Shown piece after piece: positions 1 through 64,000 of a stretch of DNA of 64,000 nt. Both the position numbers and the translations under genes were made by a program. This DNA comes from Isurus oxyrinchus. Lineage: Eukaryota. The notes below the pieces were generated by a model. The model saw nothing but the letters and a program-made list of their open reading frames with translations, was not told where the DNA came from and searched no databases. The DNA lies in contig JANJGN010000015.1 of the NCBI GenBank assembly GCA_026770705.1, forward strand, positions 2,418,001 through 2,482,000, read 5' to 3'. Each line of letters begins with the position of its first letter. The first letter of the stretch is position 1.

Positions 1-307
1 CAGTTCCACAGGCCGAGGAAGGTGCCACAGCCACACAGCAAGATCCCAAAAGCAGGCCAGGAACCTCCTAGTCTCAGGCCTCCAGAGAACGCCTGCCAAA
101 TCAAGACAGGGTGTTGCAGTTAACAGGCTGCTTCCACCTCCGCCGTGGATGTTTGTGGAGCACCAAGATGTAGCGGCGGGGTTAGGAAAGTTAAGACGAA
201 TTAGTTGCACAGCCTGGGCACAAGTGTTAATCACTTGTAAGTCCTGTTCACTATTGTCAAATTCCCAAGAATGTCTCCATGCCTAAGGCTCCTTGTTCTG
301 ATGAGCA
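1..307 (+). mobile_element. PIF/Harbinger Myb/SANT-gene 3' fragment, joined directly to a LINE
   Basis: 105-307 aligns with 26648-26440 (minus). That copy continues into sequence matching the Harbinger Myb-like gene at 23366-23440. Confidence 0.6.
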
Positions 308-2097
308 GTGGTGGGCAATTAAACAACTCACTGGAAGAGGAGGCTCCACAAATATCTCCATCATCAATGATGGAGGAGCCCAGCACATCAGTGCAAGGGA
401 TAAGGCTGAAGCATTTGCTACAATCTTCAGCCAGAAGTGCTGAGTGGATGATCCATCTCTGCCTCCTGCTGAGTTCCACAGTGTTACAGATGTTAATCTT
501 CAGCCAGTTCGATTCATTCCATGTAATATCAAGAAATGGCTGAAGACACTGGATACTGCAAAGGCTATGGGCTCTGATAATATTCCAGCAATAGTACTGA
601 AGACTTGTGCTCCAGAACTTGCTGTGCCCCTAGCCAAGCTGTTCCAGTACAGCTACAACACTGGCATCTACCCAGCAATGTGGAAAATTGCCCAGGTATG
701 TCTTGTACACAAAAAGCAGGACAAATCCAACCCGGCCAATTACTGCCCCATCAGTCTACTCTCCATCATCAATAAAGTAATGGAAGAGGTCATCAACAGT
801 GCTATCAAATGGCACTTGCTTAGCAATAACCTGCTCACTGATGCCCAGTTTGGATTCTGCCAGGGTCACTCAGCTTCTGATGTCATTATAGCCTTGGTTC
901 AAACATAGACAAAAAAGCTGAACTCCTGAGGTGGGGTGAGAGTGACTGTCCTTGACATCAAGGCAGCATTTGATTGAGTTTGGCATCAAGGAGCCCCAGC
1001 AAAACTGGAGTCAATGGGAATCAGGGGGAAAACTCTCCACTGGTTGGAGTCATACCCAGCACAAAGGAAGATGGTTGTGGTTGTTGGAGGTCAGTCATCT
1101 CAGCTCCAGGACATCACTGCAGGAGTTCCTCAGGGTAGTGTCCTTGGCCCAACCATCTTCAGCTGCTTCATCAATGACCTTCCTTCCATCATAAGGTCAG
1201 AAGTGGGGATGTTCGCTGATGATTGCACAATGTTCAGCACCATTCGCGACTCCTCAGATACTGGCCATGTCCAAATGCAGCAAGACCTGGACAATGTCCA
1301 GGCTTGAGCTGACAACTGGCAGCAAACATTCATGCCAAAAAAGTGCCAGTCAATGGCCATCTCCAACAAGGGAGAGTCTAACCATTGCCCCTTGATGTTC
1401 AAAGGCAATTAATCACTGAATCCCCCTCTATCAACATCCTGGGGGTTACCATTGACCAGAAGCTGAACTGGACTAGCTATATAAATACTGTGGCTACAAG
1501 ACCAGGTCAGAGGCTAGGAATCGTGCGATGAGTAACTCACCTCCTGACTCCCTAAAGCCTGTCCACCATCTACAAGGCACAAGTCAGGAGTGTGATAGAA
1601 TACTCCCCACTTGCCTGGATGAGTCCAGCTCCCATAATACTCAAGAAGCTTTACACTGTCCAGGACAAAGAAGCCTGCTTGATTGGTACCGCATCTGTAA
1701 ATGTTCACTCCCTCCACCCCGATGCACAGTAGCAGCAGTGTGTGTACCATCTACAAGATGCACTGCAGGAACTCACCAAGGCTCCTTAGACAGCACCTTC
1801 CAAACCCATGACCACTACCACCTAGAAGGACAAGGGCAGCAGATAGATAGGAAATTCCCCTCCAAGTCACTCACCATCCTGACTTGGAAATATATCACCG
1901 TTCCTTCACTGTCGCTGGGTCAAAATCCTGGAACTCCCTCCCTAACAGCACTGTGGATGTACCTACACCACATGGACTGCAGCGGTTCAAGAAAAAACTC
2001 ATCACCACCTTCTTAAGGGCAACTAGGGACCAGGAATAAACGCTACAATGCTGGCCCAGCCAGCGAAGCCCACATCTTATGAATGAATAAAAAAAAA
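308..2097 (+). mobile_element. 5'-truncated LINE-A (jockey/L2/CR1 group), decayed ORF2 RT plus 3' UTR and A-tail
   Basis: ORFs 444-908 (KAMGSDNIP...NPANYCPISLLS) and 1014-1307 (GVPQGSVLGP, FADD). Ends in gaatgaataaaaaaaaa. Confidence 0.92.
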
Positions 2098-2210
2098 TTC
2101 CAGATCTTAACCATTGAGTAGATAACCTTTTTCTTATGTTGCCTTTGGTTCTTTTGCCAATCATTTGCGATCTGTTTCCTCTGGTTCTCAACCCCTCCAC
2201 CAATGGGGCA
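2098..2210 (-). mobile_element. CR1 LINE 3' fragment
   Basis: Minus strand reads ...VEGLRTRGNRSQMIGKRTKGNIRKRLSTQ, like the CR1 ORF2 C-terminus at 33130-33230. Confidence 0.65.
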
Positions 2211-2789
2211 TCGCTGCAGGAGTTCTTCAGGGCAGTGACCAACCATCTTTAGCCACTTCAAGAGAGTTTGCCCTTTTTTACGGGTATTTTTATCGTGGAC
2301 TTATATTCAATCTATAAAATTATTAATAGTTTACACTAATTGTATGTACCTGGATCTATGCTTGATGTTTCTGCATTTCTGTGAATGTCAGGAACGACTG
2401 AAGCATCTTGGTGACAATAACCATCTTTCACAGATGAGGCAGGGCTGTGAGACTCATCTGCCCAGGGCTCAAATCCAGCATTATCTGTCCATTAAGAATA
2501 ACAAACATAATGATTATAAATGTATTTCATACAATGTGATGTAACAATTAAAGTGATTGAACAGTGGGGGAAGTGTTAGTTGAGTACAAGGACAAGGACA
2601 AAAGCATCCATTGATGCCTTTACACTGCAGGTCATTTAGTTTGCATTCCTGGAAACTAACATTCAGAACCTGCTAGTCAGTGTTTTTAATGCTAAAATGC
2701 TCTCTTAACCCAGTGGCAAAGCCTTGAAACTACAGGAAAATCATCTAACATTCTGTTGACAAAATAAGGAATCTGACTTTGACAGTCTA

Positions 2790-3390
2790 AACACCTCGGG
2801 TGGTCAGCCCCGGGAGTGGCTGTGCAGTGGACTGACGCCCACAGTCGGGTCTCGCCTGAACGCTGAAACGCTCACCGCTGCCTGGGTGGGGCAGAGGGGA
2901 GGGTGTGTGGAGGGCGAATGCGTAAGTCAGTGAATGTGCGCGGGTGGGCTCAGTGAAAGCTCCCTGAAGGCACAGAGCTGCCTCAGGGAGCTGAAGATCT
3001 TTAACATGAAAAATAAAGAACAGAGAAATAAGGAAAACACCTGCCCTCATGTGGCTCTGTCACATGAGCTAGGGCCATGTTAAAAGTGAGTCGTAAAAGT
3101 TTTTTTTTCAGTCACTGGTTGAAACCTCATCCCGCCCCTGGATGAGGTTTTGCAAAAAATGCAAAGGACACCTGGCCTATTCACCAGCCCACCAGTGAAT
3201 AGTTTGATTTAACTAATTGATTAAGGGCATTAATAGACCTAACTGTTAGCGGTTAATGCGCTGCTGCTTCTCGTGCGCGCCTGCTGAGTGAAATATTGAG
3301 AGAGTGTGCGATGACATCGGGACGCTTGGGGTGACTCCGGGACGCTCGCTCGACCTCATCGCGCACTATTTTACTCCCGTTTGGGTCACA
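2790..3390. mobile_element. Non-autonomous Harbinger-type MITE (truncated copy)
   Basis: Shares the internal motifs ggcacagagctgcctcaggga, palindromic catgtg-ctctgt-cacatg and gaaacctcatcccgccc-ggatgagg with 20007-20658 and 50944-51717. Confidence 0.7.
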
Positions 3391-3689
3391 GGTTCTGTTG
3401 TTCTGAAATTCCAATCAAATAGACACCACTATCGAAGCAGGTTATAGGAATCACTCAGTGTAAGCTGTTTATTTCATTTAATTAAAGATTCAGGCGAGTT
3501 TGTTTCATTTACTCAATTAACTGACGTTCCCTGTAACCAAAACAGCTGGTAATTCATTTGTGAAGATCTTATAAACCATTTGTTGAGGTACAATTCAAAT
3601 TAATTTGCAAGAGTAGGAGAAAAGGCCATAGGTTTATACTAATAACAGACAAATTTAGGATTTATACAAGCACTTTAAGCCTTTAATGT

Positions 3690-4830
3690 CCTATGAAGAA
3701 TCTGTAAAGTGTAGTCACTGTTTTCATGGAGAGAGACATGGCAGTTTATTTACAGACACTGAAGCCCCACAAACAGCAATGAGATAGACAGCCTGATAAT
3801 TAGTTTTTAGTGATGTTGGGATTGATGGCGAAATTCATCACCATCTCCAATGTGTGAGCTCAGCCTTTGGTTGACTGACAAAAGGAATATTTGAGGACCA
3901 GGGTCTCAAACTCGACACTAAGGTCATGGCTTATCGGGCAGCAGTGATTTCCGCACTCCTGGAGACTTGGACAGCCTACAGCAGACACCTCAAAACACTG
4001 GAGAAGTAGCACCAGCGGTGCCTTTGCAAGATTCCCCAAATCCAGTGGCAAGCAAGGCAGTCCAACAGCAGCAGCGTCTCCCAAGGCAACATGCCCGGCA
4101 CCGAAGCATTAATCACTCAAAACCAACTCCACTTGGCAGGACATGTTGTTTATATGCTTGGTACTAATCCTCGGAAGCAACTACTCTCTTTCAAACTAAG
4201 CCATGGCAGAAGTCTCGAAGGAGGACAAAGAAATGCTTTAGAGATGTCCTCAAAGCATTCCCAAAAAGATCAAACATCTCTGCCGACTCATGGGAGACCC
4301 TGGCTTTTACAGACCAAAATGGAGAAAGTTCATTCAGGAAGGCACTGAACATATTTAGAGGCTTCACTGGGACATGCAGAGGTGAAGTCGAGGCATCAGG
4401 GAGAGTGCACAAACCTCCCAACAACTCGACCCTCCAAGCACTTTGTGCCCTGCATGTGGCAGAGTCTGCAGATTGTGCATTGGACCAATCAGAGTCTGCA
4501 GATTGTGCACTGGACCAATCAGCCATCTCAGAACTCATCAGAATGGAAGAAAGTCATCCTCAACCCCGAAGGATGGACTCAGAAGAAGAAGGTTGATGGA
4601 TATTGGCCAGAAAACTGGGAGAATTCCCTGCTGTTCTTTCAACAATGCCAGAGGATCTTTTACGTCCACCTCAAAGGGCAGGCAGGGCCTCATTTTAACA
4701 GGGTCTCATTGAAAAGACATCACCTCCAACCATGCAGCACTGAATGTGAGCTTGGCTTATGTATTGAAGTCCTGGAGTGGAGGTGGGATGCATGACTTAC
4801 TGACTCAGAGATGAGAGTGCAATCAATGAC
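3690..4830 (-). mobile_element. Deu-domain SINE split by an RTE insertion
   Basis: 3690-3820 and 4590-4830 are two halves of a DeuSINE-like sequence (gatcttttacgtccacct...gaaaagacatcacctccaaccatgcagcac). Confidence 0.55.
3822..4590 (+). mobile_element. RTE-clade LINE 3' fragment
   Basis: TWTAYSRHLKTLEK..HQRCL and QLHLAGHV motifs, C-terminal zinc finger CPACGRVC...ISHLRTH, and a (gaa)n tail. Contains a 30-bp tandem duplication at 4460-4519. Confidence 0.8.
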
Positions 4831-5149
4831 ATCTTCAAGAATGGAGTTTCTGATAGAAGTGAAATTAGTTAAGAACCCATTATACACTGAAAGGGATAGA
4901 CTTTAGTGTTATTCTGGATGCAGAAAGCAAGATGAGCTAAATGTCATTCCTTATCTGTAATTATCTGATCTTATGTTAATATTTCACAGAGAGCTGCCTC
5001 CTCTTTTGTATTTTGTTCCATACCTGGCTACTGTTTTTAATTGATTTTATTACATATATAGTATTGTTTAACTGCAATATTCAGTGTTAATCATTGTTAA
5101 TGTCACAGAAAATTATATTACTTATTGTTTGGCGGTATCAGAGAAAGAG

Positions 5150-5310
5150 AAAATGTGGGAATTATCAGGAGAAAACTCCCTGAAAACTGCCTTTGATTTT
5201 TTACACTCATCTGAAGGGGCATAAAGTGCCTTGGTTTAACATCTTATCTGAAAGACAGCCTCTCCTATATATTGCAGTTATAAGTACTGCACCACTGTCA
5301 AGGCTGACAC
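5150..5310 (-). mobile_element. Degenerate Deu-domain SINE fragment
   Basis: cttggtttaacatcttatctgaaagacagcctc core motif. Confidence 0.45.
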
Positions 5311-5669
5311 TTTATAAAAGACTAATACAGCTTTGAATGGAAAAGTAGATAAATATATGAAACAGAGGAAGAGATAGAACTATGAGAAGACAGCACGGTA
5401 TTAGATTTGTTTTAGATTGTTTTTGTGAAGACATGGTGCAGACATGATTGGTAAAGTTGTCTCTTTCTCTGCTGCAAACTTGTATGGCTCTATGATTGAG
5501 TTTGCCATTCAGTTTTTTTTACTGAAGAGAAGCATTCATATGCATTGTAAAAAAAAAAAAATCTGTGTTTGCAGTGAGTAATTGAATCAGAACTTTTTGT
5601 ATTTATAATGAGATCACAATATTAACTAAAATAGTTGTTTGGCTTATTTGTTAATAAAAGATAAAGCTG

Positions 5670-6462
5670 AGGGGTGACTTAATAGAGGGCTTTAAAGTTA
5701 TAAATGGTTGGTAGACACAAAGACTGTGTCTCTACTTCTGAAGAAGAGCAAAACTAGAGGCCATGCATATATGATAATCATTAAGAAACCAAATAGGAAT
5801 TTCAGAAGAAACCTCTTTACTTAGAGTGGTGACATTATGGAATTTGCTAAAACAGGGAGTAGGGATGTAGGTGTCGCAGGCAAGGCTGGCATTTGTTGCC
5901 CATCCCTAATTGCCCTTGAGAAAGTGGTGGAGATCCACCTTCTTGAGCCACTGTGGTCCATCTGGTTTGACTTTTCTATAGTAGATTGGTACAGCTGAAT
6001 GGTTTGCTAGACCATTGCAGAGGGCAATTAAGAGTCAACCACATTGCTGTGGGTCTGGAACCACATGTAGGCCAGACCAGGTAAGGTTGGCAGATTTCCT
6101 TCCCTAAAGGACATTAGTGAGTCAGATGGGTTTTTTTTATGACAAGACTGGAGTTTCATAGTCACCATTACTGATATTCACTTTTTATTTCACATTTATT
6201 AATTAATTGAATTTATTAATTTATTCAATTTAAATTCACCAGCTGCCATGGTGGAATTTACACCCAATCCCCAGAGCATTAGCTGGTTCTCTGGATTACT
6301 AGTCTAATGACATTACCACTACGCCACCAGTCAGAAAAATAGCATGGACGCATTTAAAGGAAAGCTGGTAAGCATGTAAGAAGGAAACATGGGATTATGC
6401 CGATAGAGCTCGATGAGAAAGGATGAGACCAGCATGGACCAAATGGCCTTTTTCTGTGTTGT
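5670..6462 (+). mobile_element. Old CR1 3' fragment interrupted by a SINE
   Basis: ctgaggggtgacttaatagag...actagaggccat...tttacttagagtggtg, resuming at ~6335 with gcatttaaaggaaagctgg. Confidence 0.6.
5862..6330 (-). mobile_element. tRNA-derived SINE sharing its 3' tail with LINE-A
   Basis: Minus-strand head ggtggcgtagtggtaatgtc (A-box-like). Tail gggcaattagggatgggcaacaaatgc matches the LINE-A 3' UTR. Further copies at 15545-15903 and 48710-49060. Confidence 0.8.
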
Positions 6463-9006
6463 TTATTTTATGTAATTATTGGAAGTAAAGAATTTGTTTG
6501 TCCTCTGAGTAAGTAGCTCAGCAAAGACCAAAAATAGATTGTCAAGGCCAAAACTGATGTACAAATACTTGTAATAACCGTTTCATAAAAACCACAAATT
6601 ATAAATGCATAATGCTTGCATAGCACAAATAAGTATTTGAAAAGCACATTCATATTGCACAAAAACAGCTATAACTGAGTAATATAGAAAACATACCACA
6701 TCCAGTTTCACGTTCATATGGATTCATATTAAAGAATGGTGATCTTGTCATGTTTTGTTCTCTCTCAGTTGATCTCATTGGAATAATCTCTGGCTGCTCC
6801 CATCTCTGAAAACCTGGTGAATCTAATGGATTCTGCTGGTAGGGAGACTGCAGTGGAGTTGTGTGGATTGCAGAAGGTCTCCCCTGTTCACTAATACAAC
6901 AGAAAACAAAATCCTTTGCAAAATTGTGTATTTTTAGCCAACTTAATAATGTATAAATTTGCTTTGTAATATCAAACTGTAGAACCAGCTGAAGCTCTTT
7001 GCTTATATATTGGCAGAGGACTGAGAAATGTCATCAATGTGGCTAAGGTCAGAGTCTCAACATGACAATCATTAAACAAGTTTAACATAAATTATTTTAA
7101 CTACATTATAGTAAATCAATACATTTTTGAAAATTTCCAGTGTCTTCAATTCTTGCAGATGGTTGCTTGTGTGATGTTAAGCTTCTAGAATCTATTTAGC
7201 ATTTGATAATGCTCTCTCACACAAATACTCCTGCTTTTTGGAAGTAATGCGATATGAATAAAGGAACATAGATTATAAGGATTTGTGCTCCCTCTGCCGC
7301 ATGATGCTTGTTGAATTGCGAATATACCTTATCCTTTGATTCCCTCATGACTACTTCTCTGAGCCTACAGTGATTACACAATAAACACCTTAGAACTCTT
7401 CGTGCATGCTATTGCACTTACCTGTTAAGATAACCACAGGAGACTTAAAAAAAAAACAGTGCCTCATAAACAACAGCGTCAACAATAATGTTACGTCAGC
7501 TTCTATCAACCTTTACTTAGTCATTATTAGTTACATATTTTTCATCTAACTGCAGGAAAGCCACCGCATAACAACCTTCCCTAAAAAAGACTTTTATCAT
7601 TGTGAAACCTTCATAACATTCTGCCTCACACAACATCGAAACATAGTTTTGAGGCAGGAAACAGTAACAATTTGCATAAAGAAAAACCATATTCATTCCA
7701 AAGAAGTACAGAGCACAGATGATAGGCTATAATTCAATCCCTATGCTCAAATCTCATTCTTAAACATTATGGATTACATGTCACTAGAAATCCCCCATTA
7801 GGTTACAACCTTATAAAGATTCTCTGTAATGTATAATACTTAAAAATCGAGCTTTTTACCTTTCTTATGCTTGTAGCACAAAGGACTTAAGTGCATTATA
7901 CCCAAGAAGCTTATTTTCTTGTCTACGTAAACTGGGAGTGGTGATATAACTAACAGTAACATATTGTCTCACTAACCAGTAGAGGTCAGATAGCACCATC
8001 CAATTTCATCCTCCTGGAATCTCAGAAAGGCAGTTACTGCCAAGCTAGACGGAAAGGAAGAACTGGTATTGCCAATTGCTGTGATTTATGCCTTTTAAAC
8101 ACTATATCTCTTTCAGTGATTGAATATCTACATTTTACAGGTTACATAGCCTGGGGTTAACAATTATTTTGTTTTGCAGTAACATCATGACCTTAAATTC
8201 ATGTAGTGTAAGGATTTCACTACATTTGCAGAAATTAAAATACAGAAAATTACACTCAGGAACAAACTGGCTAAAAGCATTATAGTAGATACTGGGCACA
8301 TATTTACAGTTTAAGAACATTTAACACTATAAGTAGAAGACAATATTATACATAGTACACAGAGTTCATTAAAATATCTGAAATGATCATTATCCTTCAA
8401 TAGCAAACTGTCCTTTCTAGTCTCCTGACATGCAGTCTACAACACAATGTGGTTTGGTGTCAGATGATCTCAACTTGTGAGAATATGGGTAAGTAGAGTT
8501 TTGGTCCGAAACCTTTCCTTTTGATCTTAGAATGGGAAAGGCATTGAAGATCTGTTGCAAGTGCCTTGCTTTAGGGACATTTTTTTCATTTGAAGATTGA
8601 ATTACCCATCAAATTTGATTAAATTAAAAACAAGAATGTTACTTTTAGCCCTGACAATTGTTGTAATATGCCTTTAAAGGATTGCAGCATGCCATCACTA
8701 GAAAGGAAGTGTGTCATGTGATCCAGTTTAGTTTCACCTTTGCTTTGTAGCAGAGCACTGCACATACAGACAGATCTGCTATTGATGTATTCAAGCTCTC
8801 TGCCCATATATAAATGTCTCCTTGTGCCTAGTCTCAATAAATGAACCCACAATATGTTTACACAATCCCTTATGAGTGATTGGTGCTTCATATATTATTA
8901 TAAAAACACAACAAGGTGTGCAGCAGTGGTTCCTTCTAAACGACATAGTGCTCAGCCTGGAGGTAAGATTAAGTACAGGTACAGAATGGTGAATATTCTT
9001 AGATCA

Positions 9007-11108
9007 TGCTACACTGCGTGAGACTACCCTCGACGTTTTGATCAGACCCGCAGTGAAGCTGCAGTGTTGGAGAGTGTTAAAACTGTAGCATGCTGACGGA
9101 GCAGAAAAGCTTTGAGGACACTGTACCTAGAGTGCTCAAATAAAGAGCTGGTGAGCAGATAGATCCCTCATGGTGACATTGCAGCACATAACTGGTCAGT
9201 TCAGTGAGTGGGACAGTGTGTTGTGAGGACCAGCACCGGGTTAGCTCAGTCAAGAAAGGCAAGTGACCAGGGTGTGGGCCAGGTCAATGGAAAGTTACGG
9301 AGAGTCAAACACACAAAAACCATCATAAAATCCGGGCCAGAGAAGGTTGCAATTATAATGGGCAGTTTTGGAAAAGCATGTGAAAGCAGCTACAGCGACT
9401 CTCATCCCAGGTACTAAAGGAGAAGCAAGGTAAATGGGATATTGTCAAAATGTCCACAAAATTCCCCAGTTTGAATTGGGATGCATCTGACCTAATGTCC
9501 AAATTTGAAATGTTTGAACAGCATACAGAGCAACGGTTTCTTGATTCAGGTGTGTGTGAACCAGACAAGCAAGCCATAAAAATTCACCTGGCAAATGGGA
9601 ATGAAGGTCAACACAAGCTGAACACATCAGGATTAATAAAAGAGCTAAAAGATCCCCAAAACATATGAACTATTTTGGAAGACCATTTCTGAATCAGGTT
9701 AAACTTCCATATTCATCGACTAGAGTTCATGTCATTTCAACAACAGCCTGCAGAATCCATAGCCCACTTTGTCAGCAGATGCAGAGAAAAGGGGACGCAC
9801 TGTGATTTTTCAAACACAGAGCTAGCATATAGAATTGTTGAGTTGGTGATCACATCCGCTCCCATGGAAGCATTCCAGAAAGATCTGCTAGACAGGTCCA
9901 AAACAAATAGCATCAAGGAGCTACTCAAGGATGGACGTAAATACAAAGTGATCCATGCAGGTCAATGAAGCTTCCAGATCCTAAGTAAAATCCCAGTTGC
10001 TGATGCACCTACTTGAACAGCCAAGCCTAGCAAGACATGTGGACGGTGTGATCTCTGCATGCAACAAGGAAATGCCCAGCTTTCCATCAATTTTGCCAGA
10101 CATATGGCAGAAAAGGCCATTGGCAGTGGCAGTGAACTAGAGCAAAGGCTGATGCAGCTACAAAGAGCCGTGCACTGATCCAAACAGACTGTACACAACG
10201 GGGACCTTCAAGCAATAAGAAAGACCATCCGGTATCTCATCAAAAACATATATATGAGGTGATTGGCAAACCAGAAAATGACGATGACGTGCACGACAAG
10301 ATGAAGAGCAGTGAACACCGCCAGTCTTGTAGAAAACAAAGACTGTCCAAAGGGTTTGCCAAGATTCAAATGATCTGCCTGAGGAAAGTTGGCAGCTGCT
10401 CGTCATTGGCCCAAGTTTACACGGGAAATGCCAACATACTACTCCTGTGAAAACTAAAAGATATGGATCCACAGACATGGAAGGCCATGGCAAAACCTAC
10501 TACTGTGAAACTCTGAGTGTACAATGGTTCACTGATTTCATGTGCAGGATCCATAGTCCTGGAGTGCAAGTACAATCAATTCTACTGGGTGTCACAGGTG
10601 TTCTACATTGTGGAGACTAAGGGCCCAGTGATCGCAGGCCTACAAGCATGCTGTGAACTCACACTAATGGCAATTCAGATATTGTATGGCAGATCAACCT
10701 CAGAAACCACTCCTATCACCTCAATTCACAACCTAACATCGAAATATCCAGAATGTTTGTTTCAAGGGAGCTGCAGCATTACATTTGCAGAAGAAAGCAG
10801 GTATGTCAACCGATCTGGTACATTTTGCACAACGCAAATGCCAGCAGCTACAGGAAGCAATGGCAAAAGATTCTACACTATAGGAATTGTGGAAAGCCAT
10901 CGTTAAAGGATAGCCTGATTTAATTCAGCATGTCTACAAATACATGAGACCATTTTGTCCTTACCGGGATGAGCTAGACATCTCCCAGGGAGTCATTTTT
11001 AAAGGCAGGCAGGTCATCTTGCCAGAGTCTTTGCAATCTGATATTCTTCAGCAACTTCATCAGTCACACATGGGCACAGATCAAATGAGAGAACTTGCAA
11101 CAGAGACA
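9007..11108 (+). mobile_element. Decayed Ty3/Gypsy LTR retrotransposon (LTR-like start, gag, protease remnant, integrase zinc-binding region)
   Basis: gag-like ORFs 9450-9668 and 9729-9968 (QQPAESIAHFVSRCREKGTHCDF). ORF 10944 reads YRDELDISQGVIFKGRQVILPESLQSDILQQLHQSHMG. Truncated by the next element. Confidence 0.75.
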
Positions 11109-13540
11109 GTTGTAGACAACAAATCTTTTTATTTCAGTTGGACTGTTGTAAAGAACACATCTTTTTATTTCTGTTGGACTGTAGATTAAAATTACAATGG
11201 CTGCACTTTGAAAGACATATCTACTGGATCAGTGTGAGGAATATATACAATGTTGCTGTCCTGGGGCAGAGTGTGCCATGAAAGACAGGATGGTGCTGAG
11301 GAGGAGTCTGGTCTAACAGAGAATAGCCTGGCAACAACATTTTAATTAGCTCCTAACCAGGTGACCAGGGTTTGTGTGACAGCAGTGCAACAAAAAAGCT
11401 CCTAGCCCAAAAAGAGAAAAGAACTAAAACCTCTCTGTCCTGTGTGTGTAAGATTCCAGTAATTTTACAATAATAGCTAGCTGTTTTCCCCCCTCATATC
11501 TGTATAACTTGCTCTCTCTGTGAAAAATCCCTGTCAAGAAGAAAAGGGGAAAATCACCATTAGAGACCTTGAAAAGCGAGTGCTCAACCAGTGAACTAAA
11601 GACTGAAAGTGCTGGAAGACCACCTCACATCATCAACAAAGAATGGGAAGGAATTTGGAAGACATCAATCAAAATCAACCCATCGAATCCAGAATTGGTG
11701 CTATTGAACTGTTTTATCCCACCCTTAAAATCCATGTTTTTTGTGTCTTATCTGTCTTGTATGCATGCGTATTGGGATTGAAGAAGGGGTAGAGTTTAGG
11801 TTTGAGAGTTAGAAATTAGCAGTTCATATTTTTTTTTTACCACTGATTAAAGACCGGTTAAAGGCCATTTTGAGTGCATATGAGTTGGTCCTTGGAGCTT
11901 ACAGACAAACATTTCAAAATTTAAGGAAACAGCCTGGGCAAACTTACATTGAATTTGAAAGGATTAAGCAAAGTAGTTTTGACAGGTGGATATGAGCATT
12001 GGGAGTTGAAACTACCTATGAAGTTCCCAGAAAGATCATTCTCTTGGAAGAATTTAAAAACTCCCTACCTTCTGTAAAAAGAACCCATGTTGAAGACAAA
12101 AGGGTTGCAACAGCTGGACAGGCAGCAGCAATGGCTGATGATTATGAGCTAATCCATAAAATTAAACCTTTTTTCCGTCACCCCCATAAATTTGGAAAGG
12201 ATGGAAAGTGGGAGAGTGAAAGGAAGGACAGTAGTCAGGGTAAAGAATGGATAGCTGGGAATACCTTGAGATCTCCTCCCCAGGTCAGGAAGGAAGGTAC
12301 TGAGGGTAGAGGTGAAGCGTTGAAGTTTATGTTTCCATTGTAATAAAGTAGGACACAGTCGTTCGGAATGCTGAAAGTTGCGAGGGAAGCCCATGGGACT
12401 TATTGGGGCTCGTAAGAGTGAAAAAGGGAACTCAAAAAGAAAATGCCACAGATCCAACTGTAGCTTTAACTACAAACAAGGGTCTGGAGGTAAACACTGC
12501 TGTGGATGCAGGTGAAGTGAATAAGGTAGATGAGAGATATAAAGAGTTTTTGTCTAAAGGGAAAATAACCCCTTTTTCATCAAATGATGCAGCTAAACCC
12601 ATAACTATATTAAGCCACACAAGAGCTCTCAAACTCTTTTGCTGGAGAATGACCTAATTTTCCCTCCAGAGGGTTCAATCAAAGCTGAAGTATTAGCAAA
12701 TGGGATAAGTGGAGAGGATATCCCGGTACCATTGCACAAAGTGCAATTGGAGTGTGATTTCTTGTCTGGATCAGTGGTTGTGGGAGTGATTAAGAAATTG
12801 CCCATGGAAGGAATTGATTTACTCCTGGAGAATGATTTGGCAGGAGTGAAGGCTTTAGCTTGGCTTATAACCACAGAAAATCCGAGAGAGGCTAAAGAGA
12901 CAGAGCAGTTACAAGGACAAGTTCCTGGTATTTTTCCATTTTGTGTGGTGAACAGAGCAATGGCTAAACAAAGCCCATAACCAGAGGTCAAAATAATACC
13001 ATGAGCAGATGTTAGAGTAGCCAAAACTTTATTTAGGATGAAGATAATTCAGATGAAGTGTTTGGCATGTCTTCATTAATTGAGGGTCAGAAAGCAGATC
13101 CAGAGTTTAAAAGTTAGCACAGTCAGCTCACACTGAAGCTGTGGCTGAAGGAGTTTCGGAGTGCTATTACTTTAAAAACACAGTTCTGGTGAGCAAGTGG
13201 AGACACCCTCACAGGCTTGTGGATGAGGAATGGATGGTTGTTCATCAGATAGCAGTACTGCCCAAATATTGTAAGGAGATATTGCGAGTAGCACATGAAG
13301 TTCCTATGGCAGGACATGTAGGCACATGGAAAACCCAAGCATTGGTAAACAGGCATTTTACCTGGCCAAGACTTCAAAAGGACATAGTGCAATTTTGTAA
13401 GACGTGTCATACATGTCAGGTAGTAGGTAAACCTCAACATGTAATCAAGCCAGCACCTTTAATACCCATACCAATTTTTGAAGAACCATTTATTTAGGTA
13501 TTAATAGATTGTGTAGGGCCAGTACCCAAAACGAAAACAA

Positions 13541-14015
13541 GAGCATGTAAAGTAACACGAGAGCAACTAATGGAAAACAGTTGGAGAAACAGGTCAAGTC
13601 AAAATCCAACACACATGATCCAGAGCAGAGTAATGGTAAAGTGGTGAAATCTAGAAGTAGCGGTTGTAAAACAGAGTAAGAGGAAAGAGAGAGCAAAACA
13701 GGTCAAGTCGAAATCTAAAAGTTGAGAACATAGTAAAAGTACAGAGTGAGGAGAAAGGGCCAAATCAAAATCTAGAAGCCAAGATAGAGAATAGAGTAAA
13801 CGCAAAGATAGAGGGAAAAGAGGCAAATCTAGAAGTAGAGATAGGGTAAATGAAAAAAAATGAAGAAATAGAACAACATGCGAACTCAAGAAGCAGAGGC
13901 CGGGAACAGGAACACAAAGAAAACTGGGTTAAATCCAGTAGCAATGATGTGGAGCAGGGCAAGAGTAATGATCAGGAAAAAGGAGAAAAATCCAAAAGCA
14001 AGGAAAAGGATAGAG
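13541..14015 (+). pseudogene. RS/K-rich segment inside the LTR element, resembling the PPIG (cyclophilin G) RS domain
   Basis: Translates KQLEKQVKSKSNTHD, KSKSRSQDRE, KSRSRDR, SRSRGREQEHKE and KSKSKEKDR. Sits exactly between the integrase IDCVGP motif and the RNase H motif. Confidence 0.45.
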
Positions 14016-15120
14016 AAGCCGGTGAGGTACTTTTCCAAAAAACTAAATCAATATCAGAGGGAGTACTCAACAGTAGAGAAAGAAACTCCAGCATTGTTGT
14101 TGTCTCTTCAGTACTTTGAAGTTTAGGTTCGACATGATAACAAAGAAAACCTCATCTACACTGATCACATTTCGCTGGCATTTAGTGAGAAGTTTAAAAC
14201 CTGAAGTACGAGACTGTTTAAATGGAGTCTATTGTTTCAACCATTCAATGTAATGATTGTCGGTAAAGATAATGTAATCGCGGATGCATTGTCCTGGTGT
14301 AAATTAATGAAATAAGTATAGTGGGGAAGGATGGATGAATGAATGTAAGTCTCATGCTTTGTTGTCCATGTGTCACATATCTTGTGATGAAGTACATTTC
14401 TGAAATGGCATTTCATCTCTTTTAAGGGTGGAGGCATGTAAAGAGCCTATTTTTTTTTTATTTTTCTTAGACTGTGGCTTTAAAATTAGACTGTGGCTTT
14501 AAAAAACTACCATGGCTGCAGTTGAAAGACGTGTTCACTGGAACAGGATGAGGAATACCTACAATGTTGCTATCCTAGAACAGGGGTTGCCATTGGAGAA
14601 CAGGATGGTGCTGAAAAGGAGTTCTGGACTAGGGGGAACTGCCTAATGACAGCATTTTAATTGGCTCCTGACCAGGTGATCAGGGTTTTGTGTGGTGACA
14701 GTACTGGCAGGACAGCCCCTAGCCTGCAAAGAGGGAAGACCTGAAACCTCTCTCTCCTGTGCTTGTAAGATTCCAGCAATTCTGCCATAATAGTTAGCTG
14801 GCTATCCCTCACATCTCTGTAACCTGTTTTCTCTGAAAACACCTGTCAAGAGGAAAAGGGGAAAAATGACCAGTAGAGACATTGAAAAGCAAGTTTTTCA
14901 ACCAGTGAACCACAGATTGAAAGTGTTGGTAAATCACCTCATGTCATCAACAAAAAACTGCAAGGAATTTGGAAGACATCAATCAAAATCAACCCAACTA
15001 ATCCTGTACTCCAGATTGGTGCTATTGAACTGTTTTATCTCATCCTAAAATCTATGTTTTGAGTGTCTTATGTGTGTGTTTGTGTATAGGTGTTTAAGAA
15101 GGGGTAGAGTTTAAGCTATT

Positions 15121-15410
15121 GGGCAGGATTTGCCCCCCGTTGGGGGCAAATTTGAATGGCGGGCGTGCACAGGCACACTTCTGATCGGCGCTCCGAATCC
15201 GGGTCGCAGTGTCATTTTACATGGGTGGGCCAATTAAAGCCCGCCCAGCACGACATCTGCACAGAAGCTCTATGCGCTCTCTGTGCGGGTGGGGGTGGGA
15301 GGGGGGAGAATCCCAAAATGTCAGGGGTTCCGCCCAACATCACCGTGCGTCACTTTATGTGTCGGCGAGTGGGCCCCGCCCCCCCGCTCGCCAATGGGAA
15401 AATCCTGTCC
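15121..15410. mobile_element. Harbinger-type MITE (internally deleted) inserted in an LTR
   Basis: TIRs gggcaggattt / aaatcctgtcc with a 3-bp TSD ATT. Confidence 0.8.
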
Positions 15411-15544
15411 ATTGAGCCAGAAGTTAGCAGTTCATGTTTCTTTCTTTTGCCACTGGTTAAAGACAACTTGTTTATTTACTTATTGAGTTTACAAACCTCA
15501 TGCTCGCATTCTGTTAACCTATATTAAAAAGTTAGGTAGAATTT

Positions 15545-15903
15545 TTTTTTATTAATTCGTGGGATGTGTCCATCACTGGCTAGGCCAGCATTTATTGCCC
15601 ATCCCAAATTACCCTTGTTCAGAAGGCATTTGTTTTAAAGAGCTGTGGGTCTGGAGTCACATGTAGGCCAGACCAGGTAAGGACAGCAGATTTCCTTCCC
15701 TGAAGGACATTAGTGAGTCAGATGGGTTTTTACAACAATCGACAATGGTTTTGTGGTCATCATCAGACTTTTAATTCCAGATTTTTATTGGATTCAAATT
15801 TCACCGTCTGCCATAACAAGATTTGAATCCGGGTCCCCAGAGAATTACCATAGGTTTCTGGAACACTAGTCCAGTGATAAAACTACTATGCCACCAGCTC
15901 CCC
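15545..15903 (-). mobile_element. tRNA-derived SINE (LINE-A tail family)
   Basis: Near-full-length match to 5862-6330. Confidence 0.8.
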
Positions 15904-15989
15904 CTAACTGGGGCAATCTGCTGGTTTGGCTAAACTTTCCACATTGTCACAAGCTCAGAGAACAGTGGGGCTTAATGTTACAATGCACT

Positions 15990-16745
15990 ATCTCCAGTGA
16001 CAGTGGGCATGAGAGCAAGATGGTGCTTTGAAATGGCAAGTGGCAGGAAAGTCTGGGTCGTGCTTGCGGACTGAGTGAAGGGTGTTCCGCAAAGTGGTCA
16101 CCCAGTCTGCGTTTAGTCTCCCCAGTGTAGAGGAGACCACATTGGGATCAGTGAATACAGTAGACAAAATTGAAGGAGGTGCAAGTGAAGTGCTGCTTCT
16201 CCTGAAATGAGTGATTAGGTTCGGGGATAGTGAGGAGGGAGGAGGTAAAGGAACAGTTATTGCACCTTCTGCGTTTGCATGGGAAGGTGCCGTAGGAAGG
16301 GAATGAGGAGTTGGGGGTGATGGAGGAGTGGACCAGGGTGTCACAGAGGGTACGGTCCCCTATAGACAGCTGATGGGGGGGGTGAGGGGAAGATGTGTTT
16401 GGTGGTGGCATCATGCTGGAGTTGGCGGAAATGGCAGAGGATGATACTTTGAATGCAGAGGCTGGTGGGTTAAAAGTGAAGAGAAGAGGCCCCTATCTTC
16501 GTTCTGGGAGGGAGGGGAAGATATGAGGGCAGAGGCGTGGGAGATGGGCCAGACACGGTTGAGGACCCTGTCAACCACAGTGGGTGGGAACCCCCAGTTA
16601 AGAAAAAAGGAAAACATGTCAGACATGCTGTTTTAGAAGGTGGCATCATCTCAACAGATACGATGGAGGTGGAGGAACTGGGACAATGGAATGGTGTCCT
16701 TACAGGAGGCAGGGTGTAAGGAGCTGTAGTCAAGGTAGCTGTGGA
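15990..16745 (-). mobile_element. Penelope-like element, RT C-terminus and GIY-YIG endonuclease
   Basis: Minus strand reads HPASCKDTIPLSQFL, FLNWGFPPTVVDR, GTFPCKRRRCNNC, FTCTSFNFVYCI and LYTGETKRRLGDHFAEH. Confidence 0.85.
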
Positions 16746-16987
16746 TTCTAAAGATGAGGGATGGAACTTCAGTTGAATCCAAGTGGGGTAAGTCAGAGAC
16801 GGAGACAGTCACTGAGGGAGGACATATGGCTGTGAAAGTGAATTTTGGTAAACATCTTGTCAAACACCAGGAGGAAAATGGAAAGCAATGAGAGTGAACA
16901 GGGTGAAAGAGGCAAATGGAAATGCTATTGAATAGAAGAGCAGCACTTTGTCAAGGTTGGCGTTCCTGGCAGTGAATTAAACACTAA

Positions 16988-17770
16988 GATAAAAGCAAAA
17001 TGCTGCAGGTGCTGGAAATCTGAAACGGAAACAAAAAATACTGGAAAAACTCAGGAGGTCTGGCAACCATTGTGGAGAAAGAAACAGAGTTAACATTTCA
17101 AGTCCGTATGACTCTTTGTTAGAGCTAAGGAGTAGTAGAAATGTGATGGAATTTATACTGTTTAAGAAGGGGTGGAGCAGGATCAAAGGTTAGGGATAGG
17201 TGGGAGCTAAGGAAATATTCACAAAGACGTCATGGACTCAAGACAAAGGGAATGCTAATGGTAGTGGCAGAGACTTAAAAAGGTGCTGATAGTGGCTCTT
17301 TCTTGGACTCGAAATCAAGTTCTGTCGAAGGGTCATGAGGACTCGAAACGTCAACTCTTTTCTTCTCCGCCGATGCTGCCAGACCTGCTGAGTTTTTCCA
17401 GGTAATTCTGTTTTTGTTTCAGCCATTATCACATTCTGCTTTCTACTTTTAAATGTCACCATTAGCACCTCCTTTAGCCAGTAACACAATTAATACCCCT
17501 TTGGCCTTTTGTTTATGACATCTTTTGCAATCTCTCCTTTGCCTCCACCTTTCGCTGGTCTTCTATCCAGCTTCACCTGTTTCACTTCCTTAAATAGTAT
17601 ATATTTCATCAAGTTTCTACTTCCCTTTAGCTCTGAAGAAGAGTCATACAGACTCAAAATGTTAACTCTGTATTTATCTCCACAGATGCTGTCAGACCTG
17701 CTGAGTTTTTCCAGCACTTTTTTGTTTTTGTTTCAGATTTCCAGCATCCGCAGTATTTTGCCTTTATCTT
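16988..17770. mobile_element. Penelope pseudo-LTR arms in inverted orientation with a younger pLTR fragment in the middle
   Basis: 16988-17296 is the reverse complement of 17421-17770. 17318-17420 is essentially identical to 47200-47298. Confidence 0.75.
17318..17356 (+). ncRNA. Minimal type-I hammerhead-ribozyme-like motif (Penelope pLTR), variant core CUGUCGA
   Basis: AGTT-CTGTCGA-A-GGGTC(atgag)GACTC-GAAA-C-GTC-AACT gives stem I AGUU/AACU, stem II, GAAA, a self-complementary helix III and a GUC triplet. Confidence 0.55.
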
Positions 17771-18105
17771 GGCTGAAGACTGAAATCTGTGATGCTCCGG
17801 AGGAGGCTGAGATTGATCACCCACTCGGCACTTGTGGCTGAAGATTGTAGCAAATGCTTCAGCCTTATCTTTTACACTGATGTGCTGGGCTCCCCCATCA
17901 TTGAGGATGGGGATATTTGTGGACCCTCCTCCTCCAGTGAGTTGTTTAATTGTCCATCATCATTCACAACTGGATGTGGCAGGACTGCAGAGCTTAGATC
18001 TGATCCATTGGTTGTGGATTCGCCTAGCTCTGTCTATCACTTGCTCCTTATGCTGTTTGGCACGCAAGTAGTCCTGTGTTGTAGCTTCACTAGGTTCACA
18101 CCTCA
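17770..18105 (-). mobile_element. LINE-A internal ORF2 fragment
   Basis: ATTQDYLRAKQHKEQVIDRARRIHNQWIRSKLCSPATSS. Overlaps the sequence at 308-500. Confidence 0.8.
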
Positions 18106-19306
18106 CCTTAGGTATGCCATTTGGAATGGGATATGTATTTGAAAAGGAAAAATAGAGTGGCACCCTAGGGAAGGAGGCAATCGGGTTGGCAGAAAAAGCA
18201 CTAAGAAATAATTATCTGAAAACTTTCCTTTACCACTTCTTAGCTCAGGAAGAGATTTATAAACGCTGATGCTGAGCTGAGTTTAGGACGAAGTACTCCA
18301 AACACTGAGCCCACAGCCCTTTGTGTGATCATTTGGTTTGGGTCAGGTCCACCAGACAATGTTGACTTGTGAAATCCAAGTACAGATCAGCTGTAAGGCT
18401 CCCTGCTCAGAGACTTCACATTCACAAGGAACCTGTGATCAAACAAGAGTCCAAGGAGATAGGGGAAGGAGAGCAGGCCTCACTTGGGGAGCCTGACCGT
18501 GCCTTGCACAGTACAAGGTGACTTAGCCTACAGTTATTGGATTATTGTTAGTTATGAGAGGAATCCGAGTGTTACCACTTGCCTTTACTTATCAATGAAA
18601 TTGCACTGAGTTGGTGATAGAATCAAAGGTCCTCCCATCTCCAGTTTCCTCTCTGTGAATCACTTCCCCAACCAATTATCTACCTCATTTTCCCCTTTTC
18701 CCTGCCCCCGTTTCTCCTCTCCCCACTTTTCTGCCCTTGGCTTCCAATTTTGAAAATTCCTTGCCCTCTGCGTCCCTTCTTCCTCACTCCTGTGTCTGTT
18801 TCCTCTTTTTCCACACTTCCTGCACATTGACTGCCCCATTTGCCGGGCTTGGCTTTGCGTCTTCTCCTGCCCTTGACTACGTCATTTTCCCCTGGCTTTA
18901 TTTTCCCCACTTCCCCTGCTCATAGGTGGTCTCCGGGTTTTTGACCTTGTTGCACAACAGCCACTAACACAAAACTACGTGCAAAGCTATTCTCCTACAG
19001 TGGACCCAACCTTTATAAAGAAAGGCGCAATAACATTTGTAGCAGTCCTGTGGCCAAAGCTCCAGGGGTACCTCTGACCAGAGTTGGCAATCCTAAATTG
19101 CAATCCCAGAGTGCAATGTTCAAGAAGCTATCAGGAAACTGAAGCTGATGTGTTAATAATCCAAAGATAAGTAACAGGAATGCGACAAAGGTTATGTTTC
19201 GATTGCACCCTTGGTTGAGATCATAAAGATTGGCAGCAATATAGCTGAATGTGCAGCCTCATATAACTGAGTCAGAGAGCTCTGCTTTCCTTATTGTTTT
19301 ATATGT

Positions 19307-21215
19307 TGTTAGGAAATAGAGATAGTTTAGCTAATTTAAATTGGTATTTTTGGATTTTAGGAATGCATTTTAGCTTTAAAGTTTAAGAAAAGGTCAAATT
19401 GAGTTTTAGTTTCACTGTAAAAGGTGTCAGCATTTCTAATGAGAATTTTATGACTGTTGCAGCTAAGTTAAACAAGTAAGAGTAGAGAAACTGGGCTGTT
19501 GCCTAGCAACAGGAGTCCAGACAGACAGGTTCCACCCACAGACACACAAAAAAAACTAGAAACAGCAGAATGATTTGGAAGCTGTTTGAGCTAAAGTTGG
19601 TTGAAGCTGTCAGAGAGACACTGGACAAAAAGGGACAAATAGCCAGTCCCAAGCTAAAGAAGAAAGTCCCCAGGGGAGTGGAACAGGAGAAAGTCCCAAG
19701 CAGACCTCCTAGTCAAAGAAAGGTCTTGTTACGTGAAGTTAAGAGTGGGGGGCACAGAGAAAGTCCCCAAGCTTCAGATTTAAAAAGACAAAAGCTGCAG
19801 AAAGCAGATTTAAAGTAAGAACAGCTTGCAAGAGGCCAGAAGGTCCAAAGAGACAAGTGAAGGCCTGTAAATCTTTGCTATGGATATGTGAAGCAGTGGT
19901 GTACTGTTGACAGCTGAGTCAGTGAGAGAGAATGCGTGGAAGAAAACTTGAATTCATGTGGTGACCCAGGGAAGAGGAACACCAGAAAGAGGGTTCGAAA
20001 CCCAGGGGCAGGATTTCCCGGTCGGCGTGCAGGAGGCGGGACCCGCACGCCAACGCGGGATGATATTGGACGGAACTCCTTTTCAGTTTTCAGGTTGGCT
20101 GGGGCACATTTGCTCCCGCTGACCTTTCAACGGCCAATTGAGGCCATTTAAAAAGTAATTGCAGTTGGTAAAGGACCTGCCCGTCCAACCTTAAGGTTGG
20201 TGGGCAGGCCGGGAGCCCTGGTGGGCTTCAGAGAAAGTATGAAACCTCATCTACTGGCGGGATAAGGTTTCATGTAGGTTTTTAAAAGTTTAATAAAAGT
20301 TTATCTAAAAGTGATGGACATGTCCCAACTCATGTGACAGTGTCACATGAGGGGACATGTCAGGGAAATTTTATTTTTATATTTTTAACATTTTTGAATT
20401 TGGTGCTGATCTCCCTGAGGCAGCACTTAGCCTCAGCGAGCTGAGTGCGTGAAAGAGCACATCCCCGCACCCCCCCCACCCACCGCCCGCACAGGGAGCG
20501 CACAGTGCTTCTGTGTGGATGTCATGCTGGGCAGGCCTTAATTTGCCCACCCATGTAAAATGGCGACACGCCCCAATTGGGGGCGCCGATCGGAGGCGCA
20601 CCTGCCCGTGTCCGCTTCTGAACTTCCCCCCCCCGCAATGGGGGGAAAATTCCGCTCCTGGAGGTGAACCCTTGCAGTGGGCGTCTGAAAGAAAGTGTCG
20701 GCTTGGGAGAAGAGTCTAGAGCGAGTAATTCGAGAGTGGAGATTAGAAACCCTTGTGTGAAAGACCAAGTTCAGTGAGACTGGTTGGCTTATGGTGTGAC
20801 AAGTGTCTGGGGGGAGTTGAGTAGAGATCCATAGCATCTGTCTGGTGTGGCAACTGTCACTTGGTTTCAGAGCTTGGTGTGTCTGACCACAGGGTGCCTA
20901 TTGGTTTACATGGACTGTACTTACTACAAACATTAGAGTATAAGATAGCTTTTGTAACTTGTGTTATCCTTACAAATGTGTACATATTTTTAAAGGTATA
21001 CTTGTGGGTGAAGGAGTATTATAATATTGTTCATCTTTTCTTGTTGAATAAATGTTTTCTGCTTTTGTTAGAAGTTCAATAGCTGACTCCACTGACTCTG
21101 TTCAGTAGCTGCTCTCCATGTAGCTAAACAAACAAATAAAAGTTAGGATCTAACAAGCTGGGTTCCGCACTGGGATCAGGCTTGTCCAATGGTGACCTTA
21201 GCTGGGATCATAACA
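19307..21215 (+). mobile_element. Solo LTR (family B) with MITE insertion
   Basis: TGTTAG...ATAACA ends and a perfect 4-bp TSD ATGT. Homologous to 42668-43959. Confidence 0.85.
20007..20658. mobile_element. Harbinger-type MITE inside the solo LTR
   Basis: TIRs gggcaggattt / aaattccgctc, TSD CAG/CTG. The empty site is visible in the paralogous LTR at ~43400. Confidence 0.85.
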
Positions 21216-21304
21216 ATGTGCTTCTTTATTCTCCTGTTTTCCTTCAATTATAAAAAGATAGATAGGGCTGCCCATAAATGGCTATACAACAGGGAAGGAA
21301 TAAA

Positions 21305-21826
21305 AGGCAAAAACAACAATAAAAATACCTGGAAAAACTCAGCAGGTCTGACAGCATCTGCAGAGAGGAACACAGTTAACGTTTCGAGTCCTTATGACTC
21401 TTCAACAGAACTAAGGAAAAATAGAAGAGAGGTGAAATATAAGGTGGTTTAAGGGGGGTGAGGGGGGGCTGGGTGGGGGGTGGGACAGGTAGAGCTGGAT
21501 AGAGGGCCAGTGATTGGTGGAAATTGCCGAAAGATGTCATAGACAAAAGGACAAAGTGGTGTTGAAGGTGGTGATATTATCTGGGGAATGTACTAATTAA
21601 GGGTAGAAAGCAGGACGAGCAAGGTACAGATAGCCCTAGTAGGGGTGGGGTGGGGTGAAGGAATCGGAAAAGGCTAAAAGGTAGAGATAAAACAATGGAT
21701 GGAAATACATTTAAAAATAATGGAAATAGGTGGGAAAAGAAAATCAGACCTGCTGGGTTTTCCAGGTATTTTTATTTTTATTTTTGTTTTGGATTTCCAG
21801 CATCCACAGTTTTTTGCTTTTATCTT
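21305..21826. mobile_element. Penelope pLTR fragment with inverted terminal piece
   Basis: pLTR sequence plus inverted cagacctgctgggttttcc...tttatctt. Flanking direct repeat aggaataaaa. Minus-strand hammerhead-like core CUGUUGA near 21375-21413. Confidence 0.7.
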
Positions 21827-21984
21827 AGGAATAAAAAGCTTTCCTTGGCTTGAAACTGCTGACATACTGAATGTTTTCTTAACAGCACAGCTGAAAAATA
21901 TTTTTTCTAATTATTCTCATCAAAGGAGATCTTTTAGGGCAGAATCATCCCAGACTTACACAAGGCGAAGTAGTGCGAAGGAAA

Positions 21985-23445
21985 GAGGACGATTTTCCCA
22001 CAGGCTGTAACGGCGGCTTTTCGAGCCGTATCGTCCCCTTCCCAGCCTTATTCCCGGGAAACACGCTGGATCGCCAGCAGCTGGATTCTTCTGCCCCACT
22101 GTCAACTTAGGCCTTCAGTAATCTGGGCGCCATGTTTATAGGGCGCCCCTGTACAAAGCTAGCTCCCTCTAAGACATCAGGAGCTGCAGGAAAGTCATGG
22201 CTGCTAAAGAGAGGAAACATGCTACCCCCAAATTTAGCAACACCTCCCTCGAGCTCCAACTGGAAGCTGCGCAGCCCCACCATGAAGTCCTCTACCCCCA
22301 CTCTGGTGAAGACCAGCAAGCAAGGTCACCAATCCAGCATGGGAGGCAGTGGCAGTGGTGGTCAGAGCCAATGCCTTGCAAAGGTTGACAGCCACCAAGT
22401 GCCAAAGAGGATGGATGATCTCCTCTGTTCCACCAGGATTCTCATCACGTTCAACTCACACACTCACAAGCCCATCACACATCCACAGGAATCTCACTCA
22501 CTGCCAGTTCAAGGAACATCACCATTCACTCTCCCACACACACCCCCATTTGCACCGCAGATCCTGTCCTCATCTTGCCCATGGCATCATTCAATACCCA
22601 CACATACTAGGCATCTTTCTCATCTGGCCTGCTTACACTCTCTCCATCTGTATTCATTCAGGACAAGCTGGCACATAACAAAAAGGAGGTGGCAGACTGT
22701 TGGAGGAATGCCTGAAATCAAGGCCCTCACAAACTTTGAAAATAGAGTCATCCAGCTGGCCAGTGTTGACCTGGGCAGTTCCTGTGCTGACGGTGAGATC
22801 AGCAGAGCTCAACCAAGTGAGGATCCAGCAGTGAAACACCCATCAGACTGTGAAGTGATGTGTCCTGTTTCACAGGCCACTGCTGTGCACTAATTATCTC
22901 TCTTTGCTTCTGCATGCACATCTGGGAAGCAGCCATGACCCAGGTCCTCTACACAAGGCCTGAAAACACCTCTGAAGAAGAATCTGATGACACCCTAATT
23001 AAAAACCTGTCACAGCGCTCACCCACACCCTCCACCAGAGCAGAGACACACACTTCGGTGGGACCTAGTTGTAGAATAGCCTCGGGGTTACAATCTGGTG
23101 AACACATCGCACTGTCTGATCTGCAGTAGGTGGTGGCAGGAACTCCCCAGGTTTCCGGCACTCGGAGGGCTGCTGGAGACCAGAAATCTGCTGAGTCTGA
23201 GTCAGATGAGGAGCCTCTGGACTCGGTCATACCTCAGTTGTTGGAGCTGCAAAGACAAGCTCGGGAACATCAGGAAGGGATGTCCGCTGCACTCCTCAGA
23301 TTACAAGGCTCGATGGAGGAGTCCATTCACCTTCATTCTGAGGTGATAGCGCCAGCATGCCAATGCACTGAGGTCAACACTGATAGGATGGCGGCCACCA
23401 TGGAGACCTTGACCCAGGACATTGGCCCTGCACTGCTGCAACACT
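21985..23445 (+). mobile_element. PIF/Harbinger element with decayed, intron-containing Myb/SANT-like DNA-binding gene
   Basis: MAAKERKHATPKFSNTSLELQLEA...EVLYP; AVVVRANALQRLTATKCQ; cag|GACAAG exon reading RRWQTVGGMPEIKALTNFENRVIQLA; coiled-coil exon LLELQRQAREHQEGMSAALLRL. Confidence 0.75.
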
Positions 23446-24694
23446 TTGATCTTTTCTGTAGAAGAACGTTTTAAACTTACATCAATGGAACTGGGATACT
23501 TAACCTTTACTGTAATTTAAACTGCCACATTTTCAATAACTTTACAATAAGAGGGTTTTAATTTCTGGTTTTGATTTTGAAATACACAGGATTAAGTTTT
23601 TAAAAAATAAACTGAAAAATAAAATAAAGATTACATTAAATAGCCTTATTCTGCTTTCCAGCCCATTAAATGGAACGTCCTGGTTACTTTTGCTTTATGA
23701 GGTATTAATTGATAATCTGACAGATAGCCGGGTAAACGTACACAGTAAGATGATAAAGGAAATCAGGTGGACAAAGTACAGGTGAATAATTAATTATTAA
23801 AGTATGTTCTGCTCTCATGAATATAACTCTTCCAAATGCATTATATTCTCTACTATTACAAATGTTGTTATTCCTGTTTGTGGAATTGTTTGAGCTATTT
23901 TATTACTATAATAATGTTTATTTCAGATATGCTGCAAACAAAGAAAACTATTTGGCTCAGGGAGGATTTTCCTTTTTGGACATAGACATAACTGATGGTG
24001 AAATGAATTGATCAGCATATTTACAAGTATCTGACCAAATTACACCTTGATCATGTTATCAGGATGGTGCTGTCCATTTGACCCCTTGAGTCCTGTTTGC
24101 TATGAATAATGGGACAACTTTGTGGTGCTATACATACCTATAATTCTGAGTGAATCTCTTACTGACATTTGTTTAAGTCCTACCTTCTGTCCATTTCCAG
24201 TGTTTCGGAATGGTGATATGCGTAGTTTGCAAAGCCTTCATTCCACTCTTTGTAATTCATTGTGTTAAATGTATTTCCTTCCCTTGAAGGGTGGAGCTCT
24301 TACTTTCCTCCTTTTAGGCCAGTGCTAAAATTCAAGGCTCCTGATGGTCCATGCAACCCTAAAAACAAACATCATTTAAGAACACAAAACATTTGACAGT
24401 GTTTCAATCCAAACAATTTTTTTTAAAGAGGAGATTTTCTTGCTCAAGAAAGTTAGCTCAAGTTAAAAACACCGCATTGGCAGAACGCTCCAGTTCATGC
24501 TGAACGAAACACATCTGTTGTAGGCTTCACAATGTGGCAGACAATACTTTTTGATATAATTAGACATTGCAGTTACAGGGACCATTAGTGCTCAGTGCCC
24601 TATCTCACTATGGTGCACTGTATTTTAAAACAATAAATGTTTAAAACTGATATTTTAACATTTAAATTATTTACATACAATGCAAAATAGATAT

Positions 24695-26439
24695 TTTTTT
24701 ACTCTTTCGTGGGATGTGAGCATCGCCGTCAAGGGCAGCATTTGTTGCTCATCCCTAATTGCCCTTGAGAAGGTGGTGATGAGCTGCCTTGTTCAACTGG
24801 TGGAGTTCATGTAGTGTAGGGGTACCCACAGTGCTGTTAGGGAGGGAGTTCCAAGATTTTGACTAAGTGATAGTGAAGAAACAGTGATACATTCCAAGTC
24901 AGGGTGGTGTGTGGCTTGGAAGGGAACTTGAAGGTGGTGGTGTTCCCATACATCTGCTGTCCTTGTTCTTCGAGGTCACAGGTTTGGAAGAACATGTTAA
25001 AGGAGCCTTGATGAATTCCTGCAGTGCATCTTGTAGATGGTACACACTGCTGCTACGTACGTTGCTGGTGGAGGGAGTGAATGTTTGTGGATGGGGTGTC
25101 AATCAAGTGGGCTGCTTTGTCCTGGAAGGTGTCCAGCTTCTTGAGTGTTGTGGGAGCTGCACTCATCCAGGCAAGTGGGGAGTATTCCATCACACTCCTG
25201 ACTTGTGCCTTGTAGATGGTGGACAGGCTTTGGGGAGTCAGGATGTGATTCACTTGCCACAGAATTCCCAGCCTCTGACCTGCTCTTGCAGCAATAGTAT
25301 TTATATGGCTAGTTCAATTAAGATTCTGGTCAATGGTAACTCCCAGGATGTGGGTTAGTGGGGGATTCAGCATTGGTAATGCCGTTAAGGGGAGATGGTT
25401 AGATTCTCTTTTTGTTGGAGATGGTCATTGGCTGGGAATTGTGTGGCATGAAAATTACTTGCCACTTACCAGATCAGGCCTGAATATTGTCTTGCTGCAT
25501 TTACACATGGACTGCTTTAGTATCTGAAGAGTCACGAATGTTGCTGAACATTGCACAATCATCAGCAAACACTTCTGATCTTATGATGGAAGGAAGGTCA
25601 TTGATGAACAGCTGAAGATGGTCAGGCCGAGGGCACTACCCTGAGGAACTCCTGCAGTGATGTCCTGGTACTGAGATCATTGACCTCCAACAACCATAAC
25701 TATCTTCCTTTGTGCTAGGCGTAGCTCCAACCAGTGGAGATACCCATTAACCAATTTTTCTAGGGCTCCTTGATGTTACACTTGGTCAAATGTTGCCTTG
25801 ATATCAAGAGGAGTCACTTACCTCAACTTTTGAGTTCATTTAGTTGATATTTGGACCAAGGCCATTAAAGGGTCAGGAGCCAAGTGGCCCTGGAGGAACC
25901 CAAACTGAGCATTAGTGAACAGCTTATTGCTGTGTTAAGTGCCTCTTGATAGCACTGTTGATGACAACTTCTATCACTTTATTGAAGATTGAGGGTGGAC
26001 TGATGGGGCAGTAATTGGCCAAATCGGATTTGTTCTGCTGTTTCTGGATAGGACATATTTGGGCAATTTTCCACATTGCCGGGTAGATGCCAGTGTTGTA
26101 GCTGTACAGGGACAGCATGGCTAGGGGAGTGGCAAGTTCTGGAGCACAAGTCTTCAGTGCTATTGCTGGAATATTGTCAGGGCCCATAGCCTTTGCAGTA
26201 TCCAGTGCCTTCAGCCATTTTGTGATATCACATGGAGTGAATCGAACTGGCTGAAGACTGGCATCTGTGATGCTGGGGACCTCTGGAGGAGGCCGAAATG
26301 GATCACACACACCTGGCTGAAGATTGTAGCAAATGCTTCAGCCTTATCTTTTGCACTGATGTGCTGGGCTCCTCCATCATTGAGAATGGAGATATTTGTG
26401 GAGCCTCCTCCTCCAGTGAGTTGTTTAATTGTCCACCAC
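24695..26439 (-). mobile_element. 5'-truncated LINE-A
   Basis: ORFs 25924-26310 and 25053-25253 match copy 308-2097. 3' tail at ~24700. Confidence 0.9.
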
Positions 26440-26856
26440 TGCTCATCAGAATAAGGAGCCATGGGCAGGGAGACATTCTTGGGAATCTATTCACAATAGT
26501 GAACAGCACGTACAAGTGATTAACACCTGTGCCCAGGCTGTGAAACTAATTCTTCTTAACTTTCCTAACCCTGCTGCTATATCTTGGTGTTCCCTCAACA
26601 CCCACAGCAGAGGTGGAGGCAGCCTGTTAAGTGCAACACCCTGTCTGTGATGACCTTGGTGGCCCCAGATTGTGCACCTGCTGATCCTCCTCCCTATGAG
26701 TGCCCTAGTGGAGAAGGGGTAGCTGGGGTGAGATCAGACTGCTCTGCACCAATTATGGCCTCAGTGATGGAGTTCAGCCTGTGTAGCAGTGCAGGAGCGA
26801 TGTCCTGGACCAAGGTCTCCATGGCGTCTGCCATCCTACCAGTGTTGACCTCAGTG
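26440..26856 (-). mobile_element. Harbinger Myb-gene 3' fragment sandwiched between LINE-A pieces
   Basis: Matches 23366-23440 and 105-307. Confidence 0.7.
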
Positions 26857-27342
26857 CCGGTACTAGCTGTACTGGAACAGTTTGGCTGGGGATGCTACTA
26901 ATTCTAGTGCCGATGTCTTCAGTACTATTGTCAGAATGTTATCAGGGCCTATATCCATCGTTGTATCCAGTGCCTTCAGCCCTTTCTTGGTATCACGTGG
27001 AGTGAATCGAAGTGGCTGAAGACTGACATCTGTGATGCTGGGGGCCTCCGAAGGAAGTCGAGATGGATCATCCACTTGGCACTTCTTGCTGAAGATGGCT
27101 GCAAATGCTTCAGCCTTATGTTTTGCATTTGATATGCTGGCCTCCTCCAACATTGAGGATGGGGATATTTGTGAAGCCACCTCCCCTGTTTAGTTGTTTA
27201 ATTGTCCATCACTATTCACAGTTGAATGTGGCAGAATTGCAGAGCTTTGATTGTGGGGTTGTTTAGCTCTATCTATTGTATGCTGATTCTGCTGTTTGGC
27301 ATGCAAGTAGTCCTGTGTTGTAGCTTCACCAGGCTGACACCT
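26857..27342 (-). mobile_element. LINE-A internal fragment
   Basis: ORF 26863-27180 (KAEAFAAIFSKKCQVDDPSRLP...AKLFQYS). Confidence 0.85.
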
Positions 27343-27568
27343 AAGGTTGGACGGGCAGTCCGTTAATTATCTCAATTACTTTTTAAATGGCCTCAATAGG
27401 CTGTTGACAGGTCAGCGAGTGCACAGCTGACTCGGCTGCACCCCTGTCGACCTGAAAATGGAAGTGACGCGGGGTGAGGTTGGGAGTTCGGCCCGACATC
27501 ATCCAGCGTCATTCTACACGTTGGCGAGTGGGCCCTGTCCCCGCTTGCTGACTTAAAGATCCTGGCCC
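27343..27568. mobile_element. Harbinger MITE terminal fragment
   Basis: Reverse match to 20020-20200. Ends aagatcctggccc (TIR-like). Confidence 0.6.
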
Positions 27569-28309
27569 TTGTTTTAGGTACATCTGGTACCAATGCTGAC
27601 CCCTGGCTTGGTGGTAATTGTAGAGTGTGGGGAGATGCCGGCCATGAGATTCCAGATTGATGGTTGAATAAAACTCTTTTGCTGATAATTCTGTCCACAG
27701 CGCCTTGAGAATGCCAGTTTTGACCTGCTAAATATGTCTTGAATCTATCTCATTTATAGCACAGGGATGGTGCAGTACAGCATGATGGACAGTATACTCA
27801 GTCTGCAGATGGGAATTTGTTGAATAAAGAATCAACTCTGGGACCAAAAATTATTATACATATTATTATTATCACATATGTTTGCTTCATTTAAGTTGTA
27901 GCATATTCCTTTATATATTTAATAAAAGATTTCTGCAAGCATATTACTTAGTTTTTGTCTGTCTGGACTGTTTTGATTGGTCAGTTTCAGTGGCACATCT
28001 GTTGCTGTGTGGTGCCTGGAAAATGCAGAGGCACATGGGGTGTGTGATGGACTGCAGCATGTGAGGCACATGTGATTCCAAAGGTTAGTGGCAGGAGCAG
28101 CAGGGTGGGGGGTGGTGGGGGGTTTGGGGGGGTTGGTTGATGGGGAATAAAATTGGGGGAAGGTAGGGGAACCTGACAACAACGTTAGCCTGGCGGGAGG
28201 GATTGTTTCCGTGAGGGATGGGATGAGATTGATGGCAGAGATGGGGATAACAAGGGAAGGATGGGTTAGCACGGGACAGATGAGATGATGGAATTGGTTG
28301 ATTGTGGCA

Positions 28310-29683
28310 AAATGGTAGGGACAACTCTTTGATACAACTTATTATTTGAAAGCTATCCTTTGTGCTAAAAATGAAGATTCACCTCGATTTCAATGAACAG
28401 GTTTTAGAAAGTTGTCAGGTGAATTAAAAGAATACATCAGCGTTGATTCCATAGATGAAGAAGATGTTAACAGTCCATATCCTCTGGAGTTTCTGCACAG
28501 TCTAACTCCAATGGGTATGCCACCACACAAACTCAGACTCAAGGAAAGGGCAGTTATAAAGTTGTTGTGAAATTTGGATTTCATAGAAAAAACTTGGTAG
28601 TTGGGAAGCTGTTTACTTCAATGAAAAATGCTGAAATTATAACAAACAGATTTCACGGAAACAAAGGGCTGTATTTAATGGAGGCAAGAGGGGTTTCTCA
28701 TGCCGGCTGGAGAGGTGGCGAGAGCCCCTCGTTCCCTCTTTTAGGGAAGGCCCACTGTTTTAAATGGCACTCAGGCAAGTAGCTGGACAGCAGCAGGTCT
28801 TCCCTGGGAGCAAGGACCCCAGGGACGCAGGTCTCACCTGCTGAGAACTGCCAGTCAATCAGAGGACTCGAGGGGTGGGGGTGGGGGCATTAGCTGCTGC
28901 TGGTAGGACACCCACTAAGATCATCACTGGATCCCAGGCCTCAGGTGAATGATGGCAGGAGGATGGAGATGGATCGGCAGCAAGGGTAGAGGGCTGGCAC
29001 TCACGGTCCCACACCCCCCTCCACTTCCCAGGGCCAGGGACCTCAATCAGGCACTGGGTGTCTTTGCACGAGGGACTCCCCGGGAGCCTGGGTGGGTTTG
29101 CTTGTCGTGCTCCCTGCATGGGAAGTTCCGTGCTCGCCTCTGGATTAATTGCAGCAGTGGGGGGATAAAGGCCCATAAGCGGGTATAAATTGCCCACTTA
29201 AGGGCTGCAATTGGTGGTGGGGCTGGAAGGCTGTCCATGGGCCTTCCTACCACAGACTAAATCAGAATGGAGGTGGGAAGGTGGCAAGGTCCCCGCCCAG
29301 CATCCTCACGCCCAATTAAATGTCCCACGTAGCCAAACTCACCACGGGGAGGGCATTAAATTCCGTCCATTTTATTCCTTAAATCACACTGAGCCCATCT
29401 GATATAAACCTGCCTTTTCAACTCGGGAGAAAGCTGTTTCCAATTAGACTTTCATATTCTGATTATAAAGAAACCACAAGAACAGACTCTTGACAAAAAT
29501 TGTATCTTTTTTCCAGGGCCTGTTTTTACACATGGATAATTTTATGTAGCTTTTCCCAGAATGAGAAGTTTGATTCTGTTGCAGTCTTTGGTGAAAGAAT
29601 AATTAGAAACCCTGTACTTAAAATGCTGTTGCAATAAAGATGCTAATTTGGCCACAAATGTTTTACGGGCCACTCACTGCTGG
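28310..29683 (+). mobile_element. Helitron 3' end: decayed PIF1-like helicase and terminus
   Basis: AILCAKNED; YPLEFLHSLTPMGMPPHKLRLK..VIKLL; FIP*ITLSPSDINLPFQL..LFPIRLSY; QEQTLDK; PVFTHG*FYVAF. Terminal hairpin tggcc..ggcca then CTGG|T at 29680-29684. Confidence 0.85.
28666..29368. mobile_element. Harbinger-type MITE (second family) inserted in the Helitron helicase
   Basis: TIRs gggctgtatttaatg / cattaaattccgtcc. The helicase frame resumes immediately after it. Confidence 0.75.
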
Positions 29684-31099
29684 TGTATATTAAACATATT
29701 GCAATAAAAATTCATCTCAGGCATTGAACAAAATGTTTGATATCACATCAGCCACCTGTTATGTGCAGCACTTGACATTCAGTTTCACTGCATTCAATGT
29801 CTGAGAGTGAGTGTGAGCCTTGGAGAAAGATCCCAAAGCTATATTAGGAAAAGGCAGTCCATCTCGGAGATACTGATTACCTTCCTGAAGAGGTCCAACT
29901 AGGTGAGATGAGGCCACCTTTCTTCAGCACCTTGCTCAGCCTCCTTCCCAGCAGTAGTCCAAGGTAGATGTTATTGATGCATTCCTGTTTTTATGGAAAA
30001 TTCTGAAGGTTTTCATCAACCTGCTGGTATTTGGACTACACTACTGTATAGGAGCTAACAGCATTGCAACCAAATTACCTATCACATGACTTACGAACGA
30101 GTGGTAGGAAATGTTGCATTTGTGCAATAGGAACGTTAATCCGACATATAACAGATTTTATACTGTCACTGAGAGGATAAAATAAAATTGTACTAATTTA
30201 CGAGCTAACTTCACTGTCAAAAAAGGAAAAATTACCAACATATGTTGAAGTAAAATGTGATAACTGCAAATGTTTTATTAGATTTTTGTATAACAATGCC
30301 GTAAAATACATTACATCCAAAATTCTGTCACTTATTTAATTTAAAAATCATATGGGGGTGAGAAATATGATATGGGAGCTGAATCCTCCAAGGCCCTTGT
30401 TGTAATATGGGTTCTTCAGACATCTCAATGATGGGAACTTGAGACTTGTATATTTAAACATGAACCATGCTCATTAATCGTTAATTATTTACGGATTCCA
30501 TGTTACTGTCTTGCGTGGCGGTGTTACCAGAGTGTTCTTTCCAGACTGTTCTCTCAGTCTATTACCATGTGACTCTATGCATCATACCATGGGCAGTGCT
30601 ATTCTCCAGTTCCACATTAACCTTTGCTCTGCTGAGCACCTTTGGATTACAGTGGCATGCAGGCACACACAACATCCCCCTTTCTTCGCCAAAGAAAACA
30701 TTCCTCTCTTCCAAAGGAGTATTACGATACAATCTTTACTTGCTATCCCTGCTCCCCCACCTCAAGTCTCTGACTTTACAAATTCAGATGGTCTTGAGGC
30801 TTGACAGTTGTTCCACATCTCAGTCTGTCACATTTGGAGGAATGGTAACAGTCCTCTGTGTTTCTGGTACGAGGCTATATCCATTTGATTTGCCTCTTGC
30901 GCTCTTTAGAGTTGTGTTTCTCTTCATTAACGACACATCTGCTTTTTTTGCACACTGTGGGTTTGTCCCATTCCTTTCAAAGGGAATGTGTACTCCATTC
31001 ATTCCGAGAGTGGACTTGCATTTTCTTTTCCCGTCGTATCCGCCATATTCTTGCAGCATATATAGGTTTTGCAAATGGAACCTTCATCTTCACTTGTTT

Positions 31100-33715
31100 C
31101 ACAAGTTCAGCCAAGCATTTGTTTGCTGTTTTATTTGCAAATCGTTTTGTAAGCTTATGAACCTTTTCATTCAGCTCAATGGTTCTCAGCATGTCTGAGA
31201 CCTCCAGTGCTATTTCTTCTTTTAGTTTCTTGCACTTTAGTGTTGGACTTACATTTTCCAATCTAATTTCTGTCTTTTCTTTCTCTGTCTGCAACTCCGT
31301 CTGGCCAGGTCTGTCTCCAGTGAAGTCTTAACTTGTTTCAGTTCTGTAATTGTGCAATTCATAGTTCACAGTTTGGAAAGTTCGATGGCTTTTCCTTTCA
31401 ATGCCTCCTCTTTATCATTCACTGCTTCTTCAGCTCTTCAGTCTGTTTCTTGTAACTTTCAGCTTCCCCCTGGAATACTGAACATTGTTGAGTCTTCTCT
31501 GCTGGCTGGTTCTTCAGTTTGTTCAGAGTGATGTTAAACTTGTTTTCTTTCTCTTTATAATTTTCCAGAGGAATAAACTTGGTCCTAAGGATTCCTTGTA
31601 GCTTGTGAAGGTCTGTGAACAGGTTTTCCTTTTCTTTGCAAAGCCCGCTTCTTCATCTTGAGTTTTCCCGTAATCCAGCCTAGTCCCCTCGAGTTCCTTC
31701 TACTGCGCTTCCATTCTGCTGGATAAGATAATCTGCATTTCTTCATGTTGCTGAATGGTTAGGTTTTCCTTTTGCATTTGATCTGAAAGGACAAATCAGC
31801 GGTTCTTCCAACTGCCTTTTTTCTTGTTGAGCTGTTGCCAGCTCACTCTGGGCTACAGTGCATCGTTTTGTTGCTACCAATAATTCCAAAGCAGCTTTTT
31901 CCAAAGTAACATTCAACATCCTTTTCAGCTCCTTATGTTTTTCCATGGCTACACATTGATTCTTCAAGGAGTCCTCCAGGATTGCAACTTCTTTGCTTGC
32001 CTTTTCTGCCTGCTGTTTTGCCTGGCTGTACATCTGGTAAACCAGGGAACTACAGGCCAGCGAGTCTCACGTCAGTGGTAGGGAAACTACTGGAGAAAAT
32101 TCTGAAGGAGAGAATCTATCTCCACTTGGAGAGGCAAGGTTTGATCAGGGATAGTCAGCATGGCTTTGTCAGAGGGAAGTCACGCCTAACAAATTTGATT
32201 GAATTTTTTGAGGAGGTGACCAGATGTGTAGATGAGGGTAGTGCAGTTGATATAGTTTATATGAATTTCAACAAAGCTTTTGATAAGGTTCCACATGGGA
32301 GACTTATGAAGATGGCAAATGCACATGGGATACAGGGTAATTTGATAAGGTGGATTCAAAATTGGCTCCTTTGTAGGAGACAGAGGGTGATGACAGAAGG
32401 ATGTTTTAGTGACTGGAAGCCAATGTCCAGTGGTGTAACACAGGGATCTGTGCTGGGTCCCCTATTATTCATCATTTATATAAACAACATAGATGACTAT
32501 TTGGGGGGTAGGATTAGTAAGTTTGCAGATGACACAAAGATTGGCCGGGTGGTTAACAGTGAGGTTGAGTGTCTTGGGCTACAGGAAGATATAGACGGGA
32601 TGGTCAAATGGGCAGATAAGTGGCGGATGGAATTTAACCCTGAAAAGTGTGAGGTGATACATTTTGGAAGGAGTAATTTGACAAGGAAGTATTCAATGAA
32701 TGGCATGACACTAGGAAATTCTGAGGAACAAAGGGACCTTGGCGTGTGTGACCATAGATCTCTGAAGACGGAGGGGCATGTTAGTGGGGTGGTGAAAAAG
32801 GCATATGGGACACTTGCCTTTATCAATCAAAGCATAGATTACAAAAGTAGGGAAATCATGTTGGAGTTGTATAGAACCTTGGTGAGGCCACAGCTGGAGT
32901 ACTGTGTGCAGTTCTGGTCGCCACATTATAGGAAGGATGTGATTGCACTGGAGGGGGTGCAGAGGAGATTCACCAGGATGTTGCCTGGGATGAAACATTT
33001 AAGTTATGAAGAGAGGTTGGATAGACTTGGGTTGTTTTCATTGGAGCAGAGAAGACTGAGGGGCAACCTGATCGAGGTGTACAAGATTATGAGGGGCATG
33101 GACAGGGTGGATAGGGAGCAGCTGTTCCCCTTAGTTGAAAGGTCAATCATTAGGGGTCATAAGTTCAAGGTGAGGGGCAGGAGGTTTAGGGGGGATGTGA
33201 GGAAAAACCTTTTTACCCAGAGGGTGGTGAGGGTCTGGAATGCGCTGCCTGGGAGGGTGGTGGAGGGGGGTTGCCTCACATCCTTTAAAAAGTACCTGGA
33301 TGAGCACTTGGCACGTCATAACATTCAAGGCTATGGGCCAAGTGCTGGTAAATGAGATTAGGTAGGTAGGTCAGGTGTTTCTCACATGTCGGTGCAGACT
33401 CAATGGGCCGAAGGGCCTTTTCTGCACTGTGTGATTCTGTGATTCTGGTTGAGTTTTCCCAACTCCTGCTTTGATTTGCCAACTGTGGAATTGAGGGTCG
33501 TTTTCTCCTCCTGGCACTTTTCTGTCACCTCTGAAACTTGATTGTTCAGATCTTGAACAGCTTGGTTCATTGAAGACTTCAGTTTATCATGCATTTTCAG
33601 CTTGGATCTTGTGCTTCAAATCTTCCAGTTTCTTGTAGAACAGCATAATTTACTTTTGCATATGTTGTTTCTTTTGAGTTACTTCAGGTAGCTTCCCTTC
33701 ATTCATAACCGTCTG
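31100..33715 (-). pseudogene. UACA/RAI14/ANKRD24-like coiled-coil coding segment (frameshifted, split by CR1)
   Basis: Minus strand reads LEDSLKNQCVAMEKHKELKRMLNVTLEK; QKENLTIQQHEEMQ; LHKLQGILRTKFIPLENYKEKENKFNITLNKLKNQPAEKTQQCSV. These recall the UACA coiled-coil repeats (from memory). Confidence 0.6.
32039..33443 (+). mobile_element. Young 5'-truncated CR1 (HER1-type) LINE with uninterrupted ORF2 RT
   Basis: ORF to 33355: PGNYRPASLTSVVGKLLEK, QHGF, DKVPH, QGSVLGP, FADDTK, LVRPQLEYCVQFWSP. Tail (gattctgt)n, TSD TCTGGT. Confidence 0.95.
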
Positions 33716-33969
33716 CTCACTCTGACTGCTATCTGTCTCCCTCGCTCTGGGGTCTTTTGGCTCCCTCTCTCTGGGGTTGTCTGTCACCCTCGTTCTGGAG
33801 TCTTTTGTTGTCCCCCGCCTGGGATCTTTTGTTGCCCTCTATCTGGGGTCCATTGTTGCCCTTGGTGCTTTATTAGGAGTTGCCTTCACTCTCTGGCATC
33901 TCGTTGCCCTCGTTGCTTTATTGGGGTGTTCTAGACCTTCTTCTAGGGTCTGTGCTCTCCACAACTTAG

Positions 33970-34237
33970 AGTTTAAAATATCTGTCAAAGTCTTTTAATA
34001 TCTCACCAAATGTGGTCATGTATGGAGTACTTCACCAACAAATGAACCATAGGCAAGAATGTATCAACTTGAACCTCTTCTAATTCCTGTACTTCTTCTG
34101 TACACTAAAAATTGTCTTCTCCAAGAATCACACTCTTGGGTCTGATTTAGCATTTTCCATAGCAAGAATGCATCTGTTTTTTCTAATTTGCTGCCTATGG
34201 CCATTCTTTTTCTTGTAGTTACCTCTTTAAATGTCAT
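33970..34237 (-). pseudogene. Gypsy gag N-terminal remnant
   Basis: M...CDSWRRQFLVYRRSTG / EEVQVDTF / TFGEILKDFDRYFK across frameshifts. Confidence 0.6.
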
Positions 34238-35239
34238 TGCTCCTTTAAGGCAGTGTGTGCAGTAACTGTTTGTGATTATTCAGGCTGTTGTTGCTAGGAT
34301 ACAGTTGACCTCCCTCTGTCTTTTTTGGAATCTTGTTGCTGGAAAACTGCTTTGCAGGTATTGTATTTTGCAACAAATATATCAAACCAGATACAGCATG
34401 TTCCAGCTTTTTGGCCTGTGCTGGGCTTGAAGAACAGCAGCTCTTTTTTTACTGAAAAACTTTACATTTCCCAATTGAAAAAGGTTCCCTTTCTTTTAAA
34501 TTCTGCAGATTTTGTTTTTTTTTGACTCAGTGCCATTCATTTTAAACTCTTGCGAACAGCAGCAATTTTTTTCTTTATTGAAAAACTTTAATTTTCCCAA
34601 CTGAAAAGGATTCCCTGTCTCTTAAACTATGCAAGCTTTTTCTTTCTTTTTTACTGTATACTGTAGGTTTCTCTCTTGATGCTGCCAGCTGATGTTTTTT
34701 TTAAACTATAGTGCAGCATGGCTACCACTGCTGCAACCTACTAAACCCTGGGACTGCCACCTATTCTAAAATGTAAGTACAGTTATTTTTTTTTGTATTT
34801 TTGCTCACCATCATGTGAACTGTGTCACTTGGGTTCTTACAATTTTCTGTAATGGGCTTCCACTCACTCTGGTGGATCACCATGTCAGATTATGGTACTC
34901 TCTCTGATGTGATATCTTTTAGGAGCTCTCACAGTTGCCAACCATGTTGTAATATGGTGCACAATGGTGTCTCAAAGATGAGATCTTAAGACTCGTATAT
35001 TTAAACATGAACTGTTTATTATTAATCTTTAATTACTTATAAATCCCAGGTTACTGTCCTGCATGGTGGTATTACCTCCATTCAGGCTGGTTCCATGGTG
35101 TTCTTTCTAGATGTTCTCTCAGTGTATCACCATGTGACTGAATGCATCATACCACGGGTGGTGCTATTTTCCAGTCCCACATTAACCATTGCTCTGCAGA
35201 GCACCTTTCCATTACAGTGACATGCAGGCATATACAACA

Positions 35240-36900
35240 CCATACAACTGCTCTGACTTGGATAGCCCTCAAAATCTGGCATGAGAATCATGATGTCCAA
35301 TTAACCTGTGCCAACTCAAAGTAATACAGGCAGCATGCAAACTTCCCACTGCCTGTCAATTATAATCACTGTGACCTCCAGGCCTGTGCTGAACACACTG
35401 CATACCTCAGCATGAGGCCCAATTCATGCAACTATTTAAAGCTAGCTTGCTCTATTTTAAAGCAAGACTGCAGCCCTCAAAGGTGGGGTGCATCCTGGCT
35501 ATAGCAGATGCTGTAAATGGTGTAAGAGGTGTGAAAGGAGGAAGAACAACAAAAATGACACAACAGACCCAACAGCATGTCCTAAGGTTCTATGATGCTG
35601 CCCTGGAGGCCTTGTTGCAGGAGGAAAGAGGTCAGCCTGCCTCAAAGGATCAGAAGTTCCTGAAGGCAGTTACCAAGAAAGCAGTGACAGCAGGTAGTCA
35701 TTGTGGTCAATGCCAGCAGTTTACCTCTGGGGACCAGAATGCAGGGTTAAAGGAAGTTTAATGACCTCACACAAGTGGTCAAGGTCAATGAATGCATTTT
35801 CAAATGCCAAATCCCACCAACTGCACCACGAGTCTCTTTCACTGCTCCATTTACCATACTCCCTTCACCCGCTATGAGTCCCGCCACTTTTCAAGTGGGC
35901 AGGGCTAAAATTACTTAACATTGTCTAAATTTCTGGCAAGCTGTCGTGCACTCATAGCTTAATTTCACCCTCACACAGTTAGCACTGCTGCAAGTCTCAC
36001 ACCCGCATCTCACAGATTGTACACAATGCTGACCATTCAACTGTTGCAGGCACATCACCCAAACACATTGCACCACACTCACTGATACACTTCCCCCTCT
36101 CTTGATGGGTAGTTAACCTACAATTGGCAGCAGCGGCTATCCCACAGAAGGCAAGCATAGCTATATGTGCTCTCCCCCATCCATGTACAATGCCGGAAAT
36201 CATTGTCACTGAGACAGTGATTTGCGGCAGGGCTGAAACTATATAGGATGATGATATTTTCCTGCCCAATCCACCTTTGAAAATGCCACTTCTGCCTCAT
36301 CTCACAACTTATCATGATTTTCAATATGCAGTTGCTGTAACTAACTTCCCCTTGCCTTCTAAGATAAAAGCAAAATACTGTGGATGCTGGAAATCTGAAA
36401 TAAAAACAGAATGCTGGAAAAACTCAGCAGGTCTGGCAACATCTGTGGAGAGAGCAGCAGCACTGAAGAATTCAAATGGACTCGAAATTTTAACTCTGTT
36501 TCTCTCTCCACAAATGCTGCCAGACCCGCTGAGTTTTTCCAGCATTTCCTGTTATTATTCCCCTTGTCTTACTTCACCCCCATCTGCTCTTGTGCCTTTC
36601 CCTTTCTGATGCCCAGGAACTAATGCCTGGCTAGACAGTGGTATGGAAGATTGAAAGCCTAGGTGAATAAGAAACTGATGAAGAAGAAACACTATTACTC
36701 AATTTGACACTCGCAGCCATCGATTCAGATACTGGCACTGTGTGTACTTTAGAGTAGCCCAGTTTCTGTACTTCCATTGGCCAGGCAAATTGCCAGAAAT
36801 TTAGAGCTATTATGGGTGAGTTTAGCTGGCCCACTTAGTGGAAACTGGGTAGTTCAAATTGCCTGTGGAACTCACCCACCAACACCGCACACCAAGTTCA
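35240..36900 (+). mobile_element. Old Harbinger element with Myb/SANT-like gene remnant
   Basis: LRFYDAALEALLQE...KEFNDLTQVVK and later ETDEEETLLLNLTLAAIDSDTG. A TIR-like gagctgaatcctcc lies just left of the LTR element at ~30376. Confidence 0.55.
36360..36552. mobile_element. Palindromic Penelope pLTR fragment
   Basis: aatgctggaaaaactcagcaggtctggca...tgccagacccgctgagtttttccagcattt, with a ctgaaga...gactcgaaa remnant in the loop. Confidence 0.7.
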
Positions 36901-36919
36901 GATTTTAATCTAATACAAT

Positions 36920-37700
36920 GGCAAAGCTTGTGGATACTGGAAATCCAAAATGAAAACAGAAAATGCTGGAAATATGCAACAGGTCAGGCAGCATAGAGAG
37001 AGAGAAGCAAAATCAACATGTCAGGTCAATGATTTTTCACCGGAATATGGAAAAGTTAGAGATGTAACAGGTATTAGACAAGTACAGAGATAGGGAAAGG
37101 GAGAGGAGCATAGGAACACAAGGAAAGGTCTGTGCTAGGACGGAAGACAGGAGAGATAAATGACAAAAGGGATGGTAGTCTAAGGCAAACGGAGATGGTA
37201 ATAGGAAAAGAAAGAAACATAAGATGGATCCAGAGGAGATATGAATGGCAAGAGCAGAATCATTATTTACTGCTGCTGTCTGGAAAAAATGGGAGCAGTG
37301 GTACGATCTGAAATCGTTGAACTCAATATCAAGACCAGAAGACAGTAAAGTGCCTTATTGAAAGATGAGGTACTGTTCCTTGAGCTTTTGTTGATCTTCA
37401 CTGCAGCAGTGTAGGACAATGAGGCAGAGAGGTCAGAATGGGAGTTGGGTGGAGAATTAAAATGAAAGGTGGAAGGAAACCCAAGGTCTTGCCTGTGTAC
37501 TGTATTCCAAAAAGCAGTCACCGAATCTGCATTTAGTGTCCCCAGAGTGGAGGAGATAGCATCATGAGTATCGAATACAATATACTAAATAGCAAGAAGC
37601 ACATGCAAATCGGAGTTTCAGCTGGGAAGATGTTTTGCAGCCTTGGTCAGTGGGAATGGAGGAAGTAAAAGGACAGGTGTTGTATCTCCTGCACTTGCAT
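36920..37700 (-). mobile_element. Old Penelope-like element 3' region
   Basis: pLTR-like start and a decayed GIY-YIG region homologous to 16000-16280. Confidence 0.7.
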
Positions 37701-38082
37701 TCTTTAACTATATAGGTTGGGTTCATTGGGCATGCCTGCCATTCTAACTAAAGGCTTGTGCAGGCAAGAGGAGTCAGGGCAGAGGAAGAGGCAAGTTTTT
37801 TTTACCAGTTCCATGGACTGGTGAATCATTAACCATATCTCAGATATGATCACTGCCTTCGGGAATGGAAAGATCATAAATGGAAAATACATTTTAAAAA
37901 GTTAAGATCAATACTGAAGGAATAAAGGGAGAGGTATGAGAATTTTAAAGGAAATTTTAAAAGGGAAATTACTTAATATATGAAAAACAATTTAAAGGGA
38001 TATGGAGTAAGGGCAGGGAAATAGGAGATGGTAGTCAATTCTTGCAGACCATACAGTCACCAATAGCTAAATCTCCTCTTTT

Positions 38083-38338
38083 TCTGACCTCTCTGCCTCA
38101 TTGTCCTACACTGCTCCAGTGAAGATCAACAAAAGCTCAAGGAACAGTACCTCATCTTTCAATAAGGCACTTTACTGTCTTCTGGTCTTGATATTGAGTT
38201 CAACGATTTCAGATCGTACCTCTGCTCCCATTTTTTCCAGACAGCAGCAGTAAATAATGATTCTGCTATTGCCATTCATATCTCTTCTGGATCCATCTTT
38301 TGTTTATTTCTTTTCCTATTACCATCTCTGTTTACCTT
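38083..38338 (+). repeat. Inverted duplicate of 37182-37438
   Basis: Near-identical reverse complement, with only scattered mismatches over ~255 bp. Confidence 0.85.
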
Positions 38339-39669
38339 GTAAAATTCTATTGCTCTGGTTAACATCTGCATGCCCATGGACAGGTTCTCACCCAAGAGTG
38401 TTGGGAAGAGGCAGCTCGGCTGTGTACAGGCTTAAGCAGTTGGAGGCTGCTGCAGGTAACTGATGGAATTCTCCTTGACACTCAAGTGTGTCAAATGAGG
38501 AAGATGTATGGGGAGGGGAAGCCCTGGACAATGGTGACCTAAACTGTTATTGTGGGTGTAAGAATATGGGCTTATGAGAAATTAGGTATTGCGAAAATTA
38601 AATCACCCCAATCTTTTCTATAAAACTACTGTTCTCCAAAAATACACTGCTTTGGACTATCTGCTGACTTCTGGCAAGTTCAGTATCACTTGATATTCTC
38701 AAAGAAAATAGGGGGGAAAAGAACAAAGTGAGTATAAAGGCCTACCAGTCCTACACAGGTTACCTTCCTTGCCTATTCCAATTGCCACCATCTATTTCCT
38801 ATTGCGTGTTTACTATCATGTTTCTTGGACCGCAGCCTTACCTCTTATCTCTTTCGATGTCTACAGGAATATGCAAAATTTTGTAAATTGCTGTAATATA
38901 ATCAAACATAATTCCCATTTACTATTTTCCAGCATCAAGATTTTCTAAATTGCAGTTTAATGTTAAGGTTGCTTGTCAGTGGGTTAATTACTTTGAATTT
39001 ACTTCTCAACTGGTAGAATTGCAAAAAGTTATGTTAAAAATCAATAATTCATTGATGGCTAGAACTCCTATTGTGCTAAAGGTCCAAAGTTGCGTCATCA
39101 ACCATGGAAACAGAAAATGAGTACAGAAAAATCTTGTGCTAAGGCCAAAGAGCACACAACAGAACTTGCTATGCCCATTCTTGTGTGGAATTCTCCAGAA
39201 TTCTGGTTTTTGGGGAATATCCCAGAAGGTTTGAACCTTTCTCGGTATAGAAGGGTCAGCAAGAACACGAGTCAGATGTAGACACGTACTTGAGTAGAAG
39301 GTAGGGGGAATGGGCCACACCTTCTACTATTCAAAGAACAATGTAACTCTCACTTGTTCTTAGTAAATTGCTGCTCAAATGCTGCAATGTATTAAATCTC
39401 ACTAATGCTTAAATAAAATCATAACTTATCAATTATGATGACAGCTTTGAACCATTGAACTAACGGTCCATTTCAATGATCTGCTAGCCCAGTTTCTGCC
39501 AAGGCTTCTGGATTTGAATTGATCCTTATGATTTCATGAATTATTTGTTTTGTTACAACCCTAGAACAGACTTCCAAGTTTTTGGGAAGATCTGGTTAGG
39601 GACCAATAATATTTTGTTTAAAGTAGATACTTGATAAGCGAATAAAGCCATAATATTCCACGGGTTTTG

Positions 39670-41350
39670 AACAAGTACTTGAATGAGTACTTTGCGTCTG
39701 CCTTTACAAAGGAAGAACTTGCTATCAGGCCGGGGTGAGAGAGGAGGTAACTGGTACACTAGAAGAACTTACAATTCAGAGGAAGGAGGTGTTGGAAAGG
39801 CTATCTTTACTTAAAATAGATAAGTTACCAGGACCGGATGAGATGCATCCAAGGTTACTGAGAGAAGTGAGAGTGGAAATTGCAGAGGCACTAGTGATAA
39901 TTTTCCAGTCTTCCTTAGACACAGGGGAGGTGCCAGGGGACTGGAGAGCTGTGAATGTTACACCCTTGTTCAAAAAGGAGCGCAAGGATAAAGCCGGCAA
40001 CTACAGACCAGTCAGTTTGGCCTCAGTGGTAGGGAAACTTCAGGTTTAAAATAAAATCAATAATCGCTTAGACATGGTAATTAAGGAATGCCAACATGGG
40101 TTCATCAGGAAAAATCATGTTTAACTAACTTGCTGGAGGTTTTTGAGGAGGTAACAGAGAAGGATGATAAAGGAAACACTGTTGATGTGGTGTATATGGA
40201 TTTTCAAAAGGCATTTGATACAGTGCCACACAACAGACTTGTGAGCAAAATTCTGGCTCTTGGAATAAAAGGGAAAGTTGGCACTTGGATAAGAAATCGG
40301 CTGAGTGACAGGAAACAAAGAGTAGTGATAAATAGTTATTTTTCAGATTGGAGGAAGGTCTGTAGTGGAGTTCCTCAGGGGTCAGTGTTGGGACCCTTGC
40401 TCTATCTGATATATATTAATGACCTAGACTGTGGTGTGCTGGGCATGATTTCAAAATTTGTAGATGATATGAAGTTTGGAAATGTTGTCAACTGTGATGG
40501 GGATAGTCTTGAACTTCAAAAGGACATAGACATGTTGGTGGATTGGACAGATAAGTGGCAGATGAAGTTCGCTGCAGACAAATGTGAGATAATTCATTTT
40601 GGCAGGAAAGATATGTGAGACAGTATAAAATAAAGGGAGAGCCTCTAAAGGAGGCGCAGGAACGGAGGGACCTTGGTGTATATGTCATTGAAGATGGCAG
40701 GACATGTTGAGAGAGCAGTTAATAAAGCATATAGTATCTTAGGCTTTATTAATAGGGGCATTGAGTACAAGATTAAGGAGGTCATATTGAACTTGCATAA
40801 GGCACTAGTTAGGTCTCATCTGGAGTACTGCGTCCAGTTGTGGACACCATACTTGAGGAAGGATGTGAAGGTATTGGAAAGAGTACAGAGGAGATTCACA
40901 AGAATGATTCCTGGGATAAAGAACTGTAGCTTTGAGGATAGATTGGAGAGGTTGGGTCTGTTTTCCTTGGAGAAAAGAAGGCTGACATGAGACTTGATAG
41001 AGGTATTCAAAATCCTGAGGGATATGGACAGGGAAGAAACTGTTCCCACTCAAGACAGCATCAAGAACTAGAGGTCACAGATTCAAAATAATTGGCAAAA
41101 GGGGTAAATGTGATGTGAGGAAAACATTTTTCACCAGAGGGTGGTTGGAGTCTGGAACAAACTTCCTGAAAGGGGGTGAAGGCAAGTTTGATCAAGGTAT
41201 TCAAAAGGGAATTGGATTGCTACCTGCAAAGAGAGAATGTACAAGGTTATGGGGATAAGGCGGGGGAGTGGGACTAGGTGGAATGCTGTATAAGAGAGCC
41301 AGTGCAGATTCAATAGGCTGAATGGCCTCCTTCTGCACTGTGATACTATG
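39670..41350 (+). mobile_element. 5'-truncated CR1 LINE, frameshifted
   Basis: PGPDEMHPRLLRE, GNYRPVSL, MDFQKAFD, GVPQGSVLGP, FVDD, LVRSHLEYCVQLW; CR1 3' UTR ggctgaatggcctccttctgcactg. Confidence 0.92.
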
Positions 41351-42325
41351 AAAAATAAACTTTACTATACAAGGTCAGAAAAATAAAACCATTTACGATA
41401 TTTATCTTATACTCTAAAATTCAGGGTTGACCTGAGGTACATGTGATGAACAAGCAAACTGTGATCAGACACACCACACTACACAATAAATGACAGATGC
41501 GATCAAGATAGATTCCATGGATTTCTCAACAACCCACCCAGATGTCAGTAAACACTGTGAGTCAGTTAGTCTCACTGAAACTGTCCCTGTCACGAGGGAA
41601 TCCAGTCTTCACTTTCAAAGATCTCGTCTTGGAATTCTCTCCAAAAGTCACTCCCATATGGATAACATCAATGATGGACCATCTTACAGGGTTTCAATCT
41701 CATCTCCCAAGACTCTATTCCCCTGGATTCCCGAATATGCACTCAAGCACCAACTCACAAGCACAACTTCAGCTTTTTGGCTATGACAAGCAGAATATCA
41801 CTGCTCCAAAAGGTACCTTTGCCCAATAGCCCGCAACACAGAGTCACCAACCTTCTGCTGCCTTCTTGGACCTTCAGGGCTTGTCCTGAGCCTTCCTCCC
41901 TTCAACTCTGCCAATCGCAGCCCTTTCTCTGATCGGAACCTCCATCTCTGCTCTTCTCTTTCTTTCCTTAACTGAACTGGGACTTGTCTCTGTCCCCTGT
42001 CTGGGACTCCTCTTTTTTTGGGACCCCTCCCTGCCCCCTCTCTGTTTGGAACCTCTCCCTGTCTCCTCTTCCTGTCCCCTGCCTGGGACTCTTCCCTACA
42101 ATGGTGCTCTGCTCCCTGTTACATGTCCTGGGTTTTCACACCATTTTTTCCTTGGGCCCTTCCTTGGCCCAAAGAACTTAAAATGCTGAATAGTGCGTAC
42201 GTAGCCTACTCCCAGTCCGGAGACGCATGGAAACTCCAGAGTCTGCTGGGACTTGGAATTCCCAACCTCTGCTTTTGACTTTAAGGTAAGTCGGATTGGT
42301 GGAAACTAAAATAGAATTACGTCAA
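41350..42325 (-). mobile_element. Probable LTR-like repeat
   Basis: LTR-like composition with internal ctgtcccctg-ctgggactc repeats. Boundaries are uncertain. Confidence 0.35.
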
Positions 42326-42667
42326 GGCTGATGATTTTAGTTTGTAACACATGGGGAAAGGTGGTGGGATATCTTGCCCCTTTTTTCCCTCATCTCTCAG
42401 CTGACTGCAACAAGATATGTTTTTGAGAAGGAGTCTTTTAAATCTTTTGAGTGTTGTGATTTAAAAAAAATAGACACAAACAGGCTTTCTGGTAAGTTTA
42501 CATCAAAAGAAAGGATAAACATTTATTTACATAATACCCAAAAAGTAAATGCAATGAAACACCCACTCCCTCAAACACACAGACGCACATACACACAAGA
42601 AAAGATGAGTTCTGGAGATGAAACAGGTACTAGATTATTAATAGAGTGACAAGGAACTAGTCACATT

Positions 42668-43959
42668 TGTTAGGAAGTAGAGATAGTTTAACTAAGTTAT
42701 ACTGGTATTTGTAAGTGTTAGGGATGAACTTTAGCTTTAAAATTTAAGTTTGATTTGTAGTTCTGCATTTGTGTGTTAAGAAAGGTAACATTGAGTTTTA
42801 GTTGCCTGCATTTCTAATGAGGTTTTTAAGATTGTTGCAGCTAAAGTAAACAAACAAGAGTAGAAGAATTGGGCTGTTGCCTAGCAACAGGGGTCCAGAG
42901 AGGCAGGTCCCTCCCACAGCCACACACGGGAGAAGAGAAACAACAATTTGATTTTGGAAGCTGTTTGAGGTTCAGTTGGTTTTAAAAGAAGCTGCCAGGA
43001 GTGACAGGAGCAAAGGAGGCAGATAGTAAGTCCCAAGGTAAAGAAAAACCCCAAGAATCTAGGGGAGTTGAACAGGAGAAAGTCCCAAGCAGACCATCTG
43101 GTCAAAGGACACGAACCTGTAAAAGGTCCTGTTAAGTGAAGTTAAGAGCGAGGGGCAGAGAGAAAGGCTCTAAGCTTCAGATTTAAAGAGGCTCAAAAGC
43201 TGCAGAAAGCAGATTTAAAATGAGAACACCTTACAAGAGGCAAGAAGGTCCAAAGAGATGGCTGAAGGTCTGTAACTCTTTGCTATGGGCATGTGACACA
43301 GTGGTGTACTGTTAATGCTGAGTTGGTGAGACAGAGAGCATGGAAGACGGCTTGAATGCATATGGCGATGCAGGGAAGAGGATCATTGGAAGGAGAGTTT
43401 GAAACCCTAGAGGTGAACCCTTGTGGAAAGCATCTGAGAGAAAGTGTCAGTTTCGGGGAAGATTCCAAAGCGAGGTCTTAGAGAGTAAAGATTGGAAATC
43501 CTTATGTAAAAGACAGAGTGTGGTGAAACCAGTTGGCTCACGGTGTGACAAGCATCTGAGGGGAGTTGAGGAGAGATTGATACCATCTGCTTGAGGTGGC
43601 ATTTGTCACTTGGTTTCAGAGTGTGGTGTGTCTGACCACAGGGTGCCTATTGGTACATGGACTATGTACTTACTGTGGACACTAGGGTATGAGATAGGTT
43701 TTGTAACTTGTGTTATCTTTAAAAATCTGTATATATTTGTAAAGGTATAGTTGTGGGTGAAGGAGTATTGTAATATAATTCATCTTTTCTTCTTTAATAA
43801 AAGTTTTATTCTTTTGTTAAAAGGTCATTAGCTGACTCCAGTGACTCTGTTCAGCAGCCACTCTCCACATATCTAAACAAACAAATACAATTTAGGATCT
43901 AGCAAGCTGGATCTGGGATTAGGCTTGACCAGGGGTGACCTCAGCTGGGGATCATAACA
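42668..43959 (+). mobile_element. Solo LTR (family B)
   Basis: TGTTAG...ATAACA, colinear with 19307-21215 minus the MITE. Flanks CATT/TGTT. Confidence 0.85.
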
Positions 43960-44086
43960 TGTTTAAGATGAAAAGCAATCCAGGCCTGAAGGATTCTTTC
44001 TCTCGTTTGTTTGAAGACAATGGAGGTTAGAGGTTTCTTGGTTTTCCTGTGAAATTGTGGCTGAGCTTCTGTAGAACAGAAATATG

Positions 44087-46778
44087 GGGTGGAAATTTCC
44101 ATTCTGGAGACTGTGCGGTTGTGGGCTGGTTATACATGAACCAAGGGGAATTTCACCATTTTGGGGAACTGTTTTGAACAGACCAATTTGGGGTTGTTTT
44201 ACCATCTTGGGGAGAATGTGGAAAATATGAGCTACCACATCCCTAGATAAGTGAAGACATCTGTGGCACTGTTTTTTGCTCATCTCCATGTATGAGATGT
44301 GTCTTCCATAGACCTTCGGTCATGCCAAATGTCCTTATGGATTTGGCCCCTCCTCATCAGGAGCTTTCCTGGGGCTCTTGTTCCTCAGGGCGACACTCTT
44401 CCCTGAGCTGTGTCAATTGGCGAGGGGCCCTTCTCCTCATTCTAATCAAGACTATTAAGAAGGCAGCATTGCTTCAGCCTGCATTCTCTACTCCACCTTG
44501 TTTCTGTGAATGGATACAATTAAGCAATCAATGGTAGTTTCCTTTGAATTGCCTTCATCCATATACAAGGCAGCTATGCATTCTCCAGCCCTTGACTTTC
44601 CCTTAGTCTGCACATGCATACCAAATCCACCTCTTGCAGGACGATAACATCCTGGAGGACTACAGTGGATGATCTTCCCCCTCAGACGTGAAAGTGCATT
44701 CACAATGAGGGACTTCATGAGGGTCAAAAGATCCAAGTCCTAGGAGCCACAGTCAACCTTGTGTTGGTTGTGTTCCAGTGGCTTTTACAACAACTATGAA
44801 TACCCAGTCCTTGTACTTATGTCCTGACTGCAAACATGCTGCCTTGAACCCCTGACCAATGCACTGGGAAGATGGAGGTTCGCAGGGCTCATGCTGTCTC
44901 TGCCATTGATTCTTATAGCTTGCATCCATTCTGATATGCCCATGTAGGGGTCAAATGCCAATTAAGACCATATGCACCGCAGCACCTATACTTAATGTAT
45001 TCTCACCTGAATGTGCACCATTCCTGCAGTGCAGGAATTCACCAAGGCTCCTTCGACAGCACCTACCAAACCCATGACCGCTACCATCTATAAGGACAAG
45101 GGCAGCAGATAGATGGGAACACCACCACTTGGAAGTTCCCCTCCAAGCCACACACCATCTTGACTTGGAAATATATCGCGGTTATATATATATCGAAATA
45201 TACTGTCATTGGGTCAAAATCCTGGATCTCTCTCCCTAACAGCACTGTGGGTGTACCTACACCACAGGGACTGCAGCGGTTCAAGAAGGCAGCTCACCAC
45301 CACCTTCTCAAGGGCAACTAGGGATGGGCAATAAATGCTGGCCCAGCCAGCAAAACACACATCCCGTGTATAAATAAAAAGAAGTATTGATGGAGCCAAG
45401 CTCATTCATTGTGCATGAGACCCTCTAGTCCAGCACTTAGCTGAGCCATGCTCTCCATGGTTTGAGCAAGAAAATTATAGGGTACCCCTTCACTTGGCCA
45501 AGATTTACTGTGCTGAACTCCTCCTACAAATCTTGAGATCCCTCCCCGACTGATCTTTTGCTAGCTTGATTTTCGAATTGCGTCATTGCAAAGCGAACTT
45601 GAAGATGGTACTGCTGACCTTCATGTGGGAAACCAGCTTCCAACCTCCCACTATCACCCACCAAATCCCTCTTGTCCTCACCCCCTCCTAATTCTCCATC
45701 CTCCCACTATCCAGCCTCCCCCTGTTAACCTTAAACCCATCATTATCCATGTTAATAATCCTGTCCTCCTCGCTGAACCCTTTGATGTTGATGCTCCTAT
45801 ACTCTTTGTCAGATTCCCCCCACCTTTTCGAGGCCACACCTTTTCGAGGCACCCTAACTTTCTGGGACACCCCTCACCGCCCAATGAGATCATACAATAC
45901 ACCCCTTCTTCAGCTACCAATTTATAGGATGCAGATGCCTCCCCTGACCATGGCTGTGCTATCTGTCTCACAGTCCCATGCCTCTTACCCCCAGGACCAA
46001 ATTCCTAGGGCAACTGACCATGCTGTGCATGACCGTCACCATCCAGAGAGGCCTTCCTCCACAAGAGACCGGGCCAAGACATGTGTACCATGCAGAGCCC
46101 TCTAACATGGCCCGCACAGCCCCAAGACACTCTCTTCAATATGCCCCCGACAGCTTGGCTTCAGCCCCAGGACAGTCTCTGACTCCTCCCTGGACAGTCT
46201 TATAACTCTTGCCACAGGACAGTCTTTCACTACTGCACTCTGTTCCTTGATCACCCCCTAGTCCTTCCTCTGTTTTTCCCCTTTCCTCTTGTGTTCCTCT
46301 ACCACCCCCCACCCAAGTCCTGCCTCCATCGTCCCCCTCCCTCTGGTATTGCTTCCCACGCCCAACTTCTGATTCAAGCTGAAAATTTTGCAGCAATGCT
46401 TTTAAAGGTAGGTGAAAGCAGCATCTATGTACCTTGAAGTCAGTGATGAAGTGAAACTTGCCAGGTGCACTTATATACAGTCGGGAAACTGACCATTCTA
46501 ATTATCCATTGGCAGGGTGCTTAATTTGGAGGGGGAACGTGATTCTGGTGAGTTGGCCTTTTAATGAGCATTCATGAGATGCAATTAAATGCATGTGGTT
46601 CCTGACACAGATCAGTGGGAAACACGTCCCCCCGCCTTTTGCCTGCCATCAAAGTCAGGAGAACAAAATTCCAAACTAATATTTCGCTGGTCGGAAACTG
46701 ACTTTCTCCATCACACCAAATTTAGTTCTCCTGACCGCCACGATTTCAGTCACTGGCATGAGCAGAAAATTCTGTCCA
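44087..46778 (-). mobile_element. Decayed Harbinger element with a HARBI1-like transposase N-terminal remnant
   Basis: TIR-like ends ggggtggaaattt / aaaattctgtcc. Minus strand reads MSKKQCHRCLHLSRDVVAHIFHIL. Contains a LINE-A tail insertion. Confidence 0.5.
45022..45382 (+). mobile_element. LINE-A 3' end
   Basis: Matches 1765-2097. Confidence 0.85.
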
Positions 46779-46991
46779 AAATCATGCAGGTGAAGACAAA
46801 TGATCCCCTTTTCAGTGCCTGACAAGGACTTCCTGTATGAGGCAGGGTGCTGAGGGGATGTCAATTTGCATCTGGAAAACCCTTTGCGTTAAGTAACTTC
46901 CCAGATATTTTGTCTCTGTCCAGAAGCCACAAACAGAAGTCACCTGATTTTCCAGGAATTATTTTGACACAAACAGTGTTCATTATTCCAT

Positions 46992-47335
46992 AACAAAAAC
47001 AGAATTACCTGGAAAAACTCAGCAGGTCTGGCAGCATCGGCGGAGAAGAAAAGAGTTGACGTTTCGAGTCCTCATGACCCTTCTGTCTGGCAGCATCGGC
47101 GGAGAAGAAAAGAGTTGACGTTTCGAGTCCTCATGACCCTTCTGTCTGGCAGCATCGGCGGAGAAGAAAAGAGTTGACTTTTCGAGTCCTCATGACCCTT
47201 CTGTCGAAGGGTCATGAGGACTCGAAACGTCAACTCTTTTCTTCTCCGCCGATGCTGCCAGACCTGCTGAGTTTTTCCAGGTAATTCTGTTTTTGTTTTG
47301 GATTTCCAGCATCCGCAGTTTTCTTTGTTTTTATC
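46992..47335. mobile_element. Very young Penelope pLTR fold-back insertion with a 3x59-bp tandem
   Basis: 15-bp TSD TGTTCATTATTCCAT (46977-46991 and 47336-47350), essentially perfect inverted arms, and three tandem copies at ~47027-47204. Confidence 0.9.
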
Positions 47336-48709
47336 TGTTCATTATTCCATGTTGCTTTCTTTTTAAAAATACAAAGTCCCCCGTCCAATTATCTTTATGG
47401 GCCTCACCTGAACGTCACAAGTCAACCATCTTTTATTCAGAATGTCAGTCTGAACTTCTGGCACATACCACACAAAACTCGGCAGAGTATCAAATTGGCT
47501 TTACTTATAAACAACATGACACCGTTCACTGTGCATAAATGATGCATGACCTGGGCAGCCATTCAAGTAACATAAAGAGAAGCATAAGCAACTTAAAGCT
47601 CCTACTTCCCTTTGATTTGAATGTTGCTTAGATCTTCTGCTCACTCATGTGCAGTCTAACAGGGACAGCGGTGCTGCGAAGGACACTCCAAGCTTTGCTC
47701 AGCTGGGCATAGATGCTGCATCTTGAAGGCTGTTGACAAACAGGTTACTTCTGAAGCAGCAACAAGGAATGTGTAATTTATTGACAGGATTCCAGCTGCA
47801 CTACATGCACTTGCAGAGAGCTTGGAGGATTCCATCTCAAGTAGAATGGCATAATGTTGCAGGCCTTTGAAATGATCTCTTCGTCGATGAAAGGAGTAGC
47901 TACCTGCATGGAGTATCCAATGCAGTAATGAAACAAGGACATGCAGGCCTTCACCAATGGCTTGCATTGTACCTATGCAACTTAAACCGTATGATCAAAA
48001 CACTGCTTATCACCCTAGTGATCTTCAGCCAAATGTCCTTCAACTCATTTTTATCAGGAAAGTATGGATGAGACATGGAAGGGATGATGGCGAAAGGGGA
48101 CATGGAAGTGGACAGTCGGCTCAAAGCACTTCACTTCTCACCCATTGTCCCCCATCTCCAAGTACCCTCTTGTGTCCTGATGGCCAAGTCTGCCTGTGCC
48201 CAGGTGCAGGTGGAACAGTGTTTGTTGGAGCCCTAATGGACTCCAAAACCCAGAAGATGTCAGCTAAGAGTATCTCAGCAGTCAGAGCAGGGATCTGAGC
48301 AGTCTGCCTCTACCTCCACTGATGTTGCAGCATGTAGAAATGCTAGGAAAAGGAAGAGTAAAGATTTGTAGCTCAGTATGTACAACATTGTTAGAATGTC
48401 ATGTTTCTATTTCTGAGCCACATAAATATTATTCCCCTGCACCGCTTTCATGTCTTTTCCATTCTCGGTTGCTGCCTGGAAAAAAGGCTTTTTCAGCTGT
48501 CAGATAATGAATGGGAAGACATAAATTATGTGAAGTGCCGTGAGATGTTTTACTACATTAAAAAGGCACTATATTATTGCAAATTGGTGTTGTTCATCTG
48601 ATCCTGTCTGTTTCCTGCTGAGATGGTTATATTAAAATGACCTCCCAATGAGTTACTATGACGTACAATGGCTCTCATTATGTACACAAACAATTGTGGT
48701 ATATATAAC

Positions 48710-49060
48710 TTTTATTCATTCATGGGACGTGGGCATCGCTGACTGGGCCAGCAGTTATTGGCTATCACAAATTGCCCTTGTTTTGAGGGCATTTTGCTGT
48801 GGGTCTGGAGTCACATGTAGGCCAGACCAGGTAAGGACAGCAGATTTCCTTCCCTAAAGAACATTAGTGACCCAGATGGGTTTCTACAACAATCGCCAAT
48901 GGTTTCATGGTCATTATTAGAGTTTTTTAATTCCAGATTTTTTAAAATTGAATTCAAATGAATTCAAGTTCATGATGGAATTTGAACCCAGGTCCCCAGA
49001 GCATTACCCTGAGTCTCTGGATTACTAGCCCAGTGACAATACCGCTACACTAACACCTCC
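48710..49060 (-). mobile_element. tRNA-derived SINE (LINE-A tail family)
   Basis: Matches 15545-15903. Confidence 0.8.
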
Positions 49061-49349
49061 ACGAGGATCAAAGAAAGTTACACAAAGCCATAAATATGAT
49101 CTTGCATGTTTGTACCAGCTTGTCATTGTAACCAGTGATAAACAAATTCCTCTAAAAAAAATGACAAGCTCTGTGTTTGCTCTCATTTTGTCTATGATTC
49201 CAAAATCAGTTCCACTTTCAATACGAGTAAAAGAATAAGGCAGACAAGGGCAGTTGTAAAAGAATATTTGAATGGCACTTTGAATTTGGTAGTGAGAGTC
49301 ACATTGGTATTGAAACGTGATGCTTGGCATTACACATGTTTTAATGGAG

Positions 49350-50570
49350 CAACAACAACAACTTGCATTTCTGTAATTCCTTTAACATAATGAAATGCCC
49401 CCAAAAAGCTTCACAAGGGTACTATAAAGCAAAATTCGAAATTGACCCACAGTGGGAGATATTAGAGCAGATGACTAAAAGCTTGGACAAAGAGGTAGGT
49501 TTTAAAGAACTTCATAAAGGAGGAAATACCAGAGCTTAGGTCTTGTCAGCAGAAGGCACATCTACTAATGGTAGAATAAATAAAATCAGGGATGTTCAAG
49601 AGGGCAGGAATTAGAGAGTGCAGATATATCAGACAGTTGTGGGACTGGAGAAGATTACAGAGATAGGGAGGGGTGAGGCCATGGAGGGATTTGAAAAGAA
49701 AGTGAGCAGTTTAAAACTGAAGAGCTGCTTAACTGTAAGCCATTGTAGGTCACTGATCACAGGGATAATGAGTGAACAGGACCAGTTAGCATATGAGCAG
49801 CAGAGTTTTGGATGATCTCAAGTTTATGGAGGGTAGAGTGTGGGACGCATCTACCTTGTTGAAATAGTCAAGTCTGGAGATAACAAAGGTAAGGGTGAGG
49901 GTTCAGCAGCAGATGAGCTGAGTACAAAACAGGTTTGATCTCTATCTCCACTGCAATGGGGCAAATCTTCCTTCGCCCCTTTCCCAGCCACACTTTCTGC
50001 TCTTCCCTGCTTTTCACCCTTTCTTTCTCCATCCAGCAATGAGAACATTATACTAATTGGCTCCAGAGATTTAAAAAAAGCACAGATAAAGGTTTCAGCA
50101 GTAAAAGGGTTGTGGAGATTGTTGTGCAGTTGATTTTTAGCAGATCCAATAACGAATATGATGTGTTATTTGAAGCTCAGGTCTAGGTCATTAGGACAGT
50201 TTGTTTTTGAACCACAGTGAGTGTCCATTGGAGGCAAATGGAATTGAGTTTATGTTGGGAATCATAAACATTGGCTTTGGTCTTCCTACTGGTCAGTTGG
50301 AGGAAGTTGCAACTTAATGATTTGAGGTGAGACAGGCAATGCAGGGGTGCCAACATGGAGGGGGTAAGGTTTAAGAGAAGTAATAGAGTGGTATAGCTGG
50401 ATGCCATCAACCTATATATGGAAGGCAACCTTGTGCCTGTTTATGGTGTCACCAAGGGGAGGCATATAGATAGGAAAGAGGAGTGGACAATGGTAGTTCA
50501 GCTGGGAACTCTAGAGATGACTCTAGCGATACAGGAATGGAAAGAGGATCTGTTGATGGGAATACACTTG
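49350..50570 (-). mobile_element. Old L2-type LINE 3' portion
   Basis: aacaacaacaacttgcattt tail and gaagattacagagatagggagggg-gaggccatggagggattt. Decayed RT frames. Confidence 0.65.
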
Positions 50571-50943
50571 CTGTTTTTAGTTCGGCAGATGTGGATCTAT
50601 AGCATAGAATCATACAGCATAGCAAGGTACCATTGGCCTGAGTGTGCCACTGCTCACTCTCTGAAACAGCCTTCTACACAGTCCCATTCCCTTACCAAGA
50701 TTCTCTTATTATGAATCCTGGTGGTATATCAGTACCAGTACTGTTTATTAAACTTTCTTATCATTTCTTGCCCTCAAACTTGCTTCTTTTTATCCTCTTT
50801 TGACATTTCTTCATTTCCCTTTCAATGTGTTTGGATACATGTCTTTGTACACTGTGGCTTGCCACACTCATGCAACCTCTGATGCCATCATTTGTAAATA
50901 AGGGTTTTGGGCATTAACCATTTTACACACCAGATGGAACATG

Positions 50944-51717
50944 GGGGAGGATTTCCCCTCATCGGGCAGACACAACGGGCAGGTCCAGGAACCCAAAGGT
51001 TATTGGGGTCAGATGGGAATGTGGAAATTGAAACACAAGAAGATCAGCCATGATCATATTCAATGGCGGAGCAGGCTCGAGGGGCCGAATGGTCTACTCC
51101 TGTTCCTATTTCTTATGTTCTTATGGGCCCCAACTGTGACTTCACCCTGGCTAACCAATTAACAGCCAGCCAGTGTGAAACACACGCTAGGAGCCTCAAC
51201 ACTGCCAGGGTGGGGGCGGGAGGAACGCGAGTGCTGAAGTTTGTGTATACGCAGGGATGCACTCACTGAAAGCCCCCTGAAGGCACAGAGCTGCCTCAGG
51301 AAGCGGAAGATTTTTAAAATGAAAATAAAGGTTCGAAAAATAAGGAAGACATGTCCCCACATGTGACTCTGTCACATGAACAGGGACATGTGAAAAATTA
51401 CTTTAAAAATGTTTTAGTTTTTTTCAGTCATTGTTGGAAACCTCATCCTGCCCATGGATGAGACTTCACAAAAAATGCAAAGGCCACCTGGCCTATTCAC
51501 CTGCCTGCCAACCGTAATGTTGGACGGGCAGTGAAAATTCAATTTAATTAATTGATTAATGGGCTTATTACCCTCTTACTTGTCGGTGGGCGGGCTGCAG
51601 ACTGAAATGTTGCGCAAAATGCGCGATGATGTAAGGATGCTCGTCTGGCGTTATCACGCGCTATTTCAAGCTGGTGTGTCGGGCGCGCGCCCACATGCTG
51701 AGCTGAAAATCGTGCCC
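50944..51717. mobile_element. Harbinger-type MITE containing a CR1 3' tail insertion (~50995-51125)
   Basis: TIRs ggggaggattt / aaaatcgtgccc, TSD ATG/ATA. The insert ends in (ttcttatg)2. Confidence 0.8.
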
Positions 51718-53389
51718 ATAGTGTCAGGAGTGTGCAGTTTACAATTGAGTAGATTTTCCTTGCTGTAAGAGAACCAGCAGCTGTTAAAAAAAACAGCAGA
51801 GAATAATTAAAACTTCAGTCTGTAACTCTATACACAATGACATCTGGTGAGTCATTATGGCTTTGAATATTCCAGTACCTTCATCTGTGGAAATGAAAAG
51901 GGATTTGAGAGTGAATTGGAATTTCTTCCAGTCCCAGGGGCAGAATTATGAGATTGCCACTGTGTTAAACAAGAAACCTAAACAAATAGAGTAGCAACTC
52001 TGTTATCAGTGCTGAGGAAAGATTGCTACAAGCTGCATTGCATCCTAGACCTCATTGAAGTGTAGAAAAGCCAGACGTGTAACATTTTGGAGGCCTTGAA
52101 ACCCACTTTGAACCCTCCACCAACTTCATTTATGAATGCTATATGTTTAACACTGGAGCTCGGGAAGAGAGGGAGAATATTGATCAGCAGGGTCAGGGAG
52201 AGAAATCATGGGCCCTGGTGCTTCTCCTCTTTCCAGGCCCCTTATTCCCCACTCCCCACACTTAACCCTTCCTCTCAATCACGCATGGTATTTTTCCCCC
52301 TTTCACCAATCACAGAAAGGTGCCGGTAAAATGATAACGCCTATTGTTGACATCTGAATACAAATATCATCCGATATATATGCAGCATGGGTCATTAATG
52401 TTAGGAGCCACAACAATCTATAGACAGGGTTAATTTGTGTGCACACTACAGGTGATCCCACAGTGACTATTAAACCACAGAGTACAAATTTTACTTATCA
52501 GCATTGTGCAATATACTTAATCTGACAGGAAAATGTCCTATTAGTTATTTATAACACTGTGCAGATGATAAAGCTGATTTTGGTGACTGTTTCAGCCCTC
52601 ATTAACGTGTTCTGCACATTGCACCATATGAACATGATAACAGTAAATTCACATTTGGAGGAAAGATTCAGTACTTGCAACCCAGATAAACTGCACAAGA
52701 TCTTTTCCATTTTGTAGAAGAATTATACGACTTTCTCCTGCTTGGGTGTGTGATATTATTCAATATAATTATTCCATAGAAGGGATGCAATGCGATTCTA
52801 TGTTATCAGTAATCTCACAGGGTAGAAAGATCAAATGGCTCCTGAGCAACAAAGTAGGAATGATTAAACAACCTTTATGGTCGGTGAGTAGCATTGGAGT
52901 CTCCAGGTGTCCCTGTGCAACACAACTTTTAAGAGGCCAGAGGTGAAAGACTGAATGGTTCACAATTGTATCCATGTTTTCTTGATCAGCAAGTCTGAGG
53001 TCTCTGCTGACCACTGCTTCCCTCTACAATATATTTTCAATATCTACTGTGCAACGCAACTTTATCGTCATATTTCCTTCCGCAAAAACTTATAAAGCCA
53101 CCAAGAAAGACTGGACTAAAAGGTAAGTAGACAAAAGGACAAGATTGAAGTCAATGGAAAAGGCTCTTAAGAATCATGTACAGGATAAGACAGGTTACTG
53201 ATTCACTATGAGCCCATTATGCCCTCCTGTCCTGGCAATTTCACCCCACAAAGCCTGTTCACGGTGAAATTCCATTAGCAACAAAATAAACAGAACTCCA
53301 ACTATGATTCCATTCTCTGTTCACAAGATAATTATGGATGGCAAAGGTCATCTAGCCCAGCTCATCTCATCTGATCCATCCAGAATTTC

Positions 53390-54056
53390 TTTTTCTTCGT
53401 TCATGTATGTGAGTCTTACTGGCTAAGCCAAAATTTATTTCCCATCCCTAATTGCCCTTGAGAAGGTGGTGGTGAGCTGCCTTCTTGAACTGCTGCAGTC
53501 CATGTGGTGTAGGTGCACCCACAGTGCTGTTAGGGAGGGAGTTCTAGGATTTTGACCCAGTGACAGTGAAGGAACGGTGATATATTTCCAAGTCACAATG
53601 ATGAGTGACTTGGAGGGAAACTTCCAGGTGGTGGTGTTCCCATCTGTCTGCTGCTCTTGTCCTTCTAGATGGTGGTGGTCGTGGGTTTGGAAGATGCTAT
53701 CTAAGGAGGCTCGGTGAGCTCCTGCAGTGCATCTTGTAAATGGTACACACTGCTGCCACTGTATGTCAGTGGTGGAGGGAGTGAATGCTTATGGATGGGG
53801 TGCCAATTAAGTGGGCTGCTTTGTTCTGGATGGTGTCAAGCTTCTTGAGTGTTGCTGGAGCTGCATTCATCCAGGCAAGTGAACAGTATTCCATCGCACT
53901 CCTGATTTGTGCTTTGTAGATGGTGGATAGACTTTGGGGAGTCAGGAGGTGAGTTATTTGCACCAGGCTTCCTAGCCTCTGAAGTGCTCTAGTAGCCACA
54001 ATATTTATAGGGTTAGTCTCGTTCACTTTTTGATCAATGGTAACCCCAAGACATTG
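53390..54056 (-). mobile_element. LINE-A 3' fragment
   Basis: LGVTIDQK...LTPQSLSTIYKAQIRSAMEY plus 3' UTR. Confidence 0.88.
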
Positions 54057-54647
54057 ATAGAATGATATATGAACATATGCATTAGAAGCAGGAGTCAGCC
54101 ATTCATCCCCTCGAGCTTGTTCTACCATTTGATAACATTGCCTACATTATACCAGTGACTACTCAAAAATATGTTATTGGCTGTAAAGTGATTTGAGACA
54201 TCATGAAAGATGTTGTATCAATGTAGCTTTTGTCCTTCCTTCATTGCATTAGGCAGAGTGACCATAGCAATGGTGAAATTGGAGATCCATTGCTGATTCT
54301 CTAAGGATATTTAATCACAGAGCAATCAACGGATGTTAGGAAAGTGGCTACAAATAAACCACTACATTTACAAAACAATTCAACACTGTAGATAATACAA
54401 CCTTACCATTCTGACTTCTCTGGCACCGACCCACAATATACATAAATGGCATCTGCCCTTTTATGCTAATGATACAATTCCCAGGATTTATCAAAAGACA
54501 TTTACTAGCATCTTAGGAAAAATGTAGATTGAATTGTTGATCTGAATTTTTCAGAGAAGAATGATAAAAGGCACATAAATTAAGTGAGGCCTTAACTCAA
54601 GAATTGGATTGTTCCCCTTATCTCCAGAAGCTGTCAAACAAATTGTA

Positions 54648-54772
54648 TTAAAAGCAAAATACTGCGGATGCTAGAAATCTGAAATTAAAACAGAAAATGC
54701 TGGAAAAGCTTATCAGGTCTGACAGCATCTGAGGAGAGTGAAACAGAGTTAACATTTCAAGTCTGTATGACC
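54648..54772. mobile_element. Penelope pLTR fragment
   Basis: aaagcaaaatactgcggatgctagaaatctgaaa...aacagagttaacatttc. Confidence 0.75.
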
Positions 54773-54774
54773 CG

Positions 54775-54860
54775 TTTTCTATTTTAGGCTGTGAATTCAA
54801 ATAAAACAGCACAATACAAATTGTGTTGTTGTATTTGAATTTACAGCCTAAAAAGGAAAA
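54775..54860. repeat. ~86-nt near-perfect hairpin
   Basis: ttttaggctgtgaattcaaata..acagcacaat-acaa-attgtgttgt..tatttgaatttacagcctaaaa. Confidence 0.8.
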
Positions 54861-55629
54861 ATGTACTTGATAAATAAAAAAACTCCAACAGCGCCAAAAG
54901 AGTGACACCCTCACCCCACCCTAATCTTCCCCATGCCATCCCAACACCTCCAACTTCCCCCACCTCACACGCCCAACCCCCCCAAACACCCCCACCCCCA
55001 AACCATCCCCCCCCACCACCAACTCCTCCAGCACCCGATTAGCTCGAAGAGATTTCACGTACCATTTTTCATGCAGGAACATTTCAGTTGCTGTACTGCT
55101 ACCGTTGACCTTTGGGCAGCTTTCATGGTTTTCTGGCGGGCTTTTCAAAAAGATTCAGAGCAACAAAGTTGCCTGAAGGTCAGAAGTGGCGGCCACAGCG
55201 GCACAGTGAAACTGACATGACAAGCCAGCTTTTAAAAAAAACATTGGCACTCTCAAGCTGATGGTTCTGACTTTTTTTTAAAGTTGTTCCTTCAGGTCTG
55301 CAGCACTGCTTCTGGCTGCTCAGGCTAGGGGGCAAGAAACTCCATTTACAGCAACAAGCCCAGGCCCCCCACCCTCCATAGCCCCGGGCCCTGGTGTTTG
55401 GCACCGTCTGCATCCATCCCCCTCTCTCAGGCCCTGTTGTTCAGTATGTGACTGCACCGAGAAGTCTAGCAGAATTTTGAGTTTCGGCAAATTGAAAGAT
55501 GATCTCAGAGGTAGGACTGTCTTCAGAACTAGAGAATCTACTATGGGAGCATGTCAGCCGAGAGAAGAGAAGCTTACTCTCAAGAAAACTATTGACGTGT
55601 ACAGAAGCTCGGAGGTGGTTCATTTTTAA

Positions 55630-56238
55630 AAAATTCATTCATGAGATATGGGCTTCGCTGGCTGGGCCAGCATTTATTGCCCATCCCTTATTGCCCTTGA
55701 GAAGGTGGTGGTGAGCTGCTTCTTGAACCGCTGCAGTCCATGTGGTGTAGGTACATCCACAGTGCTGTTAGGGAGGGAGTTCCAGGATTTTGACCCAGTG
55801 ATAGTGAAGGAACGGTGATATATTTCCAAGTCAGGATGGTGAGTGGCTTGGAGGGGAACTTCCAGGTAGTGGTGTTCCCATGGGTGAAATTTAACAGCTC
55901 CGTTGTGGCGGGGGTGGGGTCATAAAATGCAGTGAGCCATTCAAAAGTCCATTCATTTCGGCAGGACCATAAAATCCCGCTGGCGTTAAATTCCACCCCA
56001 TGTGTTTGTTGCCCCTTGTCCTTCTAGATGGTAGTGATTGTGGGATTGGAAGGTGCTGCCTAAGAAACTCTGGTGAGTTCTTGCTGTGCATCTTGTAGAT
56101 GGTACACACTGTTGCTACTATGTGTCAGTGGTGGAGGGAGTGAATGTTTGTGGATGTAGTGCCAATCAAGCAGGCAGCTTTGTGCTGGATGGTGTCGAGC
56201 TTCTTGAGTGTTGTAGGAGCTGCACTCATCCAGGCAAT
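55630..56238 (-). mobile_element. LINE-A 3' fragment with MITE insertion
   Basis: Matches 53390-53880. Confidence 0.85.
55882..55998. mobile_element. 117-bp Harbinger-type mini-MITE
   Basis: TIRs gggtgaaatttaac / gttaaattccaccc and a perfect TSD CAT. The empty site is seen at 53635-53645. Confidence 0.85.
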
Positions 56239-56239
56239 C

Positions 56240-59200
56240 ATCAGTCAGAGGGTATAGACGGGAGAACTGAGGGGTTTTTGCAGTTTGTTGAGAGGCAGTC
56301 TGAGCCTTTAAAGCACAAGACAATAGAGAAAAGGAAGGACTGTTTACGGAGACACCTGCAGAATGATCAAGGCCAAAGTACAGGATATATATACTGTGGA
56401 GAACATCACACAAAAGAAAAGAAAGCATGTCCAACGTGGGGAAAGCCGTGCTCTAAATGCAAAAAACGGAATCACGTTGAACACACGTCTTTTGCTGAAA
56501 GCAAGTCTATAAAGATGGTTGCTGGAGGGATGTCAGGTGATGATTCCAGTGAATCTCTCTATACCCTCGAACAGTTTGGCACCGTCAAGTCTCAAGATAA
56601 AAAATGGTTTGTGACTGGTGGAATGATGACAGTACAAGGAGAGCATCAAGTTAATTTGAAGTGATAGATACATACCGGTCATATGTGCAACATCATGAGC
56701 TTTGTAGACTTGTGTGAAGCTGGTCAAGATGATGACCCAAAAATAAAGCCATTGAAGGTAAAGTTGAGGCTCCATGGTGGAATGATGATTGCCCCAAGAG
56801 AACAAACTAAGCTGAGAGTCCAATGCAATAGGAAGAAAGAAGATAGTGGGCACTAAGCAAAATCCCTTCAGCTCAGTTGAAACAAGTCAAAAGCTTGGAC
56901 TGGTAACCCTTCACATACTGGGAGAGATTTTCAGTATTTCGCATGGCACAAAACCATTGGCTGCTGAACAGATCCTGACAAATTACAAAGATGTTTTCAC
57001 AGATCTTGAATGTCTTCCTAGTGAATATCATCTTGAAGTAGTTGAGAGTGTGAGGCCAACTCAACATCTCCCAAGGAGAGCTGCAGCTCCCCTCAACACC
57101 AGCCTTAAAGACAAGATCGAGGAACGTGAAGAAATGGGAGTAATCAATGACAGCCCGTACAGACTGGATTCACAGCGTGACAGCAGTTAAAACACCTGGA
57201 AAACTGAGAATATGCACAGATCCAAAAGACTCAATAAAACTTTGATGAGATCTCACTACCCCATGCCAACATTGAAAAACTGTTGTCACAAACTTGCCAA
57301 GACAAAGGTCTTCACTACCCTAGATGCAAAGAATGGATATAGGAGTTCCCTGACAACGTTCTGGATGCCATTTGGGAGGTACAGATGGTTGAGCATTGTT
57401 GCTCACGAATGGTAAATGCAGACAGCATAAGATAGTCAATCTGTTTCCAGGAGTGGAAGCGATTGGGGATGATTTGCTAGTCGATGGATGTGGAGATATG
57501 ATAAAAGATGCCATCGGAGACCATGATCAGAATCTAGTGAGACGGCTAGAAAGTGCTCGCCGGGTGAACCTGAAACTGAACAAGAAAAAACTGCAACTGA
57601 AGATGACTGACGTGAAGTACATAGGTCATGTAATGGCAGCGAAAAGACTTCACCCTGATCTTAATAAGGCCCAAGCAGTGATGCAGCAACCAACAGATGT
57701 GAATACGGTGCAAATATTTGTAACCTACTTAGCCAACTTCTTGCCCAATTTGTTGTCAGTGTGAACCTCTACACGAGCTCACTGTAAATGATATTCAGTG
57801 GCATTAGGACACAGAATAAAATGCAGCTTTCACTCACATCAAACTACTAGTGACAACATCACCAGCACAATGCTGTCCACCATCAAGGCATGCTGCAATG
57901 TGATGCTAGCAAAACAGGACTTGGACCTCATGCAGCAAGGACAACCAGTTGAGTTTGCATCTAGAGCATTAACACAAACTGAATGGTTGAGACTGAGTGC
58001 CTGGCTATTGTCTTTGATTGACAGCATTTTAATCAGTAATTGTTTGGGAAGGGGAAAGTGATGGGACAGTCTGCTACAAACCATTTCAAAGCATCTTTCT
58101 TAAATTGCTTCTATCTGCTCCAAAGTGTCTGCCAAGGAATTTACTTTATTTGCAGTGATATCATTTCTAAGTGAAGTACAAGCAAGGAAAACAGATGTAC
58201 ATCAGCGACATGCTAGCAACAGCTGCACTCCCTTTGAAGAAAGTTGATGTTAGTACAGGTTGTGAAATCTTCCAGTTTCAACAAGAAACAACAGCACGGC
58301 CTGCTTTGGAGGTCATCAACCCAGCAGAGAGTTGAATCTGACAGACGAGCATCTTGCTCAGATCAAGAAAACTATACAAAAGTCAACTCTCCAAGTACTG
58401 CAGGACATTGTGATGAAAGGATGGCCTGAAACCACTAAGGACACGCCTGTTGCTATAAGAGTGTATTGGGCATACAGGGATAAGGTGATTGCCCAAGATG
58501 GCGTCTTGTATAAAGGAACTAGAGTTATTATCCCAAAGTGTTATGGACAGGAGGAGGTTTAATTTAAACAGCCCTAATTTCTCCTCTCACCACCCTTCTG
58601 TAAACAGAAAGGTTTTTTTGATTTTGATTTCCTCCTTTATAAGTGGTGGCGTATTTCCAACCCCTCAGTTTTGGTGTGATCCAATTTTTATTAATAACCC
58701 TACAGCAAAAACAAGATAGGGTAAACTCAGAGCATTAGTTTATTCACACTAACTCAAAATGCAGGAGTGAGGAGTCACTATGTGACCCCTGGTGCATTCG
58801 TTCAATAAAAGAGGGATAGAGAAAGAAAGATTTACAGCAAAGACCACAGAGCAAAGAAATATTTTCTCACATGACTCCAAAGCCCAGAATCAAAGTCCAA
58901 ATGGTGTATTCCTTCACAGAGGTCAGCAGGTTGAAGACTGATGCTGGATAATTCACTTTTCCAGTGGAGATGACATCCATGATGGGTTAGGCATGTACAG
59001 ATGAATTAGTCTCATAGGTGCTGGCATAGAAGTTCAATAGTTCCAGTAGAAACAGTGTAGATGGGGGGGGGGGCAGAGCATTGGTGGGGGGGGCATTCAA
59101 ACCTGGATAGGACCCTTTTTCTGAGCTGCTGCTTTCTAGATAAAAAATTGGCAGACTGATTGGCAGTACAGCAAGACAGTGTTAGAGGATCCTCCAGCTA

Positions 59201-60612
59201 AGGGGTCTTGTCTCAAGGCTCCCACCTATCCACTTTTGCTTTGACAGGGATATATATTCTTTTGTCCGGATTCTGAAAATTGTTCATGTTTCAACCATTA
59301 CGAATTTTAAAAGGGTTTGCAGGGTCCTTTGTCCTTGCAGACTGGTAGATTCTGGTGGCTTATGAAACGTGGATGGCTTTTGTAGAATTCCCTTTGAATT
59401 GGATCTCTGCAGTCAATCAGATCCAGCACAGATGTGTACAAGGCAATCTTAGAGTGGAGAAACACACCTGCTGAAGGCATGGGAAATAATCCAGTCCAGC
59501 AACTAATGTCACTCTGCACCCGGACTACTCTCCAATACCAAAAAAATACTGAAGCCAGAAGTAGTAACAGGAATGGGTGCCAAAATCCAAGCAAAACAAC
59601 AAAGCCAAATGTCAGTTTGATAAAGCAGCCATATCATTGCCAGAGCTGGGAGTTGGAGATCCAGTCAGATTGCAAACATTTAATGCACTGAACAAAAATC
59701 AGCCCACTTGGCAATGTGGGACCTGTGTAGAGCAGTCTTGATCTGAATTGTATATGATGAATGTGGATGACCAGATATATCACTGCAACAGCAGACCTGT
59801 CCATGCAACTGAAGAAGCTGTTCCTTCTCAGCAGACATCTGTGGAGAATAGCTCACCTTCTGACTCCCCAAAGCCTGTCCACCATCTGCAAGGCACAATT
59901 CAGGAGTGAGACGGAATACTCTCCACATGCCCAGATGAGTGCCGCTCCAAAATCACTCAAGAAGCTCAACACCATTCAGGAGGAAGCAGACTGCTTGACT
60001 GGCACCCCATCCATCACCTTCAACAACCACTCCCTCCACCACCGATGCACAGTGGCAACAGTGTATAGCATCTAAATGATGCACTGCAAGAACTCACCAA
60101 AGCTCCTTTAACAGCACCTTCCAAACCCACGATGTCTACCATCTAGAAAGACAAAGGTAGCAGATGCATGGGAACACCACCAGCATCTTGACTTGGAGCT
60201 TTTTGGCCGTTTGTTCACTGTCATTGGGTCAAAGTCCTGAAACATCCTCCCTGACAGCACTGTGGATGTATCTACACCACATGTACTGCAGTGGCTCACT
60301 ACCACCTTCGAGGTCAATCAGGGATGGGCAATAAAAATGCTGGCCTAGCCTGTGACCTGCATGTCCCATGAAAGAATTAAAAACATCTCATGAGGAGGAT
60401 CTGATTTGGAAACAGAAGAAGGAACTGAATGGCCATCAATCCCAGAGGTCAACTGTTCCCCAACAAATGCAATGGGTCAGCAGCAACGACATTGTCCGGG
60501 GAGGCAACATCACCCCAGGAATCAGCAGGCACCAGATGAACAGCCAACAACAACAACATGTACACATGACATTAGAAGCCCTGAATGCTTTAAAGATTGC
60601 ATATGTTAGAGA
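56240..60612 (+). mobile_element. Decayed Ty3/Gypsy gag-pol with nested LTR-like (~58539-59400) and LINE-A (59845-60380) insertions
   Basis: Zinc knuckle CPTWGKPCSKCKKRNH; RT motifs FTTLDAKNGY, PFGRYRWL and IGDDLLV; RH PVEFASRALTQTE; IN YRDKVIAQDGVLYKGTRVIIP and LEWRNTP; tail IRSPECFKD. Confidence 0.85.
59845..60380 (+). mobile_element. LINE-A 3' fragment
   Basis: AHLLTPQSLSTICKAQFRSETEYSP plus 3' UTR. Confidence 0.85.
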
Positions 60613-60614
60613 TA

Positions 60615-62760
60615 TAGAACATAGAACCTTAGGAAAGTTATGGCAGGAAGAGGCCATTGAGCCCATTGTGTCTGCACCAGCCAAAAGAGAAAAAAGAAAC
60701 TAGCCGCTCACTTTAATCTCAGTTTCCAGCACCTGGTCCGTAGCCTTGCGGGTTACAGCACTTCAGATGCAGATCCACTTATTTTAAATGAGTTGAGCAT
60801 TTCAGCCTCAACCACTGAATTAGGCAGTGAATTCCAGACACCCTCCACCCTCTGGGTGAAAGTATTTCCTCATGTCTCCTCTAATCCTTCTACCAATCAC
60901 CTTAAATCTATGGCCCATGGTAACTGACCCCTCAGCTAGGGGAAACAAGTCTTTATTGTCTGCTCTATCTAGGCCCCTCAAAATTTAGTATACCTCAATT
61001 AGGTTATCCCTTAGCCTCCTCTGTTCTAAGGAAAACATCCCTAGCCTATCCAGTCTCTCTCATAGCTGCAATTTTCAAGTCCTGGTATCATTCTTGTAAA
61101 TCTCCTCTGCACCCTCTCCAAACCAATTATGTCCTTCCTGTGATGTGATGACCAGAACTGTACACAAAATTCCAACTGTGGCCTAACCAGCGTTTTATAC
61201 CGTTCCATCATTATATCCCTGCTTTTGTATTCAATAGCTCGCCCAATAAAGGAAAGCATTCCATAAGCTTTCTTGACCACATTGTCCACTTGTCCTGCCA
61301 CCTTCAAGGACCTGTGGACATGCACTCCAAGGTCTTTCACTTCCTCAATCCGTCTCAGTAACTTCCCATTTATTGACTATTCCCTCACTTTGTTTCTCCT
61401 CCCCACATGCATTACCTCACACTTTTCTGGATTGAATTCCATTTACCACTTCTCCGCCCACTCAAGCCATCAATATCATTCTGGGGTCGACAGCTATCCT
61501 CTTCACCATCAACTACACAGCCAATTTTTTGTGTCATCTGAAAATTTCCCAATCATGCCTCCTACATTTAGTCTAAATCATCTTTTTTATCCCTCTCCAT
61601 AACCTCCCTGAAAACTCTATATTCAGGGATGTTGAGCTGCCATTTTTGCCCCTCTTTAAGCCAAGTTTCCACTGTAGCGATGATATTATGCTGCCATGTG
61701 TCCATCTGTGTCCTCAGCTCATCAGCTTTATTAACTATGCTCCTTGCATTTACATATACACCTTTTAACACTGCCAAATTCCTGTGCTGCACGCTTTTTA
61801 ATCTGTGCTGCTTTGTCTTTCAGAGTCACTCACTAATTCTCCATCTCCTATTCCCTGCTCTGAATTTGCCCTCAGGTTCCCATCTCCTTGCCAATCTAAT
61901 TTAAAACCCTCATAACAGCACTAGCAAATCTCCCTCCGAGGATATTCATCTCAGTCCTGTTCAGTGGTAGCTTGTACAGATCCCACCTTCCTCAGAACCA
62001 GTCCAATGCATCAAGAATCTGATGCCTTCCCTCCTACACCAGCTTTCCAGCCACATGTTTATTCGCTCAATTCTCCTATTTCTATATTCACTTGTATGTG
62101 GGACTAGGAGTAATCCTGAGATGAGTGCTTTAGAGGTCCTGCTTTTCAACCTCCTTCCTAGCTCCATGAAATCTGCTTTCAGGACCTCATCCCCTTTCCT
62201 CCCTAATTCATTGTACCGACATGGACCACGACCTCTGGCTGATCACTCTCCCCCAGAAGAATGTCCTACAGTCACTCCGTGACACACTTGACCCTGGCAC
62301 CAGGGAAACAACATACCATCCTGGAGTCATGTCTACAGCCACAGAAAAGCCTGTCTGTTCCCCTAACTAAAGAATCCCCTATTACTACTGCTCTTCCTCT
62401 CTTTTTCCTCCCATCCTGTACAGCCTCTGCCTGTGGTGCCACAAACTTGGCTCTGAGTGCACTCCTCCGAGGAACCAACACCCTCACCAGTATCAAAAAT
62501 GGAAAACTGATTGGTGAGCGGGGTCCCAGGGAACTCTTGTACTACTTGCCTAGTTCTCTTGGGCTGCCTGGTGGTCACCCATTCCCTTTCAGCCTCCAGT
62601 CTCCTAAGCTGCGGTGTGACCACCTCTCTGAAGGAGCTCAAGGTTGTGCAGCTTGTGACATTTCCTGCACAGGTGGTTGTCTAGGACACTGGTAGCATCC
62701 ACAACTTCCCACATGTTACAGGACATGCATTCCACATGACTGAGCTGCCTTGCCACGGCT
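60615..62760 (-). mobile_element. CR1 LINE retaining ORF1 (zinc finger plus SGNH esterase) and ORF2 ends, with a large internal deletion
   Basis: AVVIGDSLVRGTDRLFCG...CCFPGARV; endonuclease start YVNARSIVNKADEL..ETWL joined at ~61580 to the RT C-terminus LVRPQLEFCVQFW. Confidence 0.9.
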
Positions 62761-63887
62761 TCAATTTACTTCCCATGCATTAACTTTATTTTACTCTGGT
62801 TTACTTATGCAACTTTATTTTACATAGCTTCGACTTTATTTCCCTATTGCTTGTGTTTCTTACTTAAGGAATGTGTTTTTCTAATTCTCAACTACTTGAT
62901 GACACTCCCTAACAGTAATTTCTTATCAACCAATGAACTTATGTTTCTCCCGTGATGTTAGGTGCTTGGTGCCGCTGACTGCCTGGCTCAGGATCCTCCT
63001 CTCACACTCTCCTCTAGGTGCTGCTGACTGCCTGTCCCAGGGTCCTCCTCTCACACTCTCCTCACAGATGAAACTGGTACAGACTAGAATGAACAAAGTT
63101 TTTTTGTTCATGCATCATAACTTCCATAATGATCTATGTATGTTGCATAACTTGTAAATGATAGTGCATGCAAAAATCTTTTTCTTTTTATGAAAAGGGA
63201 ATTTTTTGGATAAATACCTGTGTACTCTGTGGCTTGCCATACTCATGACCTCAGATGTCATCACATGTTCATAAAGGTTTTGGGCAGCAGCTATTTTATA
63301 CACCACATAGAACACTATGTGCATTTTCACTTTTATTCCCCACAGATTTCTTTGTGATCTATTTTCATTTTGTTCATTGGTATAATTATATTTTTTAACA
63401 TTTGGTGGTTTCTGTTGTCCTTTTCTCCACTTCAATGTTTTTATTTCCTAATCCTTTTCAAGCTAATAAAATCACATTCGCATTCAAAACATTACAGATA
63501 TAATTTGTTGGTTCTTGAATAGCTATTTAATGAAATTATTTCAAACAATTCCTGACCAAATATTGGCTTGCAACTATAATATACATAAATAAACACAAGC
63601 AGCGTTCTACAGAGTGGCCTTGCACCTGTCAGTCAAAGGAATTGTTTGAAGTGGGTGCATTGCTTGGGGCAGAAGCAAACAACACTAACATTGAAACTTT
63701 ACTTTGATATTTAGAGTACACCTGGTGACAATACTTCTGAGTAAATTTATGTCACACTTTCTTACCTCCCTTTAATGTCTCTACGCACTACCAATCCCTG
63801 CCCCATTATCTGTGGTCTTGAGATGATAATACAATGTGCATTAGGAAAATGAATGCTTTCAGTACCGCTTGTCTATGTTTCAATGTT

Positions 63888-64000
63888 CCCACAAGGACTT
63901 GCTAGCAATGTGCTTGACACTTACCTACACTCTGAAATGGCCTAGCAAGCCACACAGTTCACAGGGAACTAGGGATGGGCAACAAATACTGGCACCCACA
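63888..64000 (+). mobile_element. 3' fragment of the LINE-A-tail SINE
   Basis: gaaatggcctagcaagccac...gggaactagggatgggcaacaaat. Confidence 0.6.

What the first reader, a model, noticed from the sequence alone, without database searches (positions are those of the whole stretch)
30398..35239. LTR retroelement whose pol is replaced by a UACA-like coiled-coil gene segment behind a Gag N-terminus
Seen: two ~280-295 bp TGTTG..CAACA LTRs, a PBS-like TGG, a PPT and a near-matching 4-bp TSD. On the minus strand the order is a Gypsy Gag N-terminus (WRRQFLVYRRSTG/EEVQVDT/FDRYF), an 8-codon tandem linker, ~1.2 kb of coiled-coil coding sequence, and a possible integrase-tail remnant (QRTVTIPP). No RT, RNase H or protease is present. 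Inferred: the coiled coil resembles vertebrate UACA/RAI14/ANKRD24 (my recall of those proteins). If so, this is retrovirus-like transduction of a host gene into a non-autonomous LTR family, possibly once expressed as a Gag fusion.
Basis: partly seen in the sequence, partly recalled or inferred. Interest (0 to 1): 0.85.

Follow-up and report, generated by a model that had tools for sequence, protein, structure and literature searches.

The report
Shark jumping element carrying UACA exon
This is one decayed copy of an old shark retrotransposon family, roughly a thousand copies strong, that carries a piece of the host UACA gene in the same reading frame as its own capsid gene and likely had to keep that hybrid frame open in order to spread.

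Summary
Confirmed and extended. The window holds a decayed Ty3/Gypsy-type LTR element (true span 30398-35249; 5-bp, not 4-bp, target duplication; tRNA-Leu primer site) without pol, split by a younger LINE. About 1.0 kb of its interior derives from the large coiled-coil exon of host UACA, found on contig C25 (77-80% DNA identity), as three blocks joined by two in-frame deletions. At least about 1,000 colinear copies exist; a second shark species holds the family. Column counts over 68 copies show one ~665-codon frame (Gag N-terminus, 8-codon linker, UACA, unknown basic tail) without fixed stops, while single copies average 4 stops and 4.5 frameshifts in the UACA part. Yet residues changed at about the neutral rate, and one subfamily lost Gag in frame, so the open frame, more than the protein, likely mattered. 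UACA replaces most of gag as well as pol; intron loss is untestable (one exon); QRTVTIPP is not supported as integrase. The kind is known (Bs1, LTR retrocopies, crocodilian ERVs), and this scan noted similar shark captures (CLIP1, RBPMS2) on other DNA; no UACA case turned up in two paper searches.

The parts
35250..35254 (-). 5' copy of the 5-bp target-site duplication (AGAGC)
34945..35249 (-).
34927..34944 (-). Primer-binding site complementary to tRNA-Leu 3' end (11 of 14 here; 11 or more of 14 in 36 of 53 copies)
34205..34926 (-). 5' leader, with an internal ~80-nt duplication (34444-34523 / 34570-34649)
33975..34204 (-). Gypsy-type Gag N-terminus, about 80 codons from the ATG to FDRYF, broken by frameshifts in this copy; corresponds to the first helical lobe of the capsid protein
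33698..33974 (-). Linker of 24-nt (8-codon) repeats, variable in number between copies
33444..33697 (-). UACA-derived block 1 (host L061 4551-4776) and start of block 2, joined across a 102-nt in-frame deletion
32039..33443 (+). Younger 5'-truncated LINE inserted into this copy only; 481-aa stop-free RT frame; 6-bp duplication at 32033-32038 and 33444-33449
31426..32038 (-). UACA-derived block 2 (host L061 to 5548), 77.5% identical over 614 nt
31336..31434 (-). UACA-derived block 3 (host L061 5990-6101), joined across a 450-nt in-frame deletion at a 9-nt repeat
30877..31335 (-). In-frame continuation of unknown origin (about 155 codons, Lys/Arg-rich end) up to the family's stop
30776..30820 (-). 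Short remnant like the end of Gypsy pol (RCGTTVKPQDHLNL* here), shared with sister families
   Evidence: motif class recalled
30675..30687 (-). Polypurine tract
30398..30674 (-). 3' LTR, 277 bp
30393..30397 (-). 3' copy of the target-site duplication (AGGGC)

Best explanation
This is a dead copy of a pol-less Gypsy LTR family that carries three in-frame blocks of the host UACA exon behind a shortened gag, likely picked up by template switching onto UACA mRNA inside a helper element's particle and then copied to about a thousand sites with borrowed enzymes. Shown: LTRs, 5-bp target duplications, primer site, shared junctions, the donor exon, one long frame free of fixed stops, neutral decay after insertion. 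Inferred: capture near the lamniform/carcharhiniform split; mobilisation in trans by an unidentified autonomous Gypsy; selection in cis on the master RNA to stay translatable nearly to the 3' LTR. The most likely reason is that a long open frame kept the unspliced RNA stable and ribosome-bound (shielded from decay of messages with early stops), the UACA coil serving as stop-free filler whose residues were free to drift.
For: Donor: 911-codon stop-free exon with AG/GT borders, 99% to Carcharodon UACA, neighbouring exons present; 77 of 77 loci tested hit the same blocks (loci overlap, not all distinct copies). Family: 29 of 29 other loci colinear; 351 exact 17-mer hits, control 0, retention 35 of 97. 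Frame: Gag motifs and all three host blocks share one phase; from the ATG column to the stop only 4 mixed stop columns, 3 clearly of CpG-decay type, against dozens of fixed stops in each other phase. Single natural copies read stop-free across linker-UACA-deletion 1 (L073, 170 aa) and deletion 2-tail (L064, 266 aa). In-frame distances: 52 of 66, 55 of 66, 44 of 60. Stem carries 0.177 aa changes/site without stop or shift; single copies at 0.16 average 4.2 stops and 4.5 shifts, 0 of 68 clean; simulated P(no stop) 0.005-0.048. Frame rather than protein: stem omega about 0.75-2, 1.2 at the central assumption; 13 of 20 short copies read from the start codon straight into the linker frame, having lost the Gag lobe in frame.
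Against: No direct test of RNA decay or translation. Omega on the stem is indirect (no outgroup DNA; depends on assumed host synonymous change; 0.75 if that is 0.6 of the copies' level). Subfamily-level variants are too few (16 synonymous, 30 nonsynonymous, omega 0.72) and the frequency-class test is confounded by transition bias, since non-coding controls behave alike. Whole-span mod-3 counts over Gag and linker are uninformative in the pooled alignment (15/12/15 and 16/14/12); frame there rests on subgroup alignments, where the largest group (36 copies) needs one modal offset and has one ambiguous interval. The two UACA deletions fall at internal repeats, so being in frame is partly automatic. 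Sister pol-less families also spread; whether they keep long frames was not tested. No helper with matching LTRs found in 20 + 30 loci. Capture from mRNA versus DNA cannot be told.
Confidence: 0.6

Rival explanations
1. The fusion was a working protein: a long coiled coil with a Lys/Arg-rich tail (with or without the Gag lobe) that would oligomerise and bind its own RNA, or co-assemble with helper Gag, and so win packaging in cis, somewhat like LINE-1 ORF1p in layout (resemblance recalled).
For: Frame open for ~665 codons; basic tail, 16 K/R against 5 D/E in 55 residues of one copy; coiled coils tolerate fast residue change; host-versus-family dN/dS 0.36 overall; differences richest at third codon positions, 61 against 49 and 36.
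Against: That 0.36 includes the host branch; after subtraction stem omega is near 1; Gag lobe dispensable in a subfamily; capsid C-lobe and zinc knuckle absent; tail has no known relative.
Confidence: 0.27
2. The open frame is an inherited accident: two open frames were joined in phase by chance and one burst of copying followed before stops arose.
For: Star-like tree, internal branches 0.53 against terminal 9.66; deletions at repeats are in frame by themselves.
Against: About 45-65 amino-acid changes sit on the stem without a stop or shift; Gag-linker, linker-UACA, UACA-tail and the Gag deletion are four further in-frame joints.
Confidence: 0.08
3. The donor was a diverged, since lost UACA duplicate or retrocopy, so much of the stem change predates capture.
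For: Long stem; only 2 of 21 lamniform-derived residues shared.
Against: No second long-frame UACA match among 150 scored hits; placement within the shark UACA tree fits the species tree.
Confidence: 0.05

Closest known systems
LTR-mediated retrocopies of animals (Tan et al. 2016, PMC5131818; passages read)
   Same: Partial host coding sequence between LTR-element ends, short repeats at joints, secondary copying with shared switch points.
   Different: Those are mostly young, low-copy loci; here about a thousand copies and an in-frame fusion to gag kept over a long stem.
Maize Bs1 (as described in PMC5131818 and PMC7264820, passages; the primary paper PMC2899935 was not held)
   Same: Non-autonomous LTR element with a hybrid frame built from host exons, re-copied as a unit.
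   Different: Bs1 has 1-5 copies and three known donors; this is a vertebrate Gypsy family, extinct, far more numerous, one proven donor.
Crocodilian ERV captures of KIT-ligand and nectin3 (PMC4299795, passages)
   Same: Ancient vertebrate LTR elements carrying host coding sequence in several copies, shared between species.
   Different: Those are retroviral, carry near-whole separate ORFs under purifying selection in 6-9 copies; here a Gypsy element, an internal exon piece fused to gag, residues drifting, copies all decayed.
Acutely transforming defective retroviruses with gag-host fusions (recalled, no call)
   Same: Shortened gag fused in frame to host sequence, replication genes lost, helper needed.
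   Different: No env, no sign of infection; cargo is a structural coiled coil, not a signalling oncogene; no evidence of effect on the host.
Pol-less sister Gypsy families in the same genome (L272, L274, L276, L284, L286, L288, L290)
   Same: About 3-3.3 kb, related Gag, same 3' tail motif, short LTR likeness.
   Different: They keep whole gag and the start of protease and have no UACA.

Membership tests
Ty3/Gypsy LTR retrotransposon (non-autonomous derivative) | Paired LTRs with TG..CA ends | tested here: met
   own pair closer (p 0.188) than other copies (0.224), no systematic 5'/3' difference
Ty3/Gypsy LTR retrotransposon (non-autonomous derivative) | 4-6 bp target-site duplication, tRNA primer site, polypurine tract | tested here: met
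   5 bp; tRNA-Leu; PPT
Ty3/Gypsy LTR retrotransposon (non-autonomous derivative) | Gag of retrotransposon type | tested here: met
   Profile finds three Gag-like proteins of 4 hits (E 4e-5 to 6e-4; the top hit is an unrelated repeat protein) and the N-terminus of 30 of 30 shark gag loci; model of P0026 gives capsid folds only at weak E
Ty3/Gypsy LTR retrotransposon (non-autonomous derivative) | RT phylogeny and PR-RT-RH-IN order | not testable with these tools
   pol absent; placement rests on Gag relatives and recalled motifs
LTR-mediated retrocopy (Tan et al.) | Partial host coding sequence flanked by LTR-element sequence | tested here: met
LTR-mediated retrocopy (Tan et al.) | Loss of introns | not testable with these tools
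   all blocks lie in one exon
LTR-mediated retrocopy (Tan et al.) | Microsimilarity at switch points | tested here: inconclusive
   6- and 9-nt identities at the two internal deletions; outer joints lack a known parent sequence
LTR-mediated retrocopy (Tan et al.) | Secondary retroposition with shared joints | tested here: met
Captured ORF under purifying selection (crocodilian ERV / Bs1 type) | dN/dS below 1 on the captured frame | tested here: inconclusive
   frame kept, but stem omega about 0.75-2 and clade omega 0.72 on 46 variants

The most novel reading that the evidence does not exclude
Shark Gypsy elements take up long host coiled-coil exons as stop-free filler that lets a pol-less RNA stay translated and out-compete its helpers; in the boldest form the UACA coil plus basic tail replaced Gag as a new cis-acting RNA-binding scaffold, since a Gag-less subfamily kept the frame and went on spreading. 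With the CLIP1 case noted elsewhere in this scan this would be a recurring route, not a one-off.
Probability: 0.3. Interest if true: 0.8.

Novelty: new variant of a known kind. Interest (0 to 1): 0.6.

Why it matters
Gene capture by LTR elements is known, but mostly as single or few-copy events. Here a vertebrate capture became a family of about a thousand copies, and the fossil copies allow a rare separation of selection on an open frame from selection on a protein. That makes testable why non-autonomous retroelements keep long hybrid frames. It also leaves about 1 Mb of UACA-like sequence scattered in lamniform genomes, which can mislead gene annotation and offers shared-insertion markers for shark phylogeny.

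Tried and rejected
4-bp target duplication: rejected. 5' and 3' LTRs as separate lineages (non-standard copying): rejected, 0 of 383 columns differ, 24 label changes against 23.7 shuffled. Coiled coil as a normal Gypsy ORF: rejected, absent from 20 gag-clade loci. QRTVTIPP as integrase: other frame, no match. Source of the tail after UACA: nothing in two protein searches, Atlas best 0.84 below threshold, Pfam, three own-genome searches returning only family-like hits (30 of 30 loci are family copies), nor in 23 UACA proteins. Helper element: no LTR match among 30 integrase loci; only 38-67-nt LTR likenesses to pol-less sisters among 20 gag loci. Frequency-class selection test: confounded. Expression: no RNA holder listed; low-depth family pieces in two RNA-guess runs are no evidence. 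Dating by the epaulette-shark rate (7e-10 per generation, CI 1.4-14.1e-10; PMC10587355 passages) would give about 1.6e8 generations for 0.11 changes/site, too loose to use. Paper searches: UACA+retrotransposon+shark 0 papers; UACA+transposable element 29 papers, 15 listed, none on this by title or abstract start; listings only. No supplements were read.
Full report
1. Observation. The two LTRs are real: 225 of 276 aligned bases agree. Of 97 loci fetched, 26 had both ends callable; 7 show a perfect and 12 a <=1-mismatch 5-bp duplication, against 1 and 3 for 4 bp (some misses are border errors of my script). The sequence behind the 5' LTR pairs with the 3' end of this genome's tRNA-Leu genes: 4 of 6 loci checked are tRNA-Leu, 36 of 53 copies match 11 or more of 14 bases, the window 11. 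A polypurine tract precedes the 3' LTR. A 5'-truncated LINE with an RT frame of 481 aa and a 6-bp duplication fills 32039-33443 and is absent at that site from the 29 other loci.

2. The family. All 29 other loci show the same order of parts, some with pieces missing. One 17-mer of the UACA part occurs 351 times, control 0; 35 of my 97 loci keep it, so about 970 copies, a floor because those loci were the best hits and the word the best kept. Twenty-nine loci have both LTRs and interiors of 2.8-3.2 kb with no tblastx hit to three pol-bearing loci. In 35 LTR pairs the own partner is closer (p 0.188, K2P 0.22) than other copies (0.224) and 5' and 3' LTRs do not differ by column, as ordinary retrotransposition predicts. 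The copy tree is star-like. A DNA run of a second species laid 4813 records on the 3' part; one contig covers the flank at about 97% and 30 bases of the LTR, one short of the tool's bridging rule, and that species holds about 21% of this copy's 31-mers, so the insertion is probably shared.

3. The donor. Among 150 scored hits of a 99-aa piece, one lay in a 911-codon stop-free frame on C25. It has splice borders, is 99% identical to Carcharodon UACA, with all named hits of 23 called UACA or UACA-like, and has further UACA exons on both sides. All 77 loci tested match within three blocks of this exon: L061 4551-4776, 4873-5548, 5990-6101. The gaps are 102 and 450 nt, both multiples of three, at 6- and 9-nt identities. 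Because all lies in one exon, intron loss cannot be tested. In a protein tree 12 single copies (X at breaks) fall inside Lamniformes plus Carcharhiniformes (SH-aLRT 89, bootstrap 95), weakly beside the lamniform genes (47/84); they share 2 of 21 lamniform-only, 0 of 6 carcharhiniform-only and 2 of 2 joint derived residues. Capture thus falls near that split (Jurassic, by recall).

4. The retroelement parts. A profile of six natural Gag pieces finds three Gag-like proteins among 4 hits and residues about 5-71 of 30 of 30 shark gag loci; the Atlas names DUF7041 at 0.95 with 155 shared features. A model of one relative shows four N-terminal helices, then a capsid C-lobe, with weak Foldseek hits that are nearly all capsids; the element keeps only the first 80 or so residues. 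So UACA replaces most of gag, not only pol. Sister families with whole gag, a protease start and no RT share a 60-80-nt 3' stretch at 71-82% and lack UACA. That stretch encodes RCGTTVKPQDHLNL* in the window; 5 of 20 gag-clade loci have the like, and L281 has a similar motif behind its integrase end; that this is the usual end of Gypsy pol is my recall. QRTVTIPP is in another frame and unsupported. About 155 codons after UACA have no known source; in two RNA-guess runs of two studies one contig fits only 31272-31345 and runs on unlike at both sides, a hint of a second donor that I could not identify.

5. The frame. In 68 of 97 copies (29 dropped for missing 3' LTR or large insertions) Gag motifs, the three host blocks and the tail share one phase; between the ATG column and the stop, about 665 codons, only four columns have a stop as commonest codon, at 26-55%, three with a clear CpG-decay pattern, whereas the other phases have dozens at 70-100%. 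Single copies bridge the joints without stops (L073, L064). Distances are in frame across deletion 1 in 52 of 66, deletion 2 in 55 of 66, the UACA end in 44 of 60; whole-span counts over Gag and linker are uninformative. Subgroup alignments put the ATG in the UACA frame in a 9-copy clade (23 of 23 local intervals) and a 21-copy clade (11 of 11); the other 36 copies agree after one modal offset in the repeat linker, with one ambiguous interval. After insertion, decay is neutral (omega 0.89-0.95): 4.2 stops and 4.5 shifts per copy in the UACA part, 0 of 68 clean. The stem carries as much change (0.177 against about 0.16 aa/site; 38 of 55 polarised differences) with none; simulation gives P(no stop) 0.005-0.048. 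The frame was therefore likely kept by selection.

6. Frame or protein? Host against family dN/dS is 0.36, but that includes the host branch. Taking host synonymous change as 0.6, 1.0 or 1.3 times that of a decaying copy gives stem omega 0.75, 1.18, 2.08 without CpG sites (1.2-2.3 with them). Clade-level variants are too few (omega 0.72; 46 variants, none a stop). Thirteen of 20 short copies have lost the Gag lobe after about seven codons and read on in the linker frame. I therefore favour selection on translatability of the RNA (0.6) over a working coil-plus-basic-tail protein (0.27), chance (0.08) or a lost paralogous donor (0.05). Template switching, the helper and the decay shield are inferences from known LTR and mRNA biology; none was tested.

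7. Known relatives and novelty. Tan et al. (PMC5131818, passages) describe LTR-flanked partial retrocopies in animals, FAM8A1 and maize Bs1 (1-5 copies, hybrid frame); PMC7264820 (passages) repeats Bs1; PMC4299795 (passages) gives crocodilian ERVs with KIT-ligand and nectin3 in 9 and 6 copies under purifying selection. Earlier AI notes of this scan report CLIP1 and RBPMS2 captures in shark LTR families (unchecked by me apart from the paper). No UACA case. The element works like these and meets their structural tests except intron loss (untestable). New are the scale, the in-frame gag fusion and the signs that the frame, not the residues, was kept. Verdict: real, new variant of a known kind, interest 0.6.

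Noticed in passing
L272, L274, L276, L284, L286, L288, L290: Pol-less sister Gypsy families of about 3-3.3 kb with whole gag, start of protease, about 1 kb of unexplained interior and the same 3' tail; they may carry other cargo.
   Followed up: partly
window 31272-31345 (runs X21, X24): An RNA-type contig in two studies fits only this stretch and continues unlike on both sides: possible second donor transcript, or a transcript with a short element fragment.
   Followed up: partly
L070, L072, L078, L122, L139, L143, L154, L171, L174, L179, L186, L187, L190: Subfamily that lost the Gag lobe in frame, keeping about seven codons before the linker.
   Followed up: yes
window 32039-33443: Young LINE with a 481-aa stop-free RT frame inside the old element; short tandem-repeat 3' tail of CR1 type (class recalled).
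   Followed up: partly
window 36379-37030: Cluster of short inverted and direct repeats (51-nt arms, 90% complementary), probably fragments of a common shark SINE or MITE.
   Followed up: no
window 47026-47205 and 62968-63063: Near-perfect tandem arrays, 59-nt unit x3.1 (99%) and 49-nt unit x2.
   Followed up: no
G000:C44:1599742-1600029 (L215): Integrase match in a 1165-codon stop-free frame, a young LTR element unrelated to this family by the searches made.
   Followed up: no
G000:C20:9747620-9748339 (L242/L285): Gag in a 441-codon stop-free frame, the best-preserved of 138 gag hits; could be young or domesticated.
   Followed up: no
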